64,000 nucleotides of DNA from Selaginella moellendorffii. Taxonomy: Eukaryota; Plantae; Lycopodiophyta. Where the stretch lies: assembly GCF_000143415.4 (NCBI RefSeq), contig NW_003314285.1:1933013-1997012 (forward strand). Reading direction: 5' to 3'. How positions within the stretch are numbered: position 1 is the first letter of the stretch; the number at the start of each line of letters is the position of its first letter. The notes beneath the pieces were generated by a model. It did not search any database. It was not told where the DNA came from and saw only the letters and a program-made list of their open reading frames with translations. The position numbers and the translations under genes were made by a program. This document shows, in pieces, positions 1-64,000 of this stretch.

Positions 1-3000
1 GTTGAGTTGGATTCGAGTGGTCATTTAGTTTGTGCTTGTCAATGAACTTTTATCTCATACCGAAGGTATCACGTTCATGTTGGACAAGTGTATGACTCGA
101 TGATGTGAGTTTAGTGTTTGGGTCTTGTAAAGACAAGTTGAAAGAGTGATTGTTAGTTGCTTTGCGACTAATGATTGCTTGTAGACTTTGTCAAAAGACT
201 ATTGACACTTGCTTCACTCGATGATGATTTAGCAATGATAGGTTTGCTTTACCGGATGGTGTTGCGGAGGATCGTGTCGTTAGACTTACATGGTTTTTCC
301 ATGTTGACATGTCGACTCTATCTCTGTCGATATCATTTGGTTGCATTTAGTTCGTGGTGTTGGATTTCATTGAGTCTTGGATGTGGTGACTCACTCCTTG
401 AGGAAGTGTTATCTGTAACTGAGTTTTGCTAAAGGATTGGTCTCGGTTACTAATTAAAGTATCTTCGACCTTGGTTAGCTTGGTTGCTGGAAAGCTCCGA
501 GTAGTGATTCACTCATGCTTTCTTCTAGCTTTGTTTTGGTGTTGATGGCATTGAAGTGATGCTTTGTCATTGACATTGTTGATATTGAGATCTGAGTGAA
601 ATGAGATATCCTTCCAAGGATTGATATTGAGTTTCATTAGTCTTGATGAATATAGTGTTGATGATTTGGCTATAGCTTTGTGTTGTTGGCATTCGTGCAT
701 TTGCTAGTTAGCAACTGTGTTGACGTTCAAACGAACTGAGTGGCAAGTTGAGTTAGTTGTGTTCTAGACGAGATTATTTAGTAGAGGGTTGAGCTTTAGC
801 TTTTCCTTGAAAAGTGATTTAGTCGTGGACTATGCTAACTCTACGAGAAGAAGAGTTAGTGATCAATATTAGAATGTTGAGTCCTTGCTAGATTTGAGTT
901 CGGAATATAGCAATCATTAATGATTCTTTTTGAGCTTGTTATGAAGTGAGTTACGTCTTGCTATAGATGGATTCATGGAGGATCGTTTGATGATCACTTG
1001 TTAAGCATAGCTTCGTTATGCTTAGCTTTTGGATTGATGTAGAAATGCTCTTCATTAGCTTTGGCATTATGAAGTTTGGCTTATGGATGTGTTGAGGAAG
1101 ATATTGTGGGTTGCACCATGATTTCTTCTTTAGCATTGAAGTTAGCTTCTATGAGACTCGTGATCATTATTAGGCAAGACTTAGTTATAGGCTTCTTCGA
1201 GCTTTTGGTTCTTGAGTTTTGTGCTCATTGTTCCATTTGTTAGAAGTTGTTGGGGAAGGCATTTTGGCTCATTAGCTTCGATGTTGAAGTTGGTTTTTGC
1301 ATCTGGCAATCATTGGTGATGATTGACTATCATCTAGGGTAGTTGATTGTCCTTATCACAAGTTTTGCTTGATTATTGTTGGTTTGGAATTATTTGCTAT
1401 TCTTCAGGATGGTAGATTCTTTCTTCAACGATGATTATACATCACTACATTGATGGGCTAATTGACGATCTTTCATGATAGTTGGTTGTTCTCTTTGATG
1501 GCTTTTGGCTTTTCGCAATACCACATGTTCTTTGTGGTTTGCTCTGGATTGGTCTCTTGGGTTTGAGACAGTAGGATGTTGTTGACACTTGCTTAGGCAA
1601 CTTGAGTTCCTTGGTGTTATTGGCTGGGATTTATCTGGATTGGCTAGTGCGATGATTGGCATGAACACTATATTTGTTTGCTTTGCAACATTCATTTTGT
1701 TCTGTTGATTATTGCTTGAGTTAGTTTTGATAGATTTGGATGTTATTTCCTTTGGGTGATACATTCGCGAGCATTTTGCTTGTCAATCAATGATACTTTG
1801 TGTTCTTTGAGTTATCTTTCGTAAGTTGTTTAGCATTCTGTCTGCAATCTTTAATAGTTAAACTTTATCATTGAGTTTCCTTGATGATCTACTTGCTATT
1901 GAATTTTGTTGGATGGTGATTCCTATGTTTACCAATTATGCTGATCTTGGTGGTTCTTGCACTATAATACTAGTTTATCGGATGATAACTTACTTGGAAT
2001 ACTTTTGTGTTCTAATTTAAAGCTTTATTCACTGATAATTCCATCTCTAAGATATCATTGTTTATGACTTTGATATAGTCCATATATATTGATCTTTGAG
2101 TTTGGGCCAGTATAGGCAGACTGGCTTCGGCACTTCGTGTGCATGGTGAAATCTCTAGTCATGGGGTAGCTACTGTCGACTGGTCACATAACCCGCCTCT
2201 CTGTCGATGTTCCTTATTCCGTGAAAGGGCGTGACCGTGTAAACAACTCTAAACTGCCTGTTGACAGTAGTCTATCTAAACCTTACCGACGGGTTTGGTT
2301 TCTTTGCTTAGGAGGGTTGGGGCCTCTGGCTTCTCTCTCTATGTTCCTGCGGGCAGGGGCATATCACACTTTTGTAAGCTGGGTGACTCCCAGAGCAGCA
2401 AGGGTGGCTGATTCCGTTGGTCATTTCCTTGTCGGCGACGGCTGGAAGGTGTCTGAGCTGGTAGCGCATCCGCGTTAGACAAAGAGGTTGCCCCCTTAAC
2501 TCATTTAAGTTGGTGCATTTCTCACATAGTGTGAGTACCGTGAACTTTTTCTGGAGTTGTTTCCTTGGCGGTATTCTAGACTCGAGTGTGCATCGACGAG
2601 GACGTCGATTTTCCCAAGGGGGGGAGAGTGTCGCGAATGTGACTTTGGGTATCGAAAGTTACCTGTCGGCCAGTCCTTATGGACACTCTTACCTTACTGC
2701 CACGACGGCAGGAGGTCGGTATTGCTAGACCCGTTATTAGTCTCCGCCTAAGCTAGTTGAGAAACTGGTCCTCGCGTGTGCACTTGACTAGATGGGCATA
2801 AGGATGGAATTCCTAAGTGCTATTAGTCAAGCATACTTGACCTGGTTAGAGAAACTCATTCGTTGACTTGCACTTGCTAGTGTTGGGAACCCCCGCGATA
2901 TTGAGCTTGGTCCCTCAACATCGCTAGATGATAGCTTACCGTGTCTGCCAAACACCCTCGCTATCATGCCCTTTGTGTTAGTCTCAATTTGTCCCAGATG

Positions 3001-3770
3001 CTATTTATGGAAAGTGTCCAGATTTGCTCATTTGGCATATCTACGGAATGTAGAGATCGGCCTGACCACAATGGTGTTCGTCCCGTGTCCAAATTCGCAA
3101 TCTAAGGACATTCCATATTTAGTAAGTTTCGAGCTTGTCCCAGAGACTAACTCCTAATACTAAGGGAGGCTTGGGGTGAAAGCCCAAAGCGTGTGTTCCT
3201 CAAGGGGGGGGGGCTATGGGGGGTTCCAAATGTATAGTAGGGATAGTGGGTAGGTCGGGCATGGCCGACCAACCTAAGGCATAGTCTAGCTCCCGCTTGC
3301 GTGCCTGTCCTTGTTCTGCGTCCGGCTTGGGTCTAAGCCCAAGTTCCATTCCATGCTAGCTGGTGGAGTACCCATATCCTCACATTAGGCCACCGGTATG
3401 CCGAAATAGCGCCAGACTCCGTTTGGCTCCGTTTTGCGTGCTGGTCCTGGCATTGGTATGCTGGTTGCTCCAGGACTGTTCCAAGTCGCTCCGGGCTCCT
3501 GTCCCTTCGCTCCTTGGGCTATATGCTCGGGAGTTGCTCCGTGGTCCGGTTCCATCACTCTTTGGCGTCACGCTTGGGAGTTTGGCACCGTTCCTTCGTT
3601 CAATGGCCCAAGGCCCTGAACCTCGGGTTCCTATGGACATGTGGCACAAACACGTGGTATATGACACGTGGCATCTGTCACGTGGCACAAAGAGGGTTTA
3701 GGTTCCGCTTCGTGGTGTTATCCTATGGTAAATCACCATAGGATAAAGGGTCAAAACCACGTGCGCTACA
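1..3770 (+). mobile_element. 3' part of an LTR retrotransposon of the same family as the chromovirus at 33266-40424; 5' end lies outside the window
   Basis: ~2090-2628 aligns by eye to the 3' UTR at ~38960-39495. PPT AAGGGGGGGAGAG at 2616-2628 precedes an LTR starting TGTCGCGAATGTGAC (2629) and ending GTGCGCTACA (3770). No pol coding is recognisable in 1-2090. Confidence 0.8.
2629..3770 (+). repeat. 3' LTR (1142 bp, TG...CA)
   Basis: Same start and end words as LTRs 33266-33982 and 39496-40424; the distal ~300 bp differ from those copies. Confidence 0.85.
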
Positions 3771-5559
3771 ATTACACAGGTTCAATTCCTATACATTCGT
3801 GGCCATTTAAAATATAATATACCCTTAAGCAAAGTACATTTGTACCTCTAAAATTGAAAATTATATATATTAAGCATCCATGAGTACATCCTTCATCTAT
3901 AAAGCATCACAAATGAAAGTATCCACAATAGGAATGTGGTATAAGTAGATACCAACCCTTATTGTGGTCAACACAATAAAAGAATTAATAAATTCAGTGT
4001 AGAAGTAGACCCTTTGACTCACAGTAAAGGTTGTTAGTTCTTGACATCTCTAAAGGGTGGGTAATAGTAGCATATGTAATCATGAAATGAAATTTAAAGA
4101 TATTATCACCATGAATCATTAGAACTTTAAAGGATAAATAAAGATAAAATAACCACTAAAAGCTCTTTTATTAAACAATTATCCATTTTTTAATTGGCTT
4201 AAGGGGAAAAAGATAATGTTAAAATCCTAAGGCAACTAACTAAAGATGTGATTATTTGTTTGTAAAATTTTTTCTTTATCCTATTATCCTAACTTAGTGT
4301 TTAACAATTCTCCCCTCACTAGGGAATGATCGTCCATAATCATATTTAGGGCACCCTTCAGTCACCATAGTCTTTCTTTTAGGGTTTACTAAACCTTGAT
4401 TCTCCTCTACTATGTTGAATATTCTTTCAAAATATTCTTACCCCACTTGTTAGCCATTAGGCTCCAATACCAATATTAAGATCCTATCTTTTATACTTTA
4501 AGCCAATTACACTTTTTCTTTATCTTATTATCTTAATTTAGTGCATGACAAAGAAAGTGTGTTACAAATTGACTTGTGCCCATTCCTTTCCAATGCACAT
4601 ATTAATGTGTGTTTTCCATTCTAAATTCTTTTTATGACTACAGGGTTGAGAGTTTTGTGCCAATACAAACGATACACACTTAGATACATGATTGACTATA
4701 GTGTGATAATTTATTAACTTGCTAGGCCTAAAAGTTTGTATCTTCTCATTAATATAAATGTTTCTTGCTTTAAATTTTAAAATGCACACAAGGTTATTCA
4801 TCTCATTTCTTTTGCAAAGCATTAGAAATTCGGGCATTGATATATTTATGTTTATATTGTTAGCATATATGTCATATTTGAGTGAGATTCCCTAAAATAC
4901 TTCACTAACAAAATATTCTATGCACTCTCACAAAATGAAAATAGCAAAATTACAAGGATGAATGCTTGACATTACTTTTGGGGTAAATGACTCAACTATG
5001 AGACTTGAAGTCACCTGTTACGAGACTTCCAACATGCATCCAATGCCAAAATAGCTGTTTGAAACTTTGCCACATTATCAACTCCTACTGTAAATACTCC
5101 TCCAGCTTCTTTGACTCCTTATGGCTTAAGCCATTTTCCAGTGTGATTAAGCTAGAGGATGACAGCCAGGATTTAGAACCAATGAGAAAAGCCTCAATTG
5201 AAGCTGCTGTTAAGGTGGACACTTCAAATTCACAATTCAAAGCTGGTTTTTGCTGGTGAGCAGCCCTCTTGACAACCATGGGAAAGTCAAGGAGAGCTCT
5301 AGACATTCAGAAGGGAAATTCCAACTCCTTTCTTGAACTCCAATATGCTCCTTTTTTGAACTTTAAACAGTTTGTTGCTAGTGAGTAGGATTTTCTTCGT
5401 GGCAAGCATTCTTGCATCTCCAACTTTCAACACTTTGATCCAGTTTAGAAGCAAGTTCTATTACAAAAGTATAATCAGCTAGACAAGCTGCCACCACCCT
5501 GAGTGAAAGAATAATAGGTTTTCTACATAATTACCAAAGAAATATTTGACATTTGAAAT

Positions 5560-5830
5560 TTTGAAAAAGTCCACGAGAAGAACCTGGAGCATTCGCGCTG
5601 CCGCGCCTGCGATCTTGCTGGCATTGTCAGTGCCGCAGTGACGTCGTCAATTCTAGCGTCAATCCATTGACAGCGCAGTATGAATCATGGCCGAGGATAG
5701 AGCAATCGCGAATGACGCCGAGCGCATCGAACAAACAGGCAACAACAGGAACCAATCGCTGTGGACCGAGGTTGACGACTGGGCGATGGTCACAAGTCCA
5801 CCAACTGGGAAGTGAGCCGAGCAGTATATT
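5560..5830 (-). pseudogene. Decayed duplicate of the last exon of the Hog/Hint gene
   Basis: Fragments SVHSDWF, LFDALG and LGHDSY match the intact gene's ASVHSEWFLDALFDALG...LGHDSY; frameshifts and deletions present. Confidence 0.8.
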
Positions 5831-5916
5831 CCCTGTATTAGCCATATAGTGGTACTCTGAATGCTTCCTGTCACCGCGCATTACAAGCATTCAAATATTT
5901 AAAACACTCATAGGCA

Positions 5917-7635
5917 CTACGCGAAATTCCGGGTCTTTTTGGTCAATCGCAGGGACGCAATTCCACTCGCCAGCAGCGCCGCCGCTGCAATTTTGCCGCC
6001 ATTTTCAGTGCCGAACTCGGCGACATTGATCCTGGCGTCGATCCATTTGTAGAGCGCGAGGTATGAATCATGGCCGAGGAGTGTGTAGAGCAATCGCGCC
6101 GGGGAGAGGATAGCCTGGTATGCTGCTGGGAGGTAAACAGTGAGGCCGAGCGCGTCAAACAGGGCATCCAGGAACCACTCGCTGTGGACCGAGGCAGCGA
6201 CTCCATTGACGACGATAGTTCCTTGGAGAGTCAATGGATTATAGAGGCCGGGCTTTGTAACGATCGAGATTCGTGTGACTGGGAATGGAGTCATGATCGA
6301 ATTGTTGGTGGGGGATGAAGCGGTCAACACATCTCCGACAAGAACGTCTTGCGCACGCTTGAATTCGACTCCACCTAGAAATGGTTCGTGAGCTTGGTGG
6401 AAAAAAAAGTGGTGGAAGGAAGAGATGACACACACCAGCTTTGAGCAGCGTTGGCACGAAATGCAGGCGCGAGAGCTCAAGGGTCTTTGAGTGAGATAGT
6501 TCCAGGTTGACGAAGTCACTCTTCTGCTCCAAGTCTCGGTGGCCGAAAGCATAGATTTCACTGAACTCGAGCCTCCCGTTCTTGAGCGTCCCAACCTTCA
6601 CGACACGACCAGAGGAAAAAGGTTTAGTGGAAGCGATGGATGATCAGGATAAATACCTTGTCACCGATTTGGAGCTGGCTCATCATCTTTGTCTCGCCCG
6701 TGGAAGTTTGCACCGTTGCATCCCCAGGGAAGCACGCACTCACGCAGCCAGCAGCCGCGCCAAGCTGAGCACTCACTCCCAAAACTCCAACGACGCAGAA
6801 AGGTGCCAATGGTCCCAGTCCCAAGCAACCTCCAACTCCCAACACTCCGGTGATTGCACCTCCGATTGCTCCTGCAAAAAGGAAGGAACGAGCTCAACGA
6901 GAAGAACATATGGATCATCCCGAGGGACCTTTCCCTGCTTCTTCTTTGCAGTCACCAAGCAAGAATCTTCGAGCTGCTTGGTGATCGCCAGAAGAGTTTG
7001 TGAGTGAAAGATGCTGCTCGAGTTCCAAGCGCTTCTTGTAGAGCCTGTCCACGTCACTGCCGGTCATGTACACACCACAGCCGCTCTTCTTAGCGTTGTT
7101 TGGGCAAACGATCTGGTAAGCATTCAGTGATTTTTGTTATTGCAAGATGGTCTATGGAGCTCGCTAAAACTTACAGCACTCTTGCGGCCATAGTTGTCTG
7201 TGAACACGAACTGTGTCCCGGATGAATCTGGAGCAGCACCACAGCCACCGGTTGCGACCACCTGGAGATAGTTTCCAGTCGTGAGCATGAGAAAGATCAA
7301 AGAAACAAAGGTACTTGTGTCTTGTTCTTTACCTTTAGCTTGAGGTTCTCGGTTCCTCCCCAGTCGCCACTTACCTTAGCAGTGTACTGGAGCCTTCCAG
7401 TTTTGACAATCATCTGGCAGATCTTGGTGATTGCGCTCGCAGGAACCGAGCCCCAAAGCAATGCGGGAGTCTTCGATGCGAGAAGAGATGTCGCGATCTG
7501 ATCGCCAGTAGTTCCAATGAAGGTGTTTGGCTTGCCTTTGGTGATCTTGGGAGTCGTGGCTTTGAAACTCACGTCTTGCGCATTGCAAACGCTGGAGATC
7601 ACAGCAAGAACAAGAAGAAATGAGACACTTTTCAT
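5917..7635 (-). CDS. Secreted Hog-domain (Hedgehog-type Hint + sterol-recognition-like region) precursor, ~468 aa, with an unrecognised N-terminal domain and a Gly-zipper peptide
   Basis: Hand-spliced GT-AG exons 7635-7333, 7261-7175, 7112-6929, 6871-6657, 6595-6436, 6374-5917 give 1407 nt in one open frame (an alternative exon 1 donor at 7315 keeps the frame). Signal peptide MKSVSFLLVLAVISSVCNA. Hint motifs A|CFPGDATV, MSQLQIGDKV, FSEIYAFGHRD, LELSRLHFV, AQDVLVGDVL, GLYNPLTLQGTIVVNGVAASVHS. SRR-like AYQAILSPARLLY and a hydrophobic C-terminal tail. Confidence 0.88.
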
Positions 7636-8009
7636 CCTTTCTCTCGTCTTTCTTTTTCTGTAGCTCTGAGCGCTTCTATGCTAGCTTGCAATCCTTATAC
7701 ATTCATTTCTTGTCGCACAGTAAACATAGTAACAAAACTTATAAAGAGAAGGATTTATTTAAGAATAAGGACCTTGACACTGTAGCTCTCACTTATCTGT
7801 AGGTCTTGTTCTTGTCGGTCTAAAGCTGAGGTATTGATGATCACTGCAAGAAACATTGAAGGTTTCATCACGGCCATAACGAACGGCCATCACGGCCATG
7901 GGCTTACTATTAATCCGTCAGTTTCGTACTTCTGGTACCCTGTAAATAGTTAATGAATGAATGAATGAGTCTACTCCTATCGCTGGAAAGAAAATGTTGA
8001 ATAGTATAT

Positions 8010-8560
8010 TCGAAATTTGAAACTTTGGAAAAGCTACTTCCTTTGGAGCAGCACTGCCGCGGCCGCGATCTTGCCGCGCCTAAGTGGGAGAGGTTGATTC
8101 TAGCGTCGATCCATTTGTAGAGTGCGAGGTATGAGTCGTGGCCAAGAGAGGATCTCCCAGGAGCGCGTCAAACAGGGCATCCAAATCGCTGTAGACGGAC
8201 GATCACTGGATTGAAGTGAAGATTTTGGACGAAATGAAAGTGAGAGAGCTCGAGGCTGACGAAATGGCTTGTTTGATCCGAGTCTCGGTGCCCGAAAGCG
8301 TAAATATCACTAAAAATTAGCCTCAAAATACCCGCTCCTGTTGCTTCTAGGATCGAAGGCTTTTGCTCGAGGCTGTCGCAGGAAGAGGTAACATTTGAGA
8401 TCAAGTCATGAGACCTTGATCCATTTCTTCTTGTTCTTTTTTCCCGGGAGAGTTTGTGAGTGACGTTCACGTCACTGCTGGTCAAGGTACACGCTACAGC
8501 CAGTTCGTCCAGCGTTCCTCGAACAGAGAGACGAGCATAAAACTTCTTCCGGACCATATT
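8010..8560 (-). pseudogene. Internally deleted tandem copy of the Hog/Hint gene
   Basis: IFSDIYAFGHRDSDQTSHFVSLELSH matches the Hint exon; 8440-8505 matches exon 3 nucleotides (GGCTGT.G.GTGTAC...CAGTGACGTG, TCACTCACAAACTCT); 8040-8200 matches the last exon. Confidence 0.8.
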
Positions 8561-8981
8561 GCGCGAAGAAATTTCTCTCCTTTGCTTGACGAAGAGTTCA
8601 TCTTCCACGTATTTTATGAATTCTTGAAGGCGATCACATGGTAAAGATCTGCAAAACTGTTCATCAGGTGTTTAAAAACGAAAGAATGCAATAAATATTA
8701 GAAGGATTCACCACTGGAACTCTGCCATTCATTGACCCTGCCCGTTTAGCGTCGAGGCATTGAACTGATTGATCCCGAGCTCGCAATTCGAAGGTAGAGA
8801 GTTTTAAAAGCGAGAAACAGTGATAAACTTCCGGTCGCTTGAAAGAGTTGTGGGAAAACCAAAATTTTTGGCCTATTGCACAGACAAAATCGGTATAGCT
8901 CTCCGGTCAGTTGATCGAGAGGAACAGGACCCTTTCTTTCTTTTCTTCTTTTCTTCTTTTCTAGTCGTCGTGCCAAAGCAG

Positions 8982-9401
8982 CTAGCTTGTTGGAGCTTGC
9001 GTTGACACGAGAGGAACAGGAAGAAACGCGCTAGTCGTGCACTTGTGATAAGTGACAGTAGCATCAACTTCGTTCGCCAAAGGCCGAGGAACCAAACGAA
9101 TCACTTCCGCTTTGACATTGCTCAGAGGATCCGGCCGCGGCGGCGCATTCTTTAGCATGAACTTCGCCAGATACTCCAATGGCCTTTGCGGTCTGCTAGA
9201 AACACGATAACAATACCCATGAAAAATCTCGTTGTTACCTCTGTAGCGTCAAGGCCTCGAGCCCCTGCGCCAAAACAGGTACCACATTGTTTTCCTGCCA
9301 AGAAAAATCGAAGCTTTGATCACAAACAAGAACCACACGGTGCTTACCAGATAGCAGCGCGTTGGCAGCGCCGTGACCTCCACCCTGGGCGGTTGCTCCA
9401 T
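8982..9401 (-). CDS. Dpy-30 motif protein (DPY30-like COMPASS subunit or flagellar DPY30-domain protein); 3' end uncertain
   Basis: Exons 9401-9348, 9294-9239, 9192 onward splice to MEQPPRVEVTALPTRCYLENNVVPVLAQGLEALTLQRPQRPLEYLAKFMLKN, matching the Dpy-30 consensus LPxRxYLxxxVVPxLxQGL...RPxxPxExLAxxxLKN. Confidence 0.8.
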
Positions 9402-9602
9402 TACGACTAAACGATGGTAAGCGTAGCGATTACCACCATCGTCGTTCAGCTGCAACGCTTGAACCAACGGCTGGAAATCGTCCTAGTCAGTTGACGTGGC
9501 AATGACGTGGCGAGCGATGCCATTTTATGCTGACGCAGCCCTACATTGTTTCGTGGCAACCTTTTAAGTGGAGTCCGCCACCTTGTGTGGAGGGGGATTA
9601 GG

Positions 9603-9676
9603 AGGGATGTAGCGCAGATAGGTAGCGCATTTGTTTCGGGAACAAAAGGCCGCAGGTTCAAATCCTGTCATCCCTA
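9603..9676 (+). tRNA. tRNA-Pro(CGG), plastid trnP-type body
   Basis: 74 nt cloverleaf: acceptor AGGGATG/CATCCCT, D stem GCGC/GCGC, anticodon arm TTTGT-TT[CGG]GA-ACAAA, T arm GCAGG-TTCAAAT-CCTGT, discriminator A. Confidence 0.92.
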
Positions 9677-9751
9677 TCGACGTTCGTTAAAAGAAACACT
9701 AAGAAAGTATAAAAGCCGAGGAACGAAAGAGGCATGCTGTGGAGCATACAT

Positions 9752-9825
9752 AGGGATGTAGCGCAGATAGGTAGCGCGTTTGTTTAGGGAACAAAAGGAC
9801 GCAGGTTCAAATCCTGTCATCCCTA
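9752..9825 (+). tRNA. tRNA-Pro(AGG), plastid trnP-type body
   Basis: Same 74 nt cloverleaf with 3 differences from the first copy; anticodon AGG at 9786-9788. Confidence 0.92.
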
Positions 9826-9832
9826 TAGGCTC

Positions 9833-9838
9833 TTTTTT
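9833..9838 (+). terminator. Putative RNA polymerase III terminator (T6)
   Basis: TTTTTT 7 nt after the second tRNA; no T4 run between the two tRNAs. Confidence 0.6.
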
Positions 9839-9893
9839 GTTCTGCCAGTGATCTTAGATACGTTTTCCATTTCTCTTTTTGGAGCTCGCGGCT

Positions 9894-11241
9894 ATGGCTT
9901 GGGGAGGATTGCTTGGTTTCGATCATGGAATAATCCAGGCGCCATTGGGTCCAGACATCTCGGGGCCTGCTCTCGTAGCAGCGGTTGCAAATGCGGGGGC
10001 GATTGGAGTTCTTCGAGCTCCAGATCAGGTAAAAAACCTTTCTTTTTTTGCAAGGAAAAACGGGAATTTGACGACTCCAGGATGAGCCCGAGGTGCTGAG
10101 GGGGATGGTGAAGCGAACCAGGGAGCTGACGGATCGATCGTTTGGAGTGGGGATCATCCTGGATTTTCCACACGAGAAGATGCTCGAGGCTGTGATCCAG
10201 GAGCGTGTCGCTGTGCTGATGGTTTACTGGGGTGAATTTGGGAGTCATCTTGTCGACAAGATGCACCAAGCCGGAGTGAAAGTCGTGCATCAGGTTCGTG
10301 AGAAAAAAAAAAATGGCAGCTTTGTCGTGATTTTCTCGGGTTTTCGCACACGCAGGTAGGATCAGTGGCCGAGGCCAAAGACGCAGCGCTTGCTGGTGTG
10401 GATGCGATCATCGTCCAAGGTGTTGAAGCTGGCGGCCATGTCCGTGGAAAGGTGGTGATTTTCTCTTGAAACTTTCTTTCAAAGACTTACGTAGAGGTGA
10501 ATTTTGGTCGTGAAGGAGGGACTCATAGCGCTGTTGCCCAAAGTTGTGGATGCCGTTTGGAAGTATAAGATTCCCGTGATTGCGGCTGGAGGGATCGTTG
10601 ATGCTCGTGGCTATGTCGCTGCTTTGGCACTTGGTGCGAAGGGAGTTTGCCTTGGAACAAGGTAAAGTGTTTCGATTAGTTCTTGAGTTTTCATCCGCGA
10701 AAGCTTACATTTTTCTTGGAAAGATTTCTTGCTACCTTGGAGTCGAATGCGCATCCGATCTACAAGAAAATGGTGCTGGCCGCGTCCGCTGGCGATACCG
10801 AGCTCAACAACATTTTCGGAAGGAAACGGTGGCCAAATGCTCCACAGAGAGTGATCAAAACTCCATTTTTCCTGGAGTGGAGAGACAAGCTCGGCCCCGA
10901 CGAGTCCGAGCAAGGGCAGGTGACGATCGGTGAAACAATCGTCCATGGCAAAGTACGATCGAGCTCACGCTTCGCCAAAGATCTTTCTAAGCCCCCCCCC
11001 CATTCTCTTGCAGAAGGAAGAGGTGAAGCGCTTCTCTGGAAAAGTTCCCAATTCCTCCGCGACTGGGAAGATCGAGGAGATGGCAATGTACGCGGGCGAG
11101 GGCGTGGGGTTGATCGATGAGATCTTGCCCGCCGCGAGCGTCGTCCGGGGACTGGTGGAAGGCGCCCAAAACATCATCCGCTACCATCTCCAAGTGCCCT
11201 GGGACGACAACGCCAACAAGCCCCACGCCTACATGGCATAG
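9894..11241 (+). CDS. Nitronate monooxygenase / 2-nitropropane dioxygenase-like FMN TIM-barrel protein (multi-exon)
   Basis: [55 protein letters not shown]...[35 protein letters not shown]. Confidence 0.9.
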
Positions 11242-11345
11242 TCTCAAGCGGCCACGTCAGCGTTTACGTGTAAGGGCTTCCACGTCTGCCTGTATTAAAG
11301 GCTTTGGTGTTTTTTAAAAGGGGTGCCCTGCCCTAGCGGGGTCTT

Positions 11346-14300
11346 ATGGAGTGCGTCTACATCCCCGTCCAGAATTCGCAAGAGGAGGTGCGCGTAGGGC
11401 TCGATCAGCTGCCGCGCGATCCAGCCGACATTGTCGACATCCTCAAGGCCGAGCAAGCGCCGCTCCATCTCTGGCTCACATTCGCGGTATGTGCTCTCGC
11501 TCGCGGGTCCAGGGCAACGTATGGCAAATGTGGGAGCGCTGATGAGTTTTTTTTCTTGCGCAGCGCGAGTATTTCAAACAGGACAAAGTCAAGGAGTTCC
11601 TGCAGATATTGGAAGAAGGCTCCAGTCCAGGTATGTGATGTTTTTGTAGGAGAAGCATTGGTAAATGGATCGAATAGTTTTTTTTTTCTTGTTCTTGTTC
11701 TCACTTTTTTCTTGTTCTTCTTTGTAGAGATCGATGAGTACTATAGCGATGTGAAGTACGATCGAATAGCCATTCTAAATGCGCTAGGTGCTTACTACAC
11801 GAACCTTGGGAAGATAGAATTTAAGCAGCGCGATGAGCACTTTATTCGCGCTACACACTACTACAACAAAGCCACTAGAATCGACTATGACGAGCCCACG
11901 ACATGGGCCGGAAAAGGTAGATGAGAAGAAAAAATCAAACGTTTCTTTCTGATGTCGTCGTAATGTTACTTCGTTCATTTCAGGTCAGCTGCTCCTTGCA
12001 AAGGGGGACTACGAGCAGATGTTTGATGTTTTTAAGATCGTGCTGGATGTGCGGCCTGATAACCTCCTAGCGTTGCTTGGCCAAGTAAGCTCTTGATGTC
12101 CTTGTGTTCCTCGAGCTTGAAAGTAAGCTGGCAGGCGTGTGCGCAATTTAACCGTGGACGTTTCCAAGAATCGCTGGGACTGTATAAGGTGCAATCTCTT
12201 TCATTTTGATCGTATTCTGAAAGTAACTTCTTTATCTCTTTCTCGCAGAGAGTATTACAGATGCATCCGGGTTGTCCCGCATCTGTCAGGCTTGGCCTCG
12301 GTTTTTGCCGTTACCGCTTGGGACAGCTGAGCAAGGCACGCCAGGCTTTCCAAAGGGTTCTTCAGGTATTTTTCGTCATTTTCGGTTGCGGGTGTCCTAA
12401 CTTCGTTTGTTCTAGCTGGACCCTGAGAATTTAGATGCCCTTGTCGCGCTGGGAATTATGGATATCAACGCTAACGATGGTACTTTTGAGGTTCTTGATT
12501 TTCCGTTTCTGGTCGACTAAAAACACATTACAGCGGAGTCTGTTCAGGAAGGCACAAAGAAAATGCTCGAGGCTTTTGAGATATATCCGTATTGCGCAAC
12601 GGCTCTCAATCACCTTGCAAATCATTATTTTTATACGGAGCAACACGGTGTTGTTGAGCAGCTGATGGAAACCGCTTTGGCGTCAACTGACAATGCGCTC
12701 ATAAAATCGCAGTCCTATTTTAATTTGGCTCGATCGTATCATAGTAAGGTGAGTGTCTCGCCTGTGCGTGTCTCGCCTTGTTTCTGACATTATCTTAGGG
12801 AGATTACGACAAAGCTGCCGCCTACTACAGGGCCTCCGTGCAGGAGCTGAAGTCTCCAAAGGATTTTATACTTCCTTATTATGGTTAGTTCATTGACAGT
12901 TCGTGTTTCGGCACTGAGTACAATAATTTTCTGAACTCAACAAGGCTTGGGGCAGGTCCAACTCAAACTAAATGACTTGAAGTCAGCCTTGTCAAATTTT
13001 GAAAAGGTTTTGGACGTTCATCCTGAGAACTGTGAAACTTTGAAGGTACGATGTTGTTTTCTCCTCTGGTCCTCTAATGGATTGCTCTGTAGGTCGTCGG
13101 GTACATACACTTGCAGCAAGGTAGAAACGATAAGGCATTAGAAAGCTTCAGAAAAGCTGCCAAAGTGAGCCCTCGGGATGTTGATGTGAGTTGAAAGTAT
13201 GTTTTATCTCTGTAGTTGATGAGTCTTGTAAAACGCAGGCATGGATTGAAATAGGGGAGCTCCTTGTATCTACAGATTTTTCTGCAGCTTTGGATGCGTT
13301 TAAGACGGTGAGGTTTCATTCTCGTACCTTTATTTTAGTAACGCTCCTCTCCGGGTCTAGGCACACAATCTGCAAACCAAGAGTGGGGAGAAAGTTCCGC
13401 TTGGCCTTTTGAACAACATCGGCGTGCTTCATTTTGAGCGTGGTGAATACAAGGTTTGTGTGTTTACGTGCTTTCTTGGTGCTGATTTGTTTTCATGCAG
13501 CTCGCAGAAGGAGCTTATTATGAAGCATTAGGTGAAGGTCCATGGAAAGAATTCAATGAAAATAATTTTTCTACCATTACCGGAGGAGACGGGCCTTTGG
13601 AAAAATTTGATGTATTTCAACGAATTGAAGAGCAAGGAACCTCGCTAGACATACCAGCTGAAAAAGTAACTGTTCTCTTCAACTTGGCACGCTTATTTGA
13701 GCAGTTGCACGAGACGGAAAAAGCAAATTTATTGTACCAGCTTATTCTTTTCAAGGTAAAGTGGTCAAGACTTATCAATTATCTTACTGACTTCCTCCTC
13801 TTTTAAGCATCCGAGTTACGTGGATGCTTACTTGCGTCTTGCAGCCATGGCTGAAGCAAGAAATAACTTGAGTCTCAGCATGGAATTGGTAAGCGTGCGG
13901 TTTTCCTTTTTTATTTTCACCATATAGTTGTTCTATAACAGGTACAGAAAGGGCTTAAAGAAGACGACAATGATGTGGACATTCTGTCTTTTCGAGGAAG
14001 CCTTGAGCTGAAAGCAGACGAATGGCTCAAAGCTAAGGATACTCTGAAGGGAATACAGAGTGTCTCAGACGGGAAAGATAGTTTTTCGAACCTGGCGCTG
14101 GTAATTTTAACGTTGTGCTAGATGCACGTTGATATTAACGTATTCAATACAGGGAAACTGGAATTATTTCGCAGCAACTCGTAGTGAAAAGCGGGATCCT
14201 AAGTTGGAAGCCACACACCTAGAAAAAGCTAGAGAATTGTATCAAAAGGCAAGTAGAATATTGGACTGAGTGCGGGTACTCTGACCACGGTGCATCTGCA

Positions 14301-15773
14301 GGTTTTGACGCAAAAGTCCAACAACATGTACGCAGCAAACGGACTAGGAATAGTTTTCTCCGAGAAAGGAATGTTCGACATTGCCAAGGATATCTTCACT
14401 CAGGTGCATATTGATTCGTACTCATTAGTTTCTGAGGCTCCAAACCCAGGTGCAAGAAGCAGCTTCTGGTAACGTTGCTGTGGAGATGCCTGATGTCTGG
14501 GTAAATCTGGCTCATGTATATCTTGCTCAGGGTCATTTCGGCTTGGCAGTAAAAATGGTTGTACTTCTCAAATTACTATTGCCAGCATTTCTGATTTTAT
14601 TTTTATCCGTTACAGTATCAGAATTGTCTACGAAGGTTCTACTTTAACACCGAAACGAACATCTTGCTTTATCTGGCGCGCACGCATTATGAAGCGGAGC
14701 AATGGCAAGAATGCAAACGCGTACTTATGCATGCTATTCATATGGCACCGTCGAATTACATGCTCCGGTTCGATGCTGCAATCACTATGCAAAAGTTCTC
14801 TACTGCAACACTTCAAAAACAGAAACGCACTGCCGATGAGGTATGTTTGCTTCTTCTTTTTTTTTTCTTTTCACGCATGGCTGAGTTTTATTTGTACCTC
14901 TAGGTTCGTCAATCCGTAGCAGAAGTGAAAAATGCAGTTCGTCTCTTCACCCAGCTATCACTGATAAGTTCTCATCACATGCACGGATTCGATGAGAAGA
15001 AGATTGGAATGCATGTCGACTACTGCAAGCATCTGCTAGATGCTGCAAAGCTCCATCTTGAGGCTGCTGAGCGGGAAGAGCAACAAAACCGGCAAAAGCA
15101 AGAAGTGGCTCGGCAGCTTGCAATGGCTCAAGAAGCTCAAAGGAAAGCCGATGAAGAGCGAAAACTCCAGGTTGGCGGCTTCGAGTTGCTTCTCCGAATT
15201 CTCTCTTATGGTTTGAATGGTTCCAGATTGAGAAACGAAAGCGAGAAGAAGAGCATCGCAGAGTCATGGAACAAGAGCTACACTTCCAGCGCGTGAAGGT
15301 GAGCAAGCACTTCCGCGCTTTCGAAACTAAATGCAGTGCTTTCCAGGAAACGTGGAAGTACAACCTCGATGACGAAGGCAACGAGAGGAAATCGCGAAGG
15401 AAGGAGAAGAAGAAGAGGAAGAAGAAGCAGCGGAACGAGCAGGCCGAGGAGGAGGAAGTGGAGGCCGAGGAAGGCACGCAACCAGAGCCCGAGGAGGAGG
15501 AGGCGGAAGCGGAAGCTCCGGTAGCGTCGGAGGAAGAGGAGGAAGAACCGGTAAGTAGCTCCCGTTTTATTCCTCCAGGATCTTCTCTCATTGCTCTTGC
15601 TCCAGGTGAAGAAGAGTGGCAAATCTCGTCTCAAGCGCGCTCGCTCGGAAGAATCCGACGACGAAGCGACGGACCGCCCGTCTCAACCCATCGAAGAGCC
15701 GGAGAGTGACAACGAAAGCGATCGAGGAGCCAAGCGCAAGAAAACCGCCATCTCGGACTCGGAGAGCGAGTAG
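11346..15773 (+). CDS. CTR9: PAF1 complex TPR subunit CTR9 (VIP6/ELF8 orthologue), many short introns
   Basis: N-terminus YIPVQNSQEEVRVGLDQLPRDPADIVDILKAEQAPLHLWL, TPR exons, NMYAANG, PDVWVNLAHVY, LRFDAAITMQKFS, acidic/basic C-terminal tail. Confidence 0.93.
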
Positions 15774-15906
15774 AACAGAACACATCCTCTTTTCAGGGAA
15801 AATTCTCCGGGCATGGAATATGCCCTGTACAATGTACGAATATGCTCTGAATATGGAAAGAAAATTGTAGTTAGCCCTAACAAGGGTTTGGGCGGAGCGA
15901 GCGTCC

Positions 15907-17940
15907 ATGGCGCGGGACGGTAAGCGCCATCGCAGCAGTAGCCCGGATCGCGGCGGCGGCGGCGGCGACAGGGACGAGGATTCTAAGCATCGTAAGTACT
16001 CCCATCACCACAGCCGCGATAGAGATCGCGATAGAGATAGAGACAGAGATAGCCGAGATAGGGGTCGAGACCGGGAGAGAAGCAGCAGGGAGAGGAGCCG
16101 CAGCCCGGACAGGAGGGGGAGGAGCAGGCATTCTTCACGCAGCCCATCCCGTGACAATGAGCCCGGCAGGCACAATTCTTCCAGTAGAGCATTTGGAAAG
16201 TGGAAGCAAAGGAGTCCCAATCCTGGTGAGAAGTGGGAGAGACGCGATGAGCAGCAGCAGCAGCAGCAGGAAGAGCTTGTGCCGAATAGCAAAGAGCGCG
16301 AGCAGCTGGACAAGCAATCGATGAAAGCTCTGGCAGCGATCCAGGACGGGAGTAAGAAAGCCAAGAGAGTGATTGTCAAGCAGCGCGGCAAGTTCGACTG
16401 GGAGAACACCGAGGACACGTCCCAGGACATGATTCCTATATGCCACGGCCAGCTTCTCTTTGGACGGGGTTTCTATGCCGGCATGGATCGACGAGAGCAA
16501 AAGAAGCAGTCGGCAAAGATCGACCGGGAATCCAAAGGACAGATCGAACCCAAGTCACTGAAATCGAGCTATGATCCTTTCGACGACATGCCGGTGGACA
16601 GGCACTGGTCCGAGAAGGAGATACACGAGATGACGTCGAGAGACTGGAGGATCTTTCGAGAGGACTATAACATTTCCTACAAGGGGTCGAGGTTCCCGAA
16701 TCCTGCTAGGAACTGGGAGGAGTCTGGGATTTGCCCCGAGATACTCAGGGCCGTGCAAGAAGCCGGATACAAGAAGCCTACTCCCATCCAGATGGCTTCC
16801 ATTCCACTGGGACTCCAGCAGAGAGATGTTATTGGGATCGCCGGGACTGGCTCCGGGAAGACGGCGGCCTTCGTGATACCGATGCTCATGTACGTGTCCA
16901 GGCTTCCCAAGATGACTTTGGAGAGAGCCATCGAGGGGCCTTACGCGCTGGTGATGGCTCCAACCACGGAGCTCGCGCAGCAGATCCAGGAGGAGACCGT
17001 GAAGTTGGCGAAGTATATGGACATCAACGTGCTGTCGCTCGTCGCCGGAGAAGCCATCGGGGGGCAGAGCTCGAAGCTACTGCAAGGGTGTGAGATCGTC
17101 ATCGCCACTCCGGGACGGCTCTTGCACTGCCTGGAGCAGGGATACGCGGTGCTCCACCAGTGCAACTACGTGGTTCTGGACGAGGGCGACAGGATGATCG
17201 CGCTGGGTTTCGAGGAACAGGTGATTGACGCCTTGGAAGCGATGCCGTCGAGCAACATGAAGCCCGAGAGCGAGGACGTGGAGCTGGAGGACAGGATCTA
17301 CCGGACGACGTACATGTTCAGCGCGACGATGCCGCCGGCGGTGGAGAGGCTGGCCAAGAAGTACCTGAGGAACCCGGTGGTGGTGACGATCGAGGAGATG
17401 AGCAAGCGCATCAGCCAGAAGGTGATGATGGTGGACGAGGAGGAGAAGCCCAAGCGGCTGCGGCGGCTGCTGGACGAGCTGGGCGAGATGTCGACGATCG
17501 TGTTCGTCAACACCAAGAAGCAGGCGGACAAGGTGTCGAAGCAGCTCCACGACATGGGGATCAAGGTGGCGACCATCCACGGCGGCAAGACGCAGCAGAA
17601 GCGGCAGACCAACTTCCAGGACTTTCGGAGCAAGCGGCGGAGCTGCCTCATCGCGACGGACGTGGTGGGGCGCGGGATCGACGTCCCGGACGTCGGGCAC
17701 ATCGTCAACTACGACATGCCGTCCACGGTGGAGATGTATATCCATCGCATTGGGCGGACGGGGCGGGCGGGCAAGAGCGGCGCCGCCACCACCTTCCTGA
17801 CGCTCAATGACTCCGAGGTGTTCTACGATCTCAAGCAGCTGTTAGTCCGGACCAAGAACCCGGTGCCGCCGGAGCTGGCCAGGCACGAAGCTGCCAAAGT
17901 CAAGGTTGCGAAAGCCGCCACAACTTCTGGAGCCGAGTGA
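15907..17940 (+). CDS. PRP28: PRP28/DDX23 (RH21-like) DEAD-box RNA helicase, intronless, with variant motifs
   Basis: RD/RS-rich N-terminus, [31 protein letters not shown] motif, [25 protein letters not shown]. Confidence 0.88.
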
Positions 17941-17981
17941 GAGAAGAGAGCTCGAGCTCGTCGTGTGAGAGGTAACTTATC

Positions 17982-18575
17982 CTACGCATAATGTGATTGA
18001 TTGATTGATTTGCTTGAGATCTTTGTGTCACTCACTGGGTTTGGGTTTTCAGGGAAGCTGATGTATCTGTCAAAGTTGCAGACTTTCTGGGTGATTTGCT
18101 GGATGCCTTGCTCCACCTCCACCTCAAACCTGGCCTTGCTTGTGCTTGTTTCATACTCTTCCTTCTTGGCCAGCCACCAGTTTCGTGCGTTGATGAGATC
18201 CACTTCCTCCTGCTTTAGCGTCGCTTCCTGCATTACCAGGGACTCCTCCTTTTCCTTGAGTTTTATATTCGTGGCCTTGCAGCGCTGGACTTCCGCGAAG
18301 AGATCGCTCACTTCCAGTTGCGGGAACTCGTCGTCCGGGTCGTAAATCTCCTCGTACTCGGACTCCAAGGGCTTGACGTACTGCGACGATATGTAATCGA
18401 TGTGCTTCATCGCCTCGATTATGCGCCGCAAGAACTTGCAGCGATAGAAGTTCGCCTTGCGCGTTGACAATCGCAAATCCCTTCTCACGCGAGCAACCTC
18501 CTCGTCCATTTGTCCGCGAAAGGAAACAATGTCCGCCAACTTCTCATTGATAGCGTCAACGTCCACAACCAACAT
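17982..18575 (-). CDS. Hypothetical coiled-coil protein (~197 aa), no family recognised
   Basis: Uninterrupted ORF from ATG 18575 with GC3-rich codons and E/K-rich heptads. Confidence 0.55.
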   Translation of the reverse strand: MLVVDVDAINEKLADIVSFRGQMDEEVARVRRDLRLSTRKANFYRCKFLRRIIEAMKHIDYISSQYVKPLESEYEEIYDPDDEFPQLEVSDLFAEVQRCKATNIKLKEKEESLVMQEATLKQEEVDLINARNWWLAKKEEYETSTSKARFEVEVEQGIQQITQKVCNFDRYISFPENPNPVSDTKISSKSINQSHYA

Positions 18576-18705
18576 GTCCTTATTTTTAGGGCTAGAGCTC
18601 AACCCAACCTTTTACTTTTAAAGTCCGCCACCTTTTCAACCTTTTATAGCCTTTTCATAGTCCGCCACCTTTTTTCAACCTTTTCAACGGGACAAAAGGG
18701 GACTT

Positions 18706-19869
18706 TTAAAAGGATGATAGACCGGCAAAACGACGCAATTGCTCATACGACACCCAGAAAACAAATTGCCAGGGACCGAGACGAGCCCAAGTCGGAGAGA
18801 ATCCCTGCCAGGGCCGTGACGCCCTCGGATGTCACGGTCTTGGCCAGGCAATCCAGCGAATTCCTGTAGCTCTGGCCGGCCTGGTTCATCATCCTCGTCT
18901 TGACAACGTCGGCCGGGCAGCTGAGCAGCGTGGCCGAGAGCCCCGAGAGCAGCGATGCCAGAGTGTGCGCGAAAACGTTGTCCCCACAGACGCCATTTTG
19001 TATGATTTTGTGCTTGGCCTGGTCGTAGCAAGCGAGCTCGCCCATGTTGACGAGAAAGGCGCGCTGTGCGTTGGGGCCTACTCCCCTCCACAGCCCAAGC
19101 ACGCCTTCGCTCGCGATTATTTTGTGGAAAGCGTCGGCGACGCTTGTGTACCTGGGAGCGTGGCCGAGCTTCACAAGTCGCCCGTCGGCTTGCATCCGCA
19201 CTTTTATAAGGTCGGCGGGGCTCGCCACCACCTGCATGCATCGAAAACGAAGAAAGCTCGTTAGTTTACTCCAAAGGCACTGCAGAGAGGTGCTTCTAGA
19301 AGGAAGAAAGATCATAGCTGAGCCTGAGCGTCTATAGTGAAAGAGAGAGCGAGCTTCGCTAAAGAATATGAAAGAAACTCTATAGACAAAAGCGCGGAAG
19401 AGGTGACTGAATGCTTCGTTCTCGAGAGCTACTGGAGGTATCAAAAACTTGTATCGGGAAAAGTAAGCGAGAATGCTAAAGAAACGAGGAATACCTGTCC
19501 AATGATTCCCGAAGCACCACCTATGACGGCTTTCTCGGCCAGGGAAGAAAAAGCTTGATTTTGATCCGAGGAAGAAGAGAAGCTTCGCAGTTGCTCGTAA
19601 CTCACGATCCGGATGCTGGTGTAAAAGACGTGCCTCAGCAACGCGGGCGACAATCCCCTGTAGAGCCCGCGCAATCCCTCCTCCCTCGCGATCCCGTAAG
19701 CAGTGCCAAATGCCCCTCTGTGACCAGCATTACAACCACGAGCGATCGACGATCCCTCACCTTGGAGCTGGAGGCGCGTCTTGGTGATGTCGATCGGAAA
19801 CGTCGCGGATTCCGCCGCGATCGCGGACGCCGCGGTGAGCGCCAGCCGCATTCCAAAATCGCGATCCAT
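18706..19869 (-). CDS. Mitochondrial uncoupling protein (PUMP3/UCP3-like SLC25 carrier) with an apparent 2-nt frameshift near 18809
   Basis: Carrier motifs PIDITKTRLQ, PADLIKVRMQ, PADVVKTRMM; exons 19869-19495 and 19231-18706; canonical tail WQGFSPTWARLGPWQFVFWVSYEQLR lies in a shifted frame. Confidence 0.88.
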
Positions 19870-20219
19870 GCCCAAAAACCCTAACCCCCAAGAACATGGG
19901 GAGAATATCCGCGCATCTGCGCCTGCCAGCCGTTGGATGCCGACGAGGGTGTAACGGCTGCGATGGGGCCCATTAAGCCGCTAATTACGCATGGTTACGC
20001 GTAATCTCGTTTAAAGTGGGGTTAGATCTTCCGGGATGGAATGTCCACCTAGGCCTCAAGAACTTTGCGGATAGAAAGAAGAAAGGTTCCATCCATTTTC
20101 TCTCTTTTTCCCACTCCTCCTGGGAGATGGGTGGAATCGAATCATCCCCGCAAATGTGGACCAATTCCTCGAGCTCGTAGCAAATCCTTTCCAATTGATC
20201 GAGAAAATCGAGAGAGCAG

Positions 20220-21743
20220 ATGAGGCAAGAGCGAGGAGTGATCATAGCCAGGACGAGGAGGGCGATGGAGGACGAAGACGAAGGAGGAGGAGAGGAGGAT
20301 TGCGAGGAGCAGCGGCAGCGACAGAATCAAGCGGCGCCAGCGCTCTTCCTGTGCCCGATCTCGCTGGAGATCATGCGCGACCCGGTGATCGTGTGCACGG
20401 GCCAGACGTATGATCGCCCCAGCATCGAGAAATGGATCCGCGATGGCCACCGGAGCTGCCCCATCACGATGCTCCACCTCCACGATCTCACGCTCATCCC
20501 CAACATCATCGTCCGGCAGCTCATCGAGGCGTGGTGCTCCAAGGAGGAATCCGCCAGCGCCATGTTTGCTCCTTCTCCTCCATCGCCTCCTCCTCCGCCC
20601 TTCCTCCTCGCCCACCACGATTTCTCGCCCCAGGAATCGCTGGATCTGGGCCGCCGCGAGCGAGTGCTCGGCCTCCTCCGCCGGATCGCCAAGGGCCAGG
20701 ACGTGAGGCAATCGGTGGCGACGCTCAAATCCATGGCGAAAGAGGAGCTGTGTGGATCGTCGCCCACGCCGCCCGAGGCCAAGAAGGTGTGTTCTTGCAT
20801 CGTGGAAGCCGGCGGCGCGCTGCTCATGGCGTCCATGCTGGCGGACGAGCTCATACAGCACGGGACCGCGCTGCACGGGTCCCCGGACGGGTTCATACAG
20901 CACGGTACCGCGCTGCACGGGGCACCGGACGGGTTTACCGCGCGGCACGAGGACAGCCCCTGCGAGGAGATCATGTCGCTGCTGGCGCTCCTGTGCCGCG
21001 GCGCGAGCCGGGAGGTGATCGGCGCGGTGCTGTCGGAATCGGGAGCGCTCCAGTGCGTCGTGTGTCACCTGGGCAGCGCCCAGATCGACCTCGCGTCGCG
21101 GATGAGCGCCGCGGTGCTACTCAAGCGGCTGCTGGCCACGGAGGAGATGCGCGTCGAGGTCGGGCAATCCACCCAATTCTTCCACGGCCTGCTCGATCTC
21201 ATCGATTCCTCCTCCTCCAAGAAGGGCCTCGTCAAGCTCCTCCACCTCGCGTGCTCGCACAAGCCCAATCGATCCACAGCCGTGGAAGAAGGCGCGATCC
21301 AGATCCTCGTCAACCTCCTCCTCGCCGCCTCCTCGCCCCCATCCTCCTCGTCCTCCTCCGGCGAGGACCGCGGGCTGGAGACAACCGAGCGCGCGCTGGC
21401 GACACTGGAGCAGCTGTGTACCGTGGAGCAGGGGCGCCGCGCGGTATGCGAGAGTACCGCGGCGGTGCACTGCGCGGTACGGCTGCTGGTCGGGTACTCG
21501 AGGCCGGCGACCGAGCACGCGACGGGGCTGTTGCTGCTGGTTTGCCAGTCGGGCCCCGTCCAAGTGGTCCAGATCGCCATGAGAGCTGGGGCGCGCCGCC
21601 AGCTTCTACTGCTACTCCAGAGCGATTGCACGGGACGGGCAAAGAAGAGGGCGCTGGAGCTCCTCAAGCTCTTCCACGCCATCTTCTTCGTCCAGGGCGA
21701 CGAGCACGCCTCCTCGGATTTCAAGAATGTGGATCTCTACTGA
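20220..21743 (+). CDS. Plant U-box (PUB) E3 ligase with ARM repeats, intronless
   Basis: U-box PALFLCPISLEIMRDPVIVCTGQTYDRPSIEKWI...CPIT...LIPN; C-terminal LLLLLQSDCTGRAKKRALELLK. Confidence 0.93.
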   Translation: MRQERGVIIARTRRAMEDEDEGGGEEDCEEQRQRQNQAAPALFLCPISLEIMRDPVIVCTGQTYDRPSIEKWIRDGHRSCPITMLHLHDLTLIPNIIVRQLIEAWCSKEESASAMFAPSPPSPPPPPFLLAHHDFSPQESLDLGRRERVLGLLRRIAKGQDVRQSVATLKSMAKEELCGSSPTPPEAKKVCSCIVEAGGALLMASMLADELIQHGTALHGSPDGFIQHGTALHGAPDGFTARHEDSPCEEIMSLLALLCRGASREVIGAVLSESGALQCVVCHLGSAQIDLASRMSAAVLLKRLLATEEMRVEVGQSTQFFHGLLDLIDSSSSKKGLVKLLHLACSHKPNRSTAVEEGAIQILVNLLLAASSPPSSSSSSGEDRGLETTERALATLEQLCTVEQGRRAVCESTAAVHCAVRLLVGYSRPATEHATGLLLLVCQSGPVQVVQIAMRAGARRQLLLLLQSDCTGRAKKRALELLKLFHAIFFVQGDEHASSDFKNVDLY

Positions 21744-21842
21744 TGCTCGCTCTCTAACTCGAGGCAAAGATCTTATAGATCCGTGTGGGGTTCTTCTTCC
21801 TCCTCTCGACTCTTTCCATCTCTTGGTTTTATGGGAGGGAGG

Positions 21843-21843
<1 letters not shown>

Positions 21844-21877
<34 letters not shown>
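21844..21877. repeat. (CT)17 microsatellite
   Basis: Read directly from the sequence. Confidence 0.95.
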
Positions 21878-21880
<3 letters not shown>

Positions 21881-23295
21881 CCTCCTCGAGAATGCGATCG
21901 AGGAGGGATAGTGGAGGAGGGATTTGTTTTGGGTTTCCCAGGAGGTGTGAGATCTGCATTGAATTGCCCACCAAAGATCAGCAGCGGCGCAGCTCTGGAA
22001 GAAGAACTGAAAACGAGGCGCTCCGCGCGCCAGATCTTCCTTTCTTTATTTCCTTCTTTTCTCTTTTCCATCTCGCTTCTTCTCACCCGCCGTCGCGCAA
22101 AGGAATCCTGATCTGGATTGATCGATCGATCTTCGTTTCTTGTAAAATTCGAGCGCTGGGAAAGAACGATTGATTCCAAGTCCTTTGTGTGCCTCGGTGG
22201 TGGAAAAGGTGAGGTTGAAAGAGAGAACTTCTCTGGCAGACAAGTTTCTATCCGAGGAGGAAGGCTCTTTTCTTTTCGTCTTTATCTTTTTGCTCGCTAA
22301 AATATGGAAGCGAAGATCCTCGCAGGCCAGCTTAGCGGCCATTGGCAGGCAGGAGAGATCGCAAGATCACGAAAAATGAGTAGACCGCGCCGTTCCACAT
22401 ACCAACGCTGCCATTCTTCCGGCTTGCTCGCTTTCACTGTTTGGAATCATTGTGAGCACGAAAACTCTCTGGAGGCTGGATTTTGTTAGAGTCAATCCAC
22501 GATCCACGGGCTTTCTGATTCAGCGGCTCTACTGCTTAATCTGGAAGATGAGAACGACAAGCAAACAAGAGACAAAGAAAAAGATGTTTTACCTTGTTCT
22601 GGTCGAGTCATAGGCTCTGTAGCTATCTCCTCCATTTTGCCTCCTGGAAAGTTGAAAGTGGAGAATTACGATGCGAGAATGCCAAACAGCGAAAAAATGT
22701 CATTATTGGTTACCAGTAGCTTTGCTCCCTTGCATTGCTTGTCCTCGAGCTAGCGAGCTAGCTTTGACTTGAATCCGACAAGAGCAAAGAACAAAACAAA
22801 AATATGAGAAACGAGACTAGAGGACGCAATACCCAGGACAGACTAAACGTGCGAGCGATCGAGCGAGTTTCATCGCTTTGGAGAAACACCAAACCTGGAA
22901 GAGAGAAGAATCACAAGTTAGCTAGCTCTAATTGACAAAGATGATCCGGAAGGAAAAACAACTATAGATTACTTACAAGATAAAAGGCTGGACTGGATGG
23001 AAGATATGGACCAGTTTGCTTGCCAGAGGCCACAGGCCGCCAATAATGCCTGTATGGACGCACACACACAAACACACACACTGCCACAAGCGAAAAGCTT
23101 GTGAGCTCGCATCACTTTCGTCTCAACGACCCATTTATTCCTGGCAAAGCTATCTTGCTAAGGAAGAGCGCGCTTACGGGGTCGAGGACTACGGCTGCAG
23201 GATAACTTGTAGGCCATTAGAGCAGACGTCCTGGGGCTCGTCCGGGAAAGAAAACGTTTTTAAAACCCGAGAAAACTTGGCGTACCTCGATAGCT

Positions 23296-25620
23296 TTACA
23301 TTTTCGAAGGTCGGGGGTACCAACCCCACTGCTCCTCTGATATGTATTTGGTAACTTGCTTCACGGACAAATAGTTCTCGAGACCCCTGTGAGTGGAAGA
23401 CAAACAATGAAAACGATGTACGTGATGAGAATCCCTACAAATATCACTCACCATTCTCCCAGCTCCCGTCCAAAGCCACTGCGTTTTGTACCACCCCACG
23501 GGGCCTGGGTGAAGGTCGGCTGAGCACAATTGATCCATATGATTCCCGCTTGCAACAGCTGTTTTGGCCAGGCTTAGAAACAAGCAAAAAACAACAAGAG
23601 ATAAGTTTTTTCTAAAAAAGTACCTCTGCTACACGCTGGCAGCGGTCCTCGTCTGTCGAGATGACGGCCCCTGCGAGTCCATACCTTCAAGCAAACAGAC
23701 AGATTGAGCAAGTTCTCACAACCATGTGGCTTACTCAGAATCGTTGGCCAGCTTTATAGCTTCCTCTTCTGTTCTGAAGGTCCGAACTGCAAGGACCGGA
23801 CCAAAGACTTCTTCTTTCCATATCTGAGAGGAGGGCCTGACGTTCGCAAAGACTGTCGGCTCAACAAAATATCCTTTGCTCAAGTGCTGGAACGCGAAGA
23901 CACGACAATGAATATCAACGGCTTGCTTTACACAAAACTGATGAAGCTTACCTCCGGGCGTTTCCCACCACACAGCAGCGTAGCACCTTCTTCTTGTGCC
24001 GTAGATATGTACTTCATGACCTTCTTGTACTGGAACTCACATGTACACCGTATGAACTAAAGAAGGCAAAGATAGGAACAAGAAGAAAACACTACCTGAC
24101 CATCGCTCACAACTGGACCAAGTCTGCATCCCGGCTCCAAGGGGTTTGAAATTTTTATCGTTTTCGTCCATTCTGCCAGTCTTTCCAAAAACACAGATGC
24201 GATATTTTCCTGTTACATCACAGCCAGTGGTAAGGCAATTCTCCCATCAGCCGAGCATTATATTACCTGGAGCAACAACCTTGATGTCGCACTGCAAATC
24301 TGACCATTAGTCCAAAACACTCCGAACATTGTCCATTCAACAGCTGTGTGATTCCACCCGTCAGGATTAGATGTCGTTGAATGTTCAATAACGTACCTTT
24401 CTCAATATCCACATCATCGAAAACGATGATAGCACTTTTCCCACCCAATTCCAGCGTCACGGGCTGTTGATAGACACAAAGCTAACCGAATTGTATGAAA
24501 AGATCGAAGCACCTTGATTATTTCAGCAGCTGCTCCCATTATTGATTTCCCAGTGGCTGTACTGCCTGTGAATGCAACCTGTAACAGAAAGAAAAGGAAA
24601 AGTAAGGCATGAAACATCAGCATACTAAAGCCAACCTTATCAACACCAGGATGCTTAGACAGAGGCGCACCGGCATCTTTCCCTAATCCAGTAACTACAT
24701 TCAGTACACCAGCAGGAAGCCCGACCTTCGCGGCGATTGACGCAAGTTCCAAGCAGGTACTGGCACGACAAACAGTAGAACTCGTTGTGCAAGGGAAGTA
24801 GGAAAATTTTCACGATCTTACACTGATGCAAGCTCTGATGGTTTAAGAATGGCAGTACAGCCTGCTGCAAGAGCTGGTGCAACCTTCCAAGTTGCCATAA
24901 GTAAAGGATAATTCCTGCAGAACCATCTTGTCAAGGATTGCATAAGAAAAAAAAAAAAAAGGTGCGAGATCTACCATGGAGTTATAAGACCGACAACACC
25001 AATCGGTTCTTTTAAGACGTTAGTCTTGAATGTATCCATTGGAAGCTCTACGGACAGGTGCCCCTTTGCATCCAAACCTTCGGCCAGACCAGCATAGTAG
25101 TCGAAACATCCCGCAACATCGTCCTAGAAAAAGCTTGGATAAATTCCAAAGCATAAACTCGAAAAGCCGAAAGTCTTACCATATCCCATGCCGCTTCGTC
25201 GAGGGGTTTTCCACAATCCATCGCCTCGAGCTCAGCCAACTGAGATTTCCTCGCAGTCACCTAGAACAGCACAAAAAAAATTTAGCGCAAGAGAGGCGAA
25301 AGCCATCATATCATCACTTACTTCGGCAGCAATGGCTCGCAAAAACTTTGCCCGGTACTTCCCCGTAGTTCTTGCCCAATATTTCCCATTGTCTTTGGTA
25401 AACGCCTCCCTAGCGGCCTTGACAGCGAGATCCACATCGTCGGCCGTGGCAGCGGGAATGTAGCCTAGAAATTCCATCCATGAGCGCAAGTGAGAAACTC
25501 GCAATTCTCACCTATGGTATCTTCCGTCGCTGGATTGATGACCGCTATCTGTCCGCCCAGATCCGGAGCTCGCCATTGCCCTCCAATGTAGAGAAGCCTG
25601 GAAGGGATCGCCGGCGCCAT
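23296..25620 (-). CDS. ALDH10: ALDH10 aminoaldehyde/betaine aldehyde dehydrogenase, peroxisomal (ends SKM)
   Basis: [69 protein letters not shown]. Confidence 0.93.
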
Positions 25621-27284
25621 ACCTCCTAAGGAAAAAATGCTAGCTAGCTAGGGCTTATCGTGCCACTTGGCATTTTTTATTCAACGTCACGAGTGGGATT
25701 TGAACTCACACCCTTACAAACTTAAAGAATTTGTCTTAACCCTAAATCATATATCCACTATGTCAGGGATGAAGCTGGTGTGGCTGGAGCGGGAGGAGTG
25801 ATGGGCATGGCGGACTGTGTGGTTTGTTTTGATGGCCCCGGGCGATTGTAGACATCTGCCGTGTGTGATGGCGTATACATGGTGCCTAGGCGGGCTTACG
25901 AGGAGGCATCTTTGAGAGAAAAAGGCGGAGGAGGATCTGCGGGAGTCGCACGCTGTGGCAATTGCTTGTGTTGGCGGACACTTTATGGGTTCTTGCCTCG
26001 GCTCTATGTTCGTCACTGACAACGAGCTCTTCAAGCTTGTTGCTCTCCTCTACTTTGTCTTGCCGTCTCCAGCATGCCAGTCGCTTCAAGGATTGTGCCC
26101 GTTGTCTGGACAAGCTTCGTGCTTTCTCTGAGTTTGGCACCTCCCTCGAGGTGAAATTGGCAGAGTGCGACCCGGAGCAGCGCCTAGCTCATTGTCTGGA
26201 CAAACTCCGGGGTGGGTCAACTTCTTGTCTTGTCATCCGATTCCTCTCTGCTTTCTCGTTGCAGGTGACTGCCGCCCTGTTCTGGACAGCATCTTGCACA
26301 CGGATTTCGTCTTCCCGATGCCTCCTCGCCATGTGGTAAGCTTGTAAAGTCACTTGCATTTATTAGTGTCATTGTGCCACCTTTGACCCATAGGGCCCTG
26401 CAACCAGCTTGTTGCTGCAGCACCTTCCAAAGCGTATCAAGGTGCTCGCCACAAGCAGCAGCTATGCGGAGCGCGTCATACAGGCTCCATACTCAAGGGA
26501 GTACATTTGGGGCAGGGATGTGGGAGGGACTGTTGTATTACCGTATCCCAATGACGCCGAAAAATGGTCCAGCTATGGTTTTCTCACCAGTGGGCCAAGC
26601 CGTGGAACTCCTCCTCAAGGCTGCCAAAAAGAACCAGCTTTTGGAGGCCCTGGTTGGAGACGCCTCTAAACTCCGTGCTCATTTCCAACATCATGGGAAT
26701 CCTCGACTGCACCGAGCATGCCCGGCTATGGTTGGCGAAGTCTAAGCTCCCAGTCTCCCAGTCTACTACAACTTCCCGCATCTGACATGTCACTCATAGG
26801 TACTCACGCTCAGTGCAATCGGTCCCTTAAACCCTAAACCCTAAACTGGCATTAGAGTCTCCCCTGGGTTTTGCAGTGGAGAAGTTTCTGAGGCGTTTGG
26901 CTATCGAAGCAAACGTGTAAGTCGTCACACATATCACACAAACGTGTGTGTTGTGCGTGCGTTGGTTGATGACGAGGATGCCTCTGGCTCGTTTGCCGTG
27001 CTGCCGGAGGGCTTCAACTCAGGCTAGATTATTCTTGGCCATCTCCAGATAGCGAGGGGTTTGGGAAGACAAGGCCTGGCTTCGTCAGGTGGCTCACACA
27101 GTCACCCTGTTAGCAAAGTGTGAGCGCTCAGGTATATTCTACCCAAGCATGTATTGCCGAAGGAACACGTCTCTGACTTTGAGGCACGCCCAAAATAGAC
27201 TGGCCTAATTGTTAGTATCATCAGTCAGTATTTACTTTGATGATAGGCATAATATAAAAAATGTGTCCCTGACAAACTCGACAC

Positions 27285-29153
27285 TTATCTTCCAAGACAT
27301 GCATGCGAGATCAACACATAGGGAGAAGAATCTCTCCACGCCATTGGTTCCAAAACACTCTGTGATCCAGAGTCTAATGTCTGTAGATGCAGTTTACATG
27401 ACCCAGCAAAGCTTGTCCATGTCGCATCGTCGGGCACAAATGGCATACACTGGATAAGTTCGTGGGCATCTCCCACTCGTCCCAAACGCCCAAGCATGTC
27501 CGCCACGCAGCAGTAGTGTTGAGCAGTCGCTCTGATGCCCCGCTCCACCATAGCCACAAAGCTCTGGAATCCCCTTTGTAGATCACCCGCATGGTTGCAA
27601 GCAACGAGCACTCCCAGAAAGGCGATTGCATCCGGCATCACACCCTGAAGCTCCATTGCCAACGAAAGCTCGAGAGCTTGAGTATGATGCCCGTTTTGGG
27701 CGTATGTTGTGATCATCGCAGACCATGGGGCAGTGGATTCAATAGGTCCACGCTCGAACATATCTCTTGCTTCTGCGATATGCCCGTTGTGGGCATATGC
27801 GACAGCCATGGACGTCAAGGAGATTTCACTCCACTGTGGCATTTTGTCAAAAACATCCTTTGCTTTGCTCAGTTGCCCGTTTTGGGCATACCCAGACACC
27901 AACGCTGTCCAAGATACCACGTCCACTTCTGCGGTCATTTTCTCGAGCATGGTTCTAGCTTCCTCGACATGCCCGTTCTGGGCATAAGCCTGGATGATCA
28001 CATTCCAAGCCACGGAGTCTTTCCTCTCCAGCGATAGAAACAGCCTTGTTGCTCGCTCCAAATCCCCGCATTGGGCATATACTTGCATCATCACTGTCCT
28101 AGAAAACGCGTCCGGATTTGGTATCTCCTTGAAAAATGCCTCACAAGCTTTTAGATCTCCGCTGGCTGCGTAGGCTGTGAGAATCGCTGTCCATGTCTGG
28201 TCATTGCGGTCGTGCATCCGGTCAAACACGTGTTGAGCAGCTCTGAGAAATCCATGCTGGCCGTAAATCTGGATCACTGAGCTGCAAATTACAACGTCGT
28301 GCCCCGACATTCTCTCAAATACCATCTTTGCTTGCTCGATCTCGCCGCTCTTGGCCAGTGCCGTGAGCAGCGTTGTCCATGACACGATTGTCTTCTGCGA
28401 CATTGTCTCAAAAACACTCTTTGCAAGACTTAGAGACCCATTCTCAGTGTAAGCCAGCATCACAGTGTTGAAAGAAACGACCGTGTAAGACGGCATCCGG
28501 TCGAAAAATTCAACAAAGTCACCTGTTTGGGCATATGCCGAAAGCATTGTGTTCCACGAGAGCTCATTCCGTTTGGCCATTTTCTCAAACAATTCCCTTA
28601 CTATTTTCGTATCACCATTTTCGGCATAAGCTTGCATGAGCCCGTTCCACGAGCTCTCGTTGCGAACAGGCATCCTGTCAAACATTTCCTTGGCAGATTC
28701 CAAATGCCCGTTTTGGGCATAAGCTGAAGTTATCGCGTTCCAAGCAACAACACTTTGATCCGCCATGGCATCAAAGAGCTCTTGCGATTTTCTTAGACAA
28801 CCTCTCTGAGCGTAGCATGTAAGCAGTATTGTGTGTGCTACCTCATCCCTGGCTGGCATTATATCAAACATTTGTTGGGCTTGGTTGATAAGCCCGTTCT
28901 GGGTATATGCTCCCAGCATGAGACACCACGAATAGACATTTCGCTGAAGAGTGCTGTTAAAACAATCGTACGCTTCAGTAACACTACCGCACTTCCCAAA
29001 CATTTGTACAAGTAAATTTCTGAGGTAAGTGCCTAGAATAATGTTTGTAGATAGGATTTCCTTGTGAAGCTTCCTTGCACCAGATAAATCTCTTGTATTT
29101 GAGCAATGCTTTAAGCGCCCAACCCAGTAGTCTGATGATTTACTTTGCCCCAT
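27285..29153 (-). CDS. PLS-class PPR protein with short (~31 aa) repeats and a truncated E domain; likely organellar RNA-editing specificity factor
   Basis: 622 aa ORF with repeated SW(N/T)xxxxAYAQNGH...AK.MF..M motifs; HYCCVADMLGRLG, MPFVPD..TW, SSPYVLIS; no DYW domain. Confidence 0.92.
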   Translation of the reverse strand: MGQSKSSDYWVGRLKHCSNTRDLSGARKLHKEILSTNIILGTYLRNLLVQMFGKCGSVTEAYDCFNSTLQRNVYSWCLMLGAYTQNGLINQAQQMFDIMPARDEVAHTILLTCYAQRGCLRKSQELFDAMADQSVVAWNAITSAYAQNGHLESAKEMFDRMPVRNESSWNGLMQAYAENGDTKIVRELFEKMAKRNELSWNTMLSAYAQTGDFVEFFDRMPSYTVVSFNTVMLAYTENGSLSLAKSVFETMSQKTIVSWTTLLTALAKSGEIEQAKMVFERMSGHDVVICSSVIQIYGQHGFLRAAQHVFDRMHDRNDQTWTAILTAYAASGDLKACEAFFKEIPNPDAFSRTVMMQVYAQCGDLERATRLFLSLERKDSVAWNVIIQAYAQNGHVEEARTMLEKMTAEVDVVSWTALVSGYAQNGQLSKAKDVFDKMPQWSEISLTSMAVAYAHNGHIAEARDMFERGPIESTAPWSAMITTYAQNGHHTQALELSLAMELQGVMPDAIAFLGVLVACNHAGDLQRGFQSFVAMVERGIRATAQHYCCVADMLGRLGRVGDAHELIQCMPFVPDDATWTSFAGSCKLHLQTLDSGSQSVLEPMAWRDSSPYVLISHACLGR

Positions 29154-29207
29154 GAAGTATAAATTAACGTGCTTGCTTACAGTTTGTCATTTTTACACTC
29201 GTCTCTG

Positions 29208-29210
<3 letters not shown>

Positions 29211-29242
<32 letters not shown>
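29211..29242. repeat. (AC)16 microsatellite just upstream of the PPR start
   Basis: Read directly from the sequence. Confidence 0.95.
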
Positions 29243-29244
<2 letters not shown>

Positions 29245-32200
29245 GGGGCAAGGAAACTTGTGCTCACTCACTTATACATGAGGGAATGGTGGCTTCTCAG
29301 GTAACATGGTACGCGGCACTTCGCAAGGTTGAAGGAACACAATACAATGCGATGATAAACCGAGTCCAGCTGGTTGCTTCTCACACCACTGCCAGACGTG
29401 TTAAGTGAGTTTAGATTTGCCCAACCTCGTCAACGAGGTATCCCATGGGCGGCTGATGTGCATGTCATCCTTGAAGGCAATGTGTCACCTTTTGGGAATG
29501 AAGATCGCATAACAGGAGATTGTAAACTAAATGATGGAAACCATCTTAAACTCCACACCATGTCAAGGACGAGCAGTAGGGACTAAGGTGACGAGCTGTG
29601 GAGACTAGGATGATGGCCTAGATAATAACATCCATTTATAAATTGACATGCTTAACCAGTTTGATACTAAAATCAAAAGTTGGGCACTTACAACATAAGA
29701 ATCACATAAAACAAACAAAAATTTAAAATTTGGAACAATCTAAACACTATGATTTTAAAAACTAAATGCTTGAATGTTTAAATAAGTATTTATAATAAAA
29801 AATAAAAACATTTTAATCCAATAAATATTTTAGTTTATTTTAATATTTAAAAATAAATTAATTAAATATTAGAAAAAAAATTAAAGTTCAAATTAATTTA
29901 ATTTTCATTTCTTCCATTTATTAAATTTTAAATAGTATATATTAAATTCAGACTTTTGCAATTAAGAATATGAATTATTTTATGATTTTATTATATTTAT
30001 GTCATTATTATGTTTTCTTTTGGTAATATTAATGGGAAACGCAATATCTACTATTATAAATGCTATTATAGAAATAATGAATGATACACTAAATAATCTA
30101 ATTCCACTTGGTCAAAACATAGATAAAAATATATTAATTTCAAATATAAATGTTGATACTTATCATTATTTTTAGAAATTTATGCTGCAACTTAATGAAG
30201 GTCATGCAGATGTAAAATCTATTATAAGAAAATCAGTAGCTGAATTAAATATGAGGTTTTCTAATTTATTTATTAATCATTTTCTTAATCCTCATGATTT
30301 GGGGCAACAATTAGATACACTAAAATAAATGTTTAATCAATATTATTAAATGTAATATTTTAAAAGTTAGAAGGTACATTTATATTTAGATATTAATTGC
30401 ATTGCAACTTATGTTATACACAATAGATAAAAATATATAACATCAAATAAAGGGTCTTTTTAGACTACAAGAAAATAGGGATTTAATCTTTTATTTTTGT
30501 GATGGAAGTGTTTAAATATATATTGTAATTATAAAACTATTATTGTGAGTGTATAGAATATAGAAAGAGAATGCAAAAATGTGCAGTTAGTTCAAAAACT
30601 TTAGTTTATATATAGGAGCAAGTGGTCTGAATTGAAACTAATCTAATAGTTACCAAAATCCCACTATATTAATATTAGTATTCAACATCACAGTTGTACA
30701 CTTGAACTTCATATCATCCTTTTCTTTTCAGAATGATAGAAGACAGTCAGGGTTCTCTCATGGAAGGGTTGGGATCTGGAGGAACATTACAAGGTGGCAT
30801 CGATGGATTTGTAGATGGTGCCAGCCTTTTTATGAAGCATTTAAGCTGTTGCATATGCATAATTTATGGAGGATCAACCTGTTCAATGTCATACCAAACT
30901 TTATAAACTTGTAGTCCAACTTGTTGTAATATTTAATATCCCTTCTATTAAGTCAAAAGCCCCTTAGACAAACCACATACCATAAGATTAGGAAAATATA
31001 CTAATACTAAGTTATCCACTTTGTACTCTACAAGTAGATGATGATGGGAGTTTTAACACCATTATTGTCCCACTTGTATATGGTCTAGATGTTCTACAAA
31101 CTCTACTCGGATAAGTGGAAAAATGCTCATCAAATACTGATCCCAAGACATAGCATCGACAACTTGTAGAAATCATGAAGGTGAACTCAACTCTATTAAT
31201 AGTATTGCATCACGATTATATAATAGCCCCACTTGAGTATGTTGTGGCTCATTAGTCCTTGCCCTTCCTAGGGGTTTGGGCCTTCCCTTCGGGATGGAAG
31301 TTGGGGGGGGGGGGGGGTAGAAGTACCCATACCAGGCCATTAGGCCACGGTGTTTCACCCCAGTGTCCCGAAACAAGTGTTGCACCCAAGGTTTAGGATT
31401 TAGAGGGTCCCATGATCAAGTCTTGTTGTACTAAGGGATGTTAGGAACTTCGAGGCTTGGTGTGTTTAGCTACTTGTGCCTGTGGGGAGTGTAGTCGAAT
31501 CTTAAGTCCAGTCTAATATGGGGAGGGGGATTGGGAGAGATTTGGGAATCCGTGGATGAATGGCTAATGCTCTGTTGCTCGTGTAGTGAGTAGTTGAAAT
31601 CAAGTAGGACCAAGTAAGAGTTAGTATAGTAGGTAGGAACCTTGGCAAGGGAACTTAGCAAAAGCCAAAGCAATGGTAAGATATGTCCAACATGTTAGCA
31701 AGTTAGTGGGGGCTTGTTACAAAGCATCCCAATTCCAGATCATCCATGAAAATGTCTTATGATGGACTTCATCACGGGAATCCCCCCAAGTGAGGGGTTT
31801 GATGCGATATTCGTGGTGGTGGACCGATTTTCGAAGATGGCACATTTCATACCCACCACAACGGAAGTGGATGCGAAAGATGTAGCAAAACTGTTCTTTG
31901 AACAAGTGGTTTGAGTGCGGGGAAGGCCAGAGGAGATCATCTTAGATCGAGATAATATCTTCACCAGTAGGTTCTGGAGAACTCTCCTGGAACAGTAGTT
32001 GAAATTCAACACAGCATATCACCCACAGACAGGTATTGGGTATTAAGTCAAATTAGATGGCATTAACACTTCTTGACAGATGGACAAACAGAAAGGGTGA
32101 ATAGGCAACTAGAGGATTATTTGTGATGCTATGTCTCGGGAGAAGAAACCGATTGGGTAAGTCATTTGGAACTTGCAGAAATGTGCTATAACAACTCACC

Positions 32201-33265
32201 ACACTCGAATATTGGGGTGAGTCCATGGGAAGTCATCAATGGGCGAACTATTGAAGGTCCTATGGAATTTGGCGTGGTCGAGTATCATGGAGAGTTACCT
32301 GCAGTGGAGGCATTCACAACAGAAAGACTTAACATTTGGAATCTAGTGAGGGATTCATTGGAATGGGCTTAACAAAGACAAACCAAGTACGTGAACCAGA
32401 AGCGCCGGGATGTAGAGTTCCAAGCTAGGGAGATAAATGAATTGATCTTGAGTTCCTTAAGCAGGTTTGCAGGGCCTTACAAGATTGAGGCATGAATCAG
32501 TAAAGTGGTTTATCACCTCTGACTTCTTCGAGAGATGGGTAAAATGCACTTAGTGTTCCACGTGAACTTACTCAAACCGTACTTTGAGGATCCGCTTTGC
32601 AAGGACCAAGTAAGACCTTTACTTGAGGTTATCTAAGGGGAAGAGGAATACAAAGTCGACGCCATCCTCAATGCGCGCAAGAGCAAGCAACAAGGACGTG
32701 AGGTGAGAGAGTTCCATGTGAAGTGGAAAGGATTTCCACACTACGAAGCAACATGGGAACCGAAGGAGAACTTAGCAAACGCACGAGATCTAGTGGAGGA
32801 ATTTCTGCAAGGCAGAACTCTATGTACTTATGCAAAGTTCAATTAAAGTATCAAATTGCGAAGTTGAGCAATGGCATATGTTGTGACCCAAAAGCACGCC
32901 GAAGGTAAGTTAATTAGCATGGGTTAGCTAAGTCGACCAGGCATAAAGAACCCCCACAGGGATGTTGAATCTGTAGACGTATTCTACAGAGGTTGGGTTC
33001 GAATCCCAACCCCCTAGTAAAGCAAGGCTAAGTTGAAGTCCCGACCCTATACTAGGGCGTGGTGAGGTGAGGGGTATAGGGACACCTATACTCTGTTGTC
33101 ATGGGCTCTTGGCCGAGGAGGCTAACTTAGGCACACCGCTAAGTGGGGGGATGCCCCCGGAGACATGGTCAACAAGTCGTATGATAAAAAGAGATGTTTG
33201 ATGTGGGCATTGAACTTCTTCTATAGGTGGTGGAGTTGTAAGGAACTAACTCCCCGAGGTGTCGT

Positions 33266-36200
33266 TGTCGCGAATGTGACTTCGGGTATCGAAAGATACT
33301 TGTCAGCTAATACTTACGGACTCTCTCTCCTTACTGCCATGATGGCAGGAGGTCGGTACTGCTAGTTCCCTTTATGGTCTCCGCCCAAGCTAGTTGAGAA
33401 ACTGGTCAGCACATGTGCACTTAGACCGGAAGGGCACTAAGGAAGGAAATCCTAAGTTGTCATTAAGTCAAGCATACTTGACACGGTGATGAGAAACTCA
33501 TGATGTTGACTTGCACTTGCTAGTGTTAGGAACCCCCGCAATATTGAGACTAGTCCCTCAATATTTGCTAGATGATAGCTTACCATGTTTGCCAAACACC
33601 CTCGCTATCACGCCCTTTGTGTTAGTCTCGTTTCGGTCCCAAATGCTATTTATGTGTGGGGGGTTTCAAATGTATAGTAGAGATAGTGGTTGGAATGCAT
33701 GTCCGACCACCTGAGACATTAGTTTGGCTCCCGCTGGGCTGTGTCGCTCCTTGTTCTGCGTCCGGCTTGGGTCTAAGCCCAAGCTCCACGCTGCTCTAGT
33801 CGGTGGAGTACCCTCCTCCTCGCGTTAGGCCACCGGTATGCCAAAATTGTGCCAGACTCCGTCTGACACCATTTTGCATGCAGGTGCTGGATACGGGGAG
33901 TTGGTGCTCGTGGGATTGTATCGGACCCTCATTTCGTAGTGCAACGGGCTTGGAGTTCGTCTCCAAATTCAGGTGCGCTACATTTGGTATCAGAGAGCAA
34001 TTGTCTCAGCGATTTCTATCCAACTTTTGTCAGATTTTCTGACTCAAGTTGCATACGTAGAGACTTTTCTAGTAGATCCGAAGTGACTTGTGTAGAATTA
34101 GTTGGATTACACCATTCGGTAAGAACGTTTTATGCATGTTCAGTTATTGATAGAGGCATGCATGCAGCTAGCAGGATGGTGAAGAGGAACCGTGCTAATG
34201 ACATTGAAACCTCTAGACGGGTGAATCGAGAGGAGGAAACTCCTGCTGGAGATGCTGCGGAAGGGGCTGAGGCTGAGTCGGAAGAGGAAGAGCCAGATGC
34301 TGCGGCATTGCAGCGTACGGCTCAGGAAGTTGAGATCGAGAATTTGTGAAGGGAGATTCGCAAATTGAAGAAGGAGAACAAGAAGGGGAAGAAAGAAGCT
34401 GAGGCAGCTAAACCAGCTAAGCCTAAGCAACCGGACTCCTCTTCGAGTTCTGAGGACGATGAAGTTTTGCAGCCGCCCCCGGTTGCATGAGTTTCAAAGT
34501 TCAAGCCTCCGAAACCACCCAATTTCAGAGGCATGCGGGACTATCAGGTTTTGGAAGACTGGGTCTACAATATGGAGAACTACTTCATAGCGGCAGACGT
34601 AGGTGATCGTACGAAAGTTGCGTGTGCACAATCCTTTCTCACCGATCATGCCAAAACTTGGTGGCGCTAGGTGTGTGCTGAAAAAGGGCAGACTAGAAGT
34701 TGGACCAAGATGCGGTCTCATATCCGTAAGGAATACTTGCCGGATGATCTTGGTCTAAGACTTCGCGTGGAGCTGCGGCGGTTAAAGCAGCGAAGGGATC
34801 TTATGCATTATGTTAATGCATTTGCTCAAAAGCACATTATGATTGCAAATATGAGTGACGAAGATGCTCAGAGTTATTTCCTGGAGGGTTTAAGTTCACT
34901 TTCTCGAAATGAGATCTTGAAGTTTAAGCCAAAGACGTACCTGGAGTGTAAAGAGGCAGCGCAACAAGTTGCCTTTAGTCACTCGCTCATAGAACAATAT
35001 CAGCAATCGTATGCTGGTAACTCAAACAAGAATAAAAATTCTGGGAATAAACAAGGTGACCGAAAACAGAGAGTGGAAGGCAGGTTCCGCCCTGGAGGCT
35101 CACAAGCAACAGTTAACAAAGGTGGTGGTGGTTGGAGACCACCAGCAGCTTCTTCTGGTCCTAGGCCCTCTGTTCCTCCTCTTGGTGGGTACAAGCAGCA
35201 GCAACCTACAAAACTTGCTCCTAGCGGAATGGGTAGTGTGGGTCATTGCTTCCATTGTGGAGAGTCGGGACATAGGTCCTCGGAATGTCCCAACAAGCAT
35301 AAGACAAGGTCTCGGGTTAATGTCATGAAGAAAGACGATGGTGGTGAAGCTGAAGGGGTTGACGAGTTGGTCAATGCAGACTATGAGGAAGAAGAGGTGA
35401 GTAACTTTCGTTGCTTTTTTCAAGCTTTTCTTGCAGTCAATGCAAACACTGATCCGTTGATGTATCTGGTAGGCTTTGTCCGTAGACACCGAATCCGAGT
35501 GATGATTGACACGGGAGCTACGCACAGCGTGATATCCGAAGACTTAGTTAAGTTGTTAGGATTAAATGCTGAGCAAATGTCGCCTATGCACTTCCGGTTT
35601 GCGGAAGGTGGGCAAGTAGCCAGAAAGTTTATGAGTGATGTTCCAATAAAGATATCCAAGTGGAAAGAAAGAGTGGACTTGGTAGTGTTGAAGATACCAG
35701 ATTTTCAGATGGTGTTTGGTATGGATTTCTTCAACAAGTATATAAAAGGGATTTATGGTGCTGGACAAAGTCGTATCACGTTGAAGTCAGAAGGACATCC
35801 TGATGTATCCTTTCAGTTGCAAAAGCATTCCTCAAAAGATTGGGATGCAAAGTTCTTGACTGCGAGAGCCGCTCAAAAAGTAGCTAAGAGGGGATGTCAG
35901 ACCTTTTGGGTTCAAGTGATGGAAGCTGAGGGTATTGGTGACTCAGTTTGAATCGGCGACGGGGTTGATCCCGTACCAAAGAAGATATTGGTGTTGTTGG
36001 TGAGGAATCAGGATATCTTCCCGAAGGATTTGCCGCCAGGGCTACCTCCTAGCCGTGAGGTTGATCATCGGAGATTATTCCGGGTTCTAAACCACCTACG
36101 AAAGCTCCATATCGATTGAACATCAAGGAGATGGCTGAACTCAAGAAGCAACTCACAGAGCTTCTTGACAAAGGTCATATCCGACCAAGCAAGTCACCTT

Positions 36201-39200
36201 ATGGAGCGCCAGTCCTTTTTGTTATGAAAAAGGATGGAACCATGAGGATGTGTATTGACTATCGGGCACTCAACAAGATCACGGTTAAAAACAGTTATCC
36301 TTTGCCTCGCATTGATGACTTGTTTGACCAACTCTTAAAGGCTAAGTATTTTACGCGACTTGATTTGCGGTCCGGGTATCATCAGATACGGGTGGCAGGT
36401 CAGGATGTGGAGAAGACAGCCTTTAAGACTCGGTACGGATCTTATGAGTTTCTTGTCATGCCATTCGGGTTATGCAATGCTCCGGCAACATTTAGCACTA
36501 TGATGGATAGAATATTCGGAGATTGTTTGGACGCATTTGTTGTCCTATATATCGACAATGTTCTTGTCTTTAGTGAGACGTTGGAGGATCATTTGAAACA
36601 CTTGGAGCTGGTGTTTCAGAAGTTGCGCGAACATAAACTATATGCTAAGGAAAGTAAATGTGCTTTTGGACAATTGCGTGTAAACTTTCTCGAACATATA
36701 GTTGGTGGTGGCGTGATTGAGGTCGATCCAAAGAAGGTGGAAGCGGTGAAGTCCTGGGAAGTCCCAACCACTGTATCAGATGTTCGTTCCTTTCTCGGTT
36801 TGGCGGGATACTATCGCAAGTTTGTCCGCAATTTTGCAAGAATTGCTCTTCCGTTGACTGAGTTGACGAAGAGTAATATTCCGTTTCATTGGACACCAGC
36901 TTGTCAGCGTGCTTTTGTACGATTGAAGGAGATCTTGACTACGGTTCCTGTTCTCAGGATACCAGATCTTGATAAACCCTTCGAAGTGCATTGTGATGCA
37001 TCTGGCTATGCTATTGGTGCTATGTTGCAGCAAGATTGTGATAAAGCGGTTGGTGTTATGCTAAGGTGACATGGTTGTCCCGTTGCATTCTATTCCAAGA
37101 AATTGGATGAAACTCAACGAAGATGGCCAACGCATAAGAAAGAGATGTTTGCTATAGTGTCGGCCTTGGAACACTGGAGACACTACTTGGGTGGACATAC
37201 CAAGGTTTATATAAATAGTAACACACTGAGCTACTTTGCTACGCAGCCTAAGCTTACGCCGAAGCAGGCTCGTTGGCAAGAGAAGCTTGCTAGATATGAT
37301 ATTGAAATCATATATAAACTTGGTAAGGACAATATTGTTCCGGACGCGTTGAGTCGTCAGGCTCAGTTCCGGGCAATATCGGCAATCAGTTTGGACTGGT
37401 TGGAGGACATTCAGACTTCGTATGGAAGTGATTCATTAGCGAAGGCAATCTTGTGCCGTGTGGGGTTGTTGAAGCAGAGCCCTGGTAGCGAAGCAGCAAA
37501 AGTTGCTAGTCGCACTAATGCGAAGCTTCACTTCTCAGTTCGGGATGGGCTTATATTCTATAAGCAAGAAAGATTGTATCTTCCCTCTAAGGATCTTCAG
37601 CAGTTATTTCTGCGGGAACATCATGATGTTCCAGCAGCGGGACATGGTGGATAGTGAAAGACTTTGGCTTCGTTGAAAAAGGGATTTTTCTGGTCTAGTA
37701 TGGAAGGTGATGTAGCGGATTATGTCCGTTCTTGTCCTATATGCCAGCAATGTAAGCGCAGAACTGAGAAGCAGGCTGGAAAGTTGCAGTGCATTCCAGC
37801 ACCGGCATGGCCATTTCAAAGTGTGACGCTTGATTTTGTCACTTGTTTGCCAAAGTCTAAGGGTTATGATACTTTGATGGTGGTTGTGGATTGGTTGTCG
37901 AAGATTTCACACTTCATTCCAACTGTGGGAACAGTAAATGCGAAACAAGCAGCAAAGCTCTTTTTCCATGAAGTAGTGCGAGTTCGTGGTCTTCCTGAAG
38001 AGATGATCTCAGATAGAGATTCGAGGTTTACGGGGAAGTTTTGGGGAACACTGTTCCAGTTGTTCAGTACCAAATTGAAGTTTAGTACGGCTTATCATCC
38101 TCAGACTGATGGGCAGACCGAACGTGTGAATGCTCAAGTTGAGGATTATCTGCGGTACTATGTCGCGGCGGACCAACGTGACTGAGTTGAGCATTTGGAT
38201 ACAGCAGAAATCTGTTATAACAACACATTTCACAGCGCTATTGGCTGTTCTCCATGGGAGATGCTGCAAGGAAATGCTCGTAGGGTTCCTCAACAGATTG
38301 TTGTACCGAAACCAATGACCGAAGTGTTGGTCCTAGCCGTTGAGACTTATGCGGAGCAGCTACGCCAAGGTTGGTCTCGGGCTACTGAGGTGATGGGCAA
38401 AGCTCAGGATAGGTATCGACGTGATAAGGATCGGCATCGTCGGGATGTATCCTATCAAGTGGGAGATCAGGTGTGGCTATCTTCCTGGAACTTGAACATT
38501 AAGGGATCTTTATCTCAGAAGCTCTTGCCGAGATATGTTGGACCCTATCGGGTGTTGAAAAGACTTGGTGATGTATCCTATCAGTTGGATATTCCAGAAG
38601 AGATGTCCAGCCTTCATGATGTGTTTCATGTCAGTTTACTGGCCCCATATCATGAGGATCCTAGCCGCTCTAGGTATGTTCGTCCAGCTCCGGATGTTAT
38701 TGATGGTGAACCGGAGTATGAGGTTGAGGCCATCCTTTTGTCTCGTAAGGCATGTGGTGGTCGTGTGAAGGAATATCTAGTTCAGTGGAAAGGTTACCCG
38801 ACTTGTGAATCAACTTGGGAACCTCTTAGTAATCTTGTACATGCCCGTGAGCTTGTCATGGAGTATGAGAATAGTAATAAAAAATAGCTGTTGTAAATCT
38901 TGTAATAAATCTTGCAAATTAATAAAGTAAAATATTTCTATAACTCAAAGTGTCGTTTCTCTCGATCATTTGTACTTGGGTCAGTTTTGGCAGGCTGACT
39001 TCGGCACTTCGGTGCATGGGTCCAATCCATAACCATGGAGATAACTATTATAGACTGATCACAAGTCCCCGCCTCTCTCTCGATGACTCGTTTTCGAAAA
39101 GGGGCGTGGTCGTGTAAACAACTTCTTCTGCCAGTTTATAATAGTTGTCTAAATCTTCCCGACGGGGTTGATTTCTTGCTCAAGGGCAGTCGGGCCTCTG

Positions 39201-40424
39201 GCCTTCTCCCTATATCCCTATGGGCAGGGATGTATCATTCCTTTGTAAGCCGAGTGGTACTCGGAGCAGCAAGGGTGGCTAACTCCGTTGGTCATTTCCT
39301 TGTCAGCGACGGCTGCAGAGTGTCTGAGTCTTAGCGTCTTTAGACATAAAGGAGAGGTCGTTCCATAACTCATTTAAGTCAGTGCATTTCCCACATAGTG
39401 TGCTTTCCGTTAACTTTCGGGGTTGTTTCCTTGACGGTTTGCTAGACTCAGGTATGCATCGACGAGGACGTCGATCTTCCCCAAGGGGAGGAGAGTGTCG
39501 CGAATGTGACTTCAGGTATCGAAAGATACTTGTCGGCTAGTACTTACGAACTCTCTCTCCTTACTGCCACGACGGCAGGAGGTCGGTACTGCTGGTTCCC
39601 TTTATGGTCTCCGCCCAAGCTAGTTGAGAAACTGGTCAGCACATGTGCACTTAGACCGGAAGGGCACTAAGGAAGGAAATCCTAAGTTGTCATTAAGCCA
39701 AGCATACTTAACACGGTGATGAGAAACTTATGATGTTGACTTGCACTTGCTAGTGTTGGGAACCCCTGCGATATTGAGACTAGTCCCTCAATATTCACTA
39801 GATGATAGCTTACCGTGTTTGCCAAACACCTTCGCTATCACACCCTTTGTGTTAGTCTCGTTTCAGTCCCAAATGCTATTTATGGAAAGTGTCTAGATTC
39901 ACTCATTTGGCATATCTACGGAATGTAAAGGTCAGCTTGAACACAATGGTGTTCGTCCCGTGTCCAAATTCGCAATCTAAGGCTATTCCATATTTAGTAA
40001 TTTTTAAACTTGTCCCAGAGACTAACTCCTGGTACTAAGGGAGGCTTGGGGTGAAAGCCCAAAGCGTGTGTCCCTCAAGGGGGGGGGGGGGGGGGCTGTG
40101 GGGGGTTCCAAATGTATAGTAGGGATAGTGGTTGGAATGCATGTCCGACCACCTGAGACATTAGTTTGGCTCCCGCTGGGCTGTGTCGCTCCTTGTTCTG
40201 CGTCCGGCTTGGGTCTAAGCCCAAGCTCCACGCTGCTCTAGTCGGTGGAGTACCCTCCTCCTCGCGTTAGGCCACCGGTATGCCAAAATTGTGCCAGACT
40301 TCGTCTGACACCATTTTGCGTGTAGGTGCTGGATACGGGGAGCTAGTGCTCGTGGGATTGTACCGGACCCTCGTTTCGTAGCGCAACGAGCTTGGAGTTC
40401 GGCTCCAAATTCAGGTGCGCTACA
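33266..40424 (+). mobile_element. Full-length Ty3/gypsy chromovirus LTR retrotransposon, nested, with 5-bp TSD GTCGT
   Basis: TSD at 33261-33265 and 40425-40429; LTRs 33266-33982 and 39496-40424 (TG...CA); PBS TGGTATCAGAG (iMet) at 33985; PPT AAGGGGAGGAGAG 39483-39495. Confidence 0.97.
34158..38887 (+). pseudogene. gag-pol of the chromovirus (Gag, CCHC knuckle, protease, RT, RNase H, integrase, chromodomain) broken by stops and frameshifts
   Basis: [44 protein letters not shown] (for YIDD), CDAS, HPQTDGQTER, GPY, YLVQWKGYPTCESTWEP. Confidence 0.95.
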
Positions 40425-40484
40425 GTCGTAGACTAAAGGATCCCTGAAAGCATGACCAAAATGACAGGGAGTTCATCAGATGGG

Positions 40485-40826
40485 ACCGAGTCTAAGATCG
40501 AGTCCAAGACCGACTCTAAGACCAAGTTCGAGATAGAGTCCGGGATCGAGTTCGAGGCCGACTCGGAGACCGAGTTCAAGACCGAGTTCGACACTGAGTT
40601 CTAGATAGAGTCTGAGATCTGAGATCGGGTCTGAGGTAGTTCGAGACAGAGTCCGAGTCTGAGGTAATTCGAGATAGAGTCCGAGATCTAAGATCGGGTC
40701 CAAGACCGAGTCCAAGGTCGAGTCCGAAGTCGAGTCCGAGATCGGGTTCGAGATCAAGTCTGAGATCGAGTCTGAGACCAAGTTTGAAGTCAGGTCCGAG
40801 ATCGAGTCCAAGACCGAGTCCGAGTA
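40485..40826. repeat. Degenerate tandem array of 6/12-mers (GAGTCCGAGATC-like) in the 3' UTR of the host retroelement
   Basis: Repeated GAGTCC/GAGATC/GAGACC/GAGTTC hexamers. Confidence 0.85.
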
Positions 40827-41599
40827 CTTCTCCCGGGGGGGGGGGACTGCAGGGGGTTCCAAATATATAGTAGGGATAGTGAGGTCCAAGAACCAATCTT
40901 GAAAGAACTCTCTAGTAGTGCTTCCAAACTAACTTGAGGTAGAAACTAGGGTTGAGGGGCCTTGGGTGGGAGTGAGCATGGACTCGGGTGGTGCCAGAGG
41001 GGAAGTGTTCAAGAGCAGCTCCCACTCCCGAAAGGGAAATCAATTGTAGTGCTCCCAGCTCATGTGGAGTGGTGCCCCACTTGAGTACCTTGTGGCTCAT
41101 TAGTCCTCACCCTTCCTAGGGGCTTGGACTTTCCCTTCGGGATGGAAGTTCGGGGGGGGGGGGGTAGAGGTACCCATACCAGGCCATTAGGCCATGGTGT
41201 TTCGCCCCGGTGTCCCGAAGCAAGTGTTGCACCTAAGGTTTGGGATTTAGAAGATCCTATGATCAAGTCTTGTTGTACCAAGGGATGTTAAGAACCTGGA
41301 GGCTTGGTATGTTTGGCTGCTTATGCCTGCGAGGAGTGTAGCCGAACCTTAAGTCTAGTCTAACCTGAGAAGGGGGATTGGGAGAGATTTGGGAATCCGT
41401 GGATGAATGGCTAACGCTCCGTTGCTCGTGCAGTAGCTGAAACCAAGTAGGACCAAGTAGGAGCTGGTACAGTAGGTAAGAACCTTGGCGAGGGAACTTA
41501 GCAAAAGCCAAGGCAGTGGTGGTTTGATAGACGAGGTAAGCTGGCAAATTGGAAAGGAAAAATTTGTAGTTTACATAATAATGAAGTAATTACAATATG

Positions 41600-44030
41600 A
41601 TCACCTTCTAGTAACATCTAAGAACCATGTAGATATGCATGAAGTTTTTCAAAACCCCAATGTGCTACTAAACACTTCTTTTTTGTTGTGGAGTAGTTCA
41701 CCTCCACTAGTTATAATATACGATTTATATATGCAATAGGATGGCATTGACCAAACACACTCGGGCTCTCTTGCATTAATATACATCCAAAACCAATATT
41801 AGAAGCATTTACATGCAAAATGAAATGTCAAGTATAATCAAGATATGCTAAAATAGGAGGAGTCGTCAATAACTCTTGAGATCCATAAACGTTAATTTAT
41901 AATCCACAGACCATATGAAAGATGATGTTGACAACTTTAGCAACACTCGTAATGATGCACAACAAAACAACCGAGATACTGCATCTTGCCTAAGAAGCAT
42001 TATATATCATTCACACACTTTAAAATAAGGAACTTTAGAATAACCACAAGTTTGTCAAAATTAATTTGCAAACCCTCACAAGAAATACAATACCCAAAAT
42101 AAGTCGCGTCTTTAGACCTAAATATGCACTTTGAGTGCTTCAGCTTTAAACCAACTTTCCATAGTCGATGTAACACCTTATGAACATCATAAACATGCTC
42201 TTCCCACATACCCTCCAAGTGGATCAAAACATCATTAATGAAGTCAGCAATCACATTAGGCATATTACAAAGAACCTCATCCATCATTTACTGGAAAGTT
42301 GCTAAAAAAACCAAATGGCATCACTAAAAACTTGTATAAACCAAATAATATATAAAAAATAGTCTTAAGAATATCTTCTTTAGCCATCGGTACTTGTCAA
42401 TAACTAAAAGCAAGATTTAATTTGGTGAATTAACAACTTCTCTTTAGACAATTTAAAAGATTAGTAGTGTGAGGAAGAGGATAGACATCCAGGATTGTCA
42501 CTTTGTTTAACAGATGATAATCGATTTAGAAACAAATACTCTCATCAACCTTCATCATAAGATGAGGTTTACATGCCCAAGGATTTCACAACTTTTGAAT
42601 AACACCTTTTTCTAATATCTTCTTAATGTTTACATGTAAAATTTTAATTTTTTTGGGTGATCGACGACACAAAAGAACCTTAATTGGACGAGCATCCTCA
42701 ATTGGAATAGGATGATAAGTTACAATCTTGGCCTCAGACGACAGGTCAAATTTAAAGAGATCGGCATACTCCTTCATGAGGTAGTAAACCACTACAACAT
42801 AAAGACTATTGGAAGGATCAGAAAAGGGAAGAGAAGAACAAAATAGAAACATAAGAGGAAGTAATAAGGAGACAAAGTGATGGAAGCAGAAGTAAAACTA
42901 GATGGACAAAAAGGAATATAAATAAAAGGAATGGAAAAAATAAAAGGAATTATAGATAAACTTCAAAGTCACACTTGGCATAATTGCGCCACAACAATCT
43001 ATACCAAGGATGAGGTTAAAAGATTAATTTGGCACCACCCACAATGACTGCAACTCAAGCTTGAAATTGCCCACATATACAACTAAGTATACCTCATCCT
43101 GTGCACATATATACGTACGGCCATTGTTATAAAGAATGAAAATTGGCTCTACCACACAATGTAAATATAAATGGCAATATGTGGCAATAGGTTAAGCAAT
43201 AGAAGATAACTCAAACCTAAATCAACTAACACATAGAGAATAATAAAAGACTTTTTGTTATAAAAACAAGCTTAGATGAACTAGTGCCAAGTGAGCCCCT
43301 TGATGATACTCCTGAAAGAAAGATAAAATGGTCACTAACTTATTCGAGTAAAGTCCTTTTGTTACTCGCATGACTCTTCATTTCCCAGATGCAACTCGGT
43401 GTCCAGCCTTTCCACTGTAACAACACCAATAGAACATTGTTAATGCCAAGGTCTTCATTCGGGAAATGGAGGTCACCAATCCAAAAAATGCCGACAACGC
43501 TGATAAGTGTGACTAACTTTATCATATGCCCAACAATAAACATTATGGCTACGTCCTCACCCTTGTCCTTGAACTCAAGCAGTAGCATCAACCTCCATTA
43601 GAACAGAACCATCTCCCATAGGAAGTGGAGCTAAAGGACGTGCAACAAGAAGTGGAAGAAATAATGTTTTATAATGTTGTGCCAAATAAAAGGTATTATC
43701 AAGGGTGGCTGAAGCAAGTGCATACACAAGTCCTATAAGATCTTAACAAAGTGTTGGCCACAACATTCCCAACTTAATTTACTTTAATATATTTGGTTTT
43801 GCACAAAGCAAGAGGCTTTAGAAACAAAAGCCAAATTGCATCATGGACTTATATGTCCCTTGACAAAGACGATGTAATTGTTGAAAAGCATCATCACAAT
43901 CGTTAACATATCCAATTGTGCCCTTGAAGACATCCGGGAGAATGCTCAAATTCTCACGAGTGACTGCACTCAAACCATTGTACCATTGTAGTGCTGTCCC
44001 TTGGAGACACATGGGAAACTCACGGCCCGA
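41600..44030 (-). mobile_element. Highly decayed Ty3/gypsy gag-pol relic
   Basis: RT-like ADFINDVLIH...HKVLHRLWKVGLKLKHSKCIF, HPIPIEDARPIK; Gag-like CLQGTALQWYNGL. Confidence 0.75.
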
Positions 44031-44574
44031 GTTCTTCTGTAGGAATCTTGGGGATGATATGTACTATTAGTTCGATCACTTTACGGTGATTGCTATATAT
44101 CATTCTTGGAATAATGCAGGAGGAGCTATACCACACACCATGAATGTTTCTATCAACTAAGTTTAATTGTTCAATTGCAACTATATAGCATTGAGAAATT
44201 ACATTAACTGTTGCTCCATAGTCAAAGGAGGAGGAGATTACTACTCTGCCATGAAGATGAACGAAAAGAAAAGTGCAAAAGAGAAGTTGAGAAAAGTTAT
44301 AAAAAAAATTGAAGATTTAAACAATGCAAAAGCTAAATCTAAACCAAAATCCCAAATCCTAACACTCCTCAAGGACAATTAAAATTACCCTTCATCTCCA
44401 CCAATATGAGTGTATGGAATATGAAAAGAGAATACAGAAATGTGCATATCAATTAACCCAAAGACCCTAATTTATTGTAATGCACCCCCCTTTAAACTAA
44501 TTGGAAGAGGGGCAATTGTTGATAAAAGAGCCTTTAATAGTTATTTTATTCCCATTTATCCAAGGATTCACGAT

Positions 44575-45390
44575 GACAATATATTTAAATTTCATTCTAT
44601 GATCACATGTGTTACACTCACCCCCCCTTTCAGAGATATTAATCTCTTCCATATTTCCATATTGAATATACCAATCCTTCCATTGTGTAGATTAGTTATT
44701 CCATGTAGTATATCTAAATCTCATCTTATGATCACATGTGCTACACTCACCGCCCCTTTCAAAGATGTTAATGTCTTCCATATTTCCACATTAAATCTAT
44801 TAATCCTTCTATTGTATAGATTGGTTATTCCATGCTATTGTGGGGAATTAACACCTCCATTTTCACAATATCTATTGACTAACAACCCCTCCATTTCCAC
44901 ATTCCATGTAGTATATCTAAATCTCATCGTATGATCATAATGTGCTACACTCACCCCTTCTTTCAGAAATGTCAATGTCTTCTAGATTTTCACATTGAAT
45001 TTACCAATCCTTCTATTATGTAGACTAGTTATTCCACAATATCTATTGACTAACAACCCTTCCATTTCCACATTCTATACAGTATCTTTAAATCTCATTC
45101 TATGATCACACGTGCTACACTCAACTCCCCCCCCCTTTCAAAGATGTCAGTGTTTTCCATATTTCCACATTGAATCTACCAATCCTTTCAAAGATGTCAA
45201 TGTTTTCCATATTTCCACATTAAATTTACCAATCTTTTCATTGTATAGACTAGCTATTCCATGTGTCTATTGACTAATAACCCTCCATTTCCATATTGAA
45301 TCTATCAATCCTTCTATTGTGTAGACTAGTGAGCTAATAACCCCTTCATTTCCACATTGAATCTATCAATTCTTCCATTGTGTAGATTAG
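44575..45390. repeat. Degenerate tandem repeat (~130-210 bp units)
   Basis: Recurring TATGATCACATGTGCTACACTCACCCC...CCATATTTCCACATTGAATCTACCAATCCTTC...GTAGA(T/C)TAG blocks. Confidence 0.85.
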
Positions 45391-45952
45391 TGAGGTAATT
45401 AGTCATCCATTTGTACTTTCGTTTGTGGATGCTTCACAAAAGAGGAAGGACATACACATAAATGCTTAATATATATAATTGTAAATTTAAGGGTAGGAAT
45501 ATACTTTGTTTAAGGGTATATTATATTTTTAAGTAGCCAATAATTAATAGGAATCGAACCCATGCCATTTGTTTATTTACTATATATAACACACCCTATC
45601 TCTTTTTTAAACCATTTGGAAAAAGAGCAATTACTTGATTTATCCCCCAAAGTTTTAAAGATCCATAGTGATAGTATATTCAAATTTCATCCCATGATCA
45701 CACATTTATATATAGGAGCAAGTGGTCTAAATTGAAATCAATTCGACGACTACCAAAATCTAACAATTATATAATATTAGTAGTTGTACATTTGAACTTC
45801 ATATTATGAAAATGCATATCTATATTTACTAGTAAATTGAATGGACTTTTTATTATTAGATTCTTTAAAAAAATAACAGCTTGTTGTTGAAGCTTTTAAT
45901 AACAAGAATATCCTTTTTCCATATATTCTTTGGTACTTTCCACAAGAGTTCT

Positions 45953-47038
45953 CTAAATGACATAATCAGACCACGAGGAGATGAAAGAAGTGTGATCCAT
46001 AGTCTCACTGGGAATGTCCTTAAGCTTGGTGGGCTTGAGCTTCCCTCCCACAAGCCTGGCCGGATTCCCCACAGCAGTTGTGTGTGGAGGAACCTCGATC
46101 AGCACGACCGACCCAGCTCCAATCTTGGCTCCCTCGCCAATCCTCACGGGCCCCAGGATGATCGCCCCGGCCCCGATCAACACCCCGTCACAAATCTTTG
46201 GGTGGCGATCACCACCCATGGCGCCAGTCCCGCCCAGCGTCACATTGTGTAGGATAGAAACGTTGTTGCCAATGGTGGCGGTCTCGCCAACCACGAGCCC
46301 GGTAGCGTGGTCGAAGAGCACGCCTCGCCCAATCTTGGCGGCGGGATGGATGTCTACATGGAACACCTCGGACACCCGGCTCTGGAGCGCGAGAGCTAGC
46401 GACTGGCGTCCCTGGTTCCACAGCCGGTGTGAAACTCGGTGCGCCTGGCACGCCAGGAATCCTTTGAAGTTGAGCATGCAGTGCGAGAAGGAGACGCAGG
46501 CCGGATCGCGCTCGCGGACGGCGGCTATGTCGGCCCGGATCGTCTCCCTCATCTCCGCGTCCTCCATGAAAGTGTCGACGAACATGGTGAAGAGCTGCGT
46601 GCTGAGGAGCGTGGAGCTCGAGAGCTTGTTCCCCAGATGGAATGCCAGAGCTCTCTCCAGGGATCTGTGCGCCAGGATGGTGGAGTAGAGGTAGCTGGCC
46701 AGCGCGGGCTCGGCCTCGGCGTCGCGGCGGGCCTCCTCGCGCATTGTCAGCCAGATCTCGTCCACGCCGCCGGCGGCGCCGCCGTTGCTGGTGGCGATCA
46801 TCGTGGCGCCATTGGAAGGGGGCGAGATCTTTCTAGGGTGAGAGGAAGAGGAATGAGAAGGAGCGAGGGAGCTATGGAGTTCTTGATGCTGCTCACCCAT
46901 TTCCCTTTTGACGCTGCTCCCGGCAATCGGCGACGCCAGCGCCGCGCGGCGCGTGACAATCCGGCTCCCAGTCGTGGAGGAATCGGGGGAATCCTTGCGA
47001 GAAATGGGCGGCGTCACTGTGGCGGACGCTGCCGCCAT
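45953..47038 (-). CDS. SAT: Serine acetyltransferase (SERAT), intronless, with an N-terminal extension typical of organellar isoforms
   Basis: EPALASYLYSTILAH, RERDPAC, DIHPAAKIG, DHATG, GDRHPKI hexapeptide region, OAS-TL-binding tail WSDYVI*. Confidence 0.95.
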   Translation of the reverse strand: MAAASATVTPPISRKDSPDSSTTGSRIVTRRAALASPIAGSSVKREMGEQHQELHSSLAPSHSSSSHPRKISPPSNGATMIATSNGGAAGGVDEIWLTMREEARRDAEAEPALASYLYSTILAHRSLERALAFHLGNKLSSSTLLSTQLFTMFVDTFMEDAEMRETIRADIAAVRERDPACVSFSHCMLNFKGFLACQAHRVSHRLWNQGRQSLALALQSRVSEVFHVDIHPAAKIGRGVLFDHATGLVVGETATIGNNVSILHNVTLGGTGAMGGDRHPKICDGVLIGAGAIILGPVRIGEGAKIGAGSVVLIEVPPHTTAVGNPARLVGGKLKPTKLKDIPSETMDHTSFISSWSDYVI

Positions 47039-47153
47039 AGCGCGAGGGCTTGCGCAGGCTGATAATTGTGAGAAGACCTTAAAGGGCCACGTCTGCAGGC
47101 ACACTTGGCAGTGACGTGTCAAACTTTCTCTCTTTTTTCAGCGAAGTGAAGCT

Positions 47154-48573
47154 ATGGCGGCCACGAATGGGTGGGCGCTCTGCTTTGTCAACCCCAGCTC
47201 GATCGTGAAAGCGCGCAGAAGATTCTTGGCTCGTGCTGGCGAAGCAGCGGACGTTGACAGGGAGGAGCTCGCGGCAAAGGTAATGTCTAAGAAATCGATT
47301 GCAAGGCTCCAACTTCGATTGGATTGGATTGGATTGTTTATCGATAAAAAATGTAGCTCGCAGCTGCTCAAGCCGAAGCACAGATTTTGAGGAAGGAGCT
47401 AGCGAAGAGAAAGGAGGTGGATCTTGCCAAGCTAAAACCCGCGGTTCCTGATAAGCGAGTGGATGGAACTGGCTACCGCGAAACTCTTCTCAGTGTTCCA
47501 GGTGAGAAGAAAGCAAAAGAGTTTTGAGCTAAAGTTTCTTAAAGCTGGCGCTTTCAAGTGAACAGGGGAGGGAGAGAAGCCCGAGGAGTGGGGATTGACA
47601 GAAGCCAAATTGCAAGAAGAAGAGGAAGTGTTTGAAGAAGATTCTCAAGAGAAAAAAGAAGAAGACGAGGGAAACGAGAATGCGACCGTTTACAGACGTC
47701 TTTTGATTGGTGTTGGATTGTCAGTTGTTGCAATCGGCCTTGCTTTTGTAAGTGTTTTTTTTCCTTCTCTCTTGCTGTAAAATGAAAGTTTTCTCTAGTT
47801 TCAGTTCAAGCCTCCACCGGGACTTATCAAGCCTCCAAAACCTTTGGTGTTTTATGTCTTGCGGATCTTGCAGCTCAAACAACAGCTCATAGACTTGGAA
47901 GCATCCACTTCAGGTTGATCTTTCATTTGATTTTTTTATTTTTTATTTTTTTTCCGTCTTGATGGTTCTTCGTTGTAGATACAAAGACAGTGCTTGCACA
48001 ATTAGAGCAAATCTACAGATCAGCTGGTGACTGGAAAGATAACTGTCTAAGGTACCAACATATCCATCACAAGTTGAATGGTATGTGTTCTTACTCTTGC
48101 TTGCTAAATTCCAGTGCTGCTGCTTGGCTTGATGGAGATGCTGCAGACAAGGCCTCGTCTCTAGCTTACTCCATCTATGATTATCTCCAGCAGGTATTTT
48201 CAACACTATTTTCTCGTCATCTCTGACTCTCTTGTCACGCCACAACAGGCTCAGTACAACAATTACTTTGATGCTATTGGCCAACCTTCCGAGGCTGCCC
48301 AGTAAGCCAAAAGCTCGTTTTTTACGGTTTTTGTTTCATACCCAACTTTGGTTTTTGTTGCTCAGGCTTGAGTTTGTGCGATTCAGTCTGCAGTCCACAA
48401 AGGTGCTTTACTTTTTGCAAAAAAAAAAAAGAAGAAGAAGAAGAAAACTTGTAAACAAATTTTTTTATGATTTGTCACAGGCTGCCCGCGATCTTATTCA
48501 AGAGTTCCTGTCTTATGTGCCGACGGAGACACTGAGAGAGGCTCAAATGAATCAAAACGCTTTGCTGCAATAA
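47154..48573 (+). CDS. Uncharacterised multi-exon protein, probably plastid/thylakoid-targeted (transit peptide, coiled coil, one TM helix, helical C-terminal domain)
   Basis: GT-AG exons splice to MAATNGW...ARRRFLARA...EAQILRKEL...RRLLIGVGLSVVAIGLAF...PKPLVFYVLRIL...AAAWLDG...QEFLSYVP...NALLQ*. Confidence 0.7.
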
Positions 48574-50139
48574 GTATAGAGCGGTAATTCCTTTTTTTTT
48601 TTCTTGAGCTTTCCTCTGTTGTGCTGTAGAAAAGATTACCAGAGTTGAGCGGAAGTGCTGTAAGCATATGGGGACAGTCGTTGGTGCCTCGAGTTGGCAC
48701 GCATGTTTGAGGATGCCTCTACAGCAGGAGTCTGTCTCGCTTGAGCTAGCATTGCCTGTGGGCTAATTTATGGTTGTTTACTCCATAAACCAAACGCTTA
48801 ATTGATGACGTGGCAGAGCTCTTGTTTGTGCAGAAAAACATGAGCAAACACAAAAATTTGAAACGTGTCTAGATTTTTCAATTATATTTGTGGAGTGTCC
48901 CAAATTAACACTATATCGTGAAAAAAAAAAAGTAAGAATAAATTCATAATTTGAAATACACCTCTCAAAAGTTAGAACTTAAATAGTGGACAACTTGATA
49001 ATGATATTGATGGATAACAAAGTGAAAAATTTATTCTTAAAGTGATACAAAGCAAGAACTAGACCAAGTATCTAAATTAATATTCATTCATTCATTTATT
49101 TTTTTTATATATTTTATCTTTTTTAATAAACATATAGATGTCATCCTAAAAGAGGTTATTATTTGATAAGTAACAAATGAAATCTGTCCAAGAACTATAA
49201 AAATCAAACTGATACTGATGACAATGACCATAAGGATCAGTTTGTTAAAAAAAATGTGTTCATAATATTGAAGGTAAAATCACTTTTAGAACTGTTTTTC
49301 CACAAAATCTAATCAATACTTATCATCTGCAGCTATGATGCTGTCTGGAGACATTTCAGCTGAAACATCACCCAGTAATATTCATGAAGAAATAGTTGGG
49401 AATCTTGAGCACACACTTGACACTTTACACTTCAAAAATGCCAAAGAACATGGTAGCCATGATTTAGAAACAAGTTCCACTCCAACTCTTCTCGCCAAAG
49501 AAACATTTCAATTTATGACAACAAATGAAGAAAAGAAGGATAAGAGCCAAGGTAAACCATTCTAATTGATTTTTAAAGTGAATTACTCTGATTTTTAAAA
49601 AATCCTTATGTAGTCCTGGAAGTAGAACATATTCAAACATAGGGAAGATGTAGAGCATGGTATATTCTAAATAATAATCTCAAACGTTTTACTTTTGGAT
49701 TTATATGATATCACTTTATACTTCTCTTGATGAATCCAGCTCCGCTGGAATAGATAGGAAATCTGTTACATCGGTGACACAAATCCTAGAGAATTTCTTT
49801 GTACACAATGTTGTTCACCATGATAAATAAAATATAAGAGAAACCTTTTATATTCCACTAATGGAAAAGTTGATATGCATGCAAAAGGTAAAAATTCTGA
49901 TATACTTATGATAATAAATTTAATATTAGCTGAACACATATATAGAAAAAAAAAGCGCAGGACAAGCTGAGCATATTCAGCTATGTATGGTATAATGATT
50001 ATATGAATTTTATTAACTAATAAAATTATAGAAGATATCTTATCATCTAAGATCCAGTTTAATGAGAAACAACTACAATAAGTATGATATGAATGTAACT
50101 ATTACAAGTACTTTTATATCCATTGATAACAAATACTAC

Positions 50140-51210
50140 AAGAGATGCCTTGTTATCTGAAGTCCAATTGATACCTCCTTCAAAAGAACGTATAACATTT
50201 ACAATTTTATTAATATCTTTATACCCATGTTTAAATAATTTGTTATGTGTTCCATGCAACAACATTTGGTTTGCTTAATAATAGTGTTATTCCTATTCAT
50301 TAATCTAATTGATCAAATGGAAGTTTAATATTATAAATATATTTATATTTTATAAACACAAGGTTAATTTTATTGAATATCAACCATTAAATAGTAGAAT
50401 AAACTATAATATACTAGAAAGTGTTTAGGAAAGTTTATAAATTATAAATTGAATATTAATCTAAATGAATAACAACCATTAAATGTTAGAATATCCTAGA
50501 ATATTCAGATATATTTTAGGTATTTCTACTACCACTCCACTCCCCTATATATTTGCTTAAGCAAACCAAAAATATTATAACAGGTTCTTTATTATTTGAA
50601 GTTGACCCTGTTGTAAAGTTGGTACCTCCTTTGGAAGAAGGTATAAATTTAAAATTTTATTAATATATTTATACTCATTTTAAAAAAATTTTATAGGAAA
50701 CACTTTATTATCTAAAGCCTAACTCATTGAAAAATTTGCACCTCCTTCTAAAAAAGGTATAATATTAAGAATTCCATTACCCATTTTAAAAAATATTATA
50801 GAAGATATTTTGTTATCTAAAGTCCAACCTATTGTAAAGCTAGTACTTCCTTTAGAAGAAGGTATAAGATTAAAAACTTCATTAATATCTTTTTACCCAT
50901 GTTTAAAGAATATTACAAGAGATGTCTTGTTCCCTGAAGTCCAACCCATTGAAAAGCTAAGATCTCTATTTGTAACTTTGAAATTTTTAACACTTATATA
51001 CTCACATTTACAAATTATTATAAAATATGTTGTGTTCTATGAAGTCAAACCTCATGTTGATAAGCCAATACCTCAAATTGAAGAAGGTATATAATTTAAT
51101 TTTTTTCTTGATATTTCTGATAACATTAATATATTTCAAGAGATAGTACATTAATTACATGATAAGTTATCTAATGAAGAGCATGTAGCTCAGATTGAGC
51201 AAGGTATAAA
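50140..51210 (+). repeat. Tandem ~115 bp exon-intron-like units of a decayed gene
   Basis: Repeated TTATCT(G/A)AAGTCCAACC...CCTCCT...GAAGAAG|GTATAA followed by AT-rich spacers. Confidence 0.65.
50241..50570. mobile_element. Small AT-rich non-autonomous element with 14-bp inverted repeats (second copy ~58657-58900)
   Basis: TTTGGTTTGCTTAA (50265-50278) / TTAAGCAAACCAAA (50557-50570); interrupts a tandem unit; body matches 58657-58900. Confidence 0.7.
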
Positions 51211-51899
51211 GTAATTACAATCTCAAATAGTTTTCAATACACAAACATTATAATCTTCTGTTTTTTTTTTCTAATACTCATAATGACCACACTTTGCAAA
51301 AAAATGTATCTATAGGAGATAACCTGTTATCTAATCAGTTCATAAGTCATCTAAAGTCATATTATTGTTATTTTCTTTTGATGATAACAATTGATTCCTT
51401 TTTAGGAATTGTAGATCCAAGTTTCATTTATAAGGTCATTTTGCTCATGATCATGTATAGAGCACAAATAAGAATGAAGAACTAATAGAAGAACAAGGCA
51501 ACAGACAAAGGTATTGATAACGATACTTTAATTAGTACCTTGATTCTTCTTTGCTTTCTGTTGGTTGTATTGGCAATTTTGAGGTAAACACATCTGATGC
51601 AAAATTAAGCTCAACACTTCTGCAACATAATAATAATAAAATATTAACTAAACCTGCTCTAAAACGGTTAATAATTTTTAAAAAAAACTTAACAAGCCAT
51701 TTGTCTAAACTAAGTACAACCAATTTATTAAAATGATAATTCATGTCAAATTCCATATTTAAATCCTCCTTGAATGAAAATAAATGGTTAAAAAATAATA
51801 CAAATCAATTTTGATGGATTTGTTTTATATTGATTTAAAATATGTATTTGAAAAGAAAACCTAGTAAGAAACCAGATTGGTTTAGCCACCTAATGAGGC

Positions 51900-52400
51900 A
51901 CCCTATGTTCATGGCCAACACTCTAATCAACATCTTTGCAAAGTGTTGCAACATGGAAGAAAAGTTTTTACTAGATGAAGCTTAGAGATGTGGTATTATA
52001 AAATGTCCTGATGCTCATCTTAGTTGAGAGAGACCAAAGCAAGCTAGCTCTACCTCTTTAAGAAAATGAAGTTATAAGCTTAGTGTAATGCTCACTCTGA
52101 ACTCTCAAAGCTTGTAAAAGTATTAGGGCACAAAGACATTGAGGAGTATGGTTGGAAGAAGTATCTGTTTATTATTGTTCATCAACTCAATTATGTATGA
52201 AACATGGAAGCTAAGGACACTTATGCATTTTTAAAAAAACTGGAGGCCATGTTTTGTGGTGGTTTAGTACAGATTTTTTTATATAATGAGAGCAATAACA
52301 ATATTGTTTTAAGAAAGTTTGTTAAGGAATATATTTTATCTTGCAAAAATCCATTGCATAGATCTTATTCTTGGGATGCCATGGTTGGCAAAAGTTAATT
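51900..52400 (+). pseudogene. Decayed PPR gene fragment
   Basis: FMANTLINIFAKCCNMEE and SYSWDAMVG resemble PLS-PPR motifs; many stops. Confidence 0.45.
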
Positions 52401-53566
52401 TGGAAATAAAGTGGAGTATTAAGTGTGTCTCGCTAGAATACAATAGTGTTAAAAATGTGTGGTTTGGAAAAGGAGTTTAGCTTTTAATTGTTATGTTCTA
52501 CACTATATCTTTAAAGTAAGTTTGTTATAATAAGAAGCCACTTTCAAATTATTTGTTTGTTTGTTCATGACTTGGAGGACAAAGGCATATATGAGGGAGA
52601 GGTAACAATGCAAATTGCATTCGAGAAGAGAATAGAGAAAAAGAGATTTTTTTCTAAACCTTGGAAGAGATACAAATGGCAACATGAGACCTTTTAATAC
52701 TTGGTCAGGGATGGAAGATGTGTTCATCGCTTTCTCAAGCTTGATTCTTTAAACAATGTCAAGTGTTATAGAAACAATAGAGCTCTACTTGGTGGTCTGT
52801 CAACCCAGTTTAATGGAAGAACTTCTTATTGTGTCAGCCTAGTAATAAGAATCCGGGTTGACCATTTCTGGAAGAACTTCTGGAAGATCACCCAGATCTC
52901 ATTTCTGGAAGATCCCAAACATGTCCTGCATAAATGGTCCCTACACTTCCCGAACATGCTTTATGACATGGTGTCTAGAATGATCTTAACTATCTTTTGT
53001 GGCTGCACTTGAACATTCTTTATATCCTCTAAAATCTTCAGCAAGTCAGCAACCAATGACAAGCAGTCCAACCCCTTGGTTTTAACTATAATCTGATTTT
53101 TTATGTCTGTTGTCATCCATTCTTTCCAATGTTGAATGCCTCCCTGAGATTGCACCACAATACAAGTGTAAGAAAAGAGATGATACAACAAGAGAATCTA
53201 TTCTGGTTGAGTTGGATTCTTCCCTTCATACTGCACACCATAGAAAAAATCAAAAAAGACATTAAGGTGTTAACAAAAACCTATTCTTCTGGATTTATTG
53301 GATTCTCAAGAACAGATGTCAACTTAGACTACACCATAACACAAGAGTCAGAAAAGAACGCAAGGAGAACCTGTTCTTGTTGAGCTGCCCCCTTCATTCT
53401 GCCTACCCACTCTTGTTATTGGGCCTCCACCATGCCACACAGAAAGAATCAAAAAAGAGATGATACCAAAGTGCAAGTGCCTACACAAACCTGATTCTCC
53501 CAATCTAGCCTCTTCCGAATCTCATCCACCTTAGACCCCAGCTGCTGCACAGCCTTTTGAGCCTCC

Positions 53567-55647
53567 TTACATGAAATAACCGCATTCCAAACACGCTCCG
53601 GTGCCACCATCTCCACTTTTGTTCACATTCCCAGAACCAGCACTAAGGTTCATAGATAAACTCAGATACAGTGACTCGTCCACACGTCTGAAGCCTGAAA
53701 ACTGTGGAGAGTTTTCTGCAAGATCAATCAGCCCAGATGACCTGTTCGTATCTTTTGCCTGAATGAAGAGTGTGCTCACGTTCAGCCTGTCCTTCATATC
53801 TCCCAAATGAATAGGCACTAGGAAGGCCACACCCCATGCACCACAGTAGCATACTATCCCACAAAGACTTTTAAAGGCCTCAAGGAGATCAAACGAGTCT
53901 ATCTTGTCTTTATAGATCTTGCGGAAGCAGTTGATACTTATCTTGCCTTATGCAACAGCTCGCACCTTTTCCTGGTGAGGCATCTTATTCTGCTGCACAA
54001 GCTTGCTGAGTGGCATTTTCACCAATTGAGAGAAAAACTTGTTCACTGTACTGCCTTGTCTACTCCTGTTCACCTTTGTCTACAAAACCCCCAGACAACA
54101 TTGTTTGAAGAGGCTTAAACAGAAGCTTGTAGCCATCTGGGCTCTCCTTGACCTGTTGGAGACACACAATTGTAGTGTCAGAAAGAAGTAACTTTAACTA
54201 CCTATGTAATAAATAATTGGGCTCCACAGTTTGCCATGTATTCTAATGTTATTTCTGTAATGCAATTAATTCACAATTAAATCCTTCACAATTTTATACG
54301 GGTGATATCTCTAATCTATCAAAGTCAGCTTATACTGCATCTGTAGCACTAGCCATCAGTAAGGATCCCTGCAAAGATCCTTGGCAAGGTTGCTCAGGTA
54401 GAGAGACCACCAAAACGGTCAGCCATACTTGAGCATCCAGTCGTTACTAACCACCTCCTCAAAACAATTCAACTCCGCACAGAAGGATTGCACCACTTCG
54501 GTTCCTAAGAAATTGGCAACCCTGGCTCTAGTGTCCACTAAGAGAGTTAAACATGTTCCACCTAACACTCGTGTTGATCTTCGAAGTGGGATGTACACGT
54601 TTTTTTCCCGTCCATCATCGGAAGGTAACAGCGACCGGGCTTCATCGAAGACGAACAACAGCTTCAACGGTTGGCCTGTCATCTCCCCACGAATTCCCAA
54701 AGCAGGGACCTTACGAATATGCTCGTTGAAGATTTCAGTGGCTGAAATCTCCCAGCTCATCCATGGTTCTGACTGTAGTAGTAGCCTCTATCTTCTCGAG
54801 AGACTTAAGTTCCTGTTCAAGTTCTTTTATCCGCTTCTCCACTCCCGGCCAAAAGCCCTTTCCACTAGATATCGTCATCATGTCTGAAAACCTGTGGCGT
54901 CCACGGCTCCTCTGTACCCAGCTCCTCAATGCATGCGATCCAATAGGCCAGATAGTAGGTCATGCATTTGAGATGGCCTGCGTGATCTCCATTTCCCAGT
55001 GCATTCCTTGCACAGTCGCGGAAAGTGCTACTAAATGTTGAAGGCTGAGGATAACAGGTGCCAGAACCCAGCGACAAGTAAATGACCCAAACCTGTTTCC
55101 GATGCAACTCTCGAACCACCCTCGACTTACCCCAGCCGCTGGACTGGAAGAGACCAACGACACGTGAAAAATCATTCTCCTCCTTGATCTTGTTCAGGGC
55201 GTCGTAAAGCGAGTCTACTCCACTGCCCTGATACTCCATGTCAAATGCTCGACCTGTAGCAGCAGTAAACATAAACATTCATGCAAACTGACGCACTTAC
55301 TTGCCGTCGTTAACCGTATGGCATGTTGTGGACGGAAGTCCTTGTACTGCTCCTCCTCCTCCGGTGTCAGCTTGTACCAGCAAGCTTCATGGATATTATC
55401 AAGCCATGCCACGCCGTTCAGCTTCTCGTGGATGGACTCCCAAGATTCGAAAAGAAGCGTTGGGTACTTCTCCAACACCATTCTCACTTTTTGATTCCCG
55501 AGCCTTGTTGTCTACTTGTTGCAGCGCCTGTTCAAGTACATACTGTGGGCCGAGGCCTTTGTGATCCTCTTGCTGCTCTGGCGACAACTTGTCCCAATTC
55601 TCAAACAGCTCATCCAGATATATCAGCATCGAAATCTTGAAAATCAC
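53567..55647 (-). pseudogene. Crinkler-like P-loop NTPase + restriction-endonuclease-fold gene, broken
   Basis: Walker A QSSGWGKSR, VIYLSLG..TCYP, Walker B LLFVFDEARSLL, LLVDT...ANF, and C-terminal GIVC..GAWGVAFLVP...LFIQAKD...LYLSLSMNL. Confidence 0.7.
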
Positions 55648-55779
55648 CGAACAGGTCCTCCTTGCAGAAGTACCAAATACGAAGATTGTCTACTAACTTT
55701 GCAAACTAATCTGTCCGAGAGCTGGTGCATAATGATCTTTGACAAGACTGAGCTGAACGGCCAACCCTTGCATAAGGCC

Positions 55780-56310
55780 CTTATCGATCGAACCCCATAC
55801 AGGGTTCAGCTGGAGGAGGAGCAAAGGCTTGCAGTATCGCGTGGGGCCCCATGCCATCCCAGTGAATATGTTGGCCGTCAGATTGTAGGGTTATCACGTG
55901 AGGCCTCATGCCATTCCGACGAGGCTGGTCGCCCGGTGAATGCACAGCCTCATCCAAACGAAGCAGAATCTCAAGGAAGTTCTTGCGGCCGATGTGGCCT
56001 TCCACCCCATCTTCTGCTCCAAACAAACAATGCTGGCAGTGAGAACAAAAACATGTACGTCTTCGCGTACTTGGCGATGCTTGTTGCCAAAGGCATATTT
56101 GAAACGGTTACACTTGGCTTTCTCATGGTTGGGCACACTCATGAAGACGTCGATGCCATGTTCAGTCACCTGGCAGAGTCCCTCCGGCGATCCAATGTCC
56201 TCACCCTCCCATAACTCTACGATGAATTCCAAAATTGCATCAAAGGCACTGTTGAAGCTGCACTTGTGACAGAGGTTCCAGACTTTAAGGGGTCTCTTGA
56301 CTCTCAAACT
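55780..56310 (+). mobile_element. Transposase-like fragment (DUF7869 / Sola1-like RNase H-fold motifs)
   Basis: LLLQTNNAGSENKN (cf. QxDNxxxENKN) and FLMVGHTHEDVDAMFS; stop at 56212-56214. Confidence 0.65.
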
Positions 56311-56340
56311 TGAAAGATGCCGCCTTCTCTACTAGACGTT

Positions 56341-56573
56341 CTAACCATCATGCCTGTATCCTTGAGGGCAGACGTTTGCGCTTGCAGGAACCAAGCCCCA
56401 AAGCATTGCAGGAGTCTTTGATGCGAGAAGAGACGACGCGATCGGATCACCAATGGTTCCAATGAACGTGTTTGGCTTGTCTTTGGTGAGGCCGGGAGTC
56501 AGTGGCAAGTCTTGCGCATTGCAAATGTTGGAGATCATAGCAAGAACAAGAAAAAACAGTGAGGCTCTTTCAT
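56341..56573 (-). pseudogene. 5' fragment of a paralogue of the Hog/Hint precursor (exon 1), frameshifted signal peptide
   Basis: ISNICNAQD...TKDKPNTFIGTIGDPIASSLLASKTPAMLWGLVPASA vs ISSVCNAQD...TKGKPNTFIGTTGDQIATSLLASKTPALLWGSVPASA at 7440-7600. Confidence 0.88.
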
Positions 56574-58656
56574 TAAATTTCTTTTTCCAACTCTGAGCTT
56601 GTTTATCCTTATAAATGCTGTAAGTCCTTTCACAGTAGGCTTATCGAAAATAATAAAATTAATAAAGCTTATAAAAAGAGAGGAAAGAGCTAAGAATATA
56701 ACAAAAGAAAGTGAGATATACTTGAACATCTCGACTCTAGCTCCCGCTTATGAGAGAAGGCCTTTAAATCGATCTTTTCCATTTAAAGTTGAGGTATTGA
56801 TGTGTGACTGCAAGAAAAATTCAAGGTTTCATCCAGACACAAAGCTTTCGTGGTTGATTTAATTGACTACTATATTCGTTTCTTAGTATATTTCGAAAGT
56901 TTCTTAGTATATTCGAAATTTGTAAAACCCGCAAGAAGTTGCTGCCAATTGGCCCAGCTTCCCCAACACCTTCCAGTGAGCAGGTGCAACTTGTGGATTG
57001 CAATCGCTGGATGGAGCGCCTTGAAATTGCAGTGCCAAATTGGGGACATCCATCCATTTATAGAACGCAAGGTATGAAGAACAATAGTGTGGGGGATTAC
57101 TTGGTATGCTGCAGGAAGGTATATGCAGTGAGATCCAGGACAATTGTTGTGGACCAATTACTGTCCACTGAAATCAATAATATGGCATTTGAAAGCATAT
57201 TAGGAATAACTTTGAAAATAATTAAAACAAAGAAGTATACCTGAGTTATGTTTTTATTAAAAAAATAGATAAAGATAAAATTGATTTTAACTATTTAACA
57301 ATTGCTAAGGCATCTTCTTGGTGTCATATATTATGATAGTCATTCATAGTCTCAATAAATCCCACCTTTGACATGTATTTATTTAATTTTGAATTTATGT
57401 TGTATATGTCCAGTTTTACTAGAAACATATGTCAATATTGCAAAGATAATGAATGTGGCAAAGTTGTGGTTTGCAAGGTAGTGGAACTGAATTGTCCTTG
57501 CTGATCAGCTTGAAAATAAATATATAGAAAGAAAGCAATATAGTATAAGTTTTTGAATGAGCACTTCAATGCCATTTCAATGTTGTCAAGCCACCATATA
57601 TCCTATATGAGTAGAAAAATAATAAAAGCAACATAAATTTAATATAAATGAAGCCACCACTCATGGAACTTAAAAATATCATTTTGGAAAGGAATTAAGG
57701 GCCAACCAATAAAGTGGCAATGGTAAGATACTAGAGAAGGGATTTAAATGCATGCCCTTGTAAAACTTGAGTCAACCTACTTAGACCACTTAACTATCAT
57801 CTATTTCATAATTAATTTTTCTATGAACTTGGAGTCTAGAGATTGGTTATCAACCACTTAGCAATGCATATTAGAGCTTACATAAAGGCACTATTGACAG
57901 TAAAAAAACATTCTTCTTAAGAACCCTAAAAAAATGTTTTGATTAAAGTAATAGTAATATAAATGTAGTTGTCAAAATGTTTAAACTTGTTTCTTTTGAT
58001 TCATATTTGAATTTATTTTAATGAATTACATGAAAATCAAAATATAATAGTTGTAAAAGTAGTTCATAGTAAAACAATATAACTTTAGAAAAGATAGGTC
58101 TTTATGAACTTTGTCTTTTCTAAATAACTCAATTTAATAAAACTTTTGACTCAAGTACTTACATATTTCAATATTTTAAAGTTTATTAAAACTTTCATTT
58201 TTCAATTTAGATTTTTTTTATAAGACTTATGGTTAACTATATTGACTTGAGTTATCTTGTGCTATGTTGAGTTTAACTTATGAACTCAACTCAGCTTTGG
58301 ACCATTCCCTAAAAAAAAAAAAAGGAATTTTTTATACAACACTTGAAAGAAATAAGAATATAACAAAAAAAAGTGAGATATGCTTGAAGATCTCAACTTT
58401 GTAGCTCTGTAGCTCTTGCTTATGAGAGAAGGCTTTCAAATTGATCAATCTTGTCCATTTAAAGTATGAGCACATATGTGATGGCAAGAAAAATTCAAGG
58501 TTTCATCTAGACACAAGTTTTCATGGTTGATTTATATTATTTAGGAATAACTTTGAAAATAATAGCTGAGGTTTGTTATTATTAAAATTAATAAGTATAA
58601 AATTTAATCCTGAGTTATATTTTTATCAAAAGACAATTGCAATAAAAATAAAAGTT

Positions 58657-58900
58657 TGCTATGCGTTATATGTAACAACACCTAGTTTGCTCAATAGTGG
58701 AAGTTTATCATTATAAACATGTTTATATTTTATAAACACAAGATTAATCTTATTGAATATCAACCATTGGATAGTAAAATAAACTAGAATATACTAGGAA
58801 GTGTTTAAGAAAGTTTATAAATTATAAATACGTGATTAATCTGAATGAATAGAATAGCTAAGGATATTCTTGGTATATCCACTACCACAAGCAAACCAAA
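58657..58900. mobile_element. Second copy of the 50241-50570 element
   Basis: Shared TTTATATTTTATAAACACAAG...TATTGAATATCAACCATT...GAAAGTTTATAAATTATAAAT and terminal AAGCAAACCAAA. Confidence 0.7.
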
Positions 58901-58999
58901 AATAAAACTAACTGTATTTAACAATTGCTAGCTGAGAAAGGAAAAGCAAAGACTGTGTGATACGGTAGTGTAAGACTTCGCATGATGTAGTAATTATAA

Positions 59000-60900
59000 T
59001 AACTGGTCAATTCAACCATAATTTCACTTGAACATGAATAAAAAAAGAGTAATTTATAACACTAATCACAGCATGGGAGGTGGACTTGCATATTGCAGAA
59101 GCAGTGGGCATTAGAATAGATCTAGGGGATTCTTGAATCCCAAAAAGAAGATATCTCTTTTTCATGGATGTGGCATCCATGCAAGGTCCACCTTTTGTAA
59201 GACAATTTGGGCCAACCAAGGAAAGATGGAAAGATACAAGGATGTCAATGATGTTTGAGGAAGGATGCAGCGGCATTTAAATTTCTAGCTTCCTCACCAC
59301 GGGCCATTGTTTTTCTTGGAAGTCGTGACTTTGGATTTTAGATTCAGAGTGCAGAGAATACATACTCAATTTTGAAATTTCAGAACCTTAGTTCAAATTT
59401 ATAAAAAATGGCTAGGGAGGCTTAGTGTATGCTTAGAAGGCCAAGTGAAGTCCCTGCCATGGATCTTGGCTTCCATCAAGAGATATCTCTTTCATGGTCG
59501 GCTTGAAAGCTTGAGAAAGACCTCTGATTCTTTCTACTTCTGTCCCATTCCCATTCTGAGAAGTCATTTACTCTAGACTGGATGATCAGCTGTAGAATTC
59601 GAGTGGCAACAAGTACTAACAGCAGTGGCAGCATTGAAGAATTAAGAGTTATCTATGATATTTGGCTACCTCGTGGACGAGATACAAATGGCAGCATGAG
59701 AGGAACTTTCTCAATAAGTTCTTGGGAAGACATATGCATGGCTTTTTCAAGCTCGATTCTTGGAGCAATGTCCTCGCAGTAGAAGGAATTGAAGGTGCTA
59801 GAGAAACATGAGATGGCCTGTCAAGCTGGTTCGTCCCGATTGTTCCATTCATATCAACATGAACCCAAGCTTGTCAAGCTTTAGCATTCATCAAAAGTTC
59901 TAGGCCAGATCCTTCTTTTTGGAATACTAACTCTTTGAAGTATGCTTACATGAGAGTTGAGGATGCTGAAGCTCCATTCCACGTTCAGGATGCCATAATC
60001 TCTCTTAAATGCTTCTAGTCCAGCTTCATCGTCTTCTGCGATCCATCATGTATCCACGACTCATCATGTCTTGTTGATCTGGATTGGAGAGCGAGCATTA
60101 CAGATGACAACAAAGGTTATCACGGCTGGAAAAAAGGCATAGGACAACAAGGCAGTTGATCCACTGCAGGCCCCCATGGCCCCTTGCTTGGGAGCCCCAT
60201 CAATTGTCCGCTCCAAAGTATGTGATCATCATGCTGCCCCAGTTAAATTTGTGAGAGGTCATATGTTAGATGATGAACAAATCTTCATGAATCTGACTCA
60301 ACTTCATCTGGGGTTCTCATTGCCACACGTACTTAATGCATAGACACAAATGAGACTTTTCAACAACTAAAACCATCTCCTCAGGTTGTAGCTCAAGTGC
60401 TCGGTCCGACCACTTCTACATCTGATGGCAGCATGGGGACAGCTTTCCACCGTATTCTCTCCTCAATGATCTCAGGTCCCTGAATCAACGATTTCCATAG
60501 CTTAGCTTCTCCAGATTGCTCCCTAACTGCTGGACAAATTTTCAACATCTGCTCTTGAAAAGCAATTACTGCAAAACTATTTCAAACAAGCTGGAATTTA
60601 GTTATACACGAACAATGAATCCAAGTGCTTTCTAATGCTCTCTTGTGGTTAATGGTAAAGCCATTCCCAATGCCATTACGTTTGCCAACAATTAAAGTTT
60701 GATGTTTCCAACAAAACCTCCATAATCTTGAAAACCTTCACTCAACATCAAGTCAAGGACTCAACGATGTGATCGTTGATGTCCAGGGATGCTCAAATTT
60801 TTAGTGGTTGAGTTCCTAGGGGGAGGTTGGAATGAAACTCAGCCATATTCTCTACTCTTGGAAATGGTTAGATAGAGTCTCAGCTCACACGTACTAGGAT
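59000..60900 (-). mobile_element. Heavily decayed L1-type LINE relic (tentative)
   Basis: Scattered minus-strand words in RT order (LSNPDQ, NVEWSF, MNGTIG) and a possible C-terminal zinc-knuckle remnant; no long ORF. Confidence 0.45.
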
Positions 60901-61263
60901 TATAGTCAGATGCACATTTCAGTAGATAGTACTTTGGATTCTTATAAACTATTTTGTGATGGTGTGTATTCATGACTTCTTAATTGGAGCAGTTTTACTA
61001 TGTCTTTATTATCTGTTATGGAGCCCACTTCTTCCAACAAGGTCAAATATCACACTATAATCTTTACTACTCAACAGGCTCATAGTCATCATCAGTGTGT
61101 AACAAAGTATTTTTAGTGTACTGGAAAAAATCCTTGAATACTTAAAATGAATAGGATATATTTTTTTTGTACCGGCATAATCCTTAAAAGAGGAAATCTC
61201 ATTCGGATAAATTCCTTAATATATGAAAACTATAAGGAAGTTAAACATCTACAAACCGTCACT

Positions 61264-63591
61264 TTAGCTTGTATAAATATGCCTATAAGCTGCACCTTCC
61301 TTCCATGCTTGCACCACTGTTTCGAAATCAAACTCAGCTATTGGCGGACCCTCAATGGAGATCCTCACAAGCTCGTCAACCATCTCCGTCCCCATCTGGT
61401 TTCGAAACTTATTCTTCACCAAGTTGATTCTACTAAACCCACGCTCACATAATGCAGTGTTGCAGCATTGAACCATGCCGACCATTGCCAACTTCAGCAA
61501 GTTGGGATACTTCTTCATCCAGATACTGTGAGCATAAATCATTCCCCAAACATCCACGAAAGTTTTCCCCTTCCACTCCTCGGAAGCTATTATCTTCCAT
61601 AAACTGTACTCTTCAGCCAGCTCTGCTTCATTGATCATCCCTGTGTAGAACTTTCCAAGTTCCTGAACCTCAAATTTACCAAAAGCTTTCAACTCACGCA
61701 CTGATGAAGGTAAGTTGATAGGAGCTAAAAAGTGGAACTTGGAGAGAATACCAGTCGCCTCAGAGTCCTGTAACTTGGTCCTTATACCCTCCAAAAGACT
61801 AGTGCCAAAGTTCTTTTGAAACTCTAGTACCTCCTCCAAATCTTCTCCGTGAATCGACCTGATCATTTCCACGTCTCTGTATTCGTTTCCCTTAACTGAT
61901 GACCTGAGCTCATCCAAAGGACCATTGCAGCGTCCACCATCTGGGATTATAGGATATCCTCTGCTATCCAACTGAAAACCATTCAAATCCACCTGCTTAT
62001 CCAAATAGTATACCTATATCTTGGCCATAGTTGCCTTGCATAAAGGTGCAACACTAGTCACGTCCATAGTCTGTGCTTGAAACTCTAGGTTCAGCTGATT
62101 TACCACTGCCAAGATATCTCCTAGAAAGTGGAGTGCATAAAGGAACTTGAAACTCCTAAGACGGTCATACAGCTTCCTTGTTTGAGTTGTTCTCCCGTCC
62201 TTAAAAAACTTGAGTAGTGGTTCCAGACACTCACACATCCTGGTAATGGCTCCACCCCTGCTCAACCAACGTGTCTGCTGGATCCGCAACACCTTCAACA
62301 CCTTGAAGTCTAGCTCGTCCTATAGTGCCTGTAGCTGCTGCAACCTGCTAGAACTCCTTGAGAAAAAACTGGCTACCTTGTTCACCACCTGATCCACTTC
62401 ATTGCAAAGATTATGAACTGCTGGATTCTTGTAGACGTCCTCCACACATAAGTTAGCTCTGTGTGAAAGACAATGTGTGGAGGTCATGAATGGATTGACC
62501 TCCTTCAACCTTGTTGCAACCCCTGTCCTGTTTCCTGTCATAACATTGCAGCCGTCTGAACCAAACCCCACGAACCTGCTCATATCCAACCCCCAATCCT
62601 GCAGTGAAGCTATGGTGGTGTTAAAAATCACCTCTGCAGAACTATTGTTCACCATTGACGAGCCTAAATAGCTTGTCAACACCCTTGCGTCGTGGATGTA
62701 GGTCACGTAAAAGATGAGGTGTTTACTGGTATTGCATTAACAAATTTAGAACCAAGAATATCACTAATCAGCTTTACCTTATATCCGTGCTCTCATCTAG
62801 CATTATTCCAAAGAATGGGCTAGCTTTAACTTTCTCCAAAATTTGATCTAAGAGCACCTACACAACAAAATTCAGTCAAGGTTTATCATCAGACTTTAGC
62901 TCACCTTGTTGATGAAAGTGATGAAGCGTGAGTAGGACATCACGTTCTTGTACATGCTAGGAACATAAACTCCGTTCAACTGTTGTAGCTCCAGAAACAA
63001 TGGGTATTTGCGAAGAGGAACAAAACCTTGTGCAATAGCATAAGTAGTTCTAAACAAGCAAATAACTCCCTTCTCTGCTGCCTCTTGTTGCCAATCATTT
63101 GCAGCTGCCATGGAGGATTGACCGCCAGCTTTCACCTCAGCTATGTAAATGGAATGCTTGTGATCTTTTGTTTGCCCATGAGCATGGAAACTTGAAGTCT
63201 TCATGTTGGTGGAACCTGATGTACCAAATGGATTCTTGCAATTCTTGTTGGCACGGCATATTGAGCAGAAGATCAGTGCTGTAATGCAAGTAGGATTAGA
63301 TGAAAAATCAAGAAAATTATTACCATTTTTCTGATCAAAATGCAACCACCGCCATTTTATGACCCATGCAGGTTGTCACTTCCCCCTACAAATTTTCTTC
63401 TCCTTCTCCTCTACTGATGCAGCATCACCTTCTCCCACTTCACATCCCTCCTCAGGCTCAGTCCCCTCCAGGTTGTCCTCATCTACAAAACCTCCTCTCT
63501 CCACAATGGGGGCAAAACTTAACAAAGATTGCTTTGATTGAGCAATGGCTTTTGCAGCAGCCTTGCTCCTACTTGCAGGCACCCTCCCCAT
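61264..63591 (-). mobile_element. hAT transposase (ZNF862-like), intron-containing, with in-frame stops; the element probably continues past 64000
   Basis: TTF-type zinc finger (WLHF...FCSICR), GIMLDESTD, FGSDG, HCLSHRANL, TRWLSR, NTALCERGFS; stops at ~62014 and ~62320; subterminal TACCGG repeats at 61170 and 63857-63977. Confidence 0.9.
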
Positions 63592-64000
63592 TTCCCAGAT
63601 GATCTCCCCACCAAAATCTATGTTCACGCCCACGCCCACACCCACGTGAACATTGTGAAAGAATATTCTAACCTTAGAGCCCACGTGAACATTGTGAAAG
63701 AATATTCTAACCTTAGATTAATGACATGGTTTACTTAGTGTAACTATGTTTAGTTAGTGTTAACTAAGATTGATGATTATTTATTTAATCTTGTTAATTA
63801 GAATTAATTAAACATAATTAACCATGAAACCCTAATCCTCAAAAGGTAGGTGAATATACCGGCAGGATTCCTTATAACATCCAAACGTACCGGATCTAGC
63901 CTTATACGAGATTTTTTGCACCGGTCGTATATCCTTGTAACTTTGTTTTGTACCGGCAATTCTGAAATGGTACCGGCGGGGTACAAAGGAGCCTCGGACT

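What the first reader, a model, noticed from the sequence alone, without database searches (positions are those of the whole stretch)
6735..6971. Bacteriocin-like 55-aa Gly-zipper peptide boxed between an RRFLL processing site and a Hedgehog-type Hint cysteine: candidate self-maturing peptide system
Seen: joining exon 3 (ends 6929) to exon 4 (starts 6871) gives ...AARRFLL|GDCKEEAGKGAIGGAITGVLGVGGCLGLGPLAPFCVVGVLGVSAQLGAAAGCVSA|CFPGDAT. No single ORF in the track shows this. The 55-mer is hydrophobic and GxxxG-rich, with Cys at 3, 25, 35 and 52. That spacing fits a helical hairpin (3-52, 25-35) around a GLGP turn, with the termini adjacent. Known: R-x-L-x/RRLL motifs are cut by the plant site-1 subtilase (SBT6.1/S1P); Hint domains form a thioester at the residue before Cys1; Blp/lactacin-F-like class II bacteriocins are Cys-flanked Gly-zipper hairpins. 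Inference: the precursor (signal peptide, pro-domain, RRFLL, peptide, Hog) releases a membrane-active peptide whose C-terminus is esterified to a sterol, cyclised onto the freed N-terminal Gly, or hydrolysed. I do not know of a described plant RiPP-like or defence pathway of this type.
Basis: partly seen in the sequence, partly recalled or inferred. Interest (0 to 1): 0.92.

Follow-up and report, generated by a model that had tools for sequence, protein, structure and literature searches.

The report
Conserved glycine-zipper hairpin in spikemoss Hog
The 55-residue glycine-rich stretch is real, spliced as described and expressed, but it is a conserved part of an already annotated and published plant Hedgehog-like (Hog) precursor family rather than a bacteriocin relative, and its release as a free, lipid-tagged peptide is a plausible but untested idea.

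Summary
A six-exon minus-strand gene (7635..5917) encodes a 468-aa secreted Hog protein. All five introns, including the 6929/6871 joint, are confirmed by RNA-seq, and the gene is well expressed. The protein is letter-for-letter NCBI LOC9658011 of Selaginella moellendorffii. Its family was listed by Bürglin in 2008 with a "conserved upstream region", so gene and family are known. The scan holds notes on other Hog genes of this genome, none at this locus.

What is new is the anatomy of the stretch. Relatives in lycophytes, ferns, mosses, a liverwort and green algae share:
- an R[RK]xL(L) motif at a fixed distance before the Hint cysteine, often doubled;
- four conserved cysteines with fixed spacing;
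- a GxxxGxxxG zipper.

The peptide is about as conserved as the Hint domain (40% against 47%), so it is not hypervariable. It matches no bacteriocin, glycine-zipper or other profile, and no stand-alone homologues were found. AlphaFold2 gives a moderate-confidence helical hairpin resembling Gly-rich membrane hairpins, with all Z under 8.

Best reading: a membrane-binding, probably disulfide-stapled hairpin at the cargo's C-terminus, flanked by a likely S1P-type site and the Hint cleavage site. One caveat is that Val replaces the Hedgehog residue C143. Cleavage, sterol transfer and any activity remain untested.

The parts
5917..7635 (-). Whole coding region of the Hog precursor gene (six exons, 468 aa, identical to NCBI LOC9658011 / P0155)
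   Evidence: Model from splice-site enumeration. All five introns are confirmed by RNA-seq joints. Identity to P0155 shown.
7576..7635 (-). Signal peptide, aa 1-20
   Evidence: N-terminal hydrophobic stretch. Homologues all begin with an equivalent hydrophobic leader. The cleavage site is inferred.
7008..7575 (-). Conserved N-terminal cargo domain, aa 21-165 (spans introns 1 and 2); alpha/beta fold with four conserved Cys
   Evidence: 48% mean pairwise identity among land-plant members. AF2 pLDDT is about 85-93. There is no Pfam, NCBIfam or Atlas hit, and fold matches are weak only, Z 4.1 or less.
6957..6971 (-). RRFLL, aa 178-182: conserved R[RK]xL(L) motif, candidate S1P/SBT6.1-type processing site
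   Evidence: 81% identity across the family. The motif lies 56-73 aa upstream of the Hint Cys in 11 of the 12 land-plant members scanned, about 100 times denser there than elsewhere, and is often doubled. It sits in a low-pLDDT linker. Motif class per PMC4983112 and bioRxiv 2022.07.28.501549.
6735..6956 (-). The 55-mer, aa 183-237 (interrupted by intron 3, 6872-6928): a Gly-zipper amphipathic helix, a GLGPLAPF turn and a hydrophobic helix, with Cys185, 207, 217 and 234
   Evidence: Four Cys are conserved with spacings C2-C3 of 10-11 and C3-C4 of 17. GxxxGxxxG is conserved. Hydropathy. AF2 helix pLDDT is about 77, matched to Gly-rich antiparallel hairpins.
6872..6928 (-). Intron 3 (57 nt, GT..AG), which hides the 55-mer from single-ORF reading
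   Evidence: Joint 6929/6871 seen in 191 and 481 raw RNA reads and in contigs of two other studies.
6169..6734 (-). Hedgehog-type Hint module, aa 238-385 (spans introns 4 and 5). Cys238 is the nucleophile, His282 sits at the D46 position, Ser305..His308 is the TxxH equivalent, and Val379 sits at the C143 position.
   Evidence: Pfam PF01079 at 108 bits against a cut-off of 29.7. Residue mapping on Drosophila Hh-C 1AT0/6TD6/6TYY. AF2 pLDDT above 90.
6004..6168 (-). SRR/ARR-like helical region after the Hint module, aa 386-440
   Evidence: 47% family identity. AF2 predicts helices 386-432. Bürglin motifs J/K are reported for moss Hogs.
5920..6003 (-). C-terminal tail, aa 441-468: a hydrophobic stretch followed by basic residues. 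It is TM-like in most homologues and a likely membrane anchor of the Hog part.
   Evidence: Best 19-aa hydropathy is 1.25 here and 1.5-2.3 in most homologues. The sequence is variable (19% identity).

Best explanation
The 55-mer is a conserved module of a known green-lineage Hog precursor family, seen here in green algae, bryophytes, lycophytes and ferns. It consists of an amphipathic GxxxGxxxG helix and a hydrophobic helix joined by a GP..P turn. Four conserved cysteines probably staple it (C185-C234 and C207-C217). It forms the C-terminal end of the Hog cargo.

Proposed mechanism:
1. The precursor enters the ER through its signal peptide.
2. The Hint domain performs an N-to-S acyl shift at Ala237|Cys238 and releases the cargo. 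By analogy with Hedgehog, Ala237 is transferred to a membrane sterol; otherwise the bond is hydrolysed.
3. The hairpin, with or without sterol, holds the cargo end on the lumenal or outer membrane face.
4. A Golgi S1P/SBT6.1-type subtilase cuts after RRFLL in the flexible linker. This separates the equally conserved N-domain from a 55-aa, possibly lipidated, membrane-bound hairpin.

Shown: gene structure, expression, family-wide conservation of motif, Cys and Gly zipper, and presence of a Hint domain with Cys1, His at the D46 position and SxxH.

Inferred: hairpin fold and disulfides, both cleavages, sterol transfer and membrane binding.

The module is not a homologue of bacterial bacteriocins.
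For: - RNA-seq confirms all splice joints and strong expression.
- The protein is identical to annotated P0155.
- The family spans Selaginella, Diphasiastrum, Adiantum, Ceratodon, Physcomitrium, Marchantia, Coccomyxa and Myrmecia.
- Region identities among land-plant members: N-domain 48%, RRxLL 81%, peptide 40%, Hint 47%, linker 21%.
- R[RK]xL lies 56-73 aa before the Hint Cys in 11 of the 12 land-plant members scanned, about 100 times denser there than elsewhere. The Physcomitrium entry was not scored by the script but shows the motif in the alignment.
- The motif class matches SBT6.1 sites and the RKLL/RRLL motifs of pro-PMEs, which can also be doubled.
- The motif lies in a linker with pLDDT under 50.
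- Cys spacing and GxxxGxxxG are conserved.
- Helix 1 is amphipathic and often charged, and helix 2 is hydrophobic.
- The AF2 N-part model gives pLDDT of about 77 for the segment. It aligns to antiparallel Gly-rich hairpins: Mgr2 in TIM23 at Z 7.2, SlyB at Z 6.1 (rmsd 3.4, 23% identity) and Wzz TM1+TM2 at rmsd 3.0-3.4.
- Pfam Hint scores 108 bits. Cys1, His at the D46 position and SxxH map onto Drosophila Hh-C, and D46H Hedgehog is active (PMC12054796).
Against: - The residue at the Hedgehog C143 position is Val379, and C143 is reported as absolutely required for animal Hh autoprocessing. Plant Hogs as a group lack it. Invariant Ser378, His380 and Ser381 lie next to it, but their role is unknown.
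- In the full-length AF2 model the peptide has pLDDT under 50.
- DSSP prints one unbroken helix for the segment. The hairpin is inferred only from the fold matches, because model coordinates could not be inspected. All those matches have Z under 8, which the tool warns may reflect only a common arrangement.
- There is no proteomic or biochemical evidence for either cleavage or for sterol addition. Two proteome supplements searched gave nothing.
- The N-domain/peptide complex prediction gave no answer.
- Other plant Hog proteins have no hydrophobic segment before the Hint Cys (P0015, P0020, P0022). The hairpin is therefore not needed for Hog processing as such.
Confidence: 0.5

Rival explanations
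1. The hairpin is a retained anchor. It is simply the membrane-embedded or membrane-dipping tail of the N-domain cargo, a two-helix hairpin with both ends on the lumenal side. RRxLL is a structural or sorting motif that is not cleaved, or is cleaved only to shed the N-domain. In this reading no independent peptide has a function.
For: - The best structural look-alikes are all membrane hairpins.
- The best 19-aa hydropathy is 1.6-2.3 across the family.
- The N-domain is the most conserved cargo part, so it is probably the business end.
- Known S1P substrates such as the plant bZIP17/28 factors are membrane proteins cut at lumenal juxtamembrane sites (general knowledge, not tested here).
Against: - Helix 1 has low mean hydropathy (0.07-1.6) and up to four charged residues in many members, which is poor for a true TM span.
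- The four conserved Cys fit a lumenal disulfide-stapled hairpin better.
- The linker motif is the single most conserved short element (81%), which is hard to explain without a function such as cleavage.
Confidence: 0.25
2. The 55-mer is a bacteriocin-like (Blp/lactacin-F type), membrane-permeabilising defence peptide released by S1P plus Hint. It may be head-to-tail cyclised or sterol-esterified, which would make it a new plant RiPP-like defence pathway.
For: The Gly-zipper, Cys-flanked hairpin composition is conserved. Conserved candidate cleavage sites flank it on both sides. Expression is strong.
Against: - No profile match to any bacteriocin or glycine-zipper family in Pfam or NCBIfam, or to any PDB sequence, up to E=10. 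Only sub-threshold holin-like compositional hits appeared.
- The peptide is conserved, not hypervariable.
- No stand-alone copies were found.
- The residue after the motif varies (G, A, S), and the order of ER and Golgi events disfavours cyclisation (inference).
- No Asn/Asp-type cyclisation site is present.
Confidence: 0.08
3. The Hint domain of this family no longer self-cleaves, because the C143-equivalent is missing. The protein stays whole as a type I membrane protein, and the Gly/Cys segment is a structural linker between two folded domains.
For: Val379 sits at the C143 position, and C143A/D abolish animal Hh processing. The Hog part ends in a TM-like tail in most homologues.
Against: Cys1, His282 (D46H is active) and SxxH are conserved, and the Hint core is under clear purifying selection (47% identity, with invariant CF.G, GH.D and HS.WF motifs). 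The absence of C143 is general in moss and red-algal Hogs, which otherwise retain all the motifs.
Confidence: 0.15

Closest known systems
Plant/'moss' Hog proteins of Bürglin 2008 (pPp Hog, JGI 232119; pSl Hog, EST EH093067), BMC Genomics 9:127, PMC2362128
   Same: This is the same family. The Physcomitrella entry has the signal peptide, N-domain, doubled RRxLL, the 4-Cys Gly-rich stretch and CFPGDATV. The S. lepidophylla EST is the orthologue of this gene up to the first helix. The paper notes a 'conserved upstream region not found in other organisms'.
   Different: The paper gives no dissection of the upstream region, so no motif, Cys pattern, hairpin or processing model. Its S. moellendorffii entry (pSm Hog) is a different, short Hog gene.
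Animal Hedgehog precursor (Hh-N / Hh-C, cholesterolysis)
   Same: Secreted cargo fused to a Hint domain plus a sterol-recognition-like region. Cys1 lies in a CF(P/T)G motif and a (T/S)xxH motif is present. Cleavage is expected exactly before Cys1, with possible sterol esterification of the last cargo residue.
   Different: The cargo is unrelated to the Hedge domain. The residue before Cys is Ala, not Gly. His replaces Asp46 and Val replaces Cys143. The Hog part ends in a TM-like tail. The cargo carries its own hydrophobic hairpin and an internal dibasic-Leu-Leu site.
SBT6.1/S1P substrates in plants (pro-PMEs with RKLL/RRLL, RALF23, GLV1; RXXL/RXLX sites)
   Same: An R[RK]xL(L) motif, often doubled as in PME3, lies in an exposed linker of a secretory precursor between a pro-region and a downstream product.
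   Different: No cleavage has been shown for any Hog protein, and the downstream product here is a hydrophobic hairpin followed by a self-cleaving domain.
Glycine-zipper membrane hairpins (E. coli SlyB; Mgr2/Romo1 and the Tim17 family)
   Same: Two antiparallel Gly-rich helices with small-xxx-small packing. These are the best structural matches of the model: Z 6.1-7.2, with SlyB at 23% identity over 53 residues.
   Different: No profile-level homology. Those proteins lack the four cysteines. Z under 8 may reflect only a common helical arrangement. Their biological context is entirely different.
Class II bacteriocins with GxxxG motifs (lactacin F / Blp type)
   Same: A small, Gly-rich, hydrophobic, helix-forming peptide released from a precursor. 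This is a resemblance of composition only.
   Different: No sequence or profile match. The precursor is a eukaryotic Sec-type one, without a double-glycine leader or ABC exporter. The peptide is conserved over roughly 400 million years (general knowledge) rather than diversified.

Membership tests
Hog proteins (Hedgehog-type Hint + SRR) | Pfam Hint module PF01079 above the gathering score | tested here: met
   108.3 bits against a cut-off of 29.7 on P0155, residues 232-382. Exon-wise hits.
Hog proteins (Hedgehog-type Hint + SRR) | Nucleophilic Cys1 at the cargo/Hint junction | tested here: met
   Cys238 aligns with Cys258 (C1) of Drosophila Hh. It is invariant in the family.
Hog proteins (Hedgehog-type Hint + SRR) | General base at position D46 | tested here: inconclusive
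   His282 occupies the position, and the best PDB hit is the D46H mutant 6TYY. D46H Hh autoprocesses in cells (PMC12054796). Function in this protein is untested.
Hog proteins (Hedgehog-type Hint + SRR) | TxxH motif (T69, H72) | tested here: met
   Ser305-x-x-His308 here (conservative Thr to Ser). The family consensus is TxxH.
Hog proteins (Hedgehog-type Hint + SRR) | Cys143 (branched-intermediate cysteine of animal Hh) | tested here: not met
   Val379 aligns with C143. The loss is general in moss and red-algal Hogs. Its importance in animals is shown.
Hog proteins (Hedgehog-type Hint + SRR) | Autocleavage with sterol transfer | not testable with these tools
   Needs biochemistry. An SRR-like helical region is present and conserved.
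Class II bacteriocins (Blp / lactacin F / bacteriocin IIc) | Sequence-profile match to a bacteriocin family | tested here: not met
   No such family appears in Pfam or NCBIfam at E up to 10 for the 65-mer or its homologues. A profile of 14 homologues finds no PDB sequence at E up to 10.
Class II bacteriocins (Blp / lactacin F / bacteriocin IIc) | Double-glycine leader directly before the mature peptide | tested here: not met
   The peptide is preceded by RRFLL, 160 aa into a Sec-type eukaryotic precursor.
Glycine-zipper families (Gly-zipper 2TM / SlyB-like) | Conserved GxxxGxxxG motif in a helix | tested here: met
   Gly192, 196 and 200 are invariant or nearly invariant in 14 homologues. The motif is present in the land-plant members examined.
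Glycine-zipper families (Gly-zipper 2TM / SlyB-like) | Profile match or clear fold match | tested here: inconclusive
   No Pfam match. SlyB gives Z 6.1, rmsd 3.4 and 23% identity over 53 residues, below the level the tool regards as specific.
S1P/SBT6.1 substrates | RXXL/RXLX site in an exposed lumenal segment | tested here: met
   RRFLL lies in a linker with pLDDT under 50. Its position is conserved in 11 of the 12 land-plant members scanned. Motif definition.
S1P/SBT6.1 substrates | Cleavage by the protease | not testable with these tools
   No proteomic evidence was found.
Plant head-to-tail cyclic peptides (cyclotide/orbitide type) | Asn/Asp at the C-terminal processing site for asparaginyl endopeptidase | tested here: not met
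   The C-terminal residue is Ala237, and it varies in the family among A, S, G, N, T and V. The requirement itself is general knowledge.

The most novel reading that the evidence does not exclude
Non-seed plants and some green algae use a two-step route: Hint autoprocessing at the C-terminus and S1P-type cleavage at a conserved RRxLL site at the N-terminus. The product would be a roughly 55-aa disulfide-stapled glycine-zipper hairpin whose C-terminus is esterified to a phytosterol. That would be a previously undescribed class of lipidated, membrane-resident peptide, either signal or membrane effector, and the first sterylated protein product outside animals.
Probability: 0.25. Interest if true: 0.8.

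Novelty: new variant of a known kind. Interest (0 to 1): 0.45.

Why it matters
Hog proteins have been known in plants and protists since 2008, yet none has a known function and sterol transfer has never been shown outside animals. This family offers a concrete, well-expressed and conserved test case. It has a defined scissile bond (Ala237|Cys238), a defined candidate second site (after Leu182) and a small predicted product of calculable mass. That makes two questions directly answerable by mass spectrometry in Physcomitrium, Marchantia or Selaginella: do plants sterylate proteins, and what is the Hog cargo for? If the hairpin is only a membrane tail, the result still explains a conserved upstream region that has gone unexplained for 18 years.

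Tried and rejected
- **Complex prediction.** N-domain (21-170) against the 55-mer gave a score of 0.01, verdict 'no answer'. This is not evidence either way.
- **ESM Atlas.** A feature search with the N-domain gave no usable hit.
- **Fold searches of the N-part model.** Foldseek against PDB found nothing at E of 0.001 or better; the weak rows were SRPBCC/Bet v 1-like, profilin-like and the profragilysin pro-domain. The VIA second look gave Z of 4.1 or less for the N-domain. Atlas gave TM of 0.37 or less by query. The N-domain fold stays unassigned.
- **Profile searches with the peptide.** There were no PDB sequences and no stand-alone proteins of 36-108 aa among 5.8 billion. The latter search is word-based, so a blank is weak evidence.
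- **Pfam and NCBIfam on the peptide.** Only sub-threshold holin-like (E 0.05-0.14) and 'smalltalk' (E 3.2) hits appeared, and I read them as compositional.
- **Proteomic evidence.** The supplements of a Physcomitrella N-terminome and a Marchantia cell-wall proteome had no hits.
- **General requirement for Hog processing.** I considered a hydrophobic pre-Hint segment as a general requirement and rejected it for plants, because other plant Hogs lack it.
- **Classical two-span TM hairpin.** I judged this less likely because helix 1 is weakly hydrophobic and often charged.
- **Limitation.** DSSP prints an unbroken helix, whereas the fold matches require two antiparallel helices.
Full report
**1. 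Observation**

On the minus strand, enumerating GT/AG sites gives a single open reading model. It has six exons (7635-7333, 7261-7175, 7112-6929, 6871-6657, 6595-6436, 6374-5917) and encodes 468 aa.

Joining 6929 to 6871 removes a 57-nt intron. No single ORF contains the junction.

Two RNA-seq runs kept as raw reads and contigs from two further studies confirm all five introns. The 6929/6871 joint is seen in 191 and 481 reads. Depth is in the hundreds, and the read orientation fits a minus-strand mRNA.

**2. Identity**

Pfam finds the Hedgehog-type Hint module in exons 4-6 and in the whole protein, at 108 bits against a cut-off of 29.7.

An exhaustive HMMER search with exon 6 returned 578 relatives. 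A second, word-based search with an alignment of the full-length ones returned P0155, which is identical to my spliced model. NCBI names it 'uncharacterized protein LOC9658011 [Selaginella moellendorffii]'. The gene is therefore already annotated with this same exon structure.

Named full-length relatives come from the following organisms:
- Diphasiastrum
- Adiantum (two species, two paralogues)
- Ceratodon (two paralogues)
- Physcomitrium
- Marchantia paleacea
- the green algae Coccomyxa and Myrmecia

No seed-plant member appeared.

Bürglin 2008 (PMC2362128) already lists the Physcomitrella member in full. It also lists a Selaginella lepidophylla EST that is the orthologue of this gene up to the first helix of the 55-mer. 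[quoted passage not shown] It offers no dissection or function. Earlier notes of this scan pointed me to that paper. They concern other Hog genes of this genome, not this locus.

**3. Anatomy and conservation**

In a MAFFT alignment of 19 family members and tool alignments, every land-plant member has the same layout:
- a signal peptide;
- a roughly 145-aa N-domain with four conserved Cys;
- a variable linker;
- an R[RK]xL(L) motif, often followed 6-10 residues later by a second one;
- a 55-66-aa Gly/Ala-rich stretch with four Cys;
- the Hint Cys.

Mean pairwise identity among nine land-plant members:

| Region | Identity |
|---|---|
| N-domain | 48% |
| Linker | 21% |
| RRxLL motif | 81% |
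| Peptide | 40% (67% Selaginella to Adiantum) |
| Hint | 47% |
| SRR-like region | 47% |
| C-terminal tail | 19% |

R[RK]xL occurs 56-73 residues before the Hint Cys in 11 of the 12 land-plant members scanned and almost nowhere else in these proteins. The density is 0.0225 against 0.0002 per residue. The Physcomitrium entry was not scored by the script but shows the motif in the alignment.

Cys spacing is C2-C3 of 10-11 and C3-C4 of 17 in most members. A GxxxGxxxG motif (Gly192, 196, 200) is invariant or nearly so.

The stretch between C1 and C2 has low mean hydropathy (0.07-1.6) and often carries charged residues. The stretch from just before C3 to C4 is hydrophobic (1.1-1.8 among the land-plant members).

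The peptide is thus a constrained module, not a hypervariable insert.

**4. Structure**

The full-length AF2 model has a confident Hint domain (pLDDT above 90), but pLDDT is under 50 for residues 165-235.

A model of residues 21-242 gives pLDDT of about 85-93 for the N-domain, under 50 around residues 174-178 (just before RRFLL) and about 77 for a helical segment covering residues 183-238.

A Foldseek-independent search of 48,161 PDB representatives matched that segment to antiparallel Gly-rich membrane hairpins:
- a small subunit of the yeast TIM23 complex, which I take to be Mgr2 (Z 7.2);
- Tim17-family and complex I subunits;
- E. coli SlyB (Z 6.1, rmsd 3.4 Å, 23% identity over 53 residues);
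- TM1 plus TM2 of Wzz co-polymerases (rmsd 3.0-3.4 Å).

Because these alignments span two separate antiparallel helices in the targets, the modelled segment must be a hairpin. However, DSSP prints one unbroken helix and I could not inspect coordinates. All Z values are below the level the tool regards as specific.

With a turn at GLGP, Cys207 and Cys217 lie symmetrically about it, and Cys185 and Cys234 lie near the open end.

The N-domain has no convincing structural or sequence relative.

**5. Hint catalytic residues**

Aligned to Drosophila Hh-C:
- Cys238 corresponds to C1.
- His282 occupies the D46 general-base position. The best PDB hit is in fact the D46H mutant.
- Ser305..His308 corresponds to TxxH.
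- Val379 occupies the C143 position.

D46H Hedgehog autoprocesses in cells, whereas C143A/D do not, and C143 is described as absolutely required (PMC12054796). Plant and red-algal Hogs generally lack this cysteine. Ser378, His380 and Ser381 around it are invariant in this family.

Self-cleavage is therefore likely from the strong conservation of the other catalytic positions, but it is not assured.

**6. What the peptide is not**

Pfam and NCBIfam scans of the 65-mer and of homologous segments up to E=10 show no bacteriocin, Gly-zipper or other family. Only sub-threshold holin-like hits appear. A profile of 14 homologues finds no PDB sequence and no stand-alone small protein.

Membership in the Blp, lactacin-F or bacteriocin IIc families is therefore not supported. 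The likeness is compositional.

**7. Mechanism proposed**

Established knowledge is that Hint domains convert the peptide bond before Cys1 into a thioester, which a nucleophile then resolves. In Hedgehog that nucleophile is cholesterol, positioned by the SRR.

SBT6.1/S1P recognises RXXL/RXLX sites (PMC4983112). Pro-PMEs carry RKLL, RRLL or RRKL processing motifs, sometimes two of them (bioRxiv 2022.07.28.501549).

Putting this together with the anatomy, I propose that the precursor is cut at Ala237|Cys238 by its own Hint domain, possibly with sterol esterification. It is then cut after Leu182 by an S1P-type subtilase in the exposed linker. The products would be a soluble N-domain, a 55-aa stapled hairpin that binds membrane (with or without sterol), and a Hog remnant that carries a TM-like tail in most homologues.

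I put this at about 0.5. Which of the two cargo parts is the functional product is open, since both are conserved. The rivals are:
- a retained anchor with no separate peptide (0.25);
- an inactive Hint domain (0.15);

**8. Novelty and score**

The gene and family are known, annotated and published. The conserved RRxLL site, the four-Cys/Gly-zipper hairpin and the dual-processing model are, as far as my literature searches show, not described.

I rate it a new variant of a known kind and of moderate interest (0.45). It turns a long-standing blank, the function of plant Hog proteins and whether protein sterylation exists outside animals, into a specific mass-spectrometry experiment. Nothing beyond sequence conservation supports the exciting part.

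Noticed in passing
window 8078-8353 (-) and 5599-5799 (-): Degenerate fragments of a Hog C-terminal half flank the gene on the same strand. Upstream they are 55-83% identical to aa 271-315 and 416-438. Downstream the match is about 31% to aa 368-449. RNA depth there is near zero, so they look like relics of tandem duplication.
   Followed up: partly
window 56374-56556 (-), with small bits at 57048-57124 (-): An isolated exon-1-like piece is 71-77% identical to the N-terminus of this protein and of its paralogue P0001, with tiny C-terminal-like bits just upstream. It is probably another broken copy.
   Followed up: no
window 5900-7300 (reads of X23/X24): Most RNA reads are 95-99% rather than 99%+ identical and carry a consistent set of differences. 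These include conservative changes in the peptide (V204, V218, V219) and a replaced 30-nt stretch at 7082-7175. A near-identical allele or paralogue is therefore expressed too, in some runs more strongly than this copy.
   Followed up: partly
window 6396-6435 and 6596-6656 (introns 5 and 4): About 22-28 reads with the opposite mate orientation cover these introns, all with variant letters. This suggests a low-level antisense or unspliced transcript from the divergent copy.
   Followed up: no
P0001 (SELMODRAFT_421866, elsewhere in the genome): The closest paralogue's annotated 349-aa model skips the end of the hairpin and the start of the Hint domain, and has Tyr where Cys207 (C2) stands. It is either a mis-annotation or a decaying copy.
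   Followed up: no
P0046, P0056, P0061, P0066, P0075, P0086, P0087, P0097, P0105, P0132 (metagenomic Hog proteins): A different, non-plant group of Hog proteins also carries a hydrophobic multi-Cys stretch directly before the Hint Cys (of the type LPCLP...SFFxCMxxC...). Hydrophobic Cys-rich segments next to the Hint cleavage site may be a recurrent theme in protist Hogs.
   Followed up: no
P0015, P0020, P0022, P0007 (other plant Hog proteins): Plant Hog domains are fused to quite different cargos: a Pro-rich repeat (named 'warthog protein 4' at NCBI), a hevein-like Cys/Gly-rich domain (my reading, not tested), a small 4-Cys peptide and a large Cys-rich domain. None has the hairpin.
   Followed up: no
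P0152 (Physcomitrium patens UniRef entry, 571 aa): Compared with Bürglin's corrected pPp Hog, the database model seems to read through two introns, one placed right after CFPG. The public model of the moss orthologue is thus probably wrong.
   Followed up: no

Follow-up and report, generated by a model that had tools for sequence, protein, structure and literature searches.

Two nuclear tRNA-Pro genes with CGG and AGG anticodons and a chloroplast-type body in Selaginella moellendorffii

The nuclear genome of Selaginella moellendorffii carries two adjacent, intact tRNA-Pro genes whose anticodons are CGG and AGG and whose body is of the chloroplast trnP-UGG type. Taking origin and proposed function jointly, we consider it very probable that these are two functional nuclear genes descended from chloroplast trnP-UGG. 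The integrity of the genes, their plastid ancestry, their nuclear location, their RNA polymerase III (Pol III) signals, and their coverage by contigs of probable transcriptome sequencing (RNA-seq) runs were observed in S. moellendorffii itself.

The genus offers a precedent. Berrissou et al. (2024, PNAS, PMC11573648) found that the nuclear tRNA-Pro genes of S. kraussiana fall into two types. In that species, plastid-like tRNA-Pro with the anticodons UGG, CGG, and AGG is expressed, carries inosine at position 34 (I34) in the AGG species, and shows enrichment in purified chloroplasts, while tRNA-Pro of the eukaryotic type remains in the cytosol; the expression evidence includes tRNA-seq of purified chloroplasts (PMC11573648). 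The model put forward there has plastid trnP-UGG transferred to the nucleus, triplicated, and mutated at position 34. The S. moellendorffii pair is thus a further example of a published kind and not a discovery. The presence of intact CGG and AGG genes in the reference genome of the genus suggests that the system is not peculiar to S. kraussiana.

An intact gene pair in nuclear DNA

We analyzed a stretch of 64,000 nucleotides (the window), to which all coordinates refer. The features that bear on the argument are as follows.

9562..9568, + strand: A/T-rich, TATA-like TTTTAAG found by motif scan, roughly at -41 to -35 relative to the CGG gene, with a CAA at -46
9603..9676, + strand: tRNA-Pro(CGG), 74 nt, plastid-type body; anticodon 9637-9639, A box 9610-9622, B box 9655-9665
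9677..9751, + strand: spacer, 75 nt, without a T-run of 4 or more, covered by contigs of runs X1, X2, and X12
9707-9715, + strand: TATA-like GTATAAAAG within the spacer, at about -45 to -37 of the AGG gene
9752..9825, + strand: tRNA-Pro(AGG), 74 nt, plastid-type body; anticodon 9786-9788, A box 9759-9771, B box 9804-9814
9833..9838, + strand: run of six T (T6), starting 7 nt past the AGG gene, the sole T-run of 4 or more in 9566-9862
9893..10665, + strand: 5' part of an intron-split nitronate monooxygenase (NMO)-like gene, recognized by open reading frames (ORFs) in changing frames and by Pfam NMO

In the complete 64 kb, ARAGORN recognized a pair of tRNA genes and no others: on the + strand, tRNA-Pro(cgg) occupies 9603-9676 and tRNA-Pro(agg) occupies 9751-9826. 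The Rfam model RF00005 (gathering score 29) matched the CGG gene at 9603-9676 (70.1 bits, E 3e-13) and the AGG gene at 9752-9825 (68.6 bits, E 7.8e-13), and we adopted these 74-nt limits because the plastid homologues have the same ones. The minimum-free-energy structure of each gene is a cloverleaf, with 21 of 21 stem pairs standard, including one G-U at 49-65. The CGG gene has an A1-U72 pair and an A73 discriminator, and CCA is not encoded. The two genes are identical at 71 of 74 positions and differ only at positions 26 (A/G), 34 (C/A), and 47 (C/A, in the variable loop), while their flanks do not align with each other. An earlier reading made from the sequence only had described two intact 74-nt tRNAs in which the stems are untouched and the changes fall on the wobble base, position 26, and the variable loop; these calls and folds bear it out on both counts, and the start and end strings that it quoted are exact.

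The pair is located in nuclear DNA rather than in an organelle genome. From the coordinates, the window corresponds to the terminal 64 kb of the 1,997,012-bp nuclear scaffold GL377589.1 (GCA_000143415.2), and the 622-aa product of window positions 27288-29153 (- strand) has an exact record on that scaffold. When the whole window was compared by blastn with 118 plastid trnP loci, similarity was found only at 9597-9826, with no plastid DNA flanking the pair. The expectation of a nuclear setting free of adjoining plastid sequence therefore held, and the neighbor of the pair is an intron-split gene: its ATG lies at 9893, 67 nt after the AGG gene, the reading frame breaks at a GT at 10031 and continues in other frames, and the exon at 10504-10665 matches Pfam NMO (PF03060, E 2.2e-14). 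Organelle contamination of the assembly was rejected on the confinement of plastid similarity to 9597-9826 together with the record on GL377589.1.

A scan for sigma-70 promoters gave no match, as expected of a nuclear locus. Elsewhere in the window, an ORF at 7297-7635 (- strand) encodes 112 aa with a signal-peptide-like N terminus (MKSVSFLLVLAVISSVCNA…); neither a Pfam match nor a record of the exact product was found for it. Exact-protein look-ups for the ORFs at 15907-17937 and 7300-7635, aimed at a second haplotype, returned no record.

Transcription signals and contig coverage

Both genes keep an intact A box (TAGCGCAGATAGG) and B box (GGTTCAAATCC), which on direct reading fit the Pol III consensus. 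The two TATA-like elements are putative upstream elements, whose role here would follow by analogy with plant tRNA genes, where elements of this type have a known role (cited in PMC11573648). A motif scan found no CAA within -1 to -10 of either gene. Downstream, T6 is likely the Pol III terminator of the AGG gene and probably that of the whole pair. No T-run of 4 or more lies between the genes, and the CGG gene is therefore without a terminator of its own, an arrangement that predicts a two-tRNA precursor. T6 ends about 10 nt before the start, at 9849, of a contig of high depth and lies 55 nt before the NMO-like ATG at 9893; from this spacing, the tRNA pair sits in the promoter region of an RNA polymerase II (Pol II) gene.

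Part of the stretch is contained in 20 public runs, four of which (X1, X2, X12, and X20) were aligned, all as assembled contigs. That these four are RNA is a guess from the index; with 25 to 56 Mb in 66,000 to 290,000 contigs each, they were taken as transcriptome-like. In X1, a contig runs from 9601 through both genes and T6 into the NMO gene. In X2, a contig of a second allele is bounded at 9602, so that boundaries at 9601 and 9602 come from two studies and two alleles. A contig of X20 starts at 9747/8. In X12, one contig spans 9672-9831, stopping just before T6, and a separate, much deeper contig starts at 9849. None of the four probable RNA-seq runs covers 9480-9600.

These contigs fit transcription that starts 1 to 5 nt before each tRNA and crosses the spacer, and they fit an NMO mRNA start about 10 nt past the terminator, the fit in both cases falling short of proof, as neither the start, end, or strand of a transcript nor a mature CCA end or I34 can be established from assembled contigs. 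The locus is perhaps transcribed as one two-tRNA precursor. Some contigs join the tRNAs to the NMO mRNA, and these joins may be assembly merges or read-through; since contigs extend into the NMO mRNA, Pol II transcription or read-through, rather than Pol III, may account for some of the coverage.

The second allele, seen in X2 and X20, has C>G at 9832, T5 in place of T6, and a 9-nt insertion (TATTTGTGT) after 9848; the assembly of S. moellendorffii probably contains it as its other haplotype. Over 9602-9831, a span that takes in both genes and the spacer, the alleles do not differ, which makes within-species data uninformative on selection.

Plastid ancestry and history of the pair

We compared the pair with two reference sets, both collected with patterns that fix many positions, and judged relationships by identities together with diagnostic states, namely the A1-U72 pair, the anticodon stem (TTTGT/ACAAA), and the 3' third of each gene. 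For the plastid set, a pattern that covers the 5' two-thirds of the gene and allows any base at position 34 matched at least 120 metagenome contigs; two loci from human-gut metagenome assemblies that resemble plant plastid contigs (L005 and L041) were excluded from all analyses of this set. ARAGORN called 116 tRNA-Pro genes among the matching contigs, and the anticodon is UGG in all 116, in keeping with the prior claim that plastid trnP does not use AGG or CGG. In 107 of the 116 tRNA-Pro genes listed, trnW-CCA lies 34 to 284 nt away on the same strand, and at one locus (L056), Pfam matches give the order rpl33-psaJ-trnP-trnW-petG-petL-psbE, which is the plastome arrangement.

Among the matches listed, the window genes are identical to plastid trnP-UGG at 61 to 68 of 74 positions (nearest plastid gene: 67 of 74 for the CGG gene and 68 of 74 for the AGG gene), values to be read with the fact that the search pattern was taken from the window and fixes 40 of the 74 positions, the unbiased comparison being that over positions 44-74 and the free positions. 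The window genes and plastid trnP have in common A1-U72 and an anticodon stem of TTTGT/ACAAA. Judged from these comparisons, the body of the pair derives from plastid trnP-UGG. The sequence-only reading had recognized it as the body of land-plant trnP-UGG, an assignment upheld by the identity of up to 68 of 74 and by the rpl33-psaJ-trnP-trnW-petG context of the plastid gene.

The plastid set also contains two oddities. On the metagenome plastid-type contigs L021 (2672-2745) and L038 (5386-5459), trnP has a replaced 3' acceptor strand (…CCTGATTTTCTTA); each is likely a pseudogene or a copy moved to another compartment.

The second set came from a looser pattern run over bacterial and archaeal genomes, from which 120 tRNA-Pro genes were sampled. 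Their anticodons are UGG in 78, CGG in 36, GGG in 6, and AGG in none. The claim that AGG and CGG are eukaryote-style anticodons thus stands for AGG (0 of 120) and fails for CGG as a eukaryote-only anticodon (36 of 120). The best of the sampled bacterial genes is identical to the window genes at 62 of 74 positions, those of cyanobacteria at 60 or 61, and all 120, cyanobacteria included, have C1. A bacterial origin of the pair was rejected on this ceiling of 62 of 74 and on C1 in all 120 sampled genes.

It has nonetheless to be weighed whether the CGG and AGG genes come from a plastid trnP-GGG or from a horizontally acquired bacterial tRNA-Pro(CGG) instead of trnP-UGG. The frequency of CGG among the sampled bacterial genes and the single bacterial-like nuclear tRNA-Arg of S. 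kraussiana speak for such a source, as does the listing of trnP-GGG besides trnP-UGG in the plastomes of Isoetes flaccida and Equisetum arvense (PMC3087542). It follows from that listing that the statement of a single trnP-UGG in all non-Selaginella plastomes (PMC11573648) is not general. Against bacterial descent, the sampled bacterial genes are all C1-G72 and reach at most 62 of 74, whereas the window genes have A1-U72 and TTTGT/ACAAA and match trnP-UGG at up to 68 of 74. The 71-of-74 identity of the CGG and AGG copies and a UGG sibling with seven differences in the same genome count against either source; the sibling and the 92% identity to trnP-UGG make trnP-GGG descent in particular unlikely. 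We regard this alternative as a whole as highly improbable.

In two runs, the UGG sibling is found on a contig apart, between flanks of its own; it has T at 34 and at 38 and shows seven differences in all. Looking for such a gene had been part of the sequence-only reading, and it exists as a third gene with different flanks. All three anticodons, CGG and AGG in the window and UGG in contigs, were thus found on the same body. A16, A17a, and A38 occur in both tandem copies and in none of the plastid genes sampled; the pair therefore arose by duplication in the nucleus, after those changes.

The changes are confined to unpaired positions. Relative to the nearest plastid variants, the AGG gene has six differences and the CGG gene seven, all within the 32 unpaired positions. 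With shared changes counted once, there are about nine events, none in the 42 paired positions; an even spread would give this with a probability of (32/74)^9, about 5e-4, a rough figure for which the plastid variants stand in for the true plastid ancestor.

This distribution bears on the possibility that the locus is a dead nuclear plastid insertion (NUPT), intact by chance and without function. The plastid-like body and the missing CAA motif close upstream are what such an insertion would show. Yet plastid similarity stops at the gene borders, with no contiguous plastid stretch, and there are two copies and a UGG sibling, all intact. The changes have left the stems untouched (21 of 21 pairs intact), and those in the anticodon produce precisely the set used in eukaryotic decoding. 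The locus has T6 as a likely terminator and is covered by contigs of probable RNA runs, and S. kraussiana expresses and imports the same three tRNAs (PMC11573648). Selaginella plastomes lack trnP according to the same paper, so that a recent donor is missing. A functionless insertion is, in our judgment, very unlikely, and we return to the reading of two functional genes of trnP-UGG descent.

Proposed function and comparison with known systems

We propose that, in the lineage of Selaginella, trnP-UGG was transferred to the nuclear genome and then duplicated. One copy would have become the solitary UGG gene elsewhere in the genome, and a further duplication would have produced the tandem pair, whose members then acquired different wobble bases, C and A. 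Transcription by Pol III would rely on the internal A and B boxes, which both genes have kept; transcripts of the CGG gene most likely continue through the AGG gene to T6 at 9833-9838, giving a two-tRNA precursor, and the AGG gene may also initiate independently. Nuclear tRNA-processing enzymes would excise the tRNAs, CCA would be added, and A34 of the AGG tRNA would be deaminated to inosine. Charged or uncharged, the tRNAs would then be imported into chloroplasts, whose genome has lost trnP; import into mitochondria, where no tRNA is encoded, and use in the cytosol are possible as well.

General knowledge of the enzymes involved is compatible with this route. For bacterial-type prolyl-tRNA synthetases, the identity elements are A73 and the anticodon, and for eukaryotic cytosolic ones mainly G35 and G36; either compartment could thus charge a tRNA that combines A73 with an NGG anticodon. 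The enzyme that converts A34 to inosine in tRNA-Pro is the eukaryotic ADAT2/3, and A34 editing would therefore precede import.

For mature expression, I34, and import in S. moellendorffii, we draw on the S. kraussiana paper or on inference. The history suggested for this locus by the sequence-only reading, namely transfer, duplication, anticodon change, and reimport, is the model published for S. kraussiana, and its statement that plastid import of plastid-like nuclear tRNAs had been reported in the genus agrees with that work (S. kraussiana, PMC11573648); import would take place here by analogy. Its further statement that Selaginella organelle genomes have lost many tRNA genes is borne out by a mean of 11.6 tRNA genes in Selaginella plastomes and zero in the mitochondrial DNA of S. 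moellendorffii.

The tRNAs might instead be functional as extra isodecoders that serve only or mainly in the cytosol and are not imported in S. moellendorffii. AGG, read as inosine, and CGG are in the cytosolic decoding style, and in S. kraussiana the plastid-like UGG and CGG tRNAs match the eukaryotic ones in total-RNA abundance, and the authors propose an additional use in the cytosol. In S. kraussiana chloroplasts, however, only plastid-like tRNA-Pro is enriched and the eukaryotic type is not; moreover, most tRNA genes are lost from Selaginella plastomes and the mitochondria of S. moellendorffii have none, so the organelles must import tRNA-Pro from somewhere. We consider a purely or mainly cytosolic role very unlikely and retain import as the probable fate of these tRNAs.

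A more specific picture can be drawn tentatively, and we think it possible though rather doubtful: that the pair forms one Pol III unit of two tRNAs with a single T6, placed in the promoter of a protein gene and supplying both chloroplasts and mitochondria, and that the trio predates the split of the two species. If so, a bacterial-type tRNA-Pro would be supplied to chloroplasts and to the tRNA-less mitochondria of S. moellendorffii, and the UGG/CGG/AGG trio in both species would date transfer and diversification before the split of distant Selaginella lineages.

Organellar tRNA genes have very rarely been transferred to the nucleus in functional form: a paper of 2026 (PMC13128298) counts only two known cases, the Selaginella tRNA-Pro being the first. 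The tRNA genes of S. moellendorffii have been annotated for PlantRNA 2.0; our literature search found no paper describing the CGG/AGG pair in this species, and a full-text search with three tRNA sequence strings found none either. The additions made here are modest: the S. moellendorffii copies, their tandem arrangement without an internal terminator, the contig evidence for a joint transcript, and the position in a protein-gene promoter. The pair raises no new question by itself. It does provide a well-assembled locus for asking what a transferred plastid tRNA gene requires of Pol III, whether the tandem is one transcription unit, and how chloroplasts, and perhaps mitochondria, choose the tRNAs of this kind that they import.

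Compared with land-plant plastid trnP-UGG, the window genes share the A1-U72 pair, A73, and the D, anticodon, and T stems. They differ in their CGG and AGG anticodons and in A16, A17a, and A38, which are absent from the plastid set; unlike the plastid gene, they have no adjoining trnW-CCA, psaJ, or petG, and they are nuclear, with a likely Pol III terminator.

The closest known system is that of the S. kraussiana plastid-like genes, as far as the published description goes: the genus, the nuclear location, the trnP-UGG body, the UGG/CGG/AGG set, and the A and B boxes are the same, as is the inferred history of transfer, multiplication, and change at position 34. In S. kraussiana, a T-stretch lies downstream of all three genes, whereas none follows the CGG gene here, and the S. 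moellendorffii pair is in tandem, 75 nt apart, and may be one transcription unit. The plastid-like tRNA-iMet encoded in the nucleus of Balanophoraceae (PMC13128298) is likewise a plastid tRNA gene that resides in the nucleus, is expressed there, and lacks an upstream CAA, but it concerns another tRNA in a nonphotosynthetic angiosperm lineage and has undergone no anticodon diversification. In the mitochondrial import of cytosolic tRNAs in plants, too, nucleus-encoded tRNAs replace lost organellar tRNA genes. The tRNAs imported in that system are normally of eukaryotic type, whereas the Selaginella tRNA-Pro is organellar in ancestry and its documented destination is the chloroplast.
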